Shown here: piece by piece, positions 1 to 64,000 of the stretch | How the letters are laid out: each line of letters opens with the position of its first letter | Position numbering within the stretch: position 1 is the first letter of the stretch | Assembly: GCA_015075585.1 (NCBI GenBank) | Contig: JABTUB010000001.1 | Span: 1,914,274 to 1,978,273 of the forward strand | Direction: 5' to 3' | Source: Chloracidobacterium sp. | Lineage (GTDB): Bacteria > Acidobacteriota > Blastocatellia > Pyrinomonadales > Pyrinomonadaceae | Length of the DNA: 64,000 bases | Translations under genes and position numbers: made by a program | Notes under the pieces: generated by a model | Seen by the model: the letters and a program-made list of their open reading frames with translations, nothing else | What the model was told of the DNA's origin: nothing | Databases searched by the model: none

Positions 1-145
1 GTGCATTGTTCGGCGACCGGCGATTCGGCAGGGTCTTCACATACCACAACGGCGCAGGTTCTTACTATTCCGCACGCGGCTTCAGGGGGTCGCTGCGGGT
101 ATAGAAAACCTGTGACGAAAGGATGTCGGCTTTGCAAAGCCCCGC

Positions 146-2155
146 TTATTGATACTCAAGCTGTCTTTCGCGCAGGTATTTGAGCTTGTCACGTATCTCG
201 GCCGCCTGCTCGAATTTCATATCCTTTGCCGCTGCACGCATATCGTGTTCGAGCTGTGTAATGGTCTCTTTCAACTGCTTTGGCGAATATTCTTCGAACT
301 GATCGATCTCAAGCGGCACCTTGAAATAATCAGCTTCATACGCCGTCACGAGCGTTGCTTCGACCGGTTTTACGATCGTCTTCGGCGTAATGCCGTGCTC
401 GGCATTGTACTCTTCTTGAATGGATCGGCGGCGCAGCGTCTCGCCGATCGCATACTCCATTGAACCGGTGATCTTGTCCGCATAGAGTATGACCGTGCCG
501 TCAGAGTTACGCGCCGCACGCCCCATCGTCTGTATCAGCGAACTCTGCGAACGCAAGAAACCTTCTTTGTCAGCGTCAAGGATCGCCACCAGCGAGACCT
601 CAGGCAGATCGAGGCCCTCACGGAGCAAATTTATGCCGACGAGCACATCGTGTTCGCCGCGACGCAGATCACGCAGTATCTTTATGCGTTCAAGTGTATG
701 GATGTCGCTGTGAAGGTATGCCACCTTTACGCCGACCTCGGCAAAATATTCACTGAGGTTCTCGGCCATTCGCTTTGTCAGCGTCGTTACAAGAACCCGT
801 TCATTGCGTTCGGCCCGCGTGCGGCATTCTTCGAGAAGGTCATCGATCTGCCCTTTGACCGGCCGCACCTCGACCTTCGGGTCGAGAAGCCCTGTCGGGC
901 GGATTATTTGCTCGACAACCTCGCCGCCCGACCTCCGCAGCTCGTACGGCCCGGGCGTCGCGGAAACATAGATCGTCTGGCCGACGCGCTCCTCGAATTC
1001 CGAGAAACTGAGCGGTCGATTATCCTTTGCACTCGGCAGCCGAAAACCGTATTCGACAAGTGTCCCCTTTCGAGATTGGTCGCCCTTGTACATCGCTCCG
1101 AGCTGCGGAATGGTCTGATGCGATTCGTCGATGACCATCAAAGCATTGGACGGTAAATAATCGAGCAGCGTAGGCGGCGGTTCGCCCGGCTTCTTGCCGG
1201 TAAGATGCCGTGAATAATTCTCGATGCCGCGGCAAAAACCCATTTCCTTGATCATCTCAAGGTCATACATCGTCCGCTGATGCAGCCGCTGCGCTTCGAC
1301 GATCTTTCCTTCTTCAACGAGGAATTTCTCATGGATCTCAAGCTCTGCTTTAATGGTTTGAACGGCAGACTTGATCGTTTTTCGCGACATTACATAGTGG
1401 GTTTTCGGATAGATCGGCACACGGGACTCATGTTTGTAAAGAACCTCGCCCAAGAGCGGATCGATCGTCGAGATCGAATCGATCTCATCACCCCAAAATT
1501 CAATGCGATATGCCTGATCCTGATAGCTCGGGTAAAGTTCGACAACATCGCCGCGTACTCGGAATGTGCCGCGTTCAAAATCTATATTGACCCTTTCGTA
1601 TTGAAGCTCTACGAGCCGTTTGAGCAGGTCCTCACGCTTGATCTGCTGGCCGGGCTCAAGAAAGATGAGCATCCCGTAATACGCATCCGGATCGCCCAAG
1701 CCATAAATGCAGGAGACGGACGCCACGACAATTACGTCGCTGCGCTCGAATAAAGCACGCGTCGCGCTTAGGCGAAGCCGGTCTATCTCCTCGTTGACCG
1801 TCGCTTCTTTTTCGATATAAAGGTCGGCTGCGGGAACATACGCCTCGGGCTGGTAATAATCGTAATACGAGACGAAATATTCAACCGAATTTTCCGGAAA
1901 GAATGTTTTGAACTCTTGATATAGCTGTGCCGCGAGCGTTTTGTTGTGGGCCAACACAAGCGTCGGACGCTGAACCTGTTCGATCACATTCGCGATCGTG
2001 AACGTCTTGCCGCTGCCGGTTATGCCAAGCAGCACTTGATCCTTCTCACCTGAATTCAGGCCATTGACCAAATTGCGGATCGCCTCAGGCTGGTCTCCTT
2101 TCGGCTTGTTTTCAGAAATGAGACGAAATTGCACACTTCGATCATATCGTATCAA
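146..2155 (-). CDS. uvrB: Excinuclease ABC subunit B (UvrB)
   Basis: 669-aa ORF with Walker A GITGSGKT, helicase motifs and a C-terminal UVR domain ([11 protein letters not shown]). Full-length resemblance to UvrB. Confidence 0.95.
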
Positions 2156-2197
2156 GGCAGTGGGAGCAAAAAGGCCGCAGAGACGATCGAATGTCCG

Positions 2198-2536
2198 TTA
2201 ATTGATGGAAACCGTCAGTGTAAAACGGTCGCGCGTCCGGCAATTATTTGTGACCCATATATCGTTGTCACCGCGGTCGGTCGTGTAACTCAGCGACGTC
2301 GAACCGTCATTGAATTTAATGCATCCGCTTCGCGAACTGATGTTGGCGGTCAAATACTGCCCTCGAGCGGCTGAAAGCAGATATTGGCGCTGTATCCTTC
2401 CGTTCAGGACGCCCGAGACGGTCGCCGAAGTACGCCCGCGAGCAAAGCGGATCCTTGTTTGAGCCGTGACCTCAGTTACCGCAGAGACCCCTAAAAGAGC
2501 AATGGTCAGTGCTATCACCGTTTTCCTTAAGAACAT
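2198..2536 (-). CDS. Small secreted beta-rich protein, PliG-like pattern (hypothetical)
   Basis: 112-aa ORF with an N-terminal signal peptide (ALTIALLGVSAVTEVTAQ). The pattern RFARGRTSATVSGVL...YLLSAARGQYLTANIS recalls the g-type lysozyme inhibitor (PliG) family pattern F-x-K-G-x-SSA-x-x-SG...Y-x-F-x-A-K-K-GQ. Confidence 0.5.
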   Translation of the reverse strand: MFLRKTVIALTIALLGVSAVTEVTAQTRIRFARGRTSATVSGVLNGRIQRQYLLSAARGQYLTANISSRSGCIKFNDGSTSLSYTTDRGDNDIWVTNNCRTRDRFTLTVSIN

Positions 2537-2571
2537 ATGAACACCTCCGTAAATTTACTGCACCGGCGTGC

Positions 2572-2618
2572 AAAAAAAATGGAACCTGAGAAGTGTACGT
2601 TAGAACACGTCTCAGGTT
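2572..2618 (-). terminator. Rho-independent terminator downstream of the HEAT-repeat gene
   Basis: On the minus strand, AACCTGAGA...TCTCAGGTT forms a 9-bp outer stem plus an inner stem. It is followed by a run of 8 T (A-run 2572-2579 on the plus strand). Confidence 0.5.
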
Positions 2619-2646
2619 CAAATCCGATGCAATGGATGTCCGACCT

Positions 2647-3840
2647 TTAGGCGACCACTGCTCTCCGGTCATCGAGCATCTCTTTTATTTGTTCTCTTAT
2701 CTCATCCGAGATGTTGGGATCGCCGCACAATTCATCGAGTTTCTCGTAAACCTTATCGTCCGGAACACTCTTAAGCGTGTGGATCAGTGCAAATTTGATG
2801 CGTTGATCGGAAACATTGCGTAAAGCATCAAAGATCTCTTCGACCTCACCTGACCGTATCAATAATCCGACTAGCGCGAACGCCTCATAGGCGATCTTCA
2901 TATCCTGATGTATCAGCCTCTCGAACGATCGCTTCACAATATCGGCTTCGGCGGCCGCGCGTGCGGCCTGCCGCATTCTGTATTCATCGTGGCTTGCGAT
3001 AATACGTTTCCACGAATCAGCCCGATCGAATTTCAGCCTGAATAGGCCTCGGGCCGCCGCCGCCCGCACCTCACGGGAAGGATCGGCACAAGCAAGCAGG
3101 ATAACCTCGAATACGGATTCGTGATCCATCTCAGCCAGCGTGGTAACGGCCCGCGATCGGAGATTTGACGAGATATCGTACAGAGCGATCTCCGAGAGTG
3201 CCTCAACCGAATTACGGGTCTTGAACTGAGAAAGTATCTTCAACGCCAGTTCGCGGATCATCTCATCATCCTCGTCCTCTTCGCTGACCTGTTCGATCGC
3301 ACTCAGCAGTGCCGGATCGCTCGATATCGGAAGCTGGGTGAATGGCCTCGGCTCATTTAGCTGTAAGAACGAATTGATCGGAAGCTGGTTATATTGATGC
3401 TTTCTGAGCCGGGCCTGAAATGCTTTTGTATCAAGATGCTCATCTTTCCCCGCCGAATCATCCTTTTCGGCACTTTTCATTCGGATCCCGATCTTTTGCC
3501 GATCAGGGCGTTTCGCATTGGGATCCTTCCTGACCTTGCGGAACATCTTGAGTTCTTGTTCGATATCTACCACCTGATTATCGAGTCCGGCAGCACCGGA
3601 ACCCACAAGGCGATCCTCGTAATTGTACCTTATGGAACTGCTCTTACCCGGATCGGCCTGCTTGCCGCGTCTATAGAAAACGAATGCGACGCCGGCCAAC
3701 ACGACCGTCGCCCCTATGAGTACAGAGATCGTCTCGCCGCCGTCCATACCGCTGCCGTCCTGTCCGAAGACCGAGGCAGAGAGAGCTGTTAATGACAATG
3801 CGGAAATAAAACCAAGTTTGGTAAGTCTATGAGTGAACAT
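2647..3840 (-). CDS. Membrane-anchored HEAT/armadillo-like repeat protein (hypothetical)
   Basis: The ORF runs to 3969, but the ATG at 3840 begins a signal/TM segment (MFTHRLTKLGFISALSLTALSASVFG). A second TM follows, and the C-terminal half has HEAT-like repeats (NLRSRAVTTLAEM, DPSREVRAAAARGL). Confidence 0.6.
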   Translation of the reverse strand: MFTHRLTKLGFISALSLTALSASVFGQDGSGMDGGETISVLIGATVVLAGVAFVFYRRGKQADPGKSSSIRYNYEDRLVGSGAAGLDNQVVDIEQELKMFRKVRKDPNAKRPDRQKIGIRMKSAEKDDSAGKDEHLDTKAFQARLRKHQYNQLPINSFLQLNEPRPFTQLPISSDPALLSAIEQVSEEDEDDEMIRELALKILSQFKTRNSVEALSEIALYDISSNLRSRAVTTLAEMDHESVFEVILLACADPSREVRAAAARGLFRLKFDRADSWKRIIASHDEYRMRQAARAAAEADIVKRSFERLIHQDMKIAYEAFALVGLLIRSGEVEEIFDALRNVSDQRIKFALIHTLKSVPDDKVYEKLDELCGDPNISDEIREQIKEMLDDRRAVVA

Positions 3841-4080
3841 ATTGATGTCGGAGTGGAACGCGGGTTTCGCAGGGGTTCCGGAGGTGATTTGCCGGCTCGC
3901 AGCATCTTGCCGTCCAACCGAACATTTTCTATTATGCATCTTTTTCATGCGGTTGTCACTATCTTTCAACCGTGTTAGTAATAGTTGTAACTCAACGCGG
4001 GTTCCTGAAAATTTTACAAATTCTAATTTTTTTGGCCCATTGCTTTGATATTACAATCGCTATTTGGAGTTGCAGTAATT

Positions 4081-4977
4081 ATGTTCTCGCAAGCCGGATC
4101 AGAAAAAATAGATATCCCGGGGCTAAAACTTCTTCATCAAGGCAAGGTTCGCGACGTCTTTGAGGTGGACTCAGATCGGCTTCTGCTCGTCGCAACCGAT
4201 AGGATATCGGCTTTTGACGTCATTTTTCCGACGCCTATACCGAATAAAGGCATTATCCTGACGCAAATGTCGGCATTCTGGTTCCGAAAATTGCGCGGCA
4301 TAAGCGACGACCACTTTATTTCGGCAGATATTCGTGAAATGGGCATCGAACTGCCGAAAGAAATGTCGGGCCGCTCGATGCTCTGTAAGCGCACAAAGGT
4401 CTTCCCTGTCGAATGTGTCGTTCGTGCTTACCTCGAAGGCTCCGGTTGGAAGGAGTATCGCGAGAGCGGTTCTGTCTGCGGCAACCGACTTCCGACGGGA
4501 ATGAGACAATGCGAGAAGCTGCCGGAACCGATCTTTACTCCGGCAACAAAGGCATCACACGGCCACGACGAGAATATCGGCCTCGACACATTCTTCTCGA
4601 TCGTCGGAAATGAGATCGGCGAGGAATTACGGCAACGATCGCTCGATCTCTTTAGCACGGCGAGCGAATACGCCCTCGGCCGCGGGATCATTATCGCCGA
4701 CACAAAGTTCGAATTTGGTGTGGATCCGGACGGGAATATCCTTCTGATAGATGAGGTTCTGACGCCTGATTCATCGCGTTTCTGGTCGGCCTCAGCGTAC
4801 GAACCGGGCCATTCTCAGCCGTCGTTCGATAAGCAGTTCTTACGCGAATATCTCGAAACGCTTGAGTGGGATAAAACGCCGCCTGCGCCCGAACTGCCGC
4901 CCAATATTGTTGACGCAACCGCCGAGCGATACCGCGACGCATACCGTATCCTGACAGGACAGCCGTTCGAACCGTAA
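4081..4977 (+). CDS. purC: Phosphoribosylaminoimidazole-succinocarboxamide (SAICAR) synthase
   Basis: Long-type PurC motifs are present (LLHQGKVRDVFEV, ATDRISAFD, IIIADTKFEFG, DEVLTPDSSRFW). The ATG at 4081 follows GGAG; the ORF track starts earlier, at 4045. Confidence 0.9.
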   Translation: MFSQAGSEKIDIPGLKLLHQGKVRDVFEVDSDRLLLVATDRISAFDVIFPTPIPNKGIILTQMSAFWFRKLRGISDDHFISADIREMGIELPKEMSGRSMLCKRTKVFPVECVVRAYLEGSGWKEYRESGSVCGNRLPTGMRQCEKLPEPIFTPATKASHGHDENIGLDTFFSIVGNEIGEELRQRSLDLFSTASEYALGRGIIIADTKFEFGVDPDGNILLIDEVLTPDSSRFWSASAYEPGHSQPSFDKQFLREYLETLEWDKTPPAPELPPNIVDATAERYRDAYRILTGQPFEP

Positions 4978-5033
4978 GCAACGCCGGTCGCTGTACGCGG
5001 CGCACGGAGCATCCTGACGAAGAGCCCGACGGA

Positions 5034-5897
5034 TCAAACGTGTTCGAGGATCTCGACCTCGTCGCCGATCCGGATCGCCGCGCCGTATGCCTCCGGTATA
5101 AGATTAAGTCCGAAGACGACGCTCTCCGGCCTTAGGCCAAGCGACTCAAAGCGCGCGGGCATGATGTTTTTTGCAAGACGATATGAAGCGAGCGTCTTGA
5201 GAGGCTCTTTTCCCGTCGAAATGCCGCTCTGCTGGTCGATCGTCGTTACAACGCAGCGGCCGGCAGGTTTACCCGCACGAAAGACAGTGTTGCCGACGCG
5301 AAGCCGCAGCCACCTATCTTCGCCGAACGCCTCAGCCCCGGCAACGACTATGCTTGGCCTGAAACGGTTCATCGGAATGGCCGCCGTTGAGTTGCCGGCC
5401 TTTTCTACAAGTTTCTTATTTACGTCTGCCAACGAGGCTTCACCGGTCAACAGCAGCGGGTATCCGTCTGCAAAGCTCACAAGGTCACCACCCTTGTTGA
5501 ATCGCTCATTGACCGGCCTTCCCGCATCGTCGGGCATATAGAATAGCCTTGCTTCGAAGCCCAGCAGGCCGCTGAACCAGTTATTGATATCGTTTCCATA
5601 AGCCAACGCCTCAGATTCACTTGCCCAGACGGTAACTCTGCAACGCTCGCCGGAAGTGAGCGGTTCAATGGAAAGCGGCGCGGCCCCTTCTGCCGAGACA
5701 GTTATGCCGCTGCCATTGAGTGCAACCGAGATCGCTGCAAGCTGCGGATACTTCCGCTGTGTAAGGAAGTTGCCTTCGCTGTCGGTCAGCACCATTCGAC
5801 GATCGCCGCGGAGTCCGCGAGCCTCGACGACAGCACTTTCAACAGGTATCGCCTTAAGAGCCTTTATCGGATAAACGTTGATCTCTGAAATGTGCAT
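5034..5897 (-). CDS. MOSC domain-containing protein (YcbX-like, MOSC_N beta-barrel + MOSC)
   Basis: The N-terminus (INVYPIKALKAIPVE...GLRGDRRMVL) and the C-terminal Cys motif (GKPAGRCVVTTIDQ) are typical of the MOSC family. Confidence 0.85.
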   Translation of the reverse strand: MHISEINVYPIKALKAIPVESAVVEARGLRGDRRMVLTDSEGNFLTQRKYPQLAAISVALNGSGITVSAEGAAPLSIEPLTSGERCRVTVWASESEALAYGNDINNWFSGLLGFEARLFYMPDDAGRPVNERFNKGGDLVSFADGYPLLLTGEASLADVNKKLVEKAGNSTAAIPMNRFRPSIVVAGAEAFGEDRWLRLRVGNTVFRAGKPAGRCVVTTIDQQSGISTGKEPLKTLASYRLAKNIMPARFESLGLRPESVVFGLNLIPEAYGAAIRIGDEVEILEHV

Positions 5898-5960
5898 AAC
5901 AAAGCGAAGCTGAAACTTGATAATGGTATTATCAAGTTTTCTATAGCCGCAACATCATAC

Positions 5961-5990
5961 TTGACGGACGCTCAGAACTTCGAATATACT
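5961..5990 (+). promoter_or_regulatory. Sigma70-type promoter of groES-groEL
   Basis: TTGACG (5961-5966), an 18-nt spacer, then TATACT (5985-5990), about 90 nt upstream of groES. Sequence match only. Confidence 0.45.
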
Positions 5991-6015
5991 AGCAGTCATA
6001 GGCCGAGAGTGCTAA
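5989..6015 (+). promoter_or_regulatory. CIRCE-like inverted repeat (HrcA operator)
   Basis: CTAGCAGTC-N9-GAGTGCTAA against the consensus TTAGCACTC-N9-GAGTGCTAA. The right arm is perfect and the left arm is 7/9. It sits between the -10 box and the groES RBS. Confidence 0.6.
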
Positions 6016-6076
6016 GAACTGTTTTCATTAGCCATTCTGCCTGTTATTTTACATTACTTTTGAAGGAGTAAACACT

Positions 6077-8106
<2,030 letters not shown>

Positions 8107-8201
8107 TTCCATTACCGGCGGGGCAGGCATTCGTGCCCGCCTCGCCGTCAAAGCTGTCTGTCAGAACCGTGAGCGATAGCGAACGGGTTTAAAAACCAAG
8201 C

Positions 8202-8229
8202 GGCCCCGTCAGATGACGGGGCCTTATTT
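8202..8229 (+). terminator. Rho-independent terminator after groEL
   Basis: GGCCCCGTC-agat-GACGGGGCC forms a perfect 9-bp stem followed by TTATTT. Confidence 0.7.
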
Positions 8230-8361
8230 GCGCTCAACCCACCGGCGTCGATCGTTCCCTCAACGCCTCACCAAAAAACGTCCTGTTTCCTGCTTTTCTT
8301 TAATTGCCACGCCCAAAAGGGTGCGGCTATTCAGGCAAAATCATCGCTTATGGAAGGGTTC

Positions 8362-8396
8362 GGCTATTCAATGGCCTATTCAATGGCCTATTCAAT
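8362..8396. repeat. 12-bp tandem repeat (GGC[C]TATTCAAT x3)
   Basis: Reads ggctattcaat ggcctattcaat ggcctattcaat. A fourth partial copy, ggctattca, lies at 8325-8333. The region is intergenic. Confidence 0.6.
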
Positions 8397-8413
8397 TCGG
8401 TTGAGTTCCCTGT

Positions 8414-8614
8414 TCAGGTGTGTGAGGCGCTCGTGCGGTTTATGTATTCTTCGATATAGAAGCCGACGAGCGAAGCGGCCATTACGATCACGCCGTAGAG
8501 AACAAAGGACTTCGGCAGGAAAAATAGGCCGGAAAAGAAACAGATGACGCCGAGCGTACAAAGCACTGAGCCTATGCGGCCCGCTGTTCGAGACATTCCT
8601 GTTGAATCACTCAT
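8414..8614 (-). CDS. Small two-TM membrane protein (hypothetical)
   Basis: 66-aa ORF with two hydrophobic segments, divergent from the ABC operon. No recognisable family. Confidence 0.3.
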   Translation of the reverse strand: MSDSTGMSRTAGRIGSVLCTLGVICFFSGLFFLPKSFVLYGVIVMAASLVGFYIEEYINRTSASHT

Positions 8615-8724
8615 TCGTAAAAGATAGCAGATGATCGGCTTTGAGAAAAGCGTGAAGTCGGCCCGCTATCGAACTCTGCGAGGCGAACGCCTGTCCCTGT
8701 TGTGTTATCTTTGTTAAAAGTCTT

Positions 8725-9639
8725 ATGGCCGCCAATAATGTGACCCTGCAGGTCAGAAGTGTAACAAAGAGATTCGGCGATTTTGCTGCGGTAGATGATC
8801 TCAGCTTTGAGGTCAGGGCAGGCCGCGTGTTCGGCTTCCTCGGGCCGAACGGCGCCGGCAAGACAACGACTATCCGAATGATCGTCGGCATCACGATACC
8901 GGACGAAGGCGAGATCGCACTGTTCGGCAAGGCGATCTCGCCGCGTGTGCAGGATCGGATTGGCTATCTGCCGGAGGAACGCGGCCTATACAAAAAGATC
9001 AAGGTCGTCGATCAGCTCCGCTACTTCGCCGCATTGAAAGGCATTTCGACGGCTGAAGCCGACAGACGCATCGATAGATGGCTTGATCGGATGCAGCTCT
9101 CCGAGTGGAAGAATAAGAAGACGACAGACCTTTCAAAGGGTATGCAGCAGAAGATCCAATTCATCGGCGCGATCCTGCATGACCCCGACCTTCTTATTCT
9201 TGATGAACCCTTCGCAGGCCTCGATCCGGTGAATGTCGAGTTCATGATCGATGTCCTGTCCGAGTTCAGATCGGAGCAGAAGACCGTTATCTTCTCAACG
9301 CATCTGATGGAAACCGCCGAACGTCTTTGCCACGACATTATCCTCATCAACAAGTCGAAAAAGGTGATCGGCGGCAGTCTCCGCGAGGTGAAGGAAAGCT
9401 ACGGCCGCGACCGCATCGCTCTTCGGGGCAGCAATTTCGGTGCCGTCCTCAGCGACGCTTCTTTGATCGCATCAAAGGTCGAGCATGCGGATGAATTCGA
9501 GATCATACTTCAGAAAAATGCGACCGGCCGAGAGCTGCTCCGGCGGCTGCTTGACGGCGGTGCGGAAATCACGAAATTTGAACAGGTCGAGCCGACGCTG
9601 AATGATATTTTCATCGAAAAGGTCGGAGGTGCAGAATGA
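8725..9639 (+). CDS. ABC transporter ATP-binding protein (NatA/ABC-2 type)
   Basis: Walker A GPNGAGKTT, signature LSKGMQQK and Walker B LLILDEP. Overlaps the downstream permease by 4 nt. Confidence 0.9.
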   Translation: MAANNVTLQVRSVTKRFGDFAAVDDLSFEVRAGRVFGFLGPNGAGKTTTIRMIVGITIPDEGEIALFGKAISPRVQDRIGYLPEERGLYKKIKVVDQLRYFAALKGISTAEADRRIDRWLDRMQLSEWKNKKTTDLSKGMQQKIQFIGAILHDPDLLILDEPFAGLDPVNVEFMIDVLSEFRSEQKTVIFSTHLMETAERLCHDIILINKSKKVIGGSLREVKESYGRDRIALRGSNFGAVLSDASLIASKVEHADEFEIILQKNATGRELLRRLLDGGAEITKFEQVEPTLNDIFIEKVGGAE

Positions 9640-10979
9640 GCAAGTTCATCGCCGTCGTCAAACATGAATACAGAAAGATCGTGATGAAGTGGACGTTCCT
9701 CATCGGCACGTTCCTCCTGCCGCTGATAATGGCGGCCTTTGCGCTTGTACCCGCGATCATCTTTTCGCTGCCGAGCGAGCCGACGAGGCTGGCGATAGTC
9801 GATCCGAGCGGAAAGATCGCACCGCGCCTCCGTAGCGCTCTTTCACCCGAGGCGATCGCCGAACGCTCGAAAAAGGCAGCGAAGGACGCCGGCTTTGACA
9901 TCAATACTTCGCCATCGAAAGGCTTGAATGACAGCTCGATAGCGGCGCCACAAACGTTCGTTTTTGTTGACTACGACGCTCAGGGAAAAACGGACGACGC
10001 TGTGCGCAGCGACCTTATGCAGCAGGTCGCATCAAAGCAGCTCGATGCATTTTTGATCGTGCCGAACGACCTGAAAGGTACTTTTTATTTTCGTTCGCGA
10101 AAAGGCGGCGACTTCATTGCGGGCGATCTGCTTGCCGACGCATTAAATTCAGCGGTCCGCTCCGAGCGGCTTGCTGAGGCGAATATCAGCGAGGCCAAGC
10201 TGGCCGAGATCAACCGCGCCGTCACACTTGACGAGCGTTCGGTTGACGAACACGGCGGCGAGAAGGATTCTGACATTCTGCTTGCCGCATCATTCGTCAT
10301 CGGCATTATGATCTACCTGACCCTCGCCATCTACGGTCAGGTCATTATGGGAGCCGTCGTCGAAGAGAAGGAGACACGCATTGCCGAGATCTTATTCTCA
10401 TCCGCGAGGCCTTTTGAGTTGATGATGGGCAAGATAGTCGGCGTCGGGCTGGCGGGCCTGACACAGCTTGCGATTTGGCTGATCTCGCTTGCTGCTCTTA
10501 TCGCGTTCGCGGCGATCCAAGCTGACCTTGCTCCGCTGCTGCAAGGTCTGCCGCACATTACCGCGCCGATGGTGCTGCTCTTCCTCGCGTATTTTTTGGC
10601 GGGATATTTTGCCTATGCGGCGATATTTGCCTTCATCGGCTCGATCGTAACGACCGTGCAGGAAGGGGGCCAATTCGCTTTTCCTGCAATGATGCTTATG
10701 CTTGCGGGTTTTTATTTCAGTTTTGCGGTCATACGCGACCCGAATTCCCCGCTTTCTGTCGTTACTTCGATACTGCCGTTCTTTGCACCGATGACAATGC
10801 CGGTTCGCATAATGGCCGAGATGCCTCCCGCATGGCAGATCGTTCTGTCGCTTATCGTGAATATTTTTGGCATCATCATACTGGTATGGCTCGCGTCCAG
10901 GGTCTATCGCATCGGTATGCTTATGTACGGAAAGCGGGCGACGATCCCTGAAATTTGGAAGTGGATGCTTCGAGCATAG
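9636..10979 (+). CDS. ABC-2 type transporter permease (NatB-like)
   Basis: 447 aa with an N-terminal TM, a large extracytoplasmic loop and a C-terminal cluster of about 5 TM helices. Translationally coupled to the ATPase. Confidence 0.85.
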   Translation: MSKFIAVVKHEYRKIVMKWTFLIGTFLLPLIMAAFALVPAIIFSLPSEPTRLAIVDPSGKIAPRLRSALSPEAIAERSKKAAKDAGFDINTSPSKGLNDSSIAAPQTFVFVDYDAQGKTDDAVRSDLMQQVASKQLDAFLIVPNDLKGTFYFRSRKGGDFIAGDLLADALNSAVRSERLAEANISEAKLAEINRAVTLDERSVDEHGGEKDSDILLAASFVIGIMIYLTLAIYGQVIMGAVVEEKETRIAEILFSSARPFELMMGKIVGVGLAGLTQLAIWLISLAALIAFAAIQADLAPLLQGLPHITAPMVLLFLAYFLAGYFAYAAIFAFIGSIVTTVQEGGQFAFPAMMLMLAGFYFSFAVIRDPNSPLSVVTSILPFFAPMTMPVRIMAEMPPAWQIVLSLIVNIFGIIILVWLASRVYRIGMLMYGKRATIPEIWKWMLRA

Positions 10980-11075
10980 ATCGAAACAGCCTTTTGACGG
11001 AACATCGGATGTTGCCAATCCGTAGATAGTGTTATACAAGTTAGCTTGGGACTAACATTTGGGAGGATACAAAAA

Positions 11076-11339
11076 ATGATCGGACAATTGATCGGCGGAT
11101 TGATCGTAGGAGTGATCGCAAGGTTTCTGATGCCCGGCAAAGAAGCTCTTCCGAGTGGCGTGTTTGGTATAGTGCTGACCGCGGTATTAGGTATCGCGGG
11201 TGCTTTCTTAGGCGGTATCATTGCCCGCTCGCTTTGGGCAACGGAAAATTATGCTGCCGGCTGGGTGATGTCAATAATCGGCGCGTTGATATTACTTTTC
11301 ATTGTCCGGCTGATATTCGGCGCAAAGGCCGATAAATGA
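11076..11339 (+). CDS. GlsB/YeaQ/YmgE family stress-response membrane protein
   Basis: MIGQLIGGLIVGVIARFLMPGKE... is typical of the transglycosylase-associated family. GGGAGGA lies upstream of the ATG at 11076; the ORF track starts at 11046. Confidence 0.8.
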   Translation: MIGQLIGGLIVGVIARFLMPGKEALPSGVFGIVLTAVLGIAGAFLGGIIARSLWATENYAAGWVMSIIGALILLFIVRLIFGAKADK

Positions 11340-11390
11340 TCAAGCTCACTGCCGCATCGAACATCGTGCAGCATTTGTTCGGTTGCTCTG

Positions 11391-11801
11391 CTAATTAGCG
11401 GGAATGACAGGCGGCAATTCCATTTTCACAAGCCCGTCAAAGGCTACATGATACGCCACGCCTTTGACGGGTATTGCCATTTCTTCCTCGGTCTTCCCTT
11501 CGGAATTCGCAATACTCACACTCGCAAAATAGCACGATGCTCCGTGTTCGGCTGCGTGCCGCACCTGATGCTCAAAAACCTCTTGCCCCTCGATGCGGCC
11601 GCGATCGGGATGTATTGCCGTACGAATGACAAAATGGCCGGTTTCACCGTCCTTGCAGGCGACAAGCTGCGGGTGCGTCGTCCGATCTGCGTAGAGGTCG
11701 ATGGACAGGATATCCCAGCCGGCATCGATCAATTGATTGTGAACTATTTCTATACCAAAGACGAAGATATCCTCCTCCGTCATCAATTCCCTTTCCGACA
11801 T
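11391..11801 (-). CDS. Hypothetical protein
   Basis: 136-aa acidic ORF divergent from the dehydratase gene. I recognise no family. Confidence 0.45.
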   Translation of the reverse strand: MSERELMTEEDIFVFGIEIVHNQLIDAGWDILSIDLYADRTTHPQLVACKDGETGHFVIRTAIHPDRGRIEGQEVFEHQVRHAAEHGASCYFASVSIANSEGKTEEEMAIPVKGVAYHVAFDGLVKMELPPVIPAN

Positions 11802-11857
11802 ACACAGACATTTTACTTTGTCTCACATTCGGTTAAAAGCGGCGTGCTATATTAAGC

Positions 11858-12817
11858 GTGATGAATATGAACGATATCCGTACCGCTGCGTTGACGATAA
11901 AGCCGTTCATCAAGCCTACGCCGCTCGAATACAGCCGCTCGCTGAGCAAGCGCTTCGGGTTCAATGCTTATGTAAAATACGAAATGTTTCAGCGAACCGG
12001 CTCTTTCAAGGTCCGCGGCGCCTTTAACAAGATGCTGACCCTCACCGAAGCGGAGCGCTCGAACGGCGTCGTCGCAGTAAGCGGCGGAAATCATGCACAA
12101 GCAGTTGCCTACGCCGCTGCCGCACTCGGCATCAGGGCGACGATCCTGATGGCAGAGAATACACCGTCAAATTACGTTGATGCTACGCGTTCGTACGGTG
12201 CAGCCGTTGAGCTGACACCGACGATCGCGGCAGCGTTCGAAAAGGCGGAGCAATATCAAAAAGCCGGACGCATCACTATTCACCCGTTTGACGATCCGCT
12301 TGTGATCGCGGGCCAAGGAACCGTGGCAGCGGAGGTGGTCGCAGATCTTCCGGAAGTGTCTGACATCATAGTGAGCATTGGCGGCGGCGGCCTTGCAGGA
12401 GGAGTTTGTACTGCGGCAAAGGGCCTGAACCCGCAGATACGAATTTGGGGCGTCGAAACGATCGGCGCCGATACGATGGCACGTTCGCTCGCTGCTGGAG
12501 AACCTGTCACATTACCGGAGATCACATCGATCGCAAGAACGCTCGGCTCGCCTTTTGTTACGGAACGCACCTTCGGCCTTGCAAAGCAGCATATCGAGAG
12601 CGTTACGGTTGTATCGGACGCGGACGCGGTTCGCGAAGTTCTCTATATTGCAAGTCGTCTCAAGGTGGTTGCTGAACCGGCTGCGGCGTGCACTGTGGCA
12701 GCGATCGAGGCTCTTCGCGGAAATTTCCAGCCGGAAAGCAATGTAGTTTTCATCCTGTGCGGAGGCAATACATCGATCGAGGATATTTGCGGAGCATTGC
12801 CGCTGACAGAGAGTTGA
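11858..12817 (+). CDS. PLP-dependent threonine/serine dehydratase (threonine ammonia-lyase, short form)
   Basis: PLP-lysine motif (QRTGSFKVRGAFN), glycine loop (GGGGLAGG), 319 aa with no ACT domain. Confidence 0.85.
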   Translation: MMNMNDIRTAALTIKPFIKPTPLEYSRSLSKRFGFNAYVKYEMFQRTGSFKVRGAFNKMLTLTEAERSNGVVAVSGGNHAQAVAYAAAALGIRATILMAENTPSNYVDATRSYGAAVELTPTIAAAFEKAEQYQKAGRITIHPFDDPLVIAGQGTVAAEVVADLPEVSDIIVSIGGGGLAGGVCTAAKGLNPQIRIWGVETIGADTMARSLAAGEPVTLPEITSIARTLGSPFVTERTFGLAKQHIESVTVVSDADAVREVLYIASRLKVVAEPAAACTVAAIEALRGNFQPESNVVFILCGGNTSIEDICGALPLTES

Positions 12818-12824
12818 ACAAAGC

Positions 12825-13481
12825 TTGCGAATACTTGCAAAAACGGGCGCCTCCAAAATAAAATCACCTCTTCACCGATATATTTCGGGACGGAGGTTCG
12901 TTGTGTCAATCTCACGGAATTTTCCTTTTGCGGTGGGGCTTACCGCGATCATCCTCTTTACGCTGCCGGCAGCCGCGCAAAGTATCAAAAAACGTCCGCG
13001 AAGAGCCGCGCAAACCGGCCCGGCCGCCGCTTCACTGGTAAGGCCCTGTGTGAGTAAATGGTCACTTTCTTCCGAGGAGGCGGCTCGACTGTTGGCCGAT
13101 CAGAACGCAGTACGGAACGAACTCGGCCTTCCGCCGCTGGTTTGGAACGCCAAATTGGCTGAGACGGCGTCGGAATGGGCGTGCAGAGGTAAGGCGGCTC
13201 ACAGGATCGATTCACCTTACGGTGAGAACATCTTTGTCGCATCAAATCCACAGATCGCGATCGAAAGGGTCGTTGCGGAATGGATGACCGAGAAACCGTA
13301 TTACAACACCGCCACCGGCGACTGCCGTTCTGACAAGACCTGTAATCACTATACTCAGATCACTTGGCGCCGCACATCCGCCGTGGGCTGCGGCATCAAC
13401 CGTTCCGCAACCGGAAAATGGCCGGTTCTCGTTGTGTGCAATTACGATCCGCCGGGGAACACAGGCGGTAAGGCCTTTTAG
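12825..13481 (+). CDS. CAP/SCP/PR-1-like secreted protein
   Basis: HYTQITWRRTSAVGCG and VVCNYDPPGN are CAP-domain signatures, and a signal/TM segment is present (FAVGLTAIILFTLPAAAQ). The start is uncertain; an alternative GTG lies at 12903. Confidence 0.8.
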   Translation: MRILAKTGASKIKSPLHRYISGRRFVVSISRNFPFAVGLTAIILFTLPAAAQSIKKRPRRAAQTGPAAASLVRPCVSKWSLSSEEAARLLADQNAVRNELGLPPLVWNAKLAETASEWACRGKAAHRIDSPYGENIFVASNPQIAIERVVAEWMTEKPYYNTATGDCRSDKTCNHYTQITWRRTSAVGCGINRSATGKWPVLVVCNYDPPGNTGGKAF

Positions 13482-13495
13482 AGGCTGCAGCAAAT

Positions 13496-14548
13496 ATGGA
13501 AGTCTTTGTTTATAGGCAAGGCGCTGATGCGGTTGAGACCGGCCTTGACAGAGAGCAGCTGCCCGAGCTGCTTGCGGATACGTCGAATGTAGTTTGGGTC
13601 GATCTGCAAGGCGAAACCCCCGAACAGATCGAGTACGCCCGCGATCTTCTGCAGAATGTCTTTCATTTTCATAAGCTGACCGTCGAGCGCTGCTTCGAAA
13701 CGCGAAATCCGCCAAAGGTCGAGGCGTTCGATAAATATATCTACCTTATAATCCACGGCATCAAACCCGGCGAGACAAGTACTGTAAACTTTGCGACAAA
13801 AGAGCTTGACGCATTTTTGGGTATCAACTTCGTCGTGACTTTTCATATTCAGCGGTTTCGCAGCATCAAGACCGTGAAGGATCAGCTCAGAACCAGCCCT
13901 TTTATTTGCCGGCGCGGCTCATCGTATTTGCTCCACCACATTCTGGACGAGATCATCGATCTTTATATGCCGGTCGTCGAAGATTTCGACAGGTCGATCA
14001 ACGCCCTCGAGGAGAAGGTCTTCGATATGAAACACCCGAGCAACACGGCCTTGAGCGAGATCATGGACCTCAGGCGGAGCGTTGCCCGGCTTCGACGCAT
14101 CTCTGCTCGTCAGCTTGATGTCCTTTATCGGATCTCGCACGGCGAATTTCCGCAGATACCTGCGAGCGTTCTGCCGTTCTACAGGGACGTTCACGATCAT
14201 CTCGTGCGTATTACCGACCTTGCTGAAGGATATCGGGACCTTATCAGCGGGCTTTTCGAGATCCATTTTTCGGTGCTTGCAACACGAACGAATGAGATAA
14301 TGAAAACCCTTGCGATCGTGTCCGCAATAATTCTTCCGCTTAGCCTTATCGCCGGTATTTATGGTATGAATTTTGAGAATATGCCGGAACTAAAGGCGGG
14401 TTACGGATACTACATCACGCTCGCAGTTATGGCGCTGATAGCGATATCTCTCCTTGGCTATTTCAAACGAAAAGGGTGGATCTTTCAGAGCGAGGACGAC
14501 CTGGCACCGAAATTGTTAAATCCGCCCGACGAGGAGTATGACAACTGA
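13496..14548 (+). CDS. corA: Magnesium/cobalt transporter CorA
   Basis: GMNFENMPE (GMN motif) lies between two C-terminal TM helices. 350 aa. Confidence 0.9.
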   Translation: MEVFVYRQGADAVETGLDREQLPELLADTSNVVWVDLQGETPEQIEYARDLLQNVFHFHKLTVERCFETRNPPKVEAFDKYIYLIIHGIKPGETSTVNFATKELDAFLGINFVVTFHIQRFRSIKTVKDQLRTSPFICRRGSSYLLHHILDEIIDLYMPVVEDFDRSINALEEKVFDMKHPSNTALSEIMDLRRSVARLRRISARQLDVLYRISHGEFPQIPASVLPFYRDVHDHLVRITDLAEGYRDLISGLFEIHFSVLATRTNEIMKTLAIVSAIILPLSLIAGIYGMNFENMPELKAGYGYYITLAVMALIAISLLGYFKRKGWIFQSEDDLAPKLLNPPDEEYDN

Positions 14549-14553
14549 GAGTT

Positions 14554-15081
14554 TTAGATGACTTGGGTCACCGCTGAGGCTGCCGCAAGGCAAATTCCGG
14601 CATACACGCCTGCAACAAGGTCATCCGCACAAATGCCAAGCCCGCCGCGAAGCTCCTGAAGGTCGTCTATAGGGTATGGCTTCCAAATATCAAACAGACG
14701 AAACAGGAGGAAGCCCGCAAGGATCCATTGCCAGCTTGACGTGACGGGAACGAACAAGAACGTAACGAGCTGCCCCATTACCTCATCAATGACAACCTGC
14801 GACGGATCCTCATTCCCAAGGAGCGGTATCGAGCGATCGGCTGCCCAAATCCCGAGTAGGCAAAGTCCGCCCAAGAGCAGCAAATGCAATGCCCAGGTCA
14901 TGGACGCCGGTCTTGACGATCCGAGCGCCGAGAGAGCCGCCGCAATATATATCGCAACTCCGACAGCTGATCCCCAAGTGCCGGGTGCAAGCGGCAAATA
15001 ACCGACGCCAACCGTTGAGATCGCTAAGGAAAGGCCGTCAAAAAGCCCTTTTGGTTCCTTCTTTTCAACGGCCTTTTTCAT
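14554..15081 (-). CDS. pgpA: Phosphatidylglycerophosphatase A
   Basis: GTWGSAVG, VIDEVMGQ and FRLFDIWKPYPI motifs of the PgpA family. Confidence 0.85.
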   Translation of the reverse strand: MKKAVEKKEPKGLFDGLSLAISTVGVGYLPLAPGTWGSAVGVAIYIAAALSALGSSRPASMTWALHLLLLGGLCLLGIWAADRSIPLLGNEDPSQVVIDEVMGQLVTFLFVPVTSSWQWILAGFLLFRLFDIWKPYPIDDLQELRGGLGICADDLVAGVYAGICLAAASAVTQVI

Positions 15082-15127
15082 TTAAGATCTCTGAGTAAAA
15101 AAAGTCGGGACAGCATAGGCCGAAGCA

Positions 15128-15709
15128 CTAGAATTCGATCCCCTGCTGAGCATATATCCCGGCGTTGAAGGGATGTTTGATCTCACGCATTTCGGTAACA
15201 AGGTCGGCCGCGTCTATCACCTTCTGCAACGCATTTTCAACATTCCTGCCTGATAATATCAAATGCAAGTGCGGCTGTTTTGCACGAACCTCCGCGATCT
15301 CAGCAAGCACCCTGTCAATATCCAGAAAGCCGTAGCTCATCACATACAGCAGCTCATCGAATACGAGCAGGTCATAGTCCTCGCTCCTCATCTTTTCGAG
15401 GCAAACTGCCCACGTTTCTTCGCTTGTCTTGATGTCTTGTGTTTTATCGTTGGTATCCCACGTAAAGCCGTCGCCCATAGTATGGATCTCAATACCGAGC
15501 TTTTCTAAGGATTCGTGCTCACCATAGCGATCATGCTTTGACTTCATGAATTGGACCATGCAGCAGTTAAGCCCGCGGCCCGCCGCGCGGACCATCGTAC
15601 CGATGGCCGCCGTGGTCTTGCCCTTACCGTCTCCGGTGTTGAGCATGAGCAGCCCTTTCGTGTTCTCGCGATAATCCTCGCGGCGCCATTTGTATCGTTT
15701 CTCAGCCAT
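15128..15709 (-). CDS. cobO: Cob(I)yrinic acid a,c-diamide adenosyltransferase (CobO/BtuR type)
   Basis: GDGKGKTTAAIG P-loop and ...DELLYV... motif. The ATG at 15709 is preferred over the TTG at 15730. Confidence 0.85.
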   Translation of the reverse strand: MAEKRYKWRREDYRENTKGLLMLNTGDGKGKTTAAIGTMVRAAGRGLNCCMVQFMKSKHDRYGEHESLEKLGIEIHTMGDGFTWDTNDKTQDIKTSEETWAVCLEKMRSEDYDLLVFDELLYVMSYGFLDIDRVLAEIAEVRAKQPHLHLILSGRNVENALQKVIDAADLVTEMREIKHPFNAGIYAQQGIEF

Positions 15710-15726
15710 CGTACTAATGCGGCCGC

Positions 15727-16698
15727 TCAATGGCCGCTTCCGTTATCGGCAGATCGCATGGCCGCCTGTACAGCGGTGGTCAATTTCAGTTCAACCTCAT
15801 CCCAGGTGCCTTCGATACCAAGCCCAGCGGCGTTCTTGTGGCCGCCGCCGCCGAAGCTCTCGGCTACCTTGGCGACATTTATGTCGCCCTTTGATCGCAG
15901 GCTTACGCGAAAGACGTTCTCGCCGATCTCACGGATATAAATAGACGCCTGAACATCGCGAGCGGCAAGGGGAATATTAACAAAGCCGTTATTATCGCCG
16001 TCTATCGCATGTGCGAGATCCTTCATCGCGATCGTTTGCCGAAGGATGCCGATACGGCCCGAACTGTCGCGCTTTACCGTATCGAGCACCTGCCGCATAA
16101 GCTCGATACGCGACCATGGGTAATTCGCGTAAACGGCTTCGCCGATCTTTGCCGGTTTCGCGCCTGCTTTGATGAGTTCGGATGCGACCTTAAGTGTCCT
16201 GTCCGATGTGTTCGGAAAGTGGAAAGATCCCGTGTCAGTCACCAGCGCCATATAGACACATTCGGCGATCTCCTTGGTAACGCGACCGCCGATGGCTTTA
16301 CAAAGGTTGTAGATCATTTCGCCGACCGCCGACGCTGTCGAGTCGATCCAGTTTATGGTGCCGAAGTGCTCACTGGTCGCATGGTGATCGATATTCACAG
16401 TGAACTGTTCGCGAAGCCCGGCGATGCCCGGCCTCTCTATGTCGCTGCATTCGATGACCAGAACCGCATCGTAGGCCCTGTCGATAGATCGAATATCGCG
16501 GATCGAATCGGCGCCCGGCAGCGTCCTGTATGCAGGCGGCACATCACCGTTAACGATCACCTCTGATCGCTTTCCCAACGACAACAGGAGCCAATGAAGA
16601 CCGAGTGAAGAACCGACGCCGTCACCATCCGGTTTGATGTGGGTGGTTATCGCAAAATCGCTCTTGCTTTCAATTAATTCAACTACCTGACTTAACAC
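15727..16698 (-). CDS. nrnA: DHH/DHHA1 phosphoesterase (NrnA-like oligoribonuclease/pAp phosphatase)
   Basis: HIKPDGDGVGS, NIDHH and a C-terminal GGGGHKNAAG (DHHA1) motif. Sits directly downstream of rbfA. Confidence 0.85.
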   Translation of the reverse strand: MLSQVVELIESKSDFAITTHIKPDGDGVGSSLGLHWLLLSLGKRSEVIVNGDVPPAYRTLPGADSIRDIRSIDRAYDAVLVIECSDIERPGIAGLREQFTVNIDHHATSEHFGTINWIDSTASAVGEMIYNLCKAIGGRVTKEIAECVYMALVTDTGSFHFPNTSDRTLKVASELIKAGAKPAKIGEAVYANYPWSRIELMRQVLDTVKRDSSGRIGILRQTIAMKDLAHAIDGDNNGFVNIPLAARDVQASIYIREIGENVFRVSLRSKGDINVAKVAESFGGGGHKNAAGLGIEGTWDEVELKLTTAVQAAMRSADNGSGH

Positions 16699-16707
16699 TT
16701 CTTACAA

Positions 16708-17100
16708 TTACGATGTCAGATGCTGTTCATCTGAACCTTCGTTCGAATTATCCTCAGCCTGCGGCGGTATATCCAGCGTTTCAAGAAGCTCGTTCACACG
16801 CGCGGCGTTCTCTTCGGCCGAATCTCTGACGAAGTGGATGTGCGGCGCATACCGCAGATCCAAATTTCTGGCGACCTGCTGCCGAATGAATGATCCCGCA
16901 TGCTTTAGAGACCGAATGGCCGCAGTTACCTCGTCCTCAGTTCCCGATATGAGAACATAGACCTTTGCGTCTCTAAGGTCATCAGCGACCTCAACATCCG
17001 TTACCGTCACCGCTTGAAGCCGCGGATCATCAAGCTCGTAACCCGCGACCTCGGCTATCTCTTCCTTCAAACTTTCGGCAAAACGTTCAGGACGACGCAT
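16708..17100 (-). CDS. rbfA: Ribosome-binding factor A
   Basis: 130 aa with RPERFAESLKEEIAEV...DLRDAKVYV. Conserved position after infB. Confidence 0.9.
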   Translation of the reverse strand: MRRPERFAESLKEEIAEVAGYELDDPRLQAVTVTDVEVADDLRDAKVYVLISGTEDEVTAAIRSLKHAGSFIRQQVARNLDLRYAPHIHFVRDSAEENAARVNELLETLDIPPQAEDNSNEGSDEQHLTS

Positions 17101-17152
17101 AAAGCCACCTCAAGTACCGGCGATGATCGATCAACCGGTGCCGTTCGGGAGA

Positions 17153-19855
17153 TCAAAGTTCCGTCGCGGCGATTTTTTCGATCACGAATGCCTCGATCTC
17201 GTCATTGATCTTGATATCGTTAAAGTTAACGAGGCTAATACCGCACTCGAACCCTTGCTTGACCTCGTTGACATCGTCTTTGAAACGCCGAAGCGCGGCA
17301 ATGTCGCCTTCCCACGTTACGACACCGTCGCGGATCAAGCGAGCCTTTGCTTGGCGCCGTATGACGCCCTCCGTAACGCGGCAGCCTGCGATCGTTCCGA
17401 TACGCGAGACCTTGAACAACTCCTGCACAACGGCCTTGCCGAGGATCGCTTCCTTCTCGATCGCATCGAGCATACCGATCATCGCGGCCTTTATCTCTTC
17501 TTCGACCTTGTAGATGATCGAATGCAGACGGATATCGACCTCTTCGTGATGCGCGACATCGGCAGCCCGCGATTCCGGCCGCACGTTAAAGCCGATGATC
17601 ACGACCGCCGTACCCGTCTCTTCGGTCTGCGTCGCAGATGCGAGCAGTACATCGGATTCATTGATGGCACCGACACCCGCGCGGATCACGCGAACCTTGA
17701 CCTTATCGGTCGAAAGCTTTTCAAGCGTTGACCTGAGCACCTCGACCGAACCTTGTACGTCTGCCTTGAGGATGATCAGCAGTTCCTTGATCTCTGCCTG
17801 GCCGAGAGACTCGATGCCGCGCTTCGTGGTCTTAAGCATTGCCGCCTGACGCGCGTGCATCTGACGCTTTTGAGCAATATCCTGTGCTTTTTCGACATCG
17901 GAAACGACCTGGAATGTGTCGCCTGCCTGCGGAACGCCCTGAAGGCCGAGTATCTCAACCGGAGTTGCCGGAGCCGCTTCTGTTACGGCTTCGCCTCGGT
18001 CAGAGAACATAGCGCGAACCTTGCCCGAGAACTGTCCGACGATGAACGGGTCGCCCACATGGAGCGTACCCTGCTGCACAAGGGCGGTGGCGACCGCACC
18101 GCGGCCTTTATCGAGTTTTGCTTCGAGCACCACGCCGGAGGCCCGCCGCGTCGGGCTTGCTTTAAGTGCAAGGAGGTCGGCCTGTAAGAGAACTGTTTCG
18201 AGAAGCGTTTCGAGACCGTCGCGGTTCTTTGCCGAAACAGGCACCATCTCGGTCTCGCCGCCCCACTCGATCGGCTGCAGACCGAGCGCCGCGAGGCCCT
18301 GTTTGACCTTATCGGGGTTTGCTCCCGGTTTATCTATCTTGTTGATGGCGACAATTATCGGCACTCCCGCGGCCTTTGAGTGATCGACCGCCTCGATCGT
18401 CTGCGGCATTACTCCGTCATCAGCGGCAACCACAAGGATCACAATATCCGTAGCCCTAGCACCGCGTGCACGCATCATCGTGAACGCCTCGTGGCCCGGA
18501 GTATCGAGGAATACAACACGACGCGGATTTTCGGGGTCGTCCGCGTTCGGCACAAAGACGCTGTAGGCACCGATATGCTGCGTGATGCCGCCGGCCTCAC
18601 CGCTCGCAACGTTCGCCGAACGTATCGCATCTAGCAACGAGGTCTTTCCGTGATCGACGTGGCCCATTACCGTGATCACCGGAGCGCGCGGCAATTCGAC
18701 GTCATCGGCATCCGCCGCGATCAGCTCCTCGAACTCCTGTTCGATGACCATTTCTTCGAATGGCACAAAGCTGACCTCAAATCCAAGTTCCGCGGCCATT
18801 TCATGGGCCATCTTTTCACCGATCGGCTGATTAAGAGTGGCGAAAACTCCACGCTTGATCAGAAGCTGGACGATATCACGCGGTGTGATGCCCATCGCCT
18901 CCGCAAATTCGCGGACAGTAGCTCCATCGACCAGACGAATGACGCGCGGATTAGCCGCATCGACCTTTCCGACCTGATCGAGAACGCGTTCCTCGATGGT
19001 GCGCTTCTGCGGTACCTCAATATCACGTTCGGCAAACCTTGCACCCTTATCATCCTTTCCTTTTCGCCCGCCGGAGCGTCCGGGCCGCCTGCGATTATCC
19101 GGCGGCGGCGTATAGGTCATCTTCGGAGCCGATGACTCGCCGGGAGTGCCGCGGAACTCGCCGCGTTTTCGCGGATCGTTGCGTCCGTCGCCGACAAGAC
19201 GACCCGTCTTGGTCGGTGTGTCGGACACGAGTTTGTCGCCGACCTTTATTCCGCGTTTTTTCGCCTCGTCGGTCAGTGTCAATGTTTTGCGGATAATGCC
19301 GGTCTTACTTGTCGAAGGTGCAGTATCTGATGACTTCGGTGCAGCCTCTTGCTCATCGGTCTCGTCCGAGGCAGCGACGACCGGCTCAGCAACTTCTTCT
19401 TTTTCTTCTGCCTCAGGCTGCTCCGCGGCCTTCTTCTTTAGGGTCTTGGTGATAACCTTGGCGGGTTTCTCAGACACATCTTCAGGCTCGGCAGGCCCGG
19501 TCTTTGACGGAACAAGGACCTTGACCTTTGCAACCGTTTTTCTCGGCTTCGCGTCCTCTTCCGAGGCCGACGGTTCAACGACCGGCTCCACGGGCTTCTC
19601 GACATCTTCGGCCGGCTCGGCGACCTTTTCAGCAGCTTCTTTCTTTGCCTTGATGACCTTGATCGCTCTTTTTGGAGCAGGCTCCGCCTTTGTTACATAC
19701 TTCTGCCGAAGCTTTTCCGCAAACTCATTATTGACCGAGTTGGATGCGACACTAACATCCGCGCCAAGACGACGCAGCTCCTCGATCACGCGCTTTGTAT
19801 CGAGTTTCAACTCGTGCGCAAGGTCGTAAACTCGAACTGATTTTCGAACTGCCAT
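17153..19855 (-). CDS. infB: Translation initiation factor IF-2
   Basis: G-domain ([26 protein letters not shown]), a low-complexity K/E/P/A-rich N-region and [10 protein letters not shown] at the N-terminus. ATG at 19855; the ORF extends to a TTG at 19873. Confidence 0.95.
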
Positions 19856-19937
19856 AAAAAGTCTGTCGGTCAAGTGTCCGAACTACTCGGACATCACAAA
19901 AGGCCCGGCACAATGCTTGAGCACAGGCTGAATGCTC

Positions 19938-21383
19938 TTACTGCACGGGGGTTTCATCCGCATCGCCGGTTTCGCCGCTGTCCGCTTCCGAAACCTCTTC
20001 AGAAGGCTCTGCGGCCGCAACCGCATCGGTATCTGATTCATCAAAAACATCTTCAACTGCCGATCCGGCACCACTTTCGTCGCTGTTTTCCTCGGCATTC
20101 TTTGCAGCGACGATGGCGGTAGCCGATGCCAAGATCGACTGAGCCTCATCAAAACTGACATCAAGGAAATCAACAAGGTCATCAATGCTTGTCGCCGCGA
20201 GAGCCTCGACGTCAGTGATGCCTTTTTCGCTCAGATCTTCAGCCTGCGAAGATGTCACCATATCGAGAGCCGTGATCGGAACCGCTTCACCTGAGGCCAT
20301 CATCCGGCCCATCTGCCTAGCAACCTCGGCCTTAAGCAATTCTTCGCTGATGATCTTGATATCCCAGCCTACAAGTCCGGCAGCGAGCCGAACATTCTGC
20401 CCTTTCTTTCCTATCGCAAGACTCAGCTGATCTTCGCCGACGATCACTTCCATCTGTCGATTGACGATGTCGGTTATGCGAACCTGCGAAACCTTCGCCG
20501 GCGAAAGAGCATTCGCCGCAAATACCGACGGTTCGTCAGACCATTCGATAATGTCGATCTTCTCGCCGCGAAGCTCCTTTATGATCGCCTGAACGCGCGA
20601 CCCCTTCATACCGACACACGCGCCGACCGGATCCACGTCCTTTTCGTTTGACGTAACTGCGATCTTTGCTCTGTCGCCAGGTTCGCGTACGCAGGATTTG
20701 ATCACAACCGTTTCGTCATAGATCTCCGGCACTTCCATCTCGAACAGCCGCTTCAGCAATTCCGCCGACGCTCTCGAGCCTTTGATCTGCTGTCCGCGTT
20801 GAAACTCGTCCAACACATCAATGATCACGACACGGATACGCTCGCCCTGATTCCACATCTCGCCCCGCGACTGCTCCTTTCGCGGCACTATCGCCTCAAG
20901 GTTATTTCCGAGGTCAATGATCATATCTCCACGCTCGAAGCGCTTCACAGTACCATTGATAAGCTCACCTTTTCGGTCGATATACTCTTCAAAGACCTTC
21001 TTTCGGATCGCTTCACGAACCTTTTGGACGAGTATTTGTTTTGCTGTCTGCGCGGCAATTCGTCCCATTTCCTCCTGCGGAAGCGGGATCAAAAGCTTGT
21101 CATCCAGATCGACATCATCACCGGCCATCTCGCGGGCCTCGTCGAGTGAGAGTTCGGCCGACGGGTTCTCGACCTCCGCGACTACGGTCTTTTCGACCGA
21201 GATCTCTATCATTCCGTCCTCGGAGTTCCATTCGACCTGAATGCTGTCGGTCTTATCCTGCACACGGAACTGTTTACGAGCAGCGGCCTTTACCGCCTCT
21301 TTCATGGCCTCAATGACCATATTGCGGTCAAGCCCTTGCTCGTTGCAAAGTATGTCGATACTCTGTCCAATCGATGATGTCAT
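19938..21383 (-). CDS. nusA: Transcription termination/antitermination factor NusA
   Basis: S1 and KH domains (GACVGMKGSRVQAI, AIGKKGQNVRLA) and an acidic C-terminal tail. Confidence 0.95.
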   Translation of the reverse strand: MTSSIGQSIDILCNEQGLDRNMVIEAMKEAVKAAARKQFRVQDKTDSIQVEWNSEDGMIEISVEKTVVAEVENPSAELSLDEAREMAGDDVDLDDKLLIPLPQEEMGRIAAQTAKQILVQKVREAIRKKVFEEYIDRKGELINGTVKRFERGDMIIDLGNNLEAIVPRKEQSRGEMWNQGERIRVVIIDVLDEFQRGQQIKGSRASAELLKRLFEMEVPEIYDETVVIKSCVREPGDRAKIAVTSNEKDVDPVGACVGMKGSRVQAIIKELRGEKIDIIEWSDEPSVFAANALSPAKVSQVRITDIVNRQMEVIVGEDQLSLAIGKKGQNVRLAAGLVGWDIKIISEELLKAEVARQMGRMMASGEAVPITALDMVTSSQAEDLSEKGITDVEALAATSIDDLVDFLDVSFDEAQSILASATAIVAAKNAEENSDESGAGSAVEDVFDESDTDAVAAAEPSEEVSEADSGETGDADETPVQ

Positions 21384-21428
21384 AACCTTATTCGGTATCA
21401 GCGGCGATGCTGCCCCGCTGCTTCTAAA

Positions 21429-21962
21429 CTATCGTTTCCTCAATTCCTCACTGAGGTCCATCTTCAAATTCGCTTTCACTACATCCGAGTACGGGAGCGT
21501 TACTGTTCCGGAAGTTCGGTCAGTGATCGTAACGTCCTCATCGTTCACGCTGTCGAGAGTACCGACGAAAGTCTTTTGACCGTTCAGGCCGAGCCTTGCC
21601 TTGACCTTCACAAGAGCACCCGTGAACCTGACCATATCGTCGAGGTTGTAAAGCTCGCGCTCGATGCCCGGCGACGATATCTCTAGGACGTACTTTCCGG
21701 GTATGAGGTCGTCGGCATCAAGGATCGCCTCCGTCTCACCCGAGAACTCGCTGCAGTCATCGAGCGTAATGCCGCCCGGCTTATCTATAAAGATACGGAC
21801 GACAGAATCGCGCTTTGTGCCCGCGATCTCAGAGTGCACGAACTCGACTCCGAGCTTGGCGGCCGTCCTGACCGCGATCTTCCTGACCATTTCTTCGATC
21901 GAATTACTTGTCACTTTGCCGGTCAACTTCTCCAAAAATAAAAAGTGGGCACCATGACCCAC
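21429..21962 (-). CDS. rimP: Ribosome maturation factor RimP
   Basis: SIEEMVRKIA...GVEFVHSEI...VRIFIDKPGGITLDDC...LEISSPGIEREL. The start codon is uncertain (GTG at 21962, or an internal site). Confidence 0.85.
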   Translation of the reverse strand: MGHGAHFLFLEKLTGKVTSNSIEEMVRKIAVRTAAKLGVEFVHSEIAGTKRDSVVRIFIDKPGGITLDDCSEFSGETEAILDADDLIPGKYVLEISSPGIERELYNLDDMVRFTGALVKVKARLGLNGQKTFVGTLDSVNDEDVTITDRTSGTVTLPYSDVVKANLKMDLSEELRKR

Positions 21963-22037
21963 TCGACACGTTCAGCGGCACGCATCTCAGCAAACAGTTA
22001 GTTTAGCTCAGTTCGCCCATTTAATGCAAGCATCGCT

Positions 22038-22442
22038 CTAGAGCAGCTTGCGAATATTCACGACCGTCTTTTCGATCTCGGCCAATTTAGATTCAATAGG
22101 CTTGAAGCGCTTACCGACAGGATCGCTGCTGAATTCTTCGCCAAGCACGGCGAGGTCGCGGGCAGAAGCGATAAGACCTGTTGTCTCCCGCTCGATCGCC
22201 CGTGCCGAATCAGGCCGTGCATCCGAGCATTTCTTTGCTTCGGCAACTCCCCAGTGCGTAAGCCTCAGGATGTTCCGTCTCGACTCGGTCACCCATCCTT
22301 CGGACTTCAGTTGTGAAACGATGTCGTCGATACTTGGAAAGTATCCTTCGCGTTTCGTTATCTCAACGAAATCGACGTCGTTCGTTTCGCGCCCGCCGGC
22401 GGCCTCATAGACCTTAACCAGCATCTTGTGATAAGTGTCCAT
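22038..22442 (-). CDS. Hypothetical protein
   Basis: 134-aa ORF between the ROK kinase gene and rimP. The N-terminal part could be winged-helix-like. I recognise no family. Confidence 0.45.
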   Translation of the reverse strand: MDTYHKMLVKVYEAAGGRETNDVDFVEITKREGYFPSIDDIVSQLKSEGWVTESRRNILRLTHWGVAEAKKCSDARPDSARAIERETTGLIASARDLAVLGEEFSSDPVGKRFKPIESKLAEIEKTVVNIRKLL

Positions 22443-22466
22443 AGCTATTCAGATATTATCCAAGGG

Positions 22467-23369
22467 TTACGCGCCGTCCCGGCCGAAGACGATACTTGCG
22501 GAGCCAAGCAGACCCGCATCGTCGCCGAGCTTTGCGCGAATGATATTAACACGTTCTATAGGTTCGTTAAATGCCCGCAGCCGCACTTCGCTCTGCAATG
22601 CATCAATGAACCGATCCCATGCCGCCGCAACGCCGCCGCCGATCGTGATCACCTCAGGATTTAGCGCGTTAACCAGCGAACCCAGAGTAATACCTAAATA
22701 TCGTCCCATTTCCGTAAAAACGTCGGCCGCGATCTCGTTGCCGTTTTCGGCGAGTTCGTAAACTGCATAGGGCGAATCAACATCGAGACAACGCTCTTTC
22801 GCCGAACGAACGATCGCCGTTCCCGATGCATATTGCTCGATACACCCATGGCTGCCGCACGGGCAAGGCCTTCCGTCAGGCTCAACGCACATATGGCCGA
22901 TCTCACCTGCGGTCCCGTCTGGGCCGAAGAAAACCTTACCGTTAAAGATCAGCCCGCCGCCGACACCGGTTCCGAGCGTAATGCCGATGACATTCGACGC
23001 TCCCGCAGACGCCCCTAACCAATGCTCGCCTTCCGTTGCCGCGGTCGCGTCGTTGAACACTTTGACCGGAATGCCGAGCCTTCCCGAGAGGTCTGTCGAG
23101 ATGTTGATGCCGTCAAGCATCGGCAGATTCGGTAACTTACCGACCGAGCCATCCCTGCGGAACGTCGCCGGAACTGCTGCACCCATCGCCAAAACACCGT
23201 CCGTGCCGCAATCAGAAGCCAGCTTTGCGATCAGTCCAAGCACATCGTCGGCACTTCCGCCTGACGGGGTCGATGCTTCTTGCCTTTTAATGATGTTCCC
23301 CGCGCGGTCGATCTTGGCGACCCGTGTATTCGTCCCGCCGAGATCGAGGGCTAAAACGGCTTCCTGCAT
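22467..23369 (-). CDS. ROK family sugar kinase (glucokinase-like)
   Basis: LDLGGTNTR ATP-binding motif and the ROK zinc motif CPCGSHGCIEQYASG. 300 aa with no N-terminal HTH, so a kinase rather than a repressor. Confidence 0.85.
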   Translation of the reverse strand: MQEAVLALDLGGTNTRVAKIDRAGNIIKRQEASTPSGGSADDVLGLIAKLASDCGTDGVLAMGAAVPATFRRDGSVGKLPNLPMLDGINISTDLSGRLGIPVKVFNDATAATEGEHWLGASAGASNVIGITLGTGVGGGLIFNGKVFFGPDGTAGEIGHMCVEPDGRPCPCGSHGCIEQYASGTAIVRSAKERCLDVDSPYAVYELAENGNEIAADVFTEMGRYLGITLGSLVNALNPEVITIGGGVAAAWDRFIDALQSEVRLRAFNEPIERVNIIRAKLGDDAGLLGSASIVFGRDGA

Positions 23370-23378
23370 CTTATTGAC

Positions 23379-24458
23379 CTATGGCCGCTTCGGCCTGTCA
23401 GCCTCCGGAACGTTCTGGTAAACATCATCGTACTTGGCGTATCCGTCCTTTATTACCGTGTCCATAAGATTATTCTTATCAACGGTTATAACCTCCAGAA
23501 GGATCGAAGGAACCTCTTTATTTATCGCATCGTTCATAAAAGGCTTTGTATCAAGCGGCTGCTTGTTCGCGAGTTTTATCGCAGCGTCCACGGCGGCATT
23601 AGCAAGCGGGATTATCGGCTTATAGACCGTCATCGTCTGCTTCCCTTCCGCGATGGATTGCAAAGCGTCGATCTGAGCATCCTGGCCGGTCACTACGACG
23701 CCCGTGATATTCTTCTTACCAAGGGCACTAATCACACCGCCGGCCATGCCGTCATTCGACACGACGAACGCCTGAATATTGTCGTTGTTCTGCGTAAGCG
23801 CGTTCTCGGCAAAATTCAACGCAAGCTCCTTTTTCCAATCGGGGATGAACTGCTCAGCTACGATCTTGATATCGCCGCGGTCGATGGCAGGCTGCAAGAC
23901 CGCGAGTTCCTCTTTCTTCATTATGTGAGCATTATTGTCGGTTGATGCGCCATACACCATTACATAATTACCCTTGGGCACTTTTTGCAACGCATATTCT
24001 GCGATCTTTCGGCCAATGACAGGCACCTGATGAGAGATATAAAGGTCTATCTTATCCGAGTTAATAAGCCGATCGTAACTTATAACGGGAACGCCCTGAG
24101 CTTTCGCCTTTTCGACCATTGACGCGGCCTGAACTGCATCCTGTGGTGCAATAACAAGTGCGTCAACATTCTGTGTCAACAAATTATCGACGTCATTCGC
24201 TTGTCTGTCGGGGCTGTTATCGGCAACGGTTATTATGCATTCAACATTCTGCCGCTTACATGCGGCATCAAAAGCGTCGCGGTCGCGCTGCCAGCGTTCC
24301 TCCTTGACCGTAGCCATTGCAAAACCGATCTTCAATTTCTTCGAACCCGATGGGGCGGACGGATTTCCGCCACTGCTGTTAGCGGAATTTACCGCATTCC
24401 CGGAACATGCGGCGGTAAAGATGGCCGCTGCGATCAAAACGAATGATGCGATCCTCAT
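23379..24458 (-). CDS. Sugar ABC transporter substrate-binding lipoprotein (XylF-like)
   Basis: KIGFAMATVKEERWQRDRDAF resembles E. coli XylF (KIGMAIDDLRLERWQKDRDIF). Lipobox LIAAAIFTAAC is present. AGGAG lies 8 nt upstream of the ATG at 24458. Confidence 0.8.
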   Translation of the reverse strand: MRIASFVLIAAAIFTAACSGNAVNSANSSGGNPSAPSGSKKLKIGFAMATVKEERWQRDRDAFDAACKRQNVECIITVADNSPDRQANDVDNLLTQNVDALVIAPQDAVQAASMVEKAKAQGVPVISYDRLINSDKIDLYISHQVPVIGRKIAEYALQKVPKGNYVMVYGASTDNNAHIMKKEELAVLQPAIDRGDIKIVAEQFIPDWKKELALNFAENALTQNNDNIQAFVVSNDGMAGGVISALGKKNITGVVVTGQDAQIDALQSIAEGKQTMTVYKPIIPLANAAVDAAIKLANKQPLDTKPFMNDAINKEVPSILLEVITVDKNNLMDTVIKDGYAKYDDVYQNVPEADRPKRP

Positions 24459-24701
24459 TAAATATCTCCTGCGTATCAATTGTAGAACAGGTGAAATTAA
24501 AGCAAAATTTCACGGTACGGGCAATCATATCACCCATTTGGCGGTTAAATGACCGGCCTCTTTTGATTTTTTCGCATCTTTTTTTGAATTTTGATTTGAA
24601 ATGCAGAAAAACTGTGATATAAATAGGCGTTAAAGCTACGCCCTGATCGTGCCTTTCAAGTGATTTAGGCTTTGAACCGGTTTTTTAACAGTCTGTTTTC
24701 A

Positions 24702-24730
24702 TTGACAACAGACTTCGGTTCGCGTATAAG
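24702..24730 (+). promoter_or_regulatory. Sigma70-type promoter for the FecR-like gene pair
   Basis: TTGACA-N17-TATAAG. The -35 box sits in the loop of the inverted repeat AGTCTGTT/AACAGACT. Confidence 0.35.
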
Positions 24731-24789
24731 ATTGAAAGGTTTGATGTTTTTGAAATTATAGATCTTGAAACAATTGAAAGAGGAGAACT

Positions 24790-25365
24790 ATGAATAGCAA
24801 ACTGTGGATTCAAAAGGCACTTACGATGTGCTCAATGGTTGCACTGCTCGCAACATTTTCGATGGTAACACTGGCAACGGATGCCAAGGTTGCCGGAGAA
24901 CTCAATGTGACCGGCTCCGATGCCGTTCTCGTTAATGGTGAAGCCGCCCGTAGCGGCCGAACGATCTTTTCGTCAAGCACGGTAACAACGCCCGCCGGAA
25001 CTTCCGCGACGTTGAATCTCGGACACGCAGGTCAGATCATGGTCGCAGGCGGCAGTTCTGTGGTTGTAAACTTTGACGCTGATGTTATCAATGTGGATCT
25101 TGCAGAGGGCAACATCACAGTTCTGGGAGCGGCAAACAATGTGAACGTTAATGCCGCTGGAAAGACTTACTCTGTCGCTGCCGGCGACAGCATCAATGCT
25201 GCAGGCAAGGATGACGACGACAACAAGAGTAAGAAGAGAGGCGCAGCTTGGTACTGGTTCGCTATCGTCTTTGGCGGAGCAGCAGCAGTTGCGGTCTTGG
25301 CAGCAACACGAGATTCGGAATATAAATTCGGCGGTGGCACAACGGTTGTCAGCCCGAACCGCTAG
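24790..25365 (+). CDS. FecR-like domain secreted/membrane-anchored protein, paralog 1
   Basis: Signal peptide, a FecR-like beta region (VNGEAARSGRTIFSSSTVTTPAGTSATLNLGHAGQIMV), a C-terminal TM and the tail GGGTTVVSPNR. AGAGGAG RBS. Confidence 0.6.
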   Translation: MNSKLWIQKALTMCSMVALLATFSMVTLATDAKVAGELNVTGSDAVLVNGEAARSGRTIFSSSTVTTPAGTSATLNLGHAGQIMVAGGSSVVVNFDADVINVDLAEGNITVLGAANNVNVNAAGKTYSVAAGDSINAAGKDDDDNKSKKRGAAWYWFAIVFGGAAAVAVLAATRDSEYKFGGGTTVVSPNR

Positions 25366-25379
25366 ATCTGTAGATTCTG

Positions 25380-25416
25380 TACCGGCCGGCGGCGAAAACA
25401 ACTGCCGGCAACGGTA
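25380..25416 (+). terminator. Hairpin between the two FecR-like paralogs (possible attenuating terminator)
   Basis: TACCGGCCGGC...GCCGGCaaCGGTA forms an 11-bp interrupted stem followed by a T-rich stretch. Confidence 0.35.
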
Positions 25417-25461
25417 ATTATCTATTCTTTAGTTGAATAGTACAGGAGGATATTTACTCAC

Positions 25462-26169
25462 ATGCTCAGAAAAAATAGCTTTCGCAAAATCACCACTTTG
25501 GTTACGGGAATCGCGGTATGGTGTGTTTATTCTACGGCGGTCTTCGCACTGCCTAGCGTCTCTGCGGCAGACATAACTGTCACCGGACAGGTAACCGTCA
25601 ACGGCCAGCCCGCTGTTTCAAATTCTCAGATTCTGACCGGAAGTTCGATCGTAACCGGTGCCGGATCGTCGGCTGTCGTCAACCTTGGCAAGACCGGAAG
25701 GGTCGAAGTTCTGGAGAACTCCAGCTTGACGCTCAACTTCTCCGACAGCAGCATTGTCGGTATTCTTAATGACGGCAAGGTTCGCGTATCGAACGCGGCC
25801 GGTGTCTCCACAACCTTCACGACAAAACACGGAACTGCGATAGCGGACGTAAGCCAAGCAGATTCGTTTGTGGTTGAAGCTGAGTGCTCGCACACCCACG
25901 TTGACACCACGACCGGGATGGTAACACTCCGCGAAGGCACGAGCGACAAGCAGGTTGCGGCAGGTTCCACGGCGACAGCAGGAGATCTTGAACAGACAGG
26001 CTGCAAACCGTGTCTTCGTCCGGGTTCAGGCCCCGAAGTTAGCGTTGCCGGATTCCCGTGGCTTATCCTGCTTGCGGCAGGAGCCGCAGGAGCGGCCATC
26101 TTCTTCGGCTTGCAGGATCACGACACCACAATCGGCGGCGGCACGATCGTTGTCAGCCCGTCTCGCTAA
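25462..26169 (+). CDS. FecR-like domain secreted/membrane-anchored protein, paralog 2
   Basis: Same architecture as 24790..25365: VNGQPAVSNSQILTGSSIVTGAGSSAVVNLGKTGRVEV, a C-terminal TM and the tail GGGTIVVSPSR. Confidence 0.6.
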   Translation: MLRKNSFRKITTLVTGIAVWCVYSTAVFALPSVSAADITVTGQVTVNGQPAVSNSQILTGSSIVTGAGSSAVVNLGKTGRVEVLENSSLTLNFSDSSIVGILNDGKVRVSNAAGVSTTFTTKHGTAIADVSQADSFVVEAECSHTHVDTTTGMVTLREGTSDKQVAAGSTATAGDLEQTGCKPCLRPGSGPEVSVAGFPWLILLAAGAAGAAIFFGLQDHDTTIGGGTIVVSPSR

Positions 26170-26192
26170 CCTCTAAGTCAGTTGTTTCTACT

Positions 26193-26226
26193 TGCGGGTC
26201 ATGTTTTGCGTGGCCCGCACTTTTTT
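26193..26226 (+). terminator. Rho-independent terminator after the FecR-like pair
   Basis: TGCGGGTC...GGCCCGCA stem followed by TTTTTT (26221-26226). Confidence 0.6.
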
Positions 26227-26272
26227 GCTTCACTTTTTTGAGTCTCAGTTTAATAGTTTATACTGTTTGTTT

Positions 26273-27571
26273 ATGCGAATTGCGGTTATTGGCACCGGAT
26301 ATGTAGGGTTGGTCTCAGGCGCGTGTTTTGCTGAGTTCGGCGTTGACGTTACTTGTGTTGATGTTGTTGCGGACAAGATCGAAAAGCTCAAGCAGGGCAT
26401 CATTCCGATCTATGAGCCGGGACTCGACCAGTTGGTCGAAAAGAATGTCGCGGACGGTCGGCTTCACTTCACCACGGATATTAAGGCAGCTGTTGAATCT
26501 GCTCGAGTTGTCTTTCTCGCGGTCGGCACCCCGCCGTTGCCGGACGGTTCGCCGGACATGAGCTTTTATCAGCAGGCGGCAAAAGATGTTGCCGAGGCGA
26601 TGAACGGCTACAAGGTTCTCGTTACAAAATCGACCGTGCCCGTAGGGACCGGCAAGTGGCTGCGTGACTTCGTAAAGGAGCATCTCACTACCGACACAGA
26701 CTTCGGTGTTGCTTCAAATCCGGAATTTCTGCGCGAAGGGGCTGCTATCGACGACTTTATGCGCCCGGACCGCGTCGTTATCGGCAGTAATGAAGGGCGA
26801 GCGATCGAGATCATGAAAGACCTTTATCGCCCGCTCTACCTGATCGAAACGCCGATCGTGATCACCTCGCTCGAAGCGGCCGAGCTTATCAAATACGCTG
26901 CAAATGCGTTTCTCGCCACTAAGATCACATTCATCAACGAGATAGCGAACTTGTGCGATGCGATCGGCTGTGACGTCCATGACGTAGCACGCGGAATGGG
27001 AATGGATAATCGGATCGGACGCAAGTTCCTGCATCCCGGGCCGGGCTATGGCGGTTCGTGCTTCCCCAAGGACACAAGAGCGTTAACGACCGTAGCCGAT
27101 AAGTACGGTGTTGAGACACGCATCGTTGATGCGGTCATCGAAGCGAACGACCGTCAGCGCGACGCGATGATCCCGAAGATCGAAAAGCTCGTTGGCGATC
27201 TGACCGGCAAACGCATAGGCGTGCTCGGCCTTTCATTCAAGCCTGAGACCGATGATATGAGAGAATCGCCGGCGATCGATATCATTGCGGGGCTGATAAA
27301 GAGAGGAGCGACGGTCAAGGCTTTTGACCCCGTAGCTATGAAGGAATCTAGGGAATACCTTCCGGCGATCGAATACGCAACTGATGAATATGACGCAATT
27401 AACGGCGCAGACATTATGGTCATTATGACCGAATGGAATCAGTTCCGTGCCCTCGATCTTGAACGCGTCAAGTCTCTTCTGAACGAGCCGAAGGTAGTTG
27501 ATCTAAGAAATGTCTATGAGCCGGCTGAGATGCGCGAGGCAGGCTTTGAATACGTCGGCGTTGGCAGGTAA
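26273..27571 (+). CDS. ugd: UDP-glucose 6-dehydrogenase
   Basis: MRIAVIGTGYVGLVSG Rossmann start and the catalytic-Cys motif GGSCFPKD. The ORF track starts upstream at 26192, inside the terminator. Confidence 0.9.
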   Translation: MRIAVIGTGYVGLVSGACFAEFGVDVTCVDVVADKIEKLKQGIIPIYEPGLDQLVEKNVADGRLHFTTDIKAAVESARVVFLAVGTPPLPDGSPDMSFYQQAAKDVAEAMNGYKVLVTKSTVPVGTGKWLRDFVKEHLTTDTDFGVASNPEFLREGAAIDDFMRPDRVVIGSNEGRAIEIMKDLYRPLYLIETPIVITSLEAAELIKYAANAFLATKITFINEIANLCDAIGCDVHDVARGMGMDNRIGRKFLHPGPGYGGSCFPKDTRALTTVADKYGVETRIVDAVIEANDRQRDAMIPKIEKLVGDLTGKRIGVLGLSFKPETDDMRESPAIDIIAGLIKRGATVKAFDPVAMKESREYLPAIEYATDEYDAINGADIMVIMTEWNQFRALDLERVKSLLNEPKVVDLRNVYEPAEMREAGFEYVGVGR

Positions 27572-27612
27572 TCGCATCATTTGACGCCGTTCATACGGCG
27601 GCGATCTCTACT

Positions 27613-28569
27613 ATGGCAATCACTTCAAAAGTACTGGTGACAGGCGGCGCCGGTTTTATCGGTTCAAATCTTGCGGATGAGCTTATCGCTCAGGGGGCCC
27701 GCGTTGTCATTCTCGATAATTTTTCGACCGGTTATATCGAGAATATCGAAGCCATTGCAGGCGACTTCGATCTTATCGAGGGCGATATTACTGATGATGA
27801 TGCTGTTAAACAAGCACTGGAGGGCACGGAGATAGTGTTTCACGAAGCGGCCCTGCCAAGCGTTCCGCGTTCGGTCAACGATCCGTTGGAGACGCATCGA
27901 GCGTGCGTTGACGGCACGTTCAATCTGCTCCGGCACGCAAAGGACTCGGGTGTGAAGCGTTTCATTTACGCTGCGTCAAGCTCTGCGTACGGCGACCAGC
28001 CGACCCTTCCGAAGGCGGAGTCGATGCGCGCCGATCCTCTATCACCATACGCTGCGGCAAAACTCACCGGCGAGCTTTATTGCCGGGCTTTCTACAATTC
28101 CTACGGATTCGAAACGATCGCTCTGCGGTATTTTAACGTGTTTGGGCCGCGTCAAGACCCGTCATCCGCCTATTCGGGTGTTATCTCACGCTTTATTGAT
28201 GACCTGCTTAAGGGCGGCACACCAACCATTTACGGTGATGGTGAGCAGTCGCGTGATTTCACCTACGTTGCGAACGTCGTGGATGCTAATATTCGAGCAG
28301 CGACCGCAACATCGGGTATCGGATTAACAATGAATGTTGCGAACGGCGTACGGATCTCATTGAATCAGCTTCTGGACGTCCTCAAGCAAATAACGGATCG
28401 GCCTGATGTAGAGGCTGTCTATGAGCCTGCACGCCGCGGCGATGTGAAGCATTCGCAGGCGGACAACTCACTCGCCGTCGAACACCTCGGGTATCGCGAG
28501 ATTGTAGGCCTTGAGGACGGGCTGCGAAAGACCATCGATTGGTGGAAGAACAGCCGTTTCGCCGAATAG
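27613..28569 (+). CDS. NAD-dependent nucleotide-sugar epimerase/dehydratase (extended SDR)
   Basis: VTGGAGFIGSNL, YAAAK (YxxxK) and RYFNVFGPRQ. Adjacent to ugd, so probably a UDP-glucuronate or UDP-sugar 4-epimerase class enzyme. Confidence 0.85.
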   Translation: MAITSKVLVTGGAGFIGSNLADELIAQGARVVILDNFSTGYIENIEAIAGDFDLIEGDITDDDAVKQALEGTEIVFHEAALPSVPRSVNDPLETHRACVDGTFNLLRHAKDSGVKRFIYAASSSAYGDQPTLPKAESMRADPLSPYAAAKLTGELYCRAFYNSYGFETIALRYFNVFGPRQDPSSAYSGVISRFIDDLLKGGTPTIYGDGEQSRDFTYVANVVDANIRAATATSGIGLTMNVANGVRISLNQLLDVLKQITDRPDVEAVYEPARRGDVKHSQADNSLAVEHLGYREIVGLEDGLRKTIDWWKNSRFAE

Positions 28570-29283
28570 TTACTTCGGGATCTCGAATACATCGGGAGCG
28601 ATCTCGGTATTCACACGAATATCCTTTGCCTTGAAATCGCAATACGCCGTGATCTGCCCAAGATCGAAGCGTTGAGAAAACCTCTCAGGGATTATTACAC
28701 CATCCGCCGTCCTGAATTTGTCGATCACGACCGAGGTCGTTCCCTTTTGGCCAAAGAACTCAAAGGCCGAGTCAAAACCCTTAATCTGCTTCGTTTTCTC
28801 ATCAATATAAAAATCAGTGAAATGGCCGTCTGGCGCAGTGATGCGAAAACCCGACTTTCCTTTCGCTGACGCCGGGAGCATACTGATCGGATATGAGGGA
28901 TCGCCGACCTTACGGAGCACATAAAATCCTACACGATCAAGCGGCGGCAGCTTGAACGAGTTCGGTATCTGTGTAAAGGTTTGAGTTCCGTCAAAGACCT
29001 GTTTGAGCGGCTGTGCCGCATTGTTGAGGTCAATGCGGTATTTCTCACCTTCAAAGACCATTGCGAACGTCCCGGGAAGGACCTGATTGAATACATTCAC
29101 ATCGACGCTGCCGGCGATGGTCATCGACTTCAGATCGCTTAGTTTACGCCCGCCATGAGCTTCGAGGGCCGCCTTCGCAAGCTCGCGAGCCAATGTGTTG
29201 TCAGCAGGCTGCGAAGCCGCAGTTTGAGCAGTAACAGACAATATTCCGGCGAGGATAATCGCGATGGCGATCAATACTTTCAT
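28570..29283 (-). CDS. Secreted LolA-like/lipoprotein-sorting-fold protein (hypothetical)
   Basis: Signal peptide followed by a 237-aa beta-rich protein. The family assignment is by general resemblance only. Confidence 0.5.
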   Translation of the reverse strand: MKVLIAIAIILAGILSVTAQTAASQPADNTLARELAKAALEAHGGRKLSDLKSMTIAGSVDVNVFNQVLPGTFAMVFEGEKYRIDLNNAAQPLKQVFDGTQTFTQIPNSFKLPPLDRVGFYVLRKVGDPSYPISMLPASAKGKSGFRITAPDGHFTDFYIDEKTKQIKGFDSAFEFFGQKGTTSVVIDKFRTADGVIIPERFSQRFDLGQITAYCDFKAKDIRVNTEIAPDVFEIPK

Positions 29284-29372
29284 ATCTGATTTTCTAACAC
29301 GAATGAGAGGCGATCAACCGTTCGTTCATCGCCTCTCAGTTTGTTGCACACCTGTATTCAGGCAGTTTCAGC

Positions 29373-32300
29373 CTACCAGTTGAACCTCACCGACAGATCT
29401 ATGCGTCGGTTCGCAGAACCTCCGCCTCCGCCGAAAAAGCCGAAGCCGCCGCCTGTCGAACGTGACCGGCCGAATGAAGGTGACGTAAGCGCCCCGACGG
29501 GCGTGCCGAGGTTGACAGTATTCAGAAGATTCTGAATGTTGACACCTATGGTCAGGTTATATCGGCTGCGCGTATCGCCTCCGCCGAACATTCCGCCGCG
29601 GCCGCCGCCCATTCTGCCGCCGGGTCCGCCCATTCCGCCTCCCATACCGCCACCGGACCCGGCACCGCCATCACTGCTGCCGCCGAATCCGAACGTCTTC
29701 GAAAGGTTGAGGTTCATCGTGAATGAGCCCGGCCCGCGACCGTAGTTACGCGGGATGATCGTGGTATCAGGTGACGAAATGTCCGAAATATCACACCATG
29801 ACGCGGTCAGGCCAAGCTGCTGACATCGATCGTGCAATGCCGAATATGTCGGCCGATCAAAGAACAGCGAGTCGTAATTCGAGTCAACACCCGAGGTAAT
29901 ATTGAAAGGACGCCCCGTCGATGCAATGACCATTGTGTTTGCCCTTATTCCCCACGGAAGCTGTGCCGAACCGACCAGGAACAGCGAGTGTCTTGAATTG
30001 AACGCCGATGGCCCGTACTCGCTCGACATATCATAGCTGTACATCGGATATCCGACCGTACCGGCCGAGAATCGCGGGCTGCTCATGCTGTCCACGTAGC
30101 CCTTCGCCCACGAGAGTGTATAACCGCCGCTGATCGTATATTTTGAGCGGATGGTTGAGCGAAGGTTAATATTAACGAATTGTGCATTCGTTTTTGCACT
30201 CGACTCCATCTCGTATATGTTGCCTAGCGTCGGGTCAGGTCTCAGTGCCTGTATCTGCGCGGTCGTCAATCCCGTAGGACAAACTGAAAGATCAGGGCAG
30301 ACAGGTGCGTTAGTATTACGCGTTAGCAAGCCGCGATACGTGTTCGTTTGTGTAAATGTCGCACTCAGAACGGTCTTCGCGTTTATCTGCCGCTCAACAC
30401 TTAACGCGGATTGCAGCGAATAAGGCGTTCTTATATCGCCCTCGATGCGGAACGGCGTGCTCGCAAGCGGTGTTACGGCTCCAAGCTGTGCAGAGGTCGG
30501 CACATTCGTTACTGTTCCGTCCGGGTGAAAGATCGCCTGGCCGAGTATTGCCGGATTCGATGTAACGATGTATTGAAGCTGCGAAACTCCGTCTTGGCGG
30601 ATCGCTCGAAGGGTGTTGCCCTCAGAAAATCGCGTATAGAAGACACCGAAACCGCCGCGGAATACCGTTTTTGGAGCCTTGGCACCACCTGCTCCCGGTG
30701 CCCACGCAAAACCGAAGCGGGGTGCAAAATTGAGGTTATCCGAGATATTGCTTTGATTCTCGTACCTTAGTCCGAAGCTAAGGGTAAGATCCGGGCGCGC
30801 TTTCCAGTCATCTGTGATGTACGGACTGTAATCGAACTGGCTGACCGACGCCAACGGATTTCCGGTGGTCAGTGTGAACTGGTTAGGATTGTACCGCGGA
30901 TCGGGATTACCCAAAACCTTCTGCCGATACTGATTGATCGAGCTTACAAAAAAATCATCGGTCGGGTCGGCCGGTGTTCCGTTATCATCAAGGAAGCCTG
31001 AGAATACGAATGTTCCCGTATAATTCGACTCCGAACGGCTGTCGATCGAAACCCCTCGAAGCCGAATGCCGAATTTGACAGCGTGCTGTCCGTCCTTTCC
31101 GAACGAGGTCGTTGTCGCATTGTTCAATTCCCAACGCTTTGTCTTTGTAAAACTGTTGCCGACCTGAGCTCCGCCGCCGACAAAGGCGTTGGCAACGCTT
31201 ACCGTCGGCATTGTGTCATCACCGAACTGATCGCTCTTGTTGTAATCAAAAGAAAATCGTGTTTCATTTACCGTTCTCGGATTAATGATGGCCGATTCAG
31301 TGAACTGCAACCCATGCGAAATTCCGCTCGAACGCGATGCGCGGCTGGGAAGTGTAAAGCCTCCGATCCCTTGATTCTTTGAGCTGGAACGATTGAAGTT
31401 GTATCGGACCGTAACACTGTTACTGTCATTTATTGCAAAATCGATCCTGGGACTGATACTGAAACGCCGTGTCGGCACCGTAACATCCTTATTGAATGAG
31501 ACGATATTAGCGGCACTGTCGAGCACGATCGCCGATACGACGGAGTTCTCATCGCGTTCATTCTCGCTTACGTCCACGAAGAATGATGATCTCTTGGCCT
31601 TGATCGGCCCGCTGAAGAAGCCGCCGTAGTTACGCATTTGACTCGGAGCCCTATTCAGTGCGAATGGATTTCGCGAATTCAGACTTTCATCATTAAAGTT
31701 GAAATTCGCCGATCCGCGGAACTTGTCATAACCGGGCCTGGTCAATATCTCGATACGGCCAAAGCCGATCCGGTCGTATTCCGCTGAGAACGGATTCTGA
31801 TTGATCCTGATCTCGCGGATCGCTTCTTTTGGCGGCATCGTGCCGTTACTAAAACCGTCAATACTGATCTGTCCGCCGTCAGGCCCGGCCGCCGTACCGG
31901 CCAGTGCCTGCAATGCGGCAGCGAGTTCATCGGGGTCATCTGGAAGTGCATCCAGATCCTGGCCCTTCAGTACCGTGGCATTTGCGTTGCTGTTGGCATC
32001 ATCGGACACCGTGTTGCTGCCCGAAACATCCACCGACTCATCGATCGCCGCGACCGTAAGAGGAATTATCAGCTCGGTCTTTTGTCCTGCCGTGACCTCG
32101 ACGTCTGAGTTCTCGTATAGGCCGAACTTCGGAGCGATCGCCTTGACGGTATAAGTTCCGGGTGCAAGGCCGCTGACCGTAAACTCGCCCCGATCATTCG
32201 TGATCGATTGTTTCTGTTTGCCCGTACTGTCAACAACGGTAACGGTCGCACCGGGAATTACAGCGTTAAGCGTATCCATCACCTGGCCGCTGACGCTCCC

Positions 32301-32378
32301 CGTCGCTTGAGCAAATACTGCTGAGCTTAACGCCAGCACAAGTAATGCAGTAAAAATAAATGTATAGATCGAATTCAT
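29373..32378 (-). CDS. CarboxypepD_reg-like/TonB-dependent-receptor-like outer-membrane beta-barrel protein
   Basis: Signal peptide, an N-terminal carboxypeptidase-regulatory-like domain (GSVSGQVMD...GATVTVVD...GEFTVSGLAPGTYTV), a long barrel and a C-terminal aromatic residue (RFNW). ATG at 32378 follows a GAGGAA RBS. Confidence 0.8.
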   Translation of the reverse strand: MNSIYTFIFTALLVLALSSAVFAQATGSVSGQVMDTLNAVIPGATVTVVDSTGKQKQSITNDRGEFTVSGLAPGTYTVKAIAPKFGLYENSDVEVTAGQKTELIIPLTVAAIDESVDVSGSNTVSDDANSNANATVLKGQDLDALPDDPDELAAALQALAGTAAGPDGGQISIDGFSNGTMPPKEAIREIRINQNPFSAEYDRIGFGRIEILTRPGYDKFRGSANFNFNDESLNSRNPFALNRAPSQMRNYGGFFSGPIKAKRSSFFVDVSENERDENSVVSAIVLDSAANIVSFNKDVTVPTRRFSISPRIDFAINDSNSVTVRYNFNRSSSKNQGIGGFTLPSRASRSSGISHGLQFTESAIINPRTVNETRFSFDYNKSDQFGDDTMPTVSVANAFVGGGAQVGNSFTKTKRWELNNATTTSFGKDGQHAVKFGIRLRGVSIDSRSESNYTGTFVFSGFLDDNGTPADPTDDFFVSSINQYRQKVLGNPDPRYNPNQFTLTTGNPLASVSQFDYSPYITDDWKARPDLTLSFGLRYENQSNISDNLNFAPRFGFAWAPGAGGAKAPKTVFRGGFGVFYTRFSEGNTLRAIRQDGVSQLQYIVTSNPAILGQAIFHPDGTVTNVPTSAQLGAVTPLASTPFRIEGDIRTPYSLQSALSVERQINAKTVLSATFTQTNTYRGLLTRNTNAPVCPDLSVCPTGLTTAQIQALRPDPTLGNIYEMESSAKTNAQFVNINLRSTIRSKYTISGGYTLSWAKGYVDSMSSPRFSAGTVGYPMYSYDMSSEYGPSAFNSRHSLFLVGSAQLPWGIRANTMVIASTGRPFNITSGVDSNYDSLFFDRPTYSALHDRCQQLGLTASWCDISDISSPDTTIIPRNYGRGPGSFTMNLNLSKTFGFGGSSDGGAGSGGGMGGGMGGPGGRMGGGRGGMFGGGDTRSRYNLTIGVNIQNLLNTVNLGTPVGALTSPSFGRSRSTGGGFGFFGGGGGSANRRIDLSVRFNW

Positions 32379-32449
32379 GGTCACGTTCCTCATAAACAAA
32401 GGCCGGCTATTAAATAGCTGCAAAATGCCGGCCCGTTCTAAAAAAATTC

Positions 32450-33646
32450 TTATTGTCCGCCGAAATCATCCAAGCCGGGTATATTGAGTCCTGGCTGCTG
32501 TGATGCCGAACGGGAACCTGACATCGCCGCGCGGGCCTGTGCCATTTTAACGAACGGTTCAACTCCGGCCACAAGCTTGATCGCCTTCACGGTTTCATTA
32601 GGCTGTGTCTTTGTGCTCGAAACTGCGATCATCTCGCCAACGTTCAGATCACCGACCGTAACATTCGGAAAACGATCGATCATTTCGTCGAGGCCTCGTT
32701 GCGAGCCGTTTGCCGCCCCTTCGGGCCGCATGCCGCCGCCCGGCTGCCCTTGTCCCGAAGGACGTTCTTGTCCGCCTTGCTGCTGCCCACGCGGCGGACC
32801 GCCTTGCGAATTCCAATTTCCTCCGCCGGGACGCTGCATACCGGCCATTCTCTCCGCGAACTCAGGCGGAAATCGTTTCATCATCGAAGCGTCCGAAAAT
32901 GAGATCGTTACGTCTTTTTTTCCCGACAGTTCGGTGATGACGATCTCATTTTTTGTCGGATCGACCGATTTGATGGTTCCTGCAACCGTCTGAAACGCTC
33001 CGGTAATGATCTCATCGGCCGAAAAACTCGTGCCGTCCGCACTCTTGTCGCCTTTCGCTCGAAGCTTGTCGCCGATCGCGATCTCACCAAATGAGCTGGG
33101 TTTAGAGTCTGCGAATTTTACAGAGGTTGTTGAATATCTGCGAAATACAGCATCGGACTTCGGAGTTACAACGATCTTCATGATCCCTGCAAGCCCGGCA
33201 GTTTCGACAGTTATCTGGCTTGTTACCGGATCGACGCTCGTGATCGTCCCAGTTATGCCGCGCGTCCGCCATTCTTCGGCCTCTTTAGCACGCTGCTGAT
33301 CGATCGCCGCTTTTGACATCAAATAGATACGGATCGCAGGAACGGTCTTGCCGTCTGTTTCCGGAAACCCGCTGACGATCACCTTGTCGCCTGCCGCTAT
33401 ATCAGACAATACTGAAGGCGTCATCTTCTTCGGATCATCAACGGCGGCTCTTTTGAACTCTGTTTTGGCAGAGACCTTCGCATTGATGGTTCCCGTCGCG
33501 GTTTTAATAACGATCGAATCAGCCGAAACTGAAACAACGTCCCCGCTGATCATCTTTGGTTTTGCGGTGTCGGTCTGCGCAAATGCCGAAAAAAGCGAAC
33601 CCAAAAGTAGAGTTGTGATCAGTGAAAGAAAAAAATGTATTTTCAT
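32450..33646 (-). CDS. Secreted DUF5666-like repeat protein with a Gly/Gln-rich linker
   Basis: Signal peptide. At least four repeats of G-x-(I/V)-x-S-V...I-x-(I/V)-x-T...F-(K/R)-R, plus the low-complexity stretch GGGNWNSQGGPPRGQQQGGQERPSGQGQPGGG. Confidence 0.6.
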   Translation of the reverse strand: MKIHFFLSLITTLLLGSLFSAFAQTDTAKPKMISGDVVSVSADSIVIKTATGTINAKVSAKTEFKRAAVDDPKKMTPSVLSDIAAGDKVIVSGFPETDGKTVPAIRIYLMSKAAIDQQRAKEAEEWRTRGITGTITSVDPVTSQITVETAGLAGIMKIVVTPKSDAVFRRYSTTSVKFADSKPSSFGEIAIGDKLRAKGDKSADGTSFSADEIITGAFQTVAGTIKSVDPTKNEIVITELSGKKDVTISFSDASMMKRFPPEFAERMAGMQRPGGGNWNSQGGPPRGQQQGGQERPSGQGQPGGGMRPEGAANGSQRGLDEMIDRFPNVTVGDLNVGEMIAVSSTKTQPNETVKAIKLVAGVEPFVKMAQARAAMSGSRSASQQPGLNIPGLDDFGGQ

Positions 33647-33716
33647 TTAAGCGATCCGTCCTAACGTTCTGTTGTTACGCAGAAACACAACACAAAGTTG
33701 CGGGCGTAAGTATTAT

Positions 33717-33741
33717 GACGATGTTTTTGACTATATGGTTC
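33717..33741 (-). promoter_or_regulatory. Candidate ECF-type promoter (GAAC-N17-CGTC) upstream of the DUF5666-like/OMP genes
   Basis: The minus strand reads cGAACc-atatagtcaaaaacat-CGTC about 70 nt upstream of the ATG at 33646. Motif match only. Confidence 0.2.
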
Positions 33742-33784
33742 GAGCCGAATTGTAAAGAAATGTAAGGTTTTGCAGACACAGGAC

Positions 33785-34753
33785 TTAGGCAGCGTCCGGC
33801 CTGGGCCGAGTCCTTGCCGTTAGGATCGATCCGATGCCGACGGAGAATATGGCGAACAGAGCGAGCATCCACAAATACGGCAATGAAAGAAGCAGCGTCC
33901 AGGCAGCCACGCCGGTGAGTATCGCGAGCGTCTCCGATCGGTTATTCTTCGGAAAGTACTTCCTTTGCAGCCACTTACCGGTGCTTACCTGAAGAGACAC
34001 GCGCCCAAAAAGGTAGCCCATCAAAAATAACAGGAAGACCATGATAACGACGGTCGCACTAAGCAGCGAAGGCAGCCACGCGGCCGATGCGACCGTTATG
34101 ACACTGCCGGCAAGCAGCGCGCCCGCACCGACAGCAGAGACCCTTGTCGGTGAAAGGCTGATATTAACGACCGCTCGACTGACGGCGCCCGGCGTCATCG
34201 TCGATACGATCATGGTTACGATGAACCACAATAGGGCCACGACGACCCGCTGTATCAAGAAACTCCATGTGAAGGCCGGAGCAAAGATGCGGATCGGATC
34301 GCGAGTCATATCCTTTATCTCGTTCTCGAGGGCTGCAAACATCACGGTCTCCTTGCCCGGCTCGCGCAGCGGGACGTCAGCTTTCGGTTTGTAACTGCCG
34401 CCGAATACGATCACATCGCCGCCGATATAGGCAGTTTCCTCTTGGATGACATTGCCGCCGACTGTTGCCACATCGCCTTCGACACGCCCTTCGACCGTAA
34501 CGTCGCCGCCGATAGCGAGAACGCCCTTGGCACTTTGCTTTACGATCACCGATCTGCCAAAGACATAAACCTCTTGTTCCGGGGCAGATCGGATGATGAC
34601 GGTCGTATCATCGTCCGTAGTCGTGATCTCAGGTTCTGAAAATGCAAGGACAGCACCTGCCAAGGTTACGACCGCCATGGCCGCCCAAAGGCACCTGATA
34701 ACTGATCTTTGCGAAAAAAAAGACACAATGAAGATCGGGTGCCGCGGCGGCAT
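33785..34753 (-). CDS. Membrane protein with a bactofilin-like (polymer-forming cytoskeletal) repeat region
   Basis: N-terminal TM, then GDVTVEGRVEGDVATVGGNVIQEETAYIGGDVIVFGG, then a C-terminal 4-TM block. Start overlaps the anti-sigma stop. Confidence 0.55.
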   Translation of the reverse strand: MPPRHPIFIVSFFSQRSVIRCLWAAMAVVTLAGAVLAFSEPEITTTDDDTTVIIRSAPEQEVYVFGRSVIVKQSAKGVLAIGGDVTVEGRVEGDVATVGGNVIQEETAYIGGDVIVFGGSYKPKADVPLREPGKETVMFAALENEIKDMTRDPIRIFAPAFTWSFLIQRVVVALLWFIVTMIVSTMTPGAVSRAVVNISLSPTRVSAVGAGALLAGSVITVASAAWLPSLLSATVVIMVFLLFLMGYLFGRVSLQVSTGKWLQRKYFPKNNRSETLAILTGVAAWTLLLSLPYLWMLALFAIFSVGIGSILTARTRPRPDAA

Positions 34754-35316
34754 CAGCGATCAAGCCGGCGATAGCGGCCGACTACTCGGGAAACGAGGGC
34801 CACTGAAAGGAGCGACATCAGCACCGGCACGATCAGCACCGCTGCATCAGAACGCAAGGGATACGCCGCATTGCGAAGTACCACGGAGACGCCGATAAAG
34901 AATGAAACAAAGAAATGGCCCGCAACGCCCGCAACGGTCATCGCCTTTTCAAGGAGCGGAACGACGCCTCCCATCTCGGCGCCGGCCGCAAAGAGGATAA
35001 ACAAACCAAAGGCGGCAACGATAAATATGGTATTGAACCTTTCCCCGGGATGGCGCAGCCCTTCAACGCTGCTTTCGGCCTTTATGATGATCTGCTTTGC
35101 AAAATCCGCCGGAAGCTCAGGATCAGAAGATGCCAATTCGAGGCCGATGGCACGCAGAAGGGACTTTTGAATATTCAGCTCGGCTGCGCACGACCGACAA
35201 CCGGCGATATGCTCTTCCAAAAAGGCCTCACACTCCGCATCGAGTTCACCGTCAACGTACGCGGCGATCTCAAAACGCGGACACGCGGCCAATTCCTTTT
35301 CTTTGGCGTCGATCAT
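34753..35316 (-). CDS. Anti-sigma factor (zf-HC2 type)
   Basis: The N-terminal motif HIAGCRSCAAEL (H-x3-C-x2-C) and C-terminal TM helices. Abuts the ECF sigma gene. Confidence 0.7.
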   Translation of the reverse strand: MIDAKEKELAACPRFEIAAYVDGELDAECEAFLEEHIAGCRSCAAELNIQKSLLRAIGLELASSDPELPADFAKQIIIKAESSVEGLRHPGERFNTIFIVAAFGLFILFAAGAEMGGVVPLLEKAMTVAGVAGHFFVSFFIGVSVVLRNAAYPLRSDAAVLIVPVLMSLLSVALVSRVVGRYRRLDR

Positions 35317-35922
35317 CTAAATGCCTGTGAAGCCCCTTTCGATCAGCAGACCGCGCATCATCTCTCGTGCACGGAAAAGCCTGTTCTTTACCGTTCCGAG
35401 CGGCAGCGAGGTAACTTCAGCGATCTCGTCATAGCTGAGGTCGCGCGAATGGCGAAGAACTATCAGATCGCGATAAGCAGGCGGCAGTTCTTCTACAACA
35501 GCCTCGATCTCTGAACGCCATTCGTTGCGTTCATGGTCCTGCTCCGGCGTCGGCTGCGACGATTCGATCTGAAGTTGGTATGTGCCGTCCGAATTCTCAA
35601 CGTCAAGGCTCTGTGTTACCAAGGAGTTACGCCTTATGTGATCGATAGCTGCATTATGAGCTATTCGATAAAGCCATGTAGAGAACTTGAAAGAATCACT
35701 GTACTTATCGAGCGAATTATAGACCTTTATAAAGACCTCTTGAGCCACATCAAGCGAGGCTTCATAATTGCCGACCATTCTGAAAATATACCCCGTGATC
35801 GGGCGTTGATAGCGGCGGACCAACTCCTCAAAGCAGTCGCCCCGACCTGCCATTGACCCTACGATCAGATCGGCATCAGCCGTTGCGGCCACCACTTCGA
35901 TAGAAATTGCCCGTGCGGTCAT
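35317..35922 (-). CDS. ECF (sigma-70 family, group 4) RNA polymerase sigma factor
   Basis: Region 2 (DVAQEVFIKVY...FSTWLYRIAHNAAIDHIRR) and region 4 (LSYDEIAEVTSLPLGTVKNRLFRAR). Confidence 0.9.
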   Translation of the reverse strand: MTARAISIEVVAATADADLIVGSMAGRGDCFEELVRRYQRPITGYIFRMVGNYEASLDVAQEVFIKVYNSLDKYSDSFKFSTWLYRIAHNAAIDHIRRNSLVTQSLDVENSDGTYQLQIESSQPTPEQDHERNEWRSEIEAVVEELPPAYRDLIVLRHSRDLSYDEIAEVTSLPLGTVKNRLFRAREMMRGLLIERGFTGI

Positions 35923-35935
35923 ATCCGTGCGTTAC

Positions 35936-35961
35936 TACGGTATTGTGCAGGGTTTTGTTTC
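35936..35961 (-). promoter_or_regulatory. Candidate autoregulated ECF-type promoter (GAAAC-N17-CGTA)
   Basis: The minus strand reads tGAAAC-aaaaccctgcacaatac-CGTA in the 57-bp gap upstream of the sigma gene. It shares AAC-N17-CGT with the site at 33717-33741. It would leave a very short leader. Confidence 0.2.
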
Positions 35962-35979
35962 AAACTGCAAAGGCCCGAA

Positions 35980-36900
35980 TCAGGCGAGGAGGGCAAGCCC
36001 GGCGGGAGCCGCAATGTCACTGAGGTCGAACTCTGCCGAAGGAAGAAATAACCCGATATCAGCGGCACCCGCCATCGGAGCGTCAAACCCCAGAGCATCC
36101 GAAGCGACGGCACCGATCTTGTGCGATGCAAGGCCCTTGCCGACAACGAGCAAACGATCGAGCGAATTCGACGAGCTCCCGTAACGGTCTTTGTAGAACA
36201 TTAAAAGCCGATAGACCTCGTCGTCGAGACCGCTTTCCGTGCAGGTTACCGTGCGTATGACCGCAGGTTCATCGCCGCGAATCACAAGGGCCGTGAACCC
36301 GTCATTCTGACCGCTGATAAGTATCGAATCGCCGGTCGAACGTCCGAGAAGCCAGTTCGCCTCACTCACTGCTCGCGGCAAAATAAGACCCACGCGCCAC
36401 CCGAAACTCTCGAACGCCGTCTCGTATTCGTCAATAACAGCAAGTTTGATAGCTGTTGCAAAATAGCGCGGCCTCCCTTCCCGATCCGGGCGGATATTTT
36501 GAAGTGAGATCCGCATCTCCTCGGCAGGAACACCGAATGTCTGCCCGGCTTTCCAATCAAGTATCTCTTCGGTCTCGCCGCGTGCCGAAGGGCGCGATTC
36601 AAGAGTTATGATAGCACTTCGCGCAGCGCTTGCCGGTAATGCGACCGACCATCGCCTTTGTGACAGCAATCCGGCATTCGTTACCGCATCTTGTAAACAA
36701 TTCGCAAATTCCGCCGGATCCGCAAGATTATCGTCGAAAAAACTCGGGATACACGCTCCCGGAGGTATCGCCACGGTTGATGCCTGTTTTATCGAAAATC
36801 CCGTGCGTCCTTCCTTTTGCAGCGAAAGCGCTGTAACGCTGTCTCTCGAAAGCCCTATGGCGGCATTCGGAAATCGTGGTTGTGTAAGACTTGAGAACAT
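35980..36900 (-). CDS. PilM/GspL-like (actin-like ATPase fold) pilus/secretion assembly protein
   Basis: AIGLSRDSVTALSL resembles the PilM N-terminal GLDIGSSSIK block. Follows two pseudopilin genes. The ATG at 36900 avoids overlap with the upstream gene. Confidence 0.5.
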   Translation of the reverse strand: MFSSLTQPRFPNAAIGLSRDSVTALSLQKEGRTGFSIKQASTVAIPPGACIPSFFDDNLADPAEFANCLQDAVTNAGLLSQRRWSVALPASAARSAIITLESRPSARGETEEILDWKAGQTFGVPAEEMRISLQNIRPDREGRPRYFATAIKLAVIDEYETAFESFGWRVGLILPRAVSEANWLLGRSTGDSILISGQNDGFTALVIRGDEPAVIRTVTCTESGLDDEVYRLLMFYKDRYGSSSNSLDRLLVVGKGLASHKIGAVASDALGFDAPMAGAADIGLFLPSAEFDLSDIAAPAGLALLA

Positions 36901-36907
36901 TTTGTCG

Positions 36908-37300
36908 TCAGTACTTCTTGTATTCGAGACCCTCGGAATCAACGCCGTCGGCAAGGCTGTGAACATCTTTCAGGCCTGTTCTTCCGTCCGGGTCGGCCGT
37001 GTCCTCTCCCTGCACTTCTTCCCATTCATCCTTTTCAAGTATCGGATCGATGGGCTTTTCACGAAGATAATTCGCCTTGACCAGATCGTCGATCGACTGC
37101 GGCAGTTTGCCTTTGTCGGCCGTGTATTGATCTATGGCACGCCGCATTTGCCAAAGATTCTCCTTCAGCACCGTTTCTTTTGCGTGTTGGATGCTTCGCT
37201 GATATGTCGGCACCGCTACTGAGAGCAGAATGATCAGGATGAACATCGCGATCATCAGCTCAAGCAGCGAAAATCCCCGACAGTTTCTGCGCTTTACCAC
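36908..37300 (-). CDS. GspG-like type II secretion pseudopilin (prepilin N-terminal methylation domain)
   Basis: GFSLLELMIAMFILIILL prepilin motif, AIDQYTADKGKLPQSIDDLV and a GspG-like C-terminus. GTG start overlaps the upstream stop. Confidence 0.8.
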   Translation of the reverse strand: MVKRRNCRGFSLLELMIAMFILIILLSVAVPTYQRSIQHAKETVLKENLWQMRRAIDQYTADKGKLPQSIDDLVKANYLREKPIDPILEKDEWEEVQGEDTADPDGRTGLKDVHSLADGVDSEGLEYKKY

Positions 37301-37923
37301 GTACTGTACTTCTCCCCGTTCAGACCTTCCTCATCCGAACTTGACCGAATATCAAAGAGATTGATCTCATCCCAGCTGTCCGCATCCTTGCCTTGATACG
37401 ATGATCGGATCTTCCAATCGGATTTCCCGGTCATCGGGTCGATCGGCATCTCGCGCAGATACTTCTTGACCATCTCCTTATTGCTGTTCAACTCGGTCGC
37501 CTGCGGCGAACCGTCCGTAATGCCGCTGCCGCCGCGCATCGTGATGCTGCGGGCCTTTACTTTGACACCGTTCACGAGCGTGTCGAGCGACGGCGGATAC
37601 CGGTCGAGATTATCCGTTTCGAATATCTTGCAGTCATCTATTACCACGCGCGAACGCGGATCAGAAGGTATATTGCCGCCCGGCATTGCAGGATTTCCGC
37701 TTGTTACCGCACCTTGCGGACACGCCCCGACGCTGTCGCGTTTGAACTCGTCGACCGCATTGCGTACATCACGCAGAACCTCGCGCAAGCGGCTCTCACG
37801 CTGCCGCTTTACGGCATTCTGTGCGATCGGTATCGACCCCATAACGAGCACAGCAAGGACGGTCAGCGTCGCCATCAATTCGAGCAGCGTATAGCCGTCC
37901 TGTACCTTTGTGAAGCGAAACAT
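37294..37923 (-). CDS. GspG-like pseudopilin, long variant (209 aa)
   Basis: GYTLLELMATLTVLAVLV prepilin motif, AVDEFKRD...YPPSLDTLV and a C-terminal DIRSSSDEEGLNGEKYSTW. Confidence 0.75.
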   Translation of the reverse strand: MFRFTKVQDGYTLLELMATLTVLAVLVMGSIPIAQNAVKRQRESRLREVLRDVRNAVDEFKRDSVGACPQGAVTSGNPAMPGGNIPSDPRSRVVIDDCKIFETDNLDRYPPSLDTLVNGVKVKARSITMRGGSGITDGSPQATELNSNKEMVKKYLREMPIDPMTGKSDWKIRSSYQGKDADSWDEINLFDIRSSSDEEGLNGEKYSTW

Positions 37924-37926
37924 CTG

Positions 37927-40350
37927 CTATTCGATCACCTTCACCGCGATAGGCGAGCCGTCCTCGCCAAGCATATTGAGCATACTGCGATCGAACGAAA
38001 CTGCCGGTTCGCCATCGGCAAGTGCTTCGACCTCAATAAACGCAAGAACACCGTTAGCACTGACCGTCCCGTTCGGTGAAATGAGCGATATGTACGTCCG
38101 ACCGCCTTGATTCAAGAAAGGAGTGACCGGCGTATCGGCCTTATCACCAAAAATACTGCCAAGCACGACATTTCGTACCGCGACCTTTGCCGGGTCAAAT
38201 TTCAGACCGACGACCGCCGACCCGAACTGTGCGGAACCGTCAGCCAGGATCGCGATTCGGGCCGTCTCGCCTGCCTTCATCGACGAAGGCATTGTGCCCA
38301 ACGTAACCGCTGCTCGCGCAGCGGCGGCTGCCGTCGTCGCCCCCATATCGGCGGTCTCTGTCAGCTTAAGGGTCTTAACAGAAGCGTCGATCGGCTTGAG
38401 TGTCGGCACGGCGGCGACACTCTGAGCATTCGACGGCTGCGATACAGCAGCGGTCGTATCACCCTTTACGTACTCAGGAGCTTGCTCCTGCTGATCGGGT
38501 AGCTGCACTTGAGTATTTGTCGGGATGCGGCGGGCCGCTGCGAGCAGATCTTCCTGCGCATCTTCGAGAACCATCGCTTCAAGATTATTCGTCGTCGGCA
38601 CTGCAAGGCTCCCTGTCTCACGTTCAGCCTCGTCCTCAGGCAAAATTGCGGGAGCACGTATGACGCGCGGCGTTATGGCAATAACGATATCGACCTGTCG
38701 ATTATCCCTGGTCGGAGCAGTGAACAGCCGCCCTAAGATCGGTATCAGTCCGAGGAGCGGCAGTCCCGTACGCCCTTTCGACTCGACGCCTTGTGCAACG
38801 CTGGCAAGAAGCAGCGTCTTATTGTTCTGCACTCGTGCAGTGCCCTTGATCGTACGTTCCGTGAATGTCGGCGTCAAGGTTCTCGCACCTGCAACATCCT
38901 TCGATTCGATCTCCATGGCGACCTGGACATCCTGGTTTGGAAATACCAGCGGCTTAAATTTCAGAGTAAGGCCGACCTGCTCATAATTGATCACGTTCGA
39001 CACAACGCCGGCTCCTGTTCCGGCATTCGTAGCACCTGTTACGAACTGAGCACTCTGCACCGGCACGCGCTGTCCGATCCGCGCGGAAGAATCCTCGTTG
39101 TTGAATGCATGGATCTGCGTAGATGCGATCAGTTTAGTGTTCGACTTTGATTGCAAGGCCGTAAAATTGCTTATCGGAAGGCCGAATGCGATCCCGGCGG
39201 CGTTCAACCCCGGGAACATCCCGCCGGTGATCAAACCGCTGTCTCCGCTCCGCAGAATGCCAAAACCTGCACCGCCGAGGTTCAAAAGGCTTCCCTGATC
39301 TCCGCCGGTTCCTATCTGATTGCCGAACTGCATCAGATCACTCTTATTGACCTCGTAAATGCCTACGTCCATCACGACCTCTGCCCGATCCTTATCGAGT
39401 GAGCGGATCAATTGGCCGATCAATCGGATATTCTCAGCGGTATCACGGACCGTTACGCTGTTTGTGGCATCATCGGTAAGAACGATCGTCTGGCTTCTTC
39501 CGGGTTGTGCCGGAATGGCGGTTTGCACGACCTTCTGCACGTCTTTTGGGCTTGCATTCGCAAGATAGAAGGTGCGCAGCACAAGTTGTTGGAACTTTGT
39601 ACGCTGGGCCTGCGCCGCAACAAGTATAGTGTGCGGGCCGACCTTCTGGAAAAAGAGGCCTTCTTGCAAAAAAATGTAATCGAGAGCTCGTGCTGCCGTT
39701 ACATTCTTCAGGTCGATCGCGGTCTTGCGGCCCGCCGTTCTGAAGGATTCGATGTCAAAGAGAACATTCAGGTCGAGATCGCGTGCAAGGTCTTTGATTA
39801 TGAACTGAAGGTCAACGCCATTCGGAAAAACGAGATCGCGGACCTTTTCTAGTTTTTGGGGAACCTGAGCTCCCGCCGGCAATTTAACGGTTCCGAACGC
39901 CGTAGGAACGAATCTCGATCCGTCATCGACAACCTTCTTTTCTTTATCGGCCGGAACAGGGTTAGCAGCCTTTTGCAGCCGGATCATCCGCTCCATTTCC
40001 GACTTCGCCAATTCGTTGGTCGGATCGAACGCATAAGCTTTACGAAATGCAATATAGCCGGCTTCGTAGTCCTTCTCCTTCGCGGCCAGTGTTCCCTTTT
40101 TTATGTACTGCTGCGATGCGTTAAAGAGAGCGCGCTGCAAATGCAGCCTGTACTCAGGGTTCTTTGGGTTATCGGCAACAGCCAGCGTGAACTCTTCAGC
40201 GGCCTTATCCCACTCTTCGGCAACCTCATATTTAACGCCTTTCTTGAAATGTTTCTTTCCGTCACCGAAGGCGAGGACCGCTGTCGGTGAAAGAAGGGAC
40301 GCCAACAAAATAAGACTGATCAAGGTGCTGATGCGGGTTGATTTTTTCAT
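37927..40350 (-). CDS. Secretin (GspD/PilQ family) with an N-terminal TPR region and a C-terminal cohesin-like domain
   Basis: Signal peptide at the ATG 40350, TPR-like helices and a secretin core (VMDVGIYEVN...LPLLGLIPILGRLF...IAITPRVI). A 240-aa C-terminal extension ends in a cohesin-like beta domain. Confidence 0.85.
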   Translation of the reverse strand: MKKSTRISTLISLILLASLLSPTAVLAFGDGKKHFKKGVKYEVAEEWDKAAEEFTLAVADNPKNPEYRLHLQRALFNASQQYIKKGTLAAKEKDYEAGYIAFRKAYAFDPTNELAKSEMERMIRLQKAANPVPADKEKKVVDDGSRFVPTAFGTVKLPAGAQVPQKLEKVRDLVFPNGVDLQFIIKDLARDLDLNVLFDIESFRTAGRKTAIDLKNVTAARALDYIFLQEGLFFQKVGPHTILVAAQAQRTKFQQLVLRTFYLANASPKDVQKVVQTAIPAQPGRSQTIVLTDDATNSVTVRDTAENIRLIGQLIRSLDKDRAEVVMDVGIYEVNKSDLMQFGNQIGTGGDQGSLLNLGGAGFGILRSGDSGLITGGMFPGLNAAGIAFGLPISNFTALQSKSNTKLIASTQIHAFNNEDSSARIGQRVPVQSAQFVTGATNAGTGAGVVSNVINYEQVGLTLKFKPLVFPNQDVQVAMEIESKDVAGARTLTPTFTERTIKGTARVQNNKTLLLASVAQGVESKGRTGLPLLGLIPILGRLFTAPTRDNRQVDIVIAITPRVIRAPAILPEDEAERETGSLAVPTTNNLEAMVLEDAQEDLLAAARRIPTNTQVQLPDQQEQAPEYVKGDTTAAVSQPSNAQSVAAVPTLKPIDASVKTLKLTETADMGATTAAAAARAAVTLGTMPSSMKAGETARIAILADGSAQFGSAVVGLKFDPAKVAVRNVVLGSIFGDKADTPVTPFLNQGGRTYISLISPNGTVSANGVLAFIEVEALADGEPAVSFDRSMLNMLGEDGSPIAVKVIE

Positions 40351-40513
40351 AGCAAAATAAACGGGCTGATGATATGCTGCCGAGCAAAGATCGTGACTGA
40401 GTACACGCACACTGCCCTCCGTTAGTTGCATTTTTCGTCCAACGTTCGGAGCAGGCAGAAACTTACACTGATTTTCGAGCCTTTATCGCAAAAAATCAAG
40501 GCAGATCAATACG

Positions 40514-41029
40514 TTACGGCTCTTGCGCGGCCGCCGGCGGTACGCTTTCGAGATGCTCCTTTGCCTTCTCTATAAATATCCTGATCATTTCACGGATCTT
40601 CTTTGTCATTTCGCTGCCGATAAGCGACTCTCCAGCCAAGCCGGCGAGAAGATGGAGCTCGCGGGCGGAATTGCGTCTCAATTCAACCATTTGCGAGAAA
40701 TATACTTGGGTAACACCCTTTGCTTTCTCAACGAAATCAGCTGAATAACGCAGAAAATTCTGCTTTTCACCGTGAGCCGGCGCCCATTCGATCCGTTCGG
40801 GCGTGTCCTCGGCAAGTTCCACGGCAAATTGCTGCAGCATGCGGCCGACAAGCGGTATATCCGCCTCGATCCGCCAATGAGCGATGCCGCCGGCGTCCTT
40901 GTGTATTTGCGCGATGCCGGGCATATGCCGCACAAAATTTGAAACATCGGCAAAGAACGCTCTCGCCGCATCTATACCCGATCGCAACTCTATCTCGCTG
41001 CTGTATCCCGCCTTTACAATGAACATCAA
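40514..41029 (-). CDS. SRPBCC (START/polyketide cyclase-like) family protein
   Basis: 171 aa with the pattern typical of SRPBCC ligand-binding proteins (FFADVSNFVRHMPGI...W). Overlaps the M14 peptidase stop by 4 nt. Confidence 0.55.
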   Translation of the reverse strand: MMFIVKAGYSSEIELRSGIDAARAFFADVSNFVRHMPGIAQIHKDAGGIAHWRIEADIPLVGRMLQQFAVELAEDTPERIEWAPAHGEKQNFLRYSADFVEKAKGVTQVYFSQMVELRRNSARELHLLAGLAGESLIGSEMTKKIREMIRIFIEKAKEHLESVPPAAAQEP

Positions 41030-43824
41030 AAAGCTCCGTTAAATGCTATGGCATTGAGGAATTGCCGAGTTGCCGAACGGGTCATACCTCTGAAGAAAGG
41101 ATCTTCGGCAAACAGCACCACATGGCCGGCTCCGGCGGATTCGTCGATCAAATAGGACGTACCCTGCAGCAGACGCTCCGTGTTGCCTTCCCAAACGAAA
41201 CCCGAAATCGTGAGCGGCCGCTTCGGGTTTGCCTCAAACACAAGCGCATTCGTGCCTTCTTTCGAATATCGGAAAAAATATCCGTTCGTCAGCAGAACAG
41301 GCAGTTCATTCTGATCGACGCCGAAGTTCAAATAGGTCGTATGATCGACCGTCGCACGAAATATCGCCCCGGGCAAAGCCTCGGGAACTCTGTTATTGTC
41401 AGCGGACGGTGAAGCGATCGGCGGCAATGTTTGCTTTGGCACGTCCGCTCTGTCAACCGCCGGCGGCATCGGCGCGGAATCCGGAGTCGCCCCCTGTGCT
41501 GCAGCGGGCCGTTCCTGATCGGCCTTGGCAGAAGTATCGTCATCACTGCCAACGAGTTTGGCGCTCGTAAGGCCGACGTCCTTCAAGGCCGCGAAAACCG
41601 AAGCGCCGCTGAATGTCACGATCGTACCTCCGCCGGCCGTAAAAGCCTTAAGCGATGCTACGCCGCCGCTGCCCAGCCCGCTCATATATCGCGCCGAAGA
41701 TCCATCGGGCAAGATCAACAGATTATAGCCCTTCAATGCGCCGCTGCGAATAGAGTTCATCGTCATCGGCGTGAACTTGATGCCGAAACGATCAAGCGTC
41801 CACCACGTCGAACCATACGATTCCTGCGAGATGCCCTCGTCCGCCGCAACCACAATCCGCGGCAGCTTGAGGCTGATCACCTCAGCGCTTCCGACGCTCG
41901 TATCGCCCTCATTCGAGTAGCCCGAGTTCACGCTGACCACGCCGACGCCGAGTTCGCGAGCGAGGCTCTCGACCGCCTCATGTATCGCCGGCGGATTTCT
42001 AGATAAACGTATGACAAAAGTCCCGGCCTTCCAATTGCGCCCGCCGGCCGACAGTTCACGCGAAGCTACGGCAACTTTATAACCTTGCTGAAGCAGCCGA
42101 AGCGCCATCACCGCAGACACGTCGGTCTCGTACGGTATCAGGTAAGCAACACTCGCCCGGCCTGAAAAGGTTCCTGCCCTCTGCTTCTCCAATGTCCTTG
42201 CCTCTACGAGATCGCCCGTTACGCTCACTGAGTCCTCTGTCCACCACGCATCAACTCCAAAAACAAGCGGTACCGACCACGCGGTAATGTCGTAAAATCC
42301 ATAGCCCTCCTTGGCCTGGCCCTTACCGCGCATCTGATTTCGCCGAAAGCGGGCCATATTCTCGTCAACAAAAGCCTTATCCTGCGGCGTATCTTGCTCA
42401 AGGATAGCCTTTATCAGCAGGCGCTGCGGCTGGTCAAGATCGATAACATAGGAACCCGCGGGAAACGTCTTTGCGACCGCCCGCGAGTCTTTTTCCATAT
42501 ATGTATGAGCGAGATTCGAGACGAACGGCCGCGAAGTGACCGTGACCTCGATGTTCGATCGGCGCAGCGTCTCGATCAGCTCTGCTGCCTTGACCCTGTC
42601 GGATGTCGGATCTATGACCACGCGTTTCATTTTGCCCTGTGTCGCCATTCCTTTAGCTCGGAAATCATAAAAATCCTTGATGCGTTCGGGCTTGTTCTTC
42701 GCGGTCTGTTCGAGGGTCGTCATCGAAGCGACATAGTGCTTCGCGATCGAGGAGCGAAAGGTAACGATCGTACCGTCGTCGCGTGTCCATTGAAGCCCCT
42801 TGTAACCGCCGCCGTCAGTCTCATAGGTCATTCCGATCGCACCGTTGAGCGACGGATAAGTATCCCAATATCCCGGATAGAACGCATCAAAGACATCCCG
42901 CACGAAATAGTCCCAATGGTTCGCATCGAACGCCTGTGCATTCGCCCGGCCGTAAATGTCCAGCCACTTGCTGTATTGCGGTTGCGGCAGGTTCGGGTTG
43001 ATCGGCAGTGCGACCGGCGGAAAGAAATACTGCGACGGCTGACCGTGATGATCAACGGTAAGCTGCGGGTTCCATTCCAGCAGGGCCTTCTGCATATTTC
43101 GCGACTCTTTTTGGCTGAGGACAAGTGTGTCGCGGTTGAGGTCAAATCGATAATGGTTGTAACGTCCCCAGATTGACCACGGCTCACGATGTTCAATCGC
43201 GTTCCTATCCGCATCGCCGATAGCTACGGAGTTATACCAAGTTGCAAAACGCTCGTGGCCATCTGGATTTTCACCCGTCAAGACCAAAACGACGGTGTTC
43301 CGCAAGATATCGAGCGTCGCCGGCTCATTCGATGCCGCAAGTTGATAGATGACCTGCATAAATGCTTCGAACGATGACGATTCATTGCCGTGGATCGTAT
43401 ATGCCATCCATGCTATTGCAGGGTTTGACGCCGCTATACGGTCGGCCTCGGAAGCACTTGTTTTCCGCGGATCGGTAAGCTTCGCGTTAACAGACCTTAT
43501 TTCATCAAGCCTTGCCATATTCTCAGGCGAAGATATCGCCACGAGATGCTGCATACGAAGCTCATTCGTAAGCCCAATATCAAAGATCCGGACACGATCG
43601 GGCGCAGCAACCGCAATAGCATTTATCACCTGCTCCATCTGAGCGTATGTTGTATGATGATCGCCAACGTCGTAGCGCAGGAAGGTCTGCGGGCGCGGCA
43701 CTTTATCGTTATACGGCCCTCGCTGATAGAAATCGAACTTTGCTTCTAACTGAGCTGTTGCAGCCGCAGCCAAAATACCGACCGCAATTAAGAACCCGAC
43801 AAAAGACACCAGCCGAACTCTCAT
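41026..43824 (-). CDS. M14 family zinc carboxypeptidase-like protein, large multidomain (932 aa)
   Basis: Signal peptide and a zinc-binding HxxE motif (TIHGNESSSFEA), with long C-terminal extensions. Confidence 0.8.
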   Translation of the reverse strand: MRVRLVSFVGFLIAVGILAAAATAQLEAKFDFYQRGPYNDKVPRPQTFLRYDVGDHHTTYAQMEQVINAIAVAAPDRVRIFDIGLTNELRMQHLVAISSPENMARLDEIRSVNAKLTDPRKTSASEADRIAASNPAIAWMAYTIHGNESSSFEAFMQVIYQLAASNEPATLDILRNTVVLVLTGENPDGHERFATWYNSVAIGDADRNAIEHREPWSIWGRYNHYRFDLNRDTLVLSQKESRNMQKALLEWNPQLTVDHHGQPSQYFFPPVALPINPNLPQPQYSKWLDIYGRANAQAFDANHWDYFVRDVFDAFYPGYWDTYPSLNGAIGMTYETDGGGYKGLQWTRDDGTIVTFRSSIAKHYVASMTTLEQTAKNKPERIKDFYDFRAKGMATQGKMKRVVIDPTSDRVKAAELIETLRRSNIEVTVTSRPFVSNLAHTYMEKDSRAVAKTFPAGSYVIDLDQPQRLLIKAILEQDTPQDKAFVDENMARFRRNQMRGKGQAKEGYGFYDITAWSVPLVFGVDAWWTEDSVSVTGDLVEARTLEKQRAGTFSGRASVAYLIPYETDVSAVMALRLLQQGYKVAVASRELSAGGRNWKAGTFVIRLSRNPPAIHEAVESLARELGVGVVSVNSGYSNEGDTSVGSAEVISLKLPRIVVAADEGISQESYGSTWWTLDRFGIKFTPMTMNSIRSGALKGYNLLILPDGSSARYMSGLGSGGVASLKAFTAGGGTIVTFSGASVFAALKDVGLTSAKLVGSDDDTSAKADQERPAAAQGATPDSAPMPPAVDRADVPKQTLPPIASPSADNNRVPEALPGAIFRATVDHTTYLNFGVDQNELPVLLTNGYFFRYSKEGTNALVFEANPKRPLTISGFVWEGNTERLLQGTSYLIDESAGAGHVVLFAEDPFFRGMTRSATRQFLNAIAFNGAF

Positions 43825-43885
43825 CCCTTATCCTCCGAATTTTTGATAAGCTAAAACTGCCGCTTTTAAGCCGCAAGTATAACAA

Positions 43886-44074
43886 ATGTCGAAAAAGATA
43901 TCCGACAAGTGCCCGCGTTGCGGAAAATACGCGCTAAAAAGGTGGAAAGACCTCGACCGCGACGAATTGATCGCGGCCGAGAGTTTGACAGCGAAAAATG
44001 CCTCGGTAAAGCGTCTCGCCGTCTGCACGGCGTGCTGGTTCTTGATAGGACGAGGCGACCGGGACAAAGTGTAA
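43886..44074 (+). CDS. Small zinc-ribbon protein (hypothetical)
   Basis: 62 aa with CPRCG...CTAC (four Cys). It is the only plus-strand ORF in a 294-bp gap. No clear RBS or promoter. Confidence 0.3.
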   Translation: MSKKISDKCPRCGKYALKRWKDLDRDELIAAESLTAKNASVKRLAVCTACWFLIGRGDRDKV

Positions 44075-44118
44075 TACACCCGCCCCTTCGCATTTATTAA
44101 CGTACTATCAAAGGCTGA

Positions 44119-44988
44119 TCACGGCGTCATTTGGACGCCGAAATCAAAGAATTTCGATCCGACGCCCGCGGCTGTATTCGCATTACCGGAATTCAGCAAA
44201 TAGAACGCGTACTCGCCCTTTGTAAGAGTAACGGCAGGGGTTACCCTGAAAACACCGTTGCCGAGATCTTCAGACTTGAGGCCGACCACATATTCGCCGG
44301 AAAGTCCGCCCTTACCACTCCACGAGTTCTCTTTTGAGATCGTAACTTCACGATCGTCTCCACGGACATGGAATCGGATCAAGCTGAATTCACTCGGAGA
44401 TGCCGGAATGCCGCTCGCGGTATTAAGTCCGCCGGTCGAAGCATCAAGATAGAAATAAAAGACCGGCATCGTTTCCTGAAGCTGAAGATCAGCATTGCGT
44501 CCGTCCAAATTGGTTTTGGTCTTGACCTTTCCAAGCCCGAACGGCGTTATCGAAGCCGTAAACTTTCCGCCGGTCCGATTCTGTGACGACACCTTCGCTT
44601 GGAGTTGGGTCATTTTACGCTGTCCATCCTTTTCCTGATAAAGGTAGATCCCAAAGCTATGCTTCGACATCGGATCATTCGGGTCGCCTGCGGATGGCGA
44701 AATCGTATTGTTATTGACGGCGGCCTTGCCGTTCTTTGCAACGAGCATCGCGTTAACGACATCATCGCTGACACCGGCTTGCTTGAGTTTGATCAGGGCG
44801 TCGGTTGACATATCAAAATTCGTCGGCGACGTATTGATCTTTCCGACAATGATACTCGATGCCAATCCCGCCTTTGTAAGCTGGATCACCTCGTCATTCG
44901 TCATTTTTTCCTGTGCGAGGACAAACGACGCGCAAAGGCTAATTATCAGCGCCACAACCGCTGTTAGTATCAGATTTTTCTTTTTCAT
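44119..44988 (-). CDS. Secreted hypothetical protein
   Basis: Signal peptide and two short helical repeats (IQLTKAGLASSII / LIKLKQAGVSDDVV), followed by a beta-rich C-terminal domain. Confidence 0.55.
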   Translation of the reverse strand: MKKKNLILTAVVALIISLCASFVLAQEKMTNDEVIQLTKAGLASSIIVGKINTSPTNFDMSTDALIKLKQAGVSDDVVNAMLVAKNGKAAVNNNTISPSAGDPNDPMSKHSFGIYLYQEKDGQRKMTQLQAKVSSQNRTGGKFTASITPFGLGKVKTKTNLDGRNADLQLQETMPVFYFYLDASTGGLNTASGIPASPSEFSLIRFHVRGDDREVTISKENSWSGKGGLSGEYVVGLKSEDLGNGVFRVTPAVTLTKGEYAFYLLNSGNANTAAGVGSKFFDFGVQMTP

Positions 44989-45043
44989 TGGCGTTTCTTT
45001 ACTCCTACTAAATAAAACTATAGAACGTTCGGGCTTGCTTCAT

Positions 45044-46117
45044 TTATGGCTTCTGCGGCCTAAGAAATGAATTCTTGGCACGCACTATCAGATCCGGACG
45101 ATAGACACGCACCCGAATGTAGTGCTTACCGCCGGCTCGCCGCTCGCTGCTCGGATAATAACCCAGAGTGTATGTTTTGCGAAGCTCATCTGCGATCTGT
45201 GAAAAGGCGGCAAGAAGATTTGTCGTTGAACTTACCCGCTGTACCCGGCCGCCTGTGCGTTCGGCTAGCGTGAGCAGGAACTCGCGTGCCGCAACATAAT
45301 CATCCCAACGCTCGCCTTTGCCCGCAACTCCGCTCACCGAATACGGACGGTCATCTTCATCAAAACGGATCTCGGCATCATTACGACGATTATGTTGCAC
45401 ATCATCGTAAGTGTCATACCAGATCGGATAAATAAGTGCGTCCGTCTCATCTAACGCTTTTAAGATCGAGTCGCCGTCGGAGATCTTACTGGTAGTATCG
45501 ACACCGTCACTCAGCAGCACCACGGCCTTACGCCCGTGTATTGCCGCAAATCGCTGATTGATCACCTGATCCAATGCATCATAAACCGATGTGCCCGAGC
45601 CTACCGCCGCCCCTTCGATCGCATAGCGCAAAGCCTTCCGGTTATTTGTCACATCACATAGAACACGTACCTTTCGATCGAAAGCGACGATCATTACACG
45701 GTCATCCGGCTTTAAAAGGCTCAGGAATTGTAATGCCGCCGATTGGATCTCATTCACCTTAAAAACCGTCGAGTAGCTCATATCTAGGAGCAGCGCAACG
45801 GTGAATGGAGCCTCATTATTATTAAAAAACGAGATCTCCTGCTCCTCACCATCTTCATAGATACGGAATTCGCTTTGTTTAAGGTCTGAGATCGGCCTGC
45901 CTTTGCGAGATGTAACACGCACCGGCAGCATTACGAGGTCGGTCTCGACCTTGATGATATCTTCGTCGTTGCCGCTTTGCGCCGCATGCGGCTCCGAAGG
46001 CTGTGCAGTATCATACTGCGAAACACTCTCCGAGTATTTTTGCTTGTGTCCCGACTGCGCCGCCGCTGCTGCGGCCGACAAAACGCATATCAGCAAGATA
46101 ACGATCTGACGGTTCAT
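45044..46117 (-). CDS. VWA domain protein (VWFA-related acidobacterial-type)
   Basis: Signal peptide. FRIYEDGEEQEISFF is typical of the TIGR03436-type N-region. MIDAS-like LLLDMSYST is present. Confidence 0.8.
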   Translation of the reverse strand: MNRQIVILLICVLSAAAAAAQSGHKQKYSESVSQYDTAQPSEPHAAQSGNDEDIIKVETDLVMLPVRVTSRKGRPISDLKQSEFRIYEDGEEQEISFFNNNEAPFTVALLLDMSYSTVFKVNEIQSAALQFLSLLKPDDRVMIVAFDRKVRVLCDVTNNRKALRYAIEGAAVGSGTSVYDALDQVINQRFAAIHGRKAVVLLSDGVDTTSKISDGDSILKALDETDALIYPIWYDTYDDVQHNRRNDAEIRFDEDDRPYSVSGVAGKGERWDDYVAAREFLLTLAERTGGRVQRVSSTTNLLAAFSQIADELRKTYTLGYYPSSERRAGGKHYIRVRVYRPDLIVRAKNSFLRPQKP

Positions 46118-46630
46118 CTATTTATCGGCCAATTTTATTGCCGTAACCTTCCACCGGATATCTGCCCTGTCATCCTTTCGGTCAAATCCTTCGAGTGCCA
46201 GCGTTAACGGTATCGTCTCACCCGGACCGAGCGACACGGCCTGTGTCGGAACGACAAGCACACGCTTCTGTTTCAAGACCTGATTCGTGGTCGATACAAC
46301 AGCGGCATTGACCTCAAGCAAAGTTATGGTTTGATCGCTGCGGTTCTTCACATTCCCGCGAATATACATTGAGATCGTGCCGAGCCCCGTCGGCGACTCA
46401 ACGGTGCTTTCATCCGTTGAAATGATGATCTGCTTATTTATTGCGTCAAATTCGGGCGAGCCTTCACGCAATGCACCGTTCATGATCGCAGCGGTCTGAT
46501 CCTCCATCGACGGCCGTTGTGCGATCAAGAAAATGATCGCGCCGATAAGCGCAACCGCCGCAATTGTCGCGATAAGAAGGTTCTTCCTCGATCGCTTTTC
46601 GCCTTTACCCGACTTAAACAGTTCATCCAT
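46118..46630 (-). CDS. Membrane-anchored hypothetical protein
   Basis: 170 aa with a single N-terminal TM. Its stop abuts the VWA gene start with no gap. Confidence 0.5.
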   Translation of the reverse strand: MDELFKSGKGEKRSRKNLLIATIAAVALIGAIIFLIAQRPSMEDQTAAIMNGALREGSPEFDAINKQIIISTDESTVESPTGLGTISMYIRGNVKNRSDQTITLLEVNAAVVSTTNQVLKQKRVLVVPTQAVSLGPGETIPLTLALEGFDRKDDRADIRWKVTAIKLADK

Positions 46631-46732
46631 GGGAACATTCTAGCGCGGTTTGTCCGTCTCAGTGTCAAGGTTTTACAATTCGACCTTTCCTTACAAGAAA
46701 ATGAACTGATGTTAGGTTATGATTTCGATTGA

Positions 46733-48997
46733 ATGGCGATCGGACCTGCACCTCGAATCAATGGGCCTCGTTATATCGAGGCTGCTCTGCCGGTCCCATT
46801 GCGCCGAGTGTTCACCTATCGTGTCCCCGAGGGAATCTCGGACGAGATCGCTCTCGGAACTCGCGTGCAGGTGCCGTTCGGACGCCGCGAGCTGACAGGC
46901 TACGTCGTCGCTATCCACGATGAGCTGCCGCAAGAGTTTTCCATCGAAGACGCAAGGATACGAGATGTGATCGCGGCCCTCGACACGCAGCCGCTGATCA
47001 CTCCCGAGATCCTTCGGCTCACACAGTGGACAGCAGATCACTATGCAGGATTTTGGGGCGAAGTCCTCAAAGCATCACTGCCTGCCGGGCTTCACAATGA
47101 AAAGGTCAGGCCAAAACGGCGAAAGGCGGTTCGCCTTACGTCAGAACCACCGCATACGGCCCTCGAAAAGCCGATTTCCGATCAACAGCAGAAGATCATA
47201 GCGATACTGAAACAGGGCGGCGGCGAGATGCTCTTTACAGAACTCCTCGACCGGGCGGGCGTCGGCACGTCACCGCTCAACACGCTTGCAAGGCGCGGCA
47301 TGGTAGAGATATTCGTTCAAGACGTTCGCCGCGATCCGCTCCGCGGCGCCGCTTTGCCGGCTAAGAAAGACATCGCACTAACACCCCAACAAACCGACGC
47401 TCTTACTCAGATCGCGGCCGCTATCACCAAGAGCGACTATAAAGCGTTCCTGTTACACGGCGTTACCGGCAGCGGCAAGACCGAGATATACATACGTGCG
47501 ATTCAGCAGACTCTTTCCGAGGGCCGCTCGGCGTTGATGCTCGTACCTGAGATCGCCTTGACCCCGATATTCTCGCGGCGGCTTCGTGCGGTGTTCGGCT
47601 CGAATGTGGCGATCCTGCATTCGGAACTTTCTGCGGGCGAACGCTTTGACGAATGGCGGCGGATACGGCTTGGCTCGGCCAAAGTCGCTATCGGTACACG
47701 CTCGGCTATATTTGCCCCGCTTGAGAATATAGGGCTGATCGTAGTTGACGAAGAACACGACGCCTCTTATAGACAGCAGGAATCGCCTTTCTACAACGCC
47801 CGCGACGTTGCCGTTATGCGCGCTCATTTTGCCAAAGCCGCCGTTGTTCTCGGTTCAGCGACGCCGGCGATGGAGTCATTTTATAATGCTCGTTCCGGCA
47901 AGTATGCGTATCTTCACCTTCCGGATCGGATCGGCGACATCGGCCTCGCAAAGGCAGAACTGATCGATATGCGCGACGTCTTTCGGCAGACGGGCAAGGA
48001 TGTTCCCGTCGCACCTGAATTGATGGCCGCCATTGATGAAACTCATGATCGCGGTGAGCAGGCGATCATCCTGTTGAATCGCCGCGGCTTCTCGCAGTTC
48101 GTGCTGTGCCGAACGTGCGGCGAGGCCATACGCTGCCAAAATTGCGATATCACACTCACATTTCACAGGCGCGAAGGAAAACTCGCCTGCCACTATTGCG
48201 GTTATCAAGTTCCCTCACCAAAGGTTTGTCCTCACTGCAGCAGTGAATTTCTCTATTTTGTCGGCGAGGGCACTGAAAATATCGAAGATCGACTGAGAAA
48301 GCGTTTTCCCGAGATGAACATCGGCCGTGTCGATCGCGATACGATGAAACATAAGGGCGATCTCGAACGGGTGCTCTTCGATTTTGCTTCTCATAAGATC
48401 GACCTGCTCGTCGGCACACAGATGATCGCAAAAGGGCACGATTTCCCGAACGTAACACTGGTCGGCGTTATCGGTATAGATATTGGCCTCGGTCTGCCGG
48501 ATCTTCGCTCGGCAGAGAGAACCTTTCAACTGATAACGCAGGTTGCGGGCCGCTCGGGACGAGGCGATAAGCAAGGCCGCGTGCTGATACAAACATATTA
48601 TCCGGAACACTATGCCTTGCGGCATGCGGTTCGGCAGGATTATATCGGGTTTTATGAAGAAGAGATCAAGTACCGCGAACGCTTTGCCTATCCGCCCTTC
48701 TATGTACTTGCTTCGATAATGATACGGCATCGCGATCAACGGCATGCATCACAGAACGCGAACCTGCTGCGCCGCGCGCTCGATGATGCCAATTCGCAGC
48801 GTTATGTACGTATTTTGGGTCCTGCGTCGGCGTCGGTCGGACGTTTACGCAACGAATATCGTATGCAGATCATCCTAAAGGCACGCTCACGCAAAGGGCT
48901 GCGGCAAACACTGGACACCGCACTTGCGGATGCGGAACATCGCGGAGCCGATATGCGCTCTTTTTTCGTCGAAATTGACCCGATCGACCTGTTGTAA
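46733..48997 (+). CDS. priA: Primosomal protein N' (replication restart helicase PriA)
   Basis: GVTGSGKTE, VVDEEHD and the Cys-rich zinc region (CRTCGEAIRCQNCDITLTFH...CHYCG...CPHC). Confidence 0.93.
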   Translation: MAIGPAPRINGPRYIEAALPVPLRRVFTYRVPEGISDEIALGTRVQVPFGRRELTGYVVAIHDELPQEFSIEDARIRDVIAALDTQPLITPEILRLTQWTADHYAGFWGEVLKASLPAGLHNEKVRPKRRKAVRLTSEPPHTALEKPISDQQQKIIAILKQGGGEMLFTELLDRAGVGTSPLNTLARRGMVEIFVQDVRRDPLRGAALPAKKDIALTPQQTDALTQIAAAITKSDYKAFLLHGVTGSGKTEIYIRAIQQTLSEGRSALMLVPEIALTPIFSRRLRAVFGSNVAILHSELSAGERFDEWRRIRLGSAKVAIGTRSAIFAPLENIGLIVVDEEHDASYRQQESPFYNARDVAVMRAHFAKAAVVLGSATPAMESFYNARSGKYAYLHLPDRIGDIGLAKAELIDMRDVFRQTGKDVPVAPELMAAIDETHDRGEQAIILLNRRGFSQFVLCRTCGEAIRCQNCDITLTFHRREGKLACHYCGYQVPSPKVCPHCSSEFLYFVGEGTENIEDRLRKRFPEMNIGRVDRDTMKHKGDLERVLFDFASHKIDLLVGTQMIAKGHDFPNVTLVGVIGIDIGLGLPDLRSAERTFQLITQVAGRSGRGDKQGRVLIQTYYPEHYALRHAVRQDYIGFYEEEIKYRERFAYPPFYVLASIMIRHRDQRHASQNANLLRRALDDANSQRYVRILGPASASVGRLRNEYRMQIILKARSRKGLRQTLDTALADAEHRGADMRSFFVEIDPIDLL

Positions 48998-49071
48998 GCG
49001 TCGCAAAGTTGCTTTCGATACACACTCTGGTAGAACATTACTCAACAAGGCAACGAGACTTTTAAGGAAAG

Positions 49072-50097
49072 ATGAAACTTTCAGAACTAGCAAGCACTGT
49101 CGGCGCAGTGATCGAAAACGCCGATGCGGACATCGATATCACCTCGGTGGCGAGTCTCGAGGATGCACTGCCCGGCAGCGTGTCGTTCCTTTCAAATCCG
49201 AAGTACACCCCGCAGGTCGGCGTGACGAAGGCCTCGGCGATCTTTGTCGGAGAAGGAGTTGAGGTCGCACGCAATGACATCGCCATCCTGCGTACAAAGG
49301 ACCCTCGCATCGCATATACGCTTGCACTTCGTACATTTTTTCCTGAAAGAGATCTTCGTCCGGGCATCCATCAAACCGCATCGATCGACACATCGGCGGT
49401 TATTGATCCTAATGCCGAGATCGGGGCTAATGTTGTGATCGGTGCGAATTCGAGCATTGCTGCGGGCGTGCGGTTGATGGCTAATGTTACCGTTTACGAC
49501 AATGTGACGATCGGCGAGAACACGATCATCCACTCAGGCACTGCAGTTCGCGAGAACACGCTGATCGGCCGTAACTGCATTATCCACAACAATTCGGTTA
49601 TCGGAGCCGATGGCTTCGGATATGCGAAGACCGAGGAAAAGACATGGCTCAAGATACCTCAAACCGGCCGCGTCGTTATCGAGGACGATGTCGAGATCGG
49701 AGCACTTTCTGCCGTCGATCGTGCATCAGTCGGAGAAACCCGAATCGAGCGTGGTGTCAAGATCGACAACATGGTACAGATCGGCCACTCATGCACTATC
49801 GATGAGGACGCTCTGATCTGCGCGCAAACGGGCCTTGCCGGCAGTTCGCATATCGGAAAGCGTGTCATATTAACGGGCCAAGTCGGTATCGCAGGCCATT
49901 TGAAGGTCGGCGATGATGCGATATTGACCGCAAAGAGCGCAACTTCGCACGATGTGGAACCGGGTAAGGTCGTCTCGGGAATTCCGGCCTTTGACAACCG
50001 CGAATGGCTCCGTTCGGTTGCAGCATTCAGGAAGCTCGGCGAGATCGCCCAACGACTGCGAAAGTTGGAGAAGAAAGTACTCTCATCGGACGAATAA
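49072..50097 (+). CDS. lpxD: UDP-3-O-acylglucosamine N-acyltransferase
   Basis: Left-handed beta-helix hexapeptide repeats and GADGFGY. 341 aa. Confidence 0.92.
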   Translation: MKLSELASTVGAVIENADADIDITSVASLEDALPGSVSFLSNPKYTPQVGVTKASAIFVGEGVEVARNDIAILRTKDPRIAYTLALRTFFPERDLRPGIHQTASIDTSAVIDPNAEIGANVVIGANSSIAAGVRLMANVTVYDNVTIGENTIIHSGTAVRENTLIGRNCIIHNNSVIGADGFGYAKTEEKTWLKIPQTGRVVIEDDVEIGALSAVDRASVGETRIERGVKIDNMVQIGHSCTIDEDALICAQTGLAGSSHIGKRVILTGQVGIAGHLKVGDDAILTAKSATSHDVEPGKVVSGIPAFDNREWLRSVAAFRKLGEIAQRLRKLEKKVLSSDE

Positions 50098-50156
50098 TCG
50101 ACGGCGCGTGTCGGCAATGCTTTGCATCGATGCCGTCTTTGCATGATGATGGAACT

Positions 50157-50600
50157 ATGAAATCAAGTTCCGGCTACGACATTTCACCGCTTGATGGCGA
50201 GACTATTGAACGCCTTGCGTCCGGCCTTACGGCGGAAGAACAACGAATTTTGCTCAGCCACGGCACCGAAGCCCCGTTCTGCGGCGGACTGCTCGATAAC
50301 AAACTTGAAGGCACATATGTCTGCCGCCTTTGCGGACTTCCGCTATTCAGTTCGAGGCATAAGTTTCATTCCGGCACAGGTTGGCCTTCATTCTACGCGC
50401 CGTCCGACAAGAGCCATTTGTCAGAGATAGAAGACAACAGCTACGGAATGCGCCGGGTTGAGATACGATGCTCGCGGTGCGGCGGCCACCAAGGGCACGT
50501 CTTTCCCGATGGACCGCCGCCGACGTATCTGCGATATTGCGTAAATTCGGCATCGCTGGCGTTCGTCGAGGAAGGGGATAAGATCGTCCTTCGCACATAA
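50157..50600 (+). CDS. msrB: Peptide-methionine (R)-S-oxide reductase MsrB
   Basis: GTYVCRLCGLPLF, GWPSF, RCGGHQGHVF and RYCVNSASL. The ATG at 50157 avoids overlap with lpxD; the ORF track starts at 50004. Confidence 0.9.
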   Translation: MKSSSGYDISPLDGETIERLASGLTAEEQRILLSHGTEAPFCGGLLDNKLEGTYVCRLCGLPLFSSRHKFHSGTGWPSFYAPSDKSHLSEIEDNSYGMRRVEIRCSRCGGHQGHVFPDGPPPTYLRYCVNSASLAFVEEGDKIVLRT

Positions 50601-50674
50601 TTCACAGAGCCGGGCCGGGCTGCCCGTGCAAAGGCCTCTTAAGCAAGGCTGGATTCAGGAGCAATATCCAAACC

Positions 50675-51079
50675 ATGGAGCGTATCGTACTTTTTGACGG
50701 CGTCTGCAATTTCTGCAACGGTGCCGTGAATTTCATCATAAAACACGATCCGCAAGGCACATTTCGCTTTGCCCCGCTTCAATCTGAATTGGGTAATGCG
50801 ATCAAGGATCAATATCGAATACCGGACAATATCGACTCGGTGATACTCGTGGATGAAGGCCGTATGTTCCTTCATTCGGATGCTGCGCTGCGGATCGCAA
50901 AGTATCTTGGTCCGCCATGGTCGTTTGGGCGTATTCTGGTCGTTGTCCCGGCTTTTATCCGCAATGCGGCTTACAGGCTGTTCGCACGATACCGCTATAG
51001 GATCTTCGGCCGACGCGACGCGTGCATGCTCCCGACGCCCGAAATACGCGAAAGGTTCTTATCTGAACCGAAAACATAG
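50675..51079 (+). CDS. Thiol-disulfide oxidoreductase DCC family protein (DUF393)
   Basis: LFDGVCNFCNGAVNFIIKHD signature. Confidence 0.85.
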   Translation: MERIVLFDGVCNFCNGAVNFIIKHDPQGTFRFAPLQSELGNAIKDQYRIPDNIDSVILVDEGRMFLHSDAALRIAKYLGPPWSFGRILVVVPAFIRNAAYRLFARYRYRIFGRRDACMLPTPEIRERFLSEPKT

Positions 51080-51136
51080 CAGACGATCGAGCTTCTCCGA
51101 TCTGCGCACCCTTTGATACTATTTATCGACCGATCA

Positions 51137-53518
51137 ATGCTCATGGCGTATTCATTGGAAACTCTTGAATTTGACGCGTTGCTTGAGATCGTTGCAAGCA
51201 ATGCTCAAACGCCGATGGGCGCGCGGCTTATATGTAAACTTCGTCCGTTCGCCGGTCGCCCCGTTCTCGAATCCGCCCTTGCGGCGATAACGGAGGCGAT
51301 CGTTATTAACGAAGAAAGTAAGGTTTCATGGAGCTTCAGCGGGCTGGCCGACCCGTCTGACGCAATCGCTCTTTTGCGGATAAAGAACACCTCGCTCGAA
51401 CCGAATTCATTGCTTGCTATCGCAGATCTATGCTCCCGGGCCCTTTATGCCCGCAGCATCCTGTATCCGGAAAAGGAGAATTGCCCTACACTTTGGCAGT
51501 TGATCGGATCGGTACCGCCGTCGATGCTTGCCGTTACCGAAAATATCCGCAGCATTATCCTGCCCGGCGGCGAGCTCAGCGATGATGCGTCGCCCGATCT
51601 CAAAAGGCTTCGCCGCGAAATTCACGTGCAGCGTTCAAGGCTTACGCACACATTGGAAGCCGCTATGAGAGCCGCCGGTGCTGCGATCCAAGATGAGCTT
51701 GTTACCATCCGCAACGACCGGTTCGTGATACCGGTAAAGACCGATCATCGCGGCAAGGTCAGCGGCGTAGCACACGGATTTTCGTCAAGCGGCCAAACCG
51801 TTTATGTTGAGCCGCTCAACGCCATCGAGGCGAACAATGAACTGCAAAGCCTCAAGAGCCAAGAAGAGCAAGAGGCCGCACGCATCATTTTCAGCCTTAC
51901 GGAATCGCTCCGGGCATCTTTGCCCGAGGTCGAGGCTGCCGCAGATGCGGTCGCTCGGCTCGACGCAGTAAAGGCTAAGGTCGAATTTGCTCGCCGCTTT
52001 AATGCGGTCGTTCCGGAGATAACTGAGAACACACTCAATATAATAGACGCCCGACACCCGCTGTTATTGAATGCCGGCGAAGTCGTGCCGAACACCTTCG
52101 GGTTGACGACAACACAGCCCGTTATGATCATCTCGGGAGCGAATGCGGGCGGAAAGACCGTCGTTCTTAAAACCGCCGGCGCTCTGAGCCTTATGGCGGT
52201 GTCGGGCCTGCCTGTTCCGGCGACCCACGCTCAAATACCGTTCTACCGCTCGATCTTGGCTGATATCGGCGACCATCAATCGCTTTCGGCAAATCTTTCG
52301 ACCTTCTCGTCGCATATGTCGAATATCGCCGGTATGATACGCGAGTGCAGGCCGCCGTCATTAGTACTCTTGGACGAGGCCGGCACCGGAACTGACCCGG
52401 ACGAAGGCTCGGCACTTGGCGTTGCGATCGTCGATCACTTTCGGTCGGCCGGTGCACAGGTGATAGCGTCAACACACTATCGCGGCCTAAAGGTCTATGC
52501 GGCGAATGACGAAGGCGTGATCAACGCCTCAGTCGAATTTGACGAGCGAACGCTGCAGCCCACCTATAAACTCCTGATCGGACAGGCCGGTGCATCGAGC
52601 GGCCTGGAGATCGCAAAGCGATTCGGCATCGCTCAAGACGTGATCGACGCTGCGCGTCGCAACCATGATACTGCAGCACAAAAGCTCGAACACTATCTGC
52701 GTCTTCTGCAAAATGAAACAAAGATCGTCCGCGACACGCGGCTGGCCCTGGAAGAGGAGCGTGAGGTTGTCGCCGTAAAATACGCCTCGATCGAAAATGA
52801 AGCCGCCCAAAAAGAAAAAACTCGCCAAAGAGAATTCGAGGCGGCCCTTGCATCTGCCGTTGATGATTTCGACCGGCAGTCGAAGGCGTTCTTACAAACT
52901 ATAGAGGACAAGGCCCTGAAGAATCGGCTTGAAAAGGAGCGGCGGTCGCGGAAAGCTGAGTTGAACAGGGCGGTGCTCTCCAAGATCGGCCAAACTCCGA
53001 TCCGGCAAGCAGGCCACGAGCGGGACGCCGCCGCGGAGCCTGCATCCTCAGATGCGATAAAGGTCGGCTCCCGCGTTATCACCTCGTTCGGTAACGTAGG
53101 CACGGTTGAGAAATTCGATGGTAAGTTGGCAGAGATCTTGGTCGGCAGCATTCGCCTGCGCGAGAAACTCAGCGATCTGCGTTTTGCGGACACTCCGCCC
53201 AAAAGCGATGTCGGCGAACTGAAAATGAAAAGGCCCGCGAACCCTGCTTTCTCCGTTGATGAGAATCGCAACGCGCCGATCGAGCTGAACCTGATCGGCA
53301 AGACGACCGCTGATGCCGAATACGAGCTTGACCGCTTCATCGACAATGCCTATTTGTCGCACACGCCGCGCGTGCGCATAATCCACGGCTTCGGCACCGG
53401 TGCCCTAAAGAACTATGTCCATCACTTCCTAAAGCAAAGCGACCTCATACGCTCATTTGAATTCGCTCCGCAAGACCAGGGCGGCCACGGTGCCACCATC
53501 GCCGTCATCGATCTGTGA
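51137..53518 (+). CDS. mutS2: Endonuclease MutS2 (MutS domain V + C-terminal Smr)
   Basis: GANAGGKTV Walker A, LLDEAGTGTDP and a C-terminal Smr domain (RIIHGFGTGALK). Start is ATG 51137 or 51143; the ORF extends to a TTG at 51113. Confidence 0.92.
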   Translation: MLMAYSLETLEFDALLEIVASNAQTPMGARLICKLRPFAGRPVLESALAAITEAIVINEESKVSWSFSGLADPSDAIALLRIKNTSLEPNSLLAIADLCSRALYARSILYPEKENCPTLWQLIGSVPPSMLAVTENIRSIILPGGELSDDASPDLKRLRREIHVQRSRLTHTLEAAMRAAGAAIQDELVTIRNDRFVIPVKTDHRGKVSGVAHGFSSSGQTVYVEPLNAIEANNELQSLKSQEEQEAARIIFSLTESLRASLPEVEAAADAVARLDAVKAKVEFARRFNAVVPEITENTLNIIDARHPLLLNAGEVVPNTFGLTTTQPVMIISGANAGGKTVVLKTAGALSLMAVSGLPVPATHAQIPFYRSILADIGDHQSLSANLSTFSSHMSNIAGMIRECRPPSLVLLDEAGTGTDPDEGSALGVAIVDHFRSAGAQVIASTHYRGLKVYAANDEGVINASVEFDERTLQPTYKLLIGQAGASSGLEIAKRFGIAQDVIDAARRNHDTAAQKLEHYLRLLQNETKIVRDTRLALEEEREVVAVKYASIENEAAQKEKTRQREFEAALASAVDDFDRQSKAFLQTIEDKALKNRLEKERRSRKAELNRAVLSKIGQTPIRQAGHERDAAAEPASSDAIKVGSRVITSFGNVGTVEKFDGKLAEILVGSIRLREKLSDLRFADTPPKSDVGELKMKRPANPAFSVDENRNAPIELNLIGKTTADAEYELDRFIDNAYLSHTPRVRIIHGFGTGALKNYVHHFLKQSDLIRSFEFAPQDQGGHGATIAVIDL

Positions 53519-53548
53519 AGCACATTCGCCTCGGTAACTGATTTCCAA

Positions 53549-53580
53549 CAAAAAAGGCCTTCATAACCCTATGAAAGCCT
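53549..53580 (-). terminator. Rho-independent terminator downstream of the tRNA-Pro fragment (may also stop mutS2 read-through)
   Basis: The minus strand reads AGGCTTTCAT-agggtt-ATGAAGGCCT followed by TTTTTT. It starts 8 nt after the CCA end of the tRNA fragment. Confidence 0.55.
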
Positions 53581-53587
53581 CAACAAC

Positions 53588-53636
53588 TGGTCGGGACGAC
53601 TGGATTTGAACCAGCGACCTCTCGCACCCCAAGCGA
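53588..53636 (-). tRNA. Truncated tRNA-Pro(GGG): 3' 49 nt only (anticodon-stem 3' part to CCA); probable att-site duplicate
   Basis: The reverse complement reads TCGC-TTGGGGT-GCGAG-AGGTC-GCTGG-TTCAAAT-CCAGT-CGTCCCG-A-CCA. No D-arm and no 5' acceptor strand (CGGGACG) is present in the adjoining sequence. Confidence 0.75.
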
Positions 53637-53928
53637 TTTGGGTAGGTTTCTATAATTTGTCAAAACTGCTCAAAACTTCTTAGAATCAACAACTTAACGG
53701 CTATCTCAATTCAACACTAATAAGCCATGATCAGCAACGCTGCAACCAACCTGCAACCAAGTTGGCCTATCGCAATCAATGTATCCGAGGCGAGCTATTT
53801 GCCAGAAGGACGGCATTCGCTCGCTCCATCAAGGAGAATATACCATAACCTATCCAATGCCAACCGCTCAATTTTTACTTCCAAGTCTCAACCCGAGGTC
53901 GTCGTCACAGACTCGTCCGTTGGGCCTC

Positions 53929-54633
53929 ATGTCTAATTTTGAAATGATGGAAAACGAGCGTCGGACTGCATCGCTCGTTGATAACATTTCAGCATTCACC
54001 TATTCTGAAAATGGTGTAGTTATGGCTTGTTGTGAGGATGATTGTGCGATAGAGGCGTTGCGGGAGAAGCAGAGTTCGACGCTAAAGATCGTGCTTGGGA
54101 TAAACGTCGTAATGTTTGCCGCGGGTATCGGTGCTGGCATTTACGCGGGTTCGAGTGCTCTGTTGTCCGATTCGCTGGACAATCTTGGCGATGCAATGAC
54201 GTATGGACTAAGCCTTTACGTTGTTTATAAGTCTTCTCAGGCGAAAGCACAGGTCGCTCTATTCAAGGGAGCCTTGATATTGCTAGCGGCTTTGATAGTG
54301 CTCGGACAGGTTATTTATAAATTGATGATTCCGGCGGTTCCGATTTTTGAAGTAATGGGCGTGGTCAGCGTTCTCGCTCTTGTTGGGAATTCGATCTGTC
54401 TTTATCTGCTCACACGACACAAGACGGACGACGTAAATATGAGTTCGGTGTGGGAATGTTCGCGTAACGATATTGCTTCGAATATCTCAGTCTTTGTCGC
54501 GGCCGGTGCGGTTTGGTTCACCCAGTCCGGCTGGCCTGACATTATCATCGCCCTCGCCCTTGTTGTACTTTTCTTGCGTTCGGCTTTTCGTGTCTTTTCA
54601 AACGCAAAGAGCGAACTTAAAACAGCCAATTAA
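53929..54633 (+). CDS. Short cation diffusion facilitator (CDF) family transporter lacking the cytoplasmic C-terminal domain
   Basis: TM2 motif LLSDSLDNLGDAMTYG and TM5 motif WECSRNDIASNISV, six TM helices, ending right after TM6. An N-terminal CCEDDC cluster is present. The start is uncertain (53779, 53857, 53929 or 54022). Confidence 0.8.
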   Translation: MSNFEMMENERRTASLVDNISAFTYSENGVVMACCEDDCAIEALREKQSSTLKIVLGINVVMFAAGIGAGIYAGSSALLSDSLDNLGDAMTYGLSLYVVYKSSQAKAQVALFKGALILLAALIVLGQVIYKLMIPAVPIFEVMGVVSVLALVGNSICLYLLTRHKTDDVNMSSVWECSRNDIASNISVFVAAGAVWFTQSGWPDIIIALALVVLFLRSAFRVFSNAKSELKTAN

Positions 54634-54685
54634 AATAAGAAACCCCGTCTGTTTCCAAACGGGGCTTCCAGTTTTTTAAGGATCT

Positions 54686-55096
54686 TTAGACAGCGGGTGT
54701 GTCTTTCTTTTCCTTATCTTTGTTACAGCAAGAGCAGTCGCAGCTTTTCGCTTCGGTTTTGGTGTCCTTAGCGTCGGCACTTGGGCCGCTAACCGCGTCG
54801 GCTTTCATCTTCATTGGACAAGATGCTCCGTCTGCCATCTTCATTCCGGACATCGTCGCGTGGTCTGATTTCTTCATTGGGCAAGAATCGCCCGTACAGC
54901 AATCACAATCGTCACAGCACGAAGCCGTTTCTTTGCTCGATGTATCTTTTTTCTTCATCGGGCATGAATCGCCACTGCAACAACAGCATGACACTGTCGT
55001 CGCGGACGAAATGGTAGTTCTAGTGAACGCAAATGCCGCAATAGAAAGTCCGAAAACCATCAATGCCGCAATCGCGAGTATCATTTTCCTTTTCAT
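54686..55096 (-). CDS. Secreted Cys/Met/Lys-rich repeat protein (16 Cys; DSCPMK x2 + ASCPMK x1), putative periplasmic metal-binding protein
   Basis: Signal peptide (ILAIAALMVFGLSIAAFA). Cys clusters CCCC, CCDDCDCC and CDCSCC, plus three repeats GDSCPMKKK / GDSCPMKKS / GASCPMKMK. AAGGAA RBS. Confidence 0.65.
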   Translation of the reverse strand: MKRKMILAIAALMVFGLSIAAFAFTRTTISSATTVSCCCCSGDSCPMKKKDTSSKETASCCDDCDCCTGDSCPMKKSDHATMSGMKMADGASCPMKMKADAVSGPSADAKDTKTEAKSCDCSCCNKDKEKKDTPAV

Positions 55097-55182
55097 GATA
55101 TGTGTTCCTTATGTTTAGAAATTATTAGTGCCGCCGAATGCAAAACTGCTCTCGGCATTGAATTGAGACGCTAATCTGCTTT

Positions 55183-55611
55183 CTAAATACGAAAGACACA
55201 GTTCCTTAAAAAGGTTCCATGCCTGTCCTGAACATGCGAGTGTAATGTCGTGAATGTAGGTAAAATACTTGCCGGAGTTGGGGGTGCGAACCTGACCGGC
55301 GAAACCTTCGGAGTTATCGCGACCTGCTCTTGGCCTTGTTCGATCTTTCGGGCTTTGTCGAAAACGGCCTGTAGAAAGCTACAGCACTCTACACGGCTTT
55401 CTCCCTTAAATTCGAAAACTGGACTCTTTTGATCAGCCTTCTTCGCCTTATTGCAATGCTCAGACTTCTTCGCCAAAGGGCAAGAATCTGCAGCCATTGC
55501 TTTCGCATTCATCGTCTGACAGCACAATAAGAATACAACGCCGCTCAACCACACCGCCATGAATCCGGTCAGCGCTTTGTGAACAATTTTATTGAAGTGC
55601 CACAATGCCAT
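55183..55611 (-). CDS. Membrane-anchored protein with DSCPLAKK motif (hypothetical, metal-related by context)
   Basis: 142 aa with an N-terminal TM (GFMAVWLSGVVFLLCC), then ADSCPLAKKSEHCNKAKK, which echoes the neighbouring gene's repeat, and an ECC pair. Confidence 0.5.
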   Translation of the reverse strand: MALWHFNKIVHKALTGFMAVWLSGVVFLLCCQTMNAKAMAADSCPLAKKSEHCNKAKKADQKSPVFEFKGESRVECCSFLQAVFDKARKIEQGQEQVAITPKVSPVRFAPPTPASILPTFTTLHSHVQDRHGTFLRNCVFRI

Positions 55612-55629
55612 AATACAGGTCTGAGAATA

Positions 55630-56250
55630 TCACGAATATGATTTTCGGCAGTAACAATAAATAAACTCCTGCGTAGTGCTGAACGGCGTGTTGTGAATTT
55701 CGGCGAGACTCTCGACGAGCTGAAACGGACGACCGAATTCGTTGTGCATAGTCTCTGGACTGTAACGCATCACGTCGAGGCCGCTGCATTTCTGTGGACC
55801 TTCCAAGCTGAACGACGCAACGATGATATGTCCGTCTGGCTTCAAGCTCCGCATCACGAGCTCGACATATTTGCGACGGTCGTCCTCAGCGGTTAAGAAG
55901 TGAAATACCGCCCTGTCGTGCCACACATCGAACTTCTCGACCGGAAGTTCTGCAGAGGTAACATCAGCGACAAACCAATCCACACCGTTTGCCTTCGCCC
56001 CAAGTCGCTCTTTGCTGCCGTCGATCGCGTTTGCGGAAATATCCAGAACTGAAACGTCGACGAATCCTGAGTCGAGTAGATCGTCAACGAGCGTAGAATT
56101 GCCGCCGCCTACGTCTATGATCGAGGCATCTTTGCCAACACCGGTGTTTGATATCAATCGCATCGATGTGTCGAGATGCTCTCGAAACCAACTCACTTCG
56201 TTGAGGCCTTTTGTCTGATAGACATTTTCCCAATGTTCTTTCCTACTCAT
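55630..56250 (-). CDS. Class I SAM-dependent methyltransferase
   Basis: HWENVYQTK...VSWF N-terminus and SAM motif I IIDVGGGNSTLVDDLL. ATG at 56250; the ORF track begins at a TTG at 56286. Confidence 0.8.
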   Translation of the reverse strand: MSRKEHWENVYQTKGLNEVSWFREHLDTSMRLISNTGVGKDASIIDVGGGNSTLVDDLLDSGFVDVSVLDISANAIDGSKERLGAKANGVDWFVADVTSAELPVEKFDVWHDRAVFHFLTAEDDRRKYVELVMRSLKPDGHIIVASFSLEGPQKCSGLDVMRYSPETMHNEFGRPFQLVESLAEIHNTPFSTTQEFIYCYCRKSYS

Positions 56251-56295
56251 AAGTCTGCTAGCCGGCCTAGGCCGTGACGACAGCAATGATTCTAT

Positions 56296-57426
56296 CTAAT
56301 TAATGAGACCTACCGTCGGACCGATCGGGATCGTCAAAGTAAAGGTCGTTAAGTCTGCCGAACGTTTTGCATTTAAGTGCCCGCCGTGTTGAGTCGCGAT
56401 TTTATGGGCAATTGAGAGCCCGAGCCCTATCCCTTTCTCCTTAGTGGTGAAAAACGGGTCAAAAATCTTTGAGAGATGCTTTGGGTCAACTCCGGAGCCC
56501 GAATCCGTAACCTCGACAATAAAATTGTTGTCGTGCTGAAACGTTCTAAACGTAAGGGTCTGATCTGCCCCGTTCGATTGATTCATTGCCTGCAGTGCGT
56601 TGATAGCTAAATTTAGTACCACCTGCTTTATCTGTTCCGCATCGACGAGAATCAGCGGAAGATTCTTCTGCAAATCTCGAATAACTGCAATTGACTGTGA
56701 TGCCGCCTGGTTTGCAATCAAACCTGTGATTGAGTCCACGATTTCGTTGAGATCAGTTGGCGTCTTAGACGGGGCGACGGGTCGTGCGAATCGTAGAAAC
56801 TCTCCGACCAGCTGGTCCAACCTATCTATTTCACCTTTGGCAAGACCAACAAACTCGCGCCGGGGACTGTCATTCGTTAACTCGTCCTCTAGTATCTCGA
56901 TAGCTCCTTTTATCGACGCCAGGGGGTTTCGGACTTCGTGAACGATGCCTGCTGAGAGTTCTCCGAGCGAGGCCAATTTTTCAGCCTGCAGTAGCTGTTG
57001 AAACGTTGTTTGCAACTCTTCGTAAGCTATTCTCTTTTCCTCCGCATTTCTTTCCGCACGTTCCCTGGATTTACGGAGACGGTCGCCAAGTGCTCCCATT
57101 ATTCCGCCAACGAGATTGAAGATCACAATTTCGGCATATTGGTTTATAGAATAATCAAAATGCCCGTGTTGCCAATGTAAATAAACATGGGGAGAGTAAA
57201 TGATGGTTGTAAAAAGAGATGCCGCAAGCCCGCCTCTGAGACCAAATATCAAAGCGGCAGCTATGATCGGTACGTAGTAGATCCGCTGATAGATCTCGTG
57301 CCAAACAATCTGATCAGTAGGCGTGAGAAAGTGAAGGACCGTAATGAGGATGATGACAACCGCAATGACGATCCAAACATACAAGCGGTTTCGAGGGGAG
57401 ATGATATTGAAGGTTTGCGTATCCAT
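56296..57426 (-). CDS. Sensor histidine kinase with a membrane-embedded N-terminal sensor (no periplasmic domain)
   Basis: Four to five N-terminal TM helices with a His-rich loop (HVYLHWQHGHFD), H-box HEVRNPLASI, and N/G boxes (LAINALQA, DSGSGV, GIGLGLSI). Confidence 0.88.
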   Translation of the reverse strand: MDTQTFNIISPRNRLYVWIVIAVVIILITVLHFLTPTDQIVWHEIYQRIYYVPIIAAALIFGLRGGLAASLFTTIIYSPHVYLHWQHGHFDYSINQYAEIVIFNLVGGIMGALGDRLRKSRERAERNAEEKRIAYEELQTTFQQLLQAEKLASLGELSAGIVHEVRNPLASIKGAIEILEDELTNDSPRREFVGLAKGEIDRLDQLVGEFLRFARPVAPSKTPTDLNEIVDSITGLIANQAASQSIAVIRDLQKNLPLILVDAEQIKQVVLNLAINALQAMNQSNGADQTLTFRTFQHDNNFIVEVTDSGSGVDPKHLSKIFDPFFTTKEKGIGLGLSIAHKIATQHGGHLNAKRSADLTTFTLTIPIGPTVGLIN

Positions 57427-58821
57427 CTATTCGTCCGAGATGCTGGAACCCGACTCCTCTAAACCGTACTTTTGTATGCGATAGATAAGAGCGCTTCGAG
57501 TAATCCCTAAATATTTTGAAGTTTGTGACTGATTGCCGTCATGCCGGAGAAGCGAGGTACGTATGATCTCCCGTTCTAAGGCTTCTAAACTTATCGGCTC
57601 GAAAGGCAGGTCAAACCACAATTCACTCTTCGTCGAAGACGGGTATTTTACGGTTTCCGGGACGTCGGTAAGAGTTAAATTATCGCCGTCCGAAAGGACC
57701 ACCATCCTTTCTACAAGATTCTCCAATTCGCGAACATTCCCCATCCACGGATAATCGAAAAATACCTTGAATACGTCCCGTCCTATCTTTGGCGGTCTCA
57801 TCCCATGTTTTGAAGCCGATCGGGTGACAAAATGTTCGGTCAATACCGGCAAGTCCTCTCGACGCTCCCGCAGCGGTGGCAGCGTGATTGGAACAACCGC
57901 AAGCCGGTAATATAGATCCTCGCGAAAGACATTTTCTTTTATCAGCTCTGGAAGGTTTTCGTTGGTGGCGGCAATTATTCGAGCATCTATCTTGCGCGGG
58001 CTGTTCTCGCCCAAACGTGTCACTTCCTGCTCCTGTAAAACCCTCAAAAGCCTTGTTTGCGATTGCAGAGGCATTGCACTTATCTCATCGAGAAATAAGG
58101 TTCCGCCGTTAGCTTCCTCAAATTTGCCCCTCGATTCTCCTACGGCCCCAGTGAACGCTCCCTTCTTATATCCGAACAGCTCTGCCTCGATTAGCGTCTC
58201 GGGAATAGCGGCACAGTTGATGGCGACAAAAGGTTTGTTTTTGCGGGTGCCGGAAAAGTGTATTCCTTTTGCGACCAACTCCTTCCCTGTTCCGGTCTCG
58301 CCTTCTATCAATACTGTTACATTTGTTTTTGACACTCTCTCAACCAGGTCAAAAACTTGCAGCATCTTTTCTGATGTTCCGACAACGTTCTCGATCCGAA
58401 ATTCCTCGTGAATCTGACGTCGCAGTCGGCGATTCTCCGCCAAGGCCGTGCCGTACTTTAATGCTTTCTCTACGGTGAGCAAAATCTCCTGTCGGTTGAA
58501 GGGCTTGGTAATAAAATCAAAGGCCCCACCACGCATAGCTTCGACCGCTGTATCGACATCTCCAAACGCGGTAATAACAATGATCGGTACTTCGCTGTTG
58601 ATCGCTGTTGCCTGCTGAACCAGCTGTGATCCAGATATTTTCGGCATTCGCCAATCGGTGATCACGCAGTCAACTTCCTCGGCCGAGAACAACTTGAGTG
58701 CATTACGTCCATCGCTCTCACTCATGACGACGTAACCAGCCTCGCTAAGTTGGAATTCGAGAACCCGACGCAATGAGTCGTCGTCATCAACTAGTAGAAT
58801 TTTGGCCGCAGACTTTGTCAT
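57427..58821 (-). CDS. Sigma-54-dependent Fis-family response regulator (NtrC/ZraR-like)
   Basis: REC domain (KILLVDDDD...DWRMP), AAA+ motifs (GETGTGKE, GAFTGA, ELFGY) and a C-terminal Fis HTH. Abuts the kinase gene. Confidence 0.92.
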   Translation of the reverse strand: MTKSAAKILLVDDDDSLRRVLEFQLSEAGYVVMSESDGRNALKLFSAEEVDCVITDWRMPKISGSQLVQQATAINSEVPIIVITAFGDVDTAVEAMRGGAFDFITKPFNRQEILLTVEKALKYGTALAENRRLRRQIHEEFRIENVVGTSEKMLQVFDLVERVSKTNVTVLIEGETGTGKELVAKGIHFSGTRKNKPFVAINCAAIPETLIEAELFGYKKGAFTGAVGESRGKFEEANGGTLFLDEISAMPLQSQTRLLRVLQEQEVTRLGENSPRKIDARIIAATNENLPELIKENVFREDLYYRLAVVPITLPPLRERREDLPVLTEHFVTRSASKHGMRPPKIGRDVFKVFFDYPWMGNVRELENLVERMVVLSDGDNLTLTDVPETVKYPSSTKSELWFDLPFEPISLEALEREIIRTSLLRHDGNQSQTSKYLGITRSALIYRIQKYGLEESGSSISDE

Positions 58822-58894
58822 GTCGATCTTATCTTAACGCAAACACCCATACAGTGCCCCGTCAAACATGTACGGCTCTTAACACTAGGAAATG

Positions 58895-59032
58895 TCATCC
58901 CTTCCCGCAACCGCAATCGTCGCCGCAGCTGGGTTTTGGGGAGAAGGCACGGCTTTTCTGAACCAGCGTTTTCGCGGCGAAGATAATCGCTCCAAGAATG
59001 ATTACGATCACAATGAAGTATTGAAGATCCAT
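58895..59032 (-). CDS. FeoB-associated Cys-rich membrane protein-like small ORF (45 aa), not in the supplied ORF track
   Basis: My own translation is MDLQYFIVIVIILGAIIFAAKTLVQKSRAFSPKPSCGDDCGCGKG. It has one TM and a C-terminal C-x3-C-x-C cluster. GAGGA lies 6 nt upstream of the ATG. It fills the gap between the DUF4198 gene and the response regulator gene. Confidence 0.6.
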   Translation of the reverse strand: MDLQYFIVIVIILGAIIFAAKTLVQKSRAFSPKPSCGDDCGCGKG

Positions 59033-59054
59033 AGAACGTCCTCAAACCGCAAGG

Positions 59055-59861
59055 TTACTTGATCTCAAAAGTCAGCGTCGTCCATTTTGATTCGTAATTT
59101 AGTTTCGGGTCGTCGATTTTGACCATGTTGATAAACTTCACGAACCATTTACCGGATCCGTCAAGCTTCAACTTTACGAAGCCGTTCGCGTCGCTTCTTA
59201 GTTCGGGCGCGGCCTTTACTTTGCCGCTTTCCTCGCGTCCGGCGAGCACGATTTGATTCGCAAGCGGTTTACCGTCTTTTAGACATAGGATATCGATCGT
59301 GTCGCCCTTTTTAAGCTTGTAAGGATTCTGCTGTGGAACTAGTTCGACCGGGTAGCCAAGGACGGTTTTGTAATCGTCCGAATGCTTGTTGCCTACCTGC
59401 ATAATCGCTTTAACATGTTTTGCGTAACGTTCTACTGCATCCTTTTCGAGTTCGCCGGTCTTGCGGCGTTCTTCAAGCGTATCCGGCAGGCCGTCTTCGC
59501 GGAGATACTCGTTAAAATCTGCTGCTTTTAGAGCGATCTCTCGCGGTTTGGTCGACAGTCCGACGACGTAGGTTCCAGCCGCACCGGTTGTCAGATTTAG
59601 AAATGCAGTCGTTTCGTCCTTGGTGAGATCAGCCTCCACTGGATGTATGCGATTCCCACCCGAAACGACGCTCACATCATTTAGCCGGGCAAAGCTAACC
59701 GCTCCTTCGCTCGCCAAAAACGTTCCGTTCATTACCTTCACGGTAAATTTCGAGTTAGCCTTCAGAAAATAGCTATCCGTCTTAAGAAACAGATCGTGCG
59801 CGAAAATGGACGCAACGAGCGACAGCGATAACATAATTGTAAAAATTGTTTGTTTCTTCAT
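59055..59861 (-). CDS. DUF4198-like periplasmic metal-binding protein, paralog B
   Basis: The signal peptide ends in ...SIFA|HDLFLK (His at mature position 1). Central transthyretin-like block GDTIDILCLKDGKPLANQIV. GAGGAG RBS before the ATG at 59861. Confidence 0.75.
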   Translation of the reverse strand: MKKQTIFTIMLSLSLVASIFAHDLFLKTDSYFLKANSKFTVKVMNGTFLASEGAVSFARLNDVSVVSGGNRIHPVEADLTKDETTAFLNLTTGAAGTYVVGLSTKPREIALKAADFNEYLREDGLPDTLEERRKTGELEKDAVERYAKHVKAIMQVGNKHSDDYKTVLGYPVELVPQQNPYKLKKGDTIDILCLKDGKPLANQIVLAGREESGKVKAAPELRSDANGFVKLKLDGSGKWFVKFINMVKIDDPKLNYESKWTTLTFEIK

Positions 59862-59874
59862 TTCGATCTCCTCG

Positions 59875-60684
59875 TTACTTGATTTCAAATGTCAGCGTCG
59901 CCCATTTTGATTCGTAATTCAGTTTTGGGTCGTCGATCTTTACCATATTGATAAATTTGGCGTACCATTTGCCGGCGCCGGTCAGTTTGATCCCGAGCAG
60001 GCCGTCCTTGTCGGTGCGGGAGCTTGTTTCGCCGAGCATTTTGCCCGCGGCCTCGTAGCCGGTCGTTACTATCTGGCCCACAAGGGGCTTCCCATCCTTG
60101 AGACAGAGGATGTCAAGCGTGGCTCCCTTTTTTAGTTTGTAGGGGTTTTGCTGAGGGATCATCTCCACGGCGTATCCAAGGTTGGTTTTGTAGCTGTCTG
60201 TCGGTTTATTGCCCGCCTGAAAGATCGTTTTGACATATTTCGAATAACGGTAACGGGCGTCTTTGTCGAGTTCGCCGTCGCGCTTTCGGTTTTCCAGAAT
60301 ATCAGGGATGCCTTCGGCGGGCAGGTACTCATTGAATTCCTTTGCCGCGAGTGCGTTCTCGCGCCACGAGGTGGAAAGGCCGACGACGTGGGTTCCGGCC
60401 TCGGTCGGCGTAACATTGAGAAATGCGGTGGTTTCATTTTTTGTAAAATTCGCCTCGGCAGGATTCGAACGCGTGCCCGAAGGCGAAACAACGCTCACAT
60501 CCGTCAAACGCGCGAACGCCACCGCTCCCTCGCTTTCCTGAAACGTGCCGTTCATCACGCTGATAGAGATCTTCTCGTTGACCTTTACAAAAAAGCTCGC
60601 TGGCTTTAAGAAAAGGTCGTGTGCAAAGACCGACAGGGTCGTCAAAACCACCATCATTGCGAAAAAAATGATCTTTGTTTTCAT
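59875..60684 (-). CDS. DUF4198-like periplasmic metal-binding protein, paralog A
   Basis: ...SVFA|HDLFLK and GATLDILCLKDGKPLVGQIV. By eye about 60% identical to paralog B, with near-identical C-termini. GGAGGA RBS. Confidence 0.75.
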   Translation of the reverse strand: MKTKIIFFAMMVVLTTLSVFAHDLFLKPASFFVKVNEKISISVMNGTFQESEGAVAFARLTDVSVVSPSGTRSNPAEANFTKNETTAFLNVTPTEAGTHVVGLSTSWRENALAAKEFNEYLPAEGIPDILENRKRDGELDKDARYRYSKYVKTIFQAGNKPTDSYKTNLGYAVEMIPQQNPYKLKKGATLDILCLKDGKPLVGQIVTTGYEAAGKMLGETSSRTDKDGLLGIKLTGAGKWYAKFINMVKIDDPKLNYESKWATLTFEIK

Positions 60685-60697
60685 ATGTCCTCCAGTT

Positions 60698-61354
60698 TTA
60701 TCTTAGGCATTTGTGCAATCTTATGGTTCCGAACACGCTATTGAAATGAACCGTTTCCTCGACGAATGTAAACCCGGCATCCGTTATCAGTTTGGGCAAT
60801 AAGCCATTGAAATTATCTGCAGTCGTTTCAAAACCGTCCAGAAATTGAATCAGATATGACGCCCCGCGCATTAAACGACTCGTGGGCAGCCCCCAATCTG
60901 CGACATGAAACTCGCCATCGGGCTTAAGAACGCGGTTTACTTCGCGCAGCGTTTCCGACTTGCTTTCCCGAGATAGGTGATGAAAAAAAAGGCTGGAAAC
61001 AATCCGGTCGAAGGATTCGTCTTCGTAAGGCAGATCAAACGACATTCCCTCGTCGAAGGTAATGTCAACGCCGGCCTTGTGTGCCTTCTTTTTTGCTATC
61101 TGTAAGATCTTCGCGTCACCGTCAATCCCGACAATCACAGCGTTCGGCTGCTTCTGTTTCAACAAAATAGATAGCGTCGCTGTGCCACAGCCTAAATCCA
61201 GAGTGCGATGACCATCGGCGATCCCGGCTTGATCAACTAACGCATTCTTGAAAGCGCCTTCGCGAGTCGTCAGAGCAACTACCGGATCATATAGGCCCGT
61301 TAGCCAATCGTAGCTCAAAGCCGGTATGTACTTTTCGTTGTTCATTTCTCTCAC
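60698..61354 (-). CDS. Class I SAM-dependent methyltransferase (UbiE/Methyltransf_11-like)
   Basis: SAM motif [13 protein letters not shown] and motif post-I GIDGD. The GTG at 61354 overlaps the ATPase stop; an alternative ATG lies at 61345. Confidence 0.8.
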
Positions 61355-63888
61355 AATTTCAAATTTCTTAACCGCAGTGCATTGACGATTACCGAAACAG
61401 AACTAAAAGTCATTGCTGCACTCGCGATCATCGGACTTAGTAACAAGCCGAAAACGGGATATAGAACTCCCGCAGCGATTGGGACGCCGACGAGATTGTA
61501 GATGAACGCGAAGAACAAGTTTTGACGTATATTTTTCATCGTCGCTTCGCTCAGCTTTTTCGCCCGTAAAATACCGCGCAGATCGCCTTTCAAAAGCGTT
61601 ATATCAGCGGATTCCATTGCTACGTCGGTTCCGGTGCCCATTGCGATGCCGACTTGGGCTTGAGCAAGCGCCGGAGCATCGTTTACGCCGTCGCCGGCCA
61701 TTGCGACGATCTTGCCGCTCGCCTGTAGCTCTTTGATCTTTTCCGCCTTTTGTTCGGGCAAAACGTCGGCGAAAACCTTGTCGATGCCGAGCTTTTTGGC
61801 TACTGCGTCGGCCGTAATTGCATTATCGCCCGTCATCATGACGACTTCGATATTTTGTCTATGCAGTTCGTCGATTGCTTCTTTCGCAGACTCTTTGATC
61901 GTGTCCGCGACGCCGACCAGTCCGGCGGGTTTCCCGTCAACGGCTACGAACATTACTGTTTGCCCTTCGGCTCGAAGCTCATCGGCTTTTCCATCCGCCG
62001 GGAAATCAATATTGTTGTCCGTCATCAGCTTCGCATTGCCCAGTAACACTTTTTGCCCGTCGATCGATCCCGTGATTCCTTTACCAGTGATGGATTCAAA
62101 ATCGTCCACCTTTGCCAATTCGATATTTTTCTCTTCGGCGCCTTTTATGATCGCTTCCGCAAGCGGATGCTCGCTCGATCTTTCCAGACTGGCAGCGAGC
62201 CGCAATAGTTCGTTTTCCGTAATTCGTAATCCGTAATTCGTAATTGTGCTTTGCAAACGCGGCTTGCCCTCGGTCAAAGTGCCTGTCTTATCAACAACTA
62301 TTGAATTCACCTTTTCCAGAATCTCCAATGCCTCGGCTTTCTTAACCAATACGCCGTGCCGCGCTCCGTGTCCCGTGCCGACCATGATCGACATCGGCGT
62401 CGCCAGGCCCAAAGCACACGGGCAGGCAATGATCAGAACCGAAACCGCCGCGACCATCGCGTAGGCGAAACTGCCGAAGATCATCCAGACGGCGAACGCG
62501 ACAATCGAAACGACGATAACTGCGGGAACAAAATAAGCTGATACTACATCTACCAATCGTTGGATAGGAGCTCGGGAGCGCTGGGCCTCGCCGACCATCC
62601 GAACGATTTGCGCGAGCAGCGTGTCGCTGCCGACCTTTTCCGCTTTCATCACAAAGCCGCGTCTGCCATTGATCGTTCCGCCGATGACCGTGTCGCCGAC
62701 CGTCTTTTCGACCGGGATCGATTCGCCCGTCACCATCGACTCATCGACCGAAGTATCGCCTTCCAGGATCGCTCCATCGGTCGGGATTTTTTCGTTCGCC
62801 TTAACTCTCAATCTCGCACCCATCTGTACATCCTTGAGTGCAATCTCAGCCTCGGTGCCGTCGTCGAAAACAACGATCGCGGTTTCAGGTGCAAGTCCGA
62901 GAAGGGCCTTGATCGCGCTTGAGGTTTGGCTTCTGGCTCGAAGCTCAAGAACTTGTCCGAGAAGAACGAGCGTCGTGATCACTGCCGCCGCTTCGAAATA
63001 TGCGGCGATCAGGCCCGTATGCACATTACGCATCGACGCAGGGAACAGATCAGGCAGGAACAGTGCGAAGAGGCTAAAGAGATAAGCCGCTCCTGTTCCT
63101 ATCGCGATCAGCGTGAACATATTCGGGCTCACATTCTTGACCGAAGCCCATCCACGCTGGAAGAAAGGAAAACCGCCCCAGAGCACGACCGGCGTCGCAA
63201 GAGCGAACTGTATCCAAATAGAAAGGTTCGGCGAGATTATCTCGTGAAAGTTCGGCAGCATTTCCGCCATCGCCAGAGCGAAAACCGGAAGAGTTAAGAC
63301 GGCGGAAATCCAAAAACGCCGCTTCATATCGATATACTCCGGGTCAGGAGCGTCGTCGAGCGTCATCACCTTGGGCTCAAGCGCCATTCCGCATTTTGGA
63401 CAGCTTCCCGGACCGATCTGCACAACTTCCGGATGCATCGGGCAGGTGTACTCGACACCCTTGCTTTCCGCGTCTAATACTTCCTCTTTTTTCTCCTTGA
63501 GAAAGCTCGTCGGATTTTGTTTGAACTTATTCAAGCAGCCGGTCGAGCAGAAGTAATAAGTCTGGCCCTCAAAATCATACTCTCCCGCCGAAGTCTCGGG
63601 CTCGACCGTCATTCCACACACCGGATCGACAAACTCTCCTTCGGGAGTAGCGTTCATCTCTCCATGCGTAACGGTTTCTTTTTGTTCCCGTCCGATCCCG
63701 ACAAAACCACTCCCGGGGACGGCCTGCGTTTGCGCGATAAATTTCTGCAAACAGCCTTTCGAGCAAAAATAATAGGTCGTTCCCTCATGCTTAAAACTTC
63801 CAGCCGCTGTCGCCGGATCAACAGTCATACCGCATATCGGGTCGATAAACTCGCCCTCTGCTGCGTTCTTTTTTACAATTCCTGTCAT
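61351..63888 (-). CDS. copA: Heavy-metal (Cu+/Ag+-type) translocating P1B-type ATPase with two YHS/TRASH modules and one YTCPMHPE module at the N-terminus
   Basis: CPC motif ([11 protein letters not shown]), DKTGTLT, SEHPLA and GDGVNDAP. The N-terminus carries DPICGMTV...[20 protein letters not shown]...[12 protein letters not shown] and [36 protein letters not shown]. Confidence 0.93.
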
Positions 63889-63916
63889 GAACCCTCCCTG
63901 CGGTTTTCAAACTTCC

Positions 63917-64000
63917 CTAGTTGCCGCAACAGCTCGCCTGGCTACCGTCGTTCGGAGCCATGAATTTCTGCAGACACGCTGTCGAGCAGAAATAATAAGT
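63917..64000 (-). CDS. YHS/TRASH-domain protein, C-terminal 27 aa only (truncated by the window edge)
   Basis: My own translation of the minus strand is ...TYYFCSTACLQKFMAPNDGSQASCCGN*. It has the same YYFCSxxCLxKF signature as the ATPase N-terminal modules. Confidence 0.6.
   Translation of the reverse strand, partial: TYYFCSTACLQKFMAPNDGSQASCCGN

Follow-up and report, generated by a model that had tools for sequence, protein, structure and literature searches.

Half a tRNA gene stands next to mutS2 in a Chloracidobacterium sp. genome; what put it there? The stretch of DNA analyzed here (the window, 64,000 nt, C1:1914274-1978273) belongs to a genome assembled in two contigs, C1 and C2 (2.97 Mb, 98.5% complete). 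A 49-nt sequence on its minus strand (53588-53636; C1:1967861-1967909) reads, from 53636 to 53588, TCGC-TTGGGGT-GCGAG-AGGTC-GCTGG-TTCAAAT-CCAGT-CGTCCCG-A-CCA, and corresponds to a tRNA-Pro(GGG) from 4 nt of the anticodon stem to the CCA. On the same strand, the DNA 5' of this fragment ends in ...GACAAATTATAGAAACCTACCCAAA and has no tRNA character. An earlier note, made from the sequence of the window, had taken the fragment for a likely att junction of an integrated element lying to its right. Related records used for comparison are labelled Acidobacteriota: Pyrinomonadaceae, Blastocatellia or 'Chloracidobacterium sp.' MAGs.

ARAGORN called no tRNA anywhere in the window, as the earlier note had expected for this locus. 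The Rfam tRNA model scored the fragment at 14.8 bits, against a gathering score of 29, and no complete cloverleaf was found. Over its 49 nt the fragment does not differ from the 3' half of an intact, native tRNA-Pro(GGG) gene in a relative (G013), so the match to a tRNA is not due to chance; this identity and the sequence itself bear out the description of a clean 3' portion without a tRNA-like 5' part. Directly downstream is an intrinsic terminator (53545-53581, minus strand), with a 12-pair hairpin (stem 53581-53554) followed by the T-run TTTTGTTGGA. It was the single site in a terminator scan, and its hairpin folds at -19.3 kcal/mol (z = -3.5). The hairpin and T-run had been noticed earlier, with a spacing of 8 nt after the CCA; counted to the 12-pair stem, the spacing is 6 nt. 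This is probably the native terminator of the tRNA gene, on the B' side.

The earlier note also predicted that an intact tRNA-Pro and an integrase lie beyond position 64000. The sole intact tRNA-Pro(GGG) gene of the genome is located at C2:1083-1159 (minus strand), beyond ~4 kb of contig 1 and the assembly gap that follow the window. It matches the fragment at 46 of 49 nt and lies on the same strand, the combination of an intact tRNA gene and a cognate fragment in the same orientation by which Islander defines an island. Past the tRNA, in its direction, come a strong terminator, a TTGGTTGCAGGTTGGTTGCAG motif, an 84-aa ORF and, 530 nt from the tRNA, an integrase ORF; chromosomal MerR and AIR-synthase-like genes lie upstream. 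The second copy of the 49-nt sequence was thus found inside an intact tRNA-Pro gene next to an integrase, on the side foreseen. The prediction stands for the tRNA and, as far as the N-terminal 184 aa that are present can tell, for the integrase; contiguity across the gap is unproven.

The 84-aa ORF has an HTH_17 ('excise') domain that scores above the NCBIfam excisionase-domain cutoff, and would encode an excisionase (Xis). The integrase ORF has a Phage_int_SAM_5 N terminus and is cut off after 184 aa by the contig start. Tyrosine recombinases are defined by a catalytic domain with Arg...His-x-x-Arg...Tyr, and the catalytic half of this gene lies outside the assembly. Its ortholog in a related genome (G020) matches those 184 aa at 92% identity and is full-length, with 355 aa and a PF00589 domain (E = 4.6e-22); aligned with PDB entry 5c6k, the G020 protein covers H-x-x-R and the stretch that contains the Tyr. 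At E <= 1, the N-terminal 70 aa of the integrase showed no arm-binding domain.

Contig 1 stops inside an RND pump gene, contig 2 opens inside the integrase gene, and all four contig ends are different partial genes. Where contig 1 ends and contig 2 begins, there is neither overlap nor a continuous reading frame, so the assembly lacks the interior of the element. When metagenome contigs were scanned for exact matches to the first 40 nt of contig 2, none turned up. The orientation of the att sites is consistent only if contig 2 comes after contig 1 as given, an order that GC skew permits but does not prove; the skew keeps its sign on passing from C1 to C2, and it allows either orientation of contig 2.

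Rightwards of the fragment, the ~125 nt that we assign to the P arm of the attachment site (53637-53765, minus strand) are conserved in alignments with the islands of G020 and a second relative, G137. This arm contains a tandem TTGGTTGCAG-G-TTGGTTGCAG repeat (53740-53760, minus strand). The 21-mer occurs exactly twice in the 2.97-Mb genome, once within each att site: at 104 nt inward from the fragment and, on contig 2, at 48 nt downstream of the intact tRNA. Both the P and the P' arm align among our genome, G020, and G137, with the tandem repeats at identical positions and spacing. The TTGGTTGCAG repeats may be arm-type sites that bind Int or Xis.

The first cargo gene, for a CDF (cation-diffusion-facilitator) efflux protein (PF01545), lies at 53779-54633 (plus strand). 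Further island cargo, recognized by Pfam matches, collinearity and a drop in GC content, occupies 54686-64000 (minus strand) and continues beyond the window for another 4 kb, where contig 1 ends. Within the window, Pfam identifies, after the CDF gene, two hypothetical proteins, a methyltransferase, a histidine kinase, a sigma-54 response regulator and two DUF4198 proteins, then another methyltransferase and a P1B-type ATPase with YHS/HMBD modules; past the window follow MerR, DUF305 and SnoaL proteins and a CzcA-like RND pump truncated by the contig end. The GC content falls from ~0.56 in mutS2 to ~0.48 at the junction, and is ~48 to 50% in the island, against ~55%. The cargo is collinear with the islands of G020, G137, and a third relative, G141, at 80 to 98% identity. 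Identity of the island DNA to G020, G137, G141, and G016 is 80 to 99.5%, compared with 67 to 73% for the flanking core genes. Together with the low GC content, this marks the DNA right of the fragment as foreign, on the side where the earlier note had put the element.

With high probability, the half tRNA marks attR, one junction of an element that a tyrosine integrase inserted into tRNA-Pro(GGG). The matched arms, the integrase module and the foreign DNA on the right all support the att junction proposed in the earlier note. In the mechanism that we favor, an integrative element would have entered the tRNA-Pro(GGG) gene by tyrosine-integrase recombination at the anticodon stem-loop, with TCGC-TTGGGGT-GCGA, a 7-nt loop between inverted stem halves, as the core. 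The element would have brought its own copy of the tRNA 3' half, completing the gene at attL (contig 2, 1083-1159). The native 3' half and native terminator would have been pushed to the far end of the element as attR; the fragment at 53588-53636, which has the native T-arm allele GCTGG/CCAGT, would comprise the attR core and the native 3' part of the gene. From 53637 rightwards the element would then run through the ~125-nt P arm with its tandem TTGGTTGCAG repeats into metal-efflux and sensing cargo. Its other end, on contig 2, would comprise the integrase and excisionase-like HTH genes, a P' arm in which these repeats recur, and finally the tRNA gene that integration restored.

Between fragment and tRNA, identity begins with TCGC (4 nt of the stem) in the class to which our element belongs and with the TTGGGGT loop in a sister class. 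It extends from the anticodon stem-loop through the 3' end, as in an anticodon-centred attP (site A), and agrees with the view of the earlier note that such a duplicate is left by tyrosine-recombinase elements that cross over in the anticodon loop. In G020, the T-arms of attL (GTGAG/CTCGC, the element allele) and attR (GCTGG/CCAGT, the native allele) are wholly different, so crossover took place 5' of the T-stem. These comparisons would place the crossover point in the anticodon loop.

Relatives provide both states of the target. The site is empty in G014, where a five-gene block leads straight into tRNA-Pro and MerR. In G020 and G024 it is occupied: the same block abuts a tRNA-Pro fragment, and an island lies between the fragment and the intact tRNA. 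The G020 element resembles ours more closely (Int, 92%, and Xis, 95%, at the protein level; cargo, 80 to 93% at the DNA level) than do the flanking core genes (67 to 73%). Dense clusters of 5 to 10 tRNA genes are found a few kilobases from tRNA-Pro(GGG) in relatives, on the MerR/AIRS side (G024 L032:17348-17849, G016 L142:141-2157); there is none at the corresponding place in our genome.

In G137 (the same genome as G087) and G141, cargo 89 to 98% identical to ours and the same integrase type are found in single-contig units of 124.6 and 122.5 kb, respectively. Both units are bounded by tRNA-Pro cores, with arms paired as in our element. We defined an ICE by the presence of a relaxase, a type IV coupling protein and a VirB4-type ATPase within a bounded element. 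The G137 unit has all three (MobP/MobL relaxase, VirD4-like and VirB4-like proteins) and is therefore an ICE; it also encodes a Strawberry-notch-type helicase and an MmeI restriction-modification enzyme. By comparison with these homologs, our element is probably an ICE of ~120 kb with an unassembled interior. No T4SS or relaxase genes lie in the 15.5 kb of our copy that are assembled, and the sole T4CP of the genome is in another, diverged ICE-like region; the capacity of our element for conjugation is suggested by the G137 homolog.

Contigs from G016 are 99.5% identical to positions 53637-62672 of the window, yet the mutS2 gene of G016 is only 78% identical to ours. The G016 island contigs end in a fragment followed by the P' arm of another element. 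Island identity at this level points to recent mobility. The family is specific for its target: among 63 related integrase copies with upstream flank, 59 are beside a tRNA-Pro(GGG) gene or fragment, 37 of them at 350 to 650 nt from an intact gene and 22 by a fragment, in tandem arrays; the remaining 4 are by neither. Next to the integrase in G020 (L030:4808-12128) are genes for a 1,166-aa protein with Prok-E2, ThiF (E1), JAB and patatin matches and for a 1,265-aa protein without a Pfam match. The pair looks like a ubiquitin-like-conjugation defence module, judging from these domain matches.

The outer flank of the fragment has a history of its own. The gene mutS2 (51113-53518, plus strand; Pfam MutS_V and Smr domains) is chromosomal, abuts the outer att side and lies outside the element. 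The earlier note had suggested looking for relatives in which mutS2 is followed by an intact tRNA-Pro; this arrangement was not found. In 11 relatives no tRNA was found closer than 1.5 kb to mutS2, and in G110, G109, G013, G096, and G014 the gene leads directly into dnaG, with a spacing in relatives of 0 to 21 nt and no terminator. The tRNA-Pro gene of relatives adjoins a different locus, the five-gene block. Given the mutS2-dnaG order of the sampled relatives, the mutS2 neighborhood in our genome is a lineage-specific rearrangement and not their ancestral flank.

A distance of ~4.8 kb separates our dnaG gene (C1:1373645-1375561) from the five-gene-block orthologs (C1:1380308-1386444). In G014, both ancestral adjacencies are present on one contig, ~700 kb apart and in the required orientation. 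A single inversion of ~590 kb would explain the exchange of partners among mutS2, dnaG, the block and tRNA-Pro, and we regard such an event as likely. Its right breakpoint would fall between the mutS2 stop codon and the tRNA terminator, at ~53519-53545, and it could have occurred before or after integration. The inverted segment straddles the GC-skew switch at ~C1:1.64 Mb nearly symmetrically; skew is thereby preserved and does not discriminate. Inverted repeats common to both breakpoints amounted to chance matches of 10 to 14 nt. The dnaG/block junction (C1:1375561-1380308; L049:3562-8342) contains five ORFs without counterparts at the corresponding loci of relatives, encoding ScdA/hemerythrin, DUF7009, PLP-decarboxylase, MFS and hemerythrin proteins.

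Att sites on different contigs are compatible with one element, a tandem array, and a rearranged remnant alike. Tandem arrays are common in the family (the 22 of 63 integrase copies by a fragment; the arrays in G137, G141, and G016), the assembly has a gap with no contig overlap, and the likely large inversion would end immediately beside the fragment; all three would suit an orphaned att remnant, in which the island on contig 1 is decayed or immobile and has been split from the integrase and attL by rearrangement, or a gap that hides the fragments of an array. We nevertheless consider this improbable, as the 98.5%-complete genome has only a single fragment, a single intact tRNA-Pro(GGG), and a single integrase and Xis of this family, the two arms match each other as in the single-contig elements of G137 and G141, and the cargo ORFs are intact and 97.5% identical to G137 through the last base of the contig. 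With a single element as the preferred reading, both contig ends would belong to it.

A spurious mutS2-fragment junction, created in assembly by misjoining an island from a co-occurring population, is very unlikely. The reciprocal dnaG/five-gene-block junction is found 590 kb away on the same contig, so that two matching misjoins would be needed, and the breakpoints share no repeat. A misjoin could be suspected in a two-contig assembly of an uncultured-type lineage, the more so as the G016 island contigs are 99.5% identical but have a different outer flank; the fragment, however, has the native T-arm allele and a unique terminator, unlike the G016 copy. The chimeric T-arm of the intact tRNA, described below, could be a consensus error and would also fit such an artefact. 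A decayed tRNA pseudogene arising by local duplication without any mobile element is scarcely credible: the bare presence of a partial tRNA is all that recommends it, and it is effectively refuted by a sequence that is the native allele with zero decay, a boundary exactly at the anticodon stem, the two-copy arm repeat, and an adjacent P arm and arm repeats conserved with mobile islands of other genomes.

One feature of the regenerated tRNA gene (C2:1083-1159; L004:1083-1159, minus strand) is not what a simple anticodon-loop crossover predicts. Its T-stem pairs GCTGG, from the native allele, with CTCGC, from the element allele, giving a U.C mismatch. The gene scores 54.5 bits with the Rfam tRNA model, compared with 63 to 65 bits in relatives, and is predicted to have lost the T hairpin; a mispaired T-stem is seen in none of 68 distinct copies from relatives. 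The attR site is fully native, so reciprocal crossover does not explain the chimera. Possible sources are gene conversion from attR, a short-homology deletion in a former tandem array, or a consensus error. We tentatively suggest that integration was not neutral. Because a simple crossover in the anticodon loop cannot yield the chimera, the sole GGG tRNA-Pro would have become chimeric, and possibly impaired, by gene conversion between attR and attL or by a second recombination in the T-loop. The same tentative reading makes tRNA-Pro(GGG) a genus-wide hot spot, at which elements of ~25 to 125 kb, including metal-resistance ICEs, would pile up in tandem and pass between species.

Insertion of an island into a tRNA gene is a common and well-understood way in which bacteria acquire DNA. 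The feature is of this ordinary, well-known kind, and the element itself is a newly found case; as the mechanism is textbook, its value lies in annotation and ecology, not in concepts. The finding gives an exact left boundary (53636/53637) for a horizontally acquired metal-resistance island, would link the two contigs, and flags roughly 100 kb of mobile DNA that is probably missing. It also reveals an integrative, probably conjugative family specific for tRNA-Pro(GGG), in which near-identical metal-efflux cargo appears to have moved between species of an uncultured Acidobacteriota (Pyrinomonadaceae-type) genus.

Short core sites in the target, arm-type sites and an excisionase together make up the lambda Int/Xis system. 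Our element likewise has a short core in its target, direct repeats in the P and P' arms at fixed distances, and a small HTH excisionase-like gene next to int. Compared with lambda, the TTGGTTGCAG repeats are putative arm sites, and the N-terminal 70 aa of the integrase gave no match to a known arm-binding domain. Large ICEs that target tRNA genes include ICEclc (tRNA-Gly) and the Mesorhizobium symbiosis island (tRNA-Phe). In elements of this type, recombination takes place at the very 3' terminus of the tRNA gene and leaves repeats of 17 to 18 bp. Our element family resembles them in size (~100 kb or larger), a tRNA-proximal integrase, adaptive cargo, and a T4SS/coupling/relaxase backbone, features that are seen in the G137 homolog. 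It differs from the ICEclc type in duplicating 45 to 51 nt, from the anticodon loop on, in an integrase that was not P4-like in the tests run, and in that the conjugation genes are outside the assembled part of our copy. For the ICEclc family, see PMC10732049.

Among the 3,919 islands of the Islander set, 3,760 have a 3' fragment and 2,083 are anticodon-centred (PMC4383910). The same source describes the anticodon-centred attP as the commonest kind of tDNA island and the displaced fragment as a general rule (PMC4383910). Anticodon-centred islands are its site 'A', following the sublocation classes of Williams 2002 in the form in which PMC4383910 cites them. Our element resembles these islands in having a putative tyrosine integrase gene beside the regenerated tRNA, and a 3' fragment that was displaced to the far end and keeps the orientation of the tRNA. 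Identity beginning at the anticodon stem-loop and the occurrence of tandem arrays are further common features. Unlike the Islander set, it combines an Acidobacteriota (Pyrinomonadaceae-type) host, tRNA-Pro(GGG) as the target, ends on two contigs, and an outer flank probably replaced by inversion.

A second ICE-like region is found outside the window, at C1 ~1,167,000-1,310,000, with 65 to 72% identity to the ICE backbone of G137. It contains the T4CP gene (C1:1185486-1186706) and a weak integrase-like match (C1:1298577-1298966). We considered whether the part at C1:1.17-1.24 Mb, which is collinear with the interior of the G137 unit (65 to 72%), is core chromosome. Pfam shows a conjugation backbone there, which rules this out and identifies a second, diverged ICE-like region in the genome. 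G137 has a different tRNA-Pro element as well, whose cargo matches C1:1248392-1262056 at 93.7% identity. At the other contig ends, the start of contig 1 (C1:1-180) lies inside the C-terminal part of a ThiC-like gene, and a complete ThiC-like gene is present at C2:~984500-985700, near the end of contig 2; these paralogs may explain the assembly break between the start of C1 and the end of C2.
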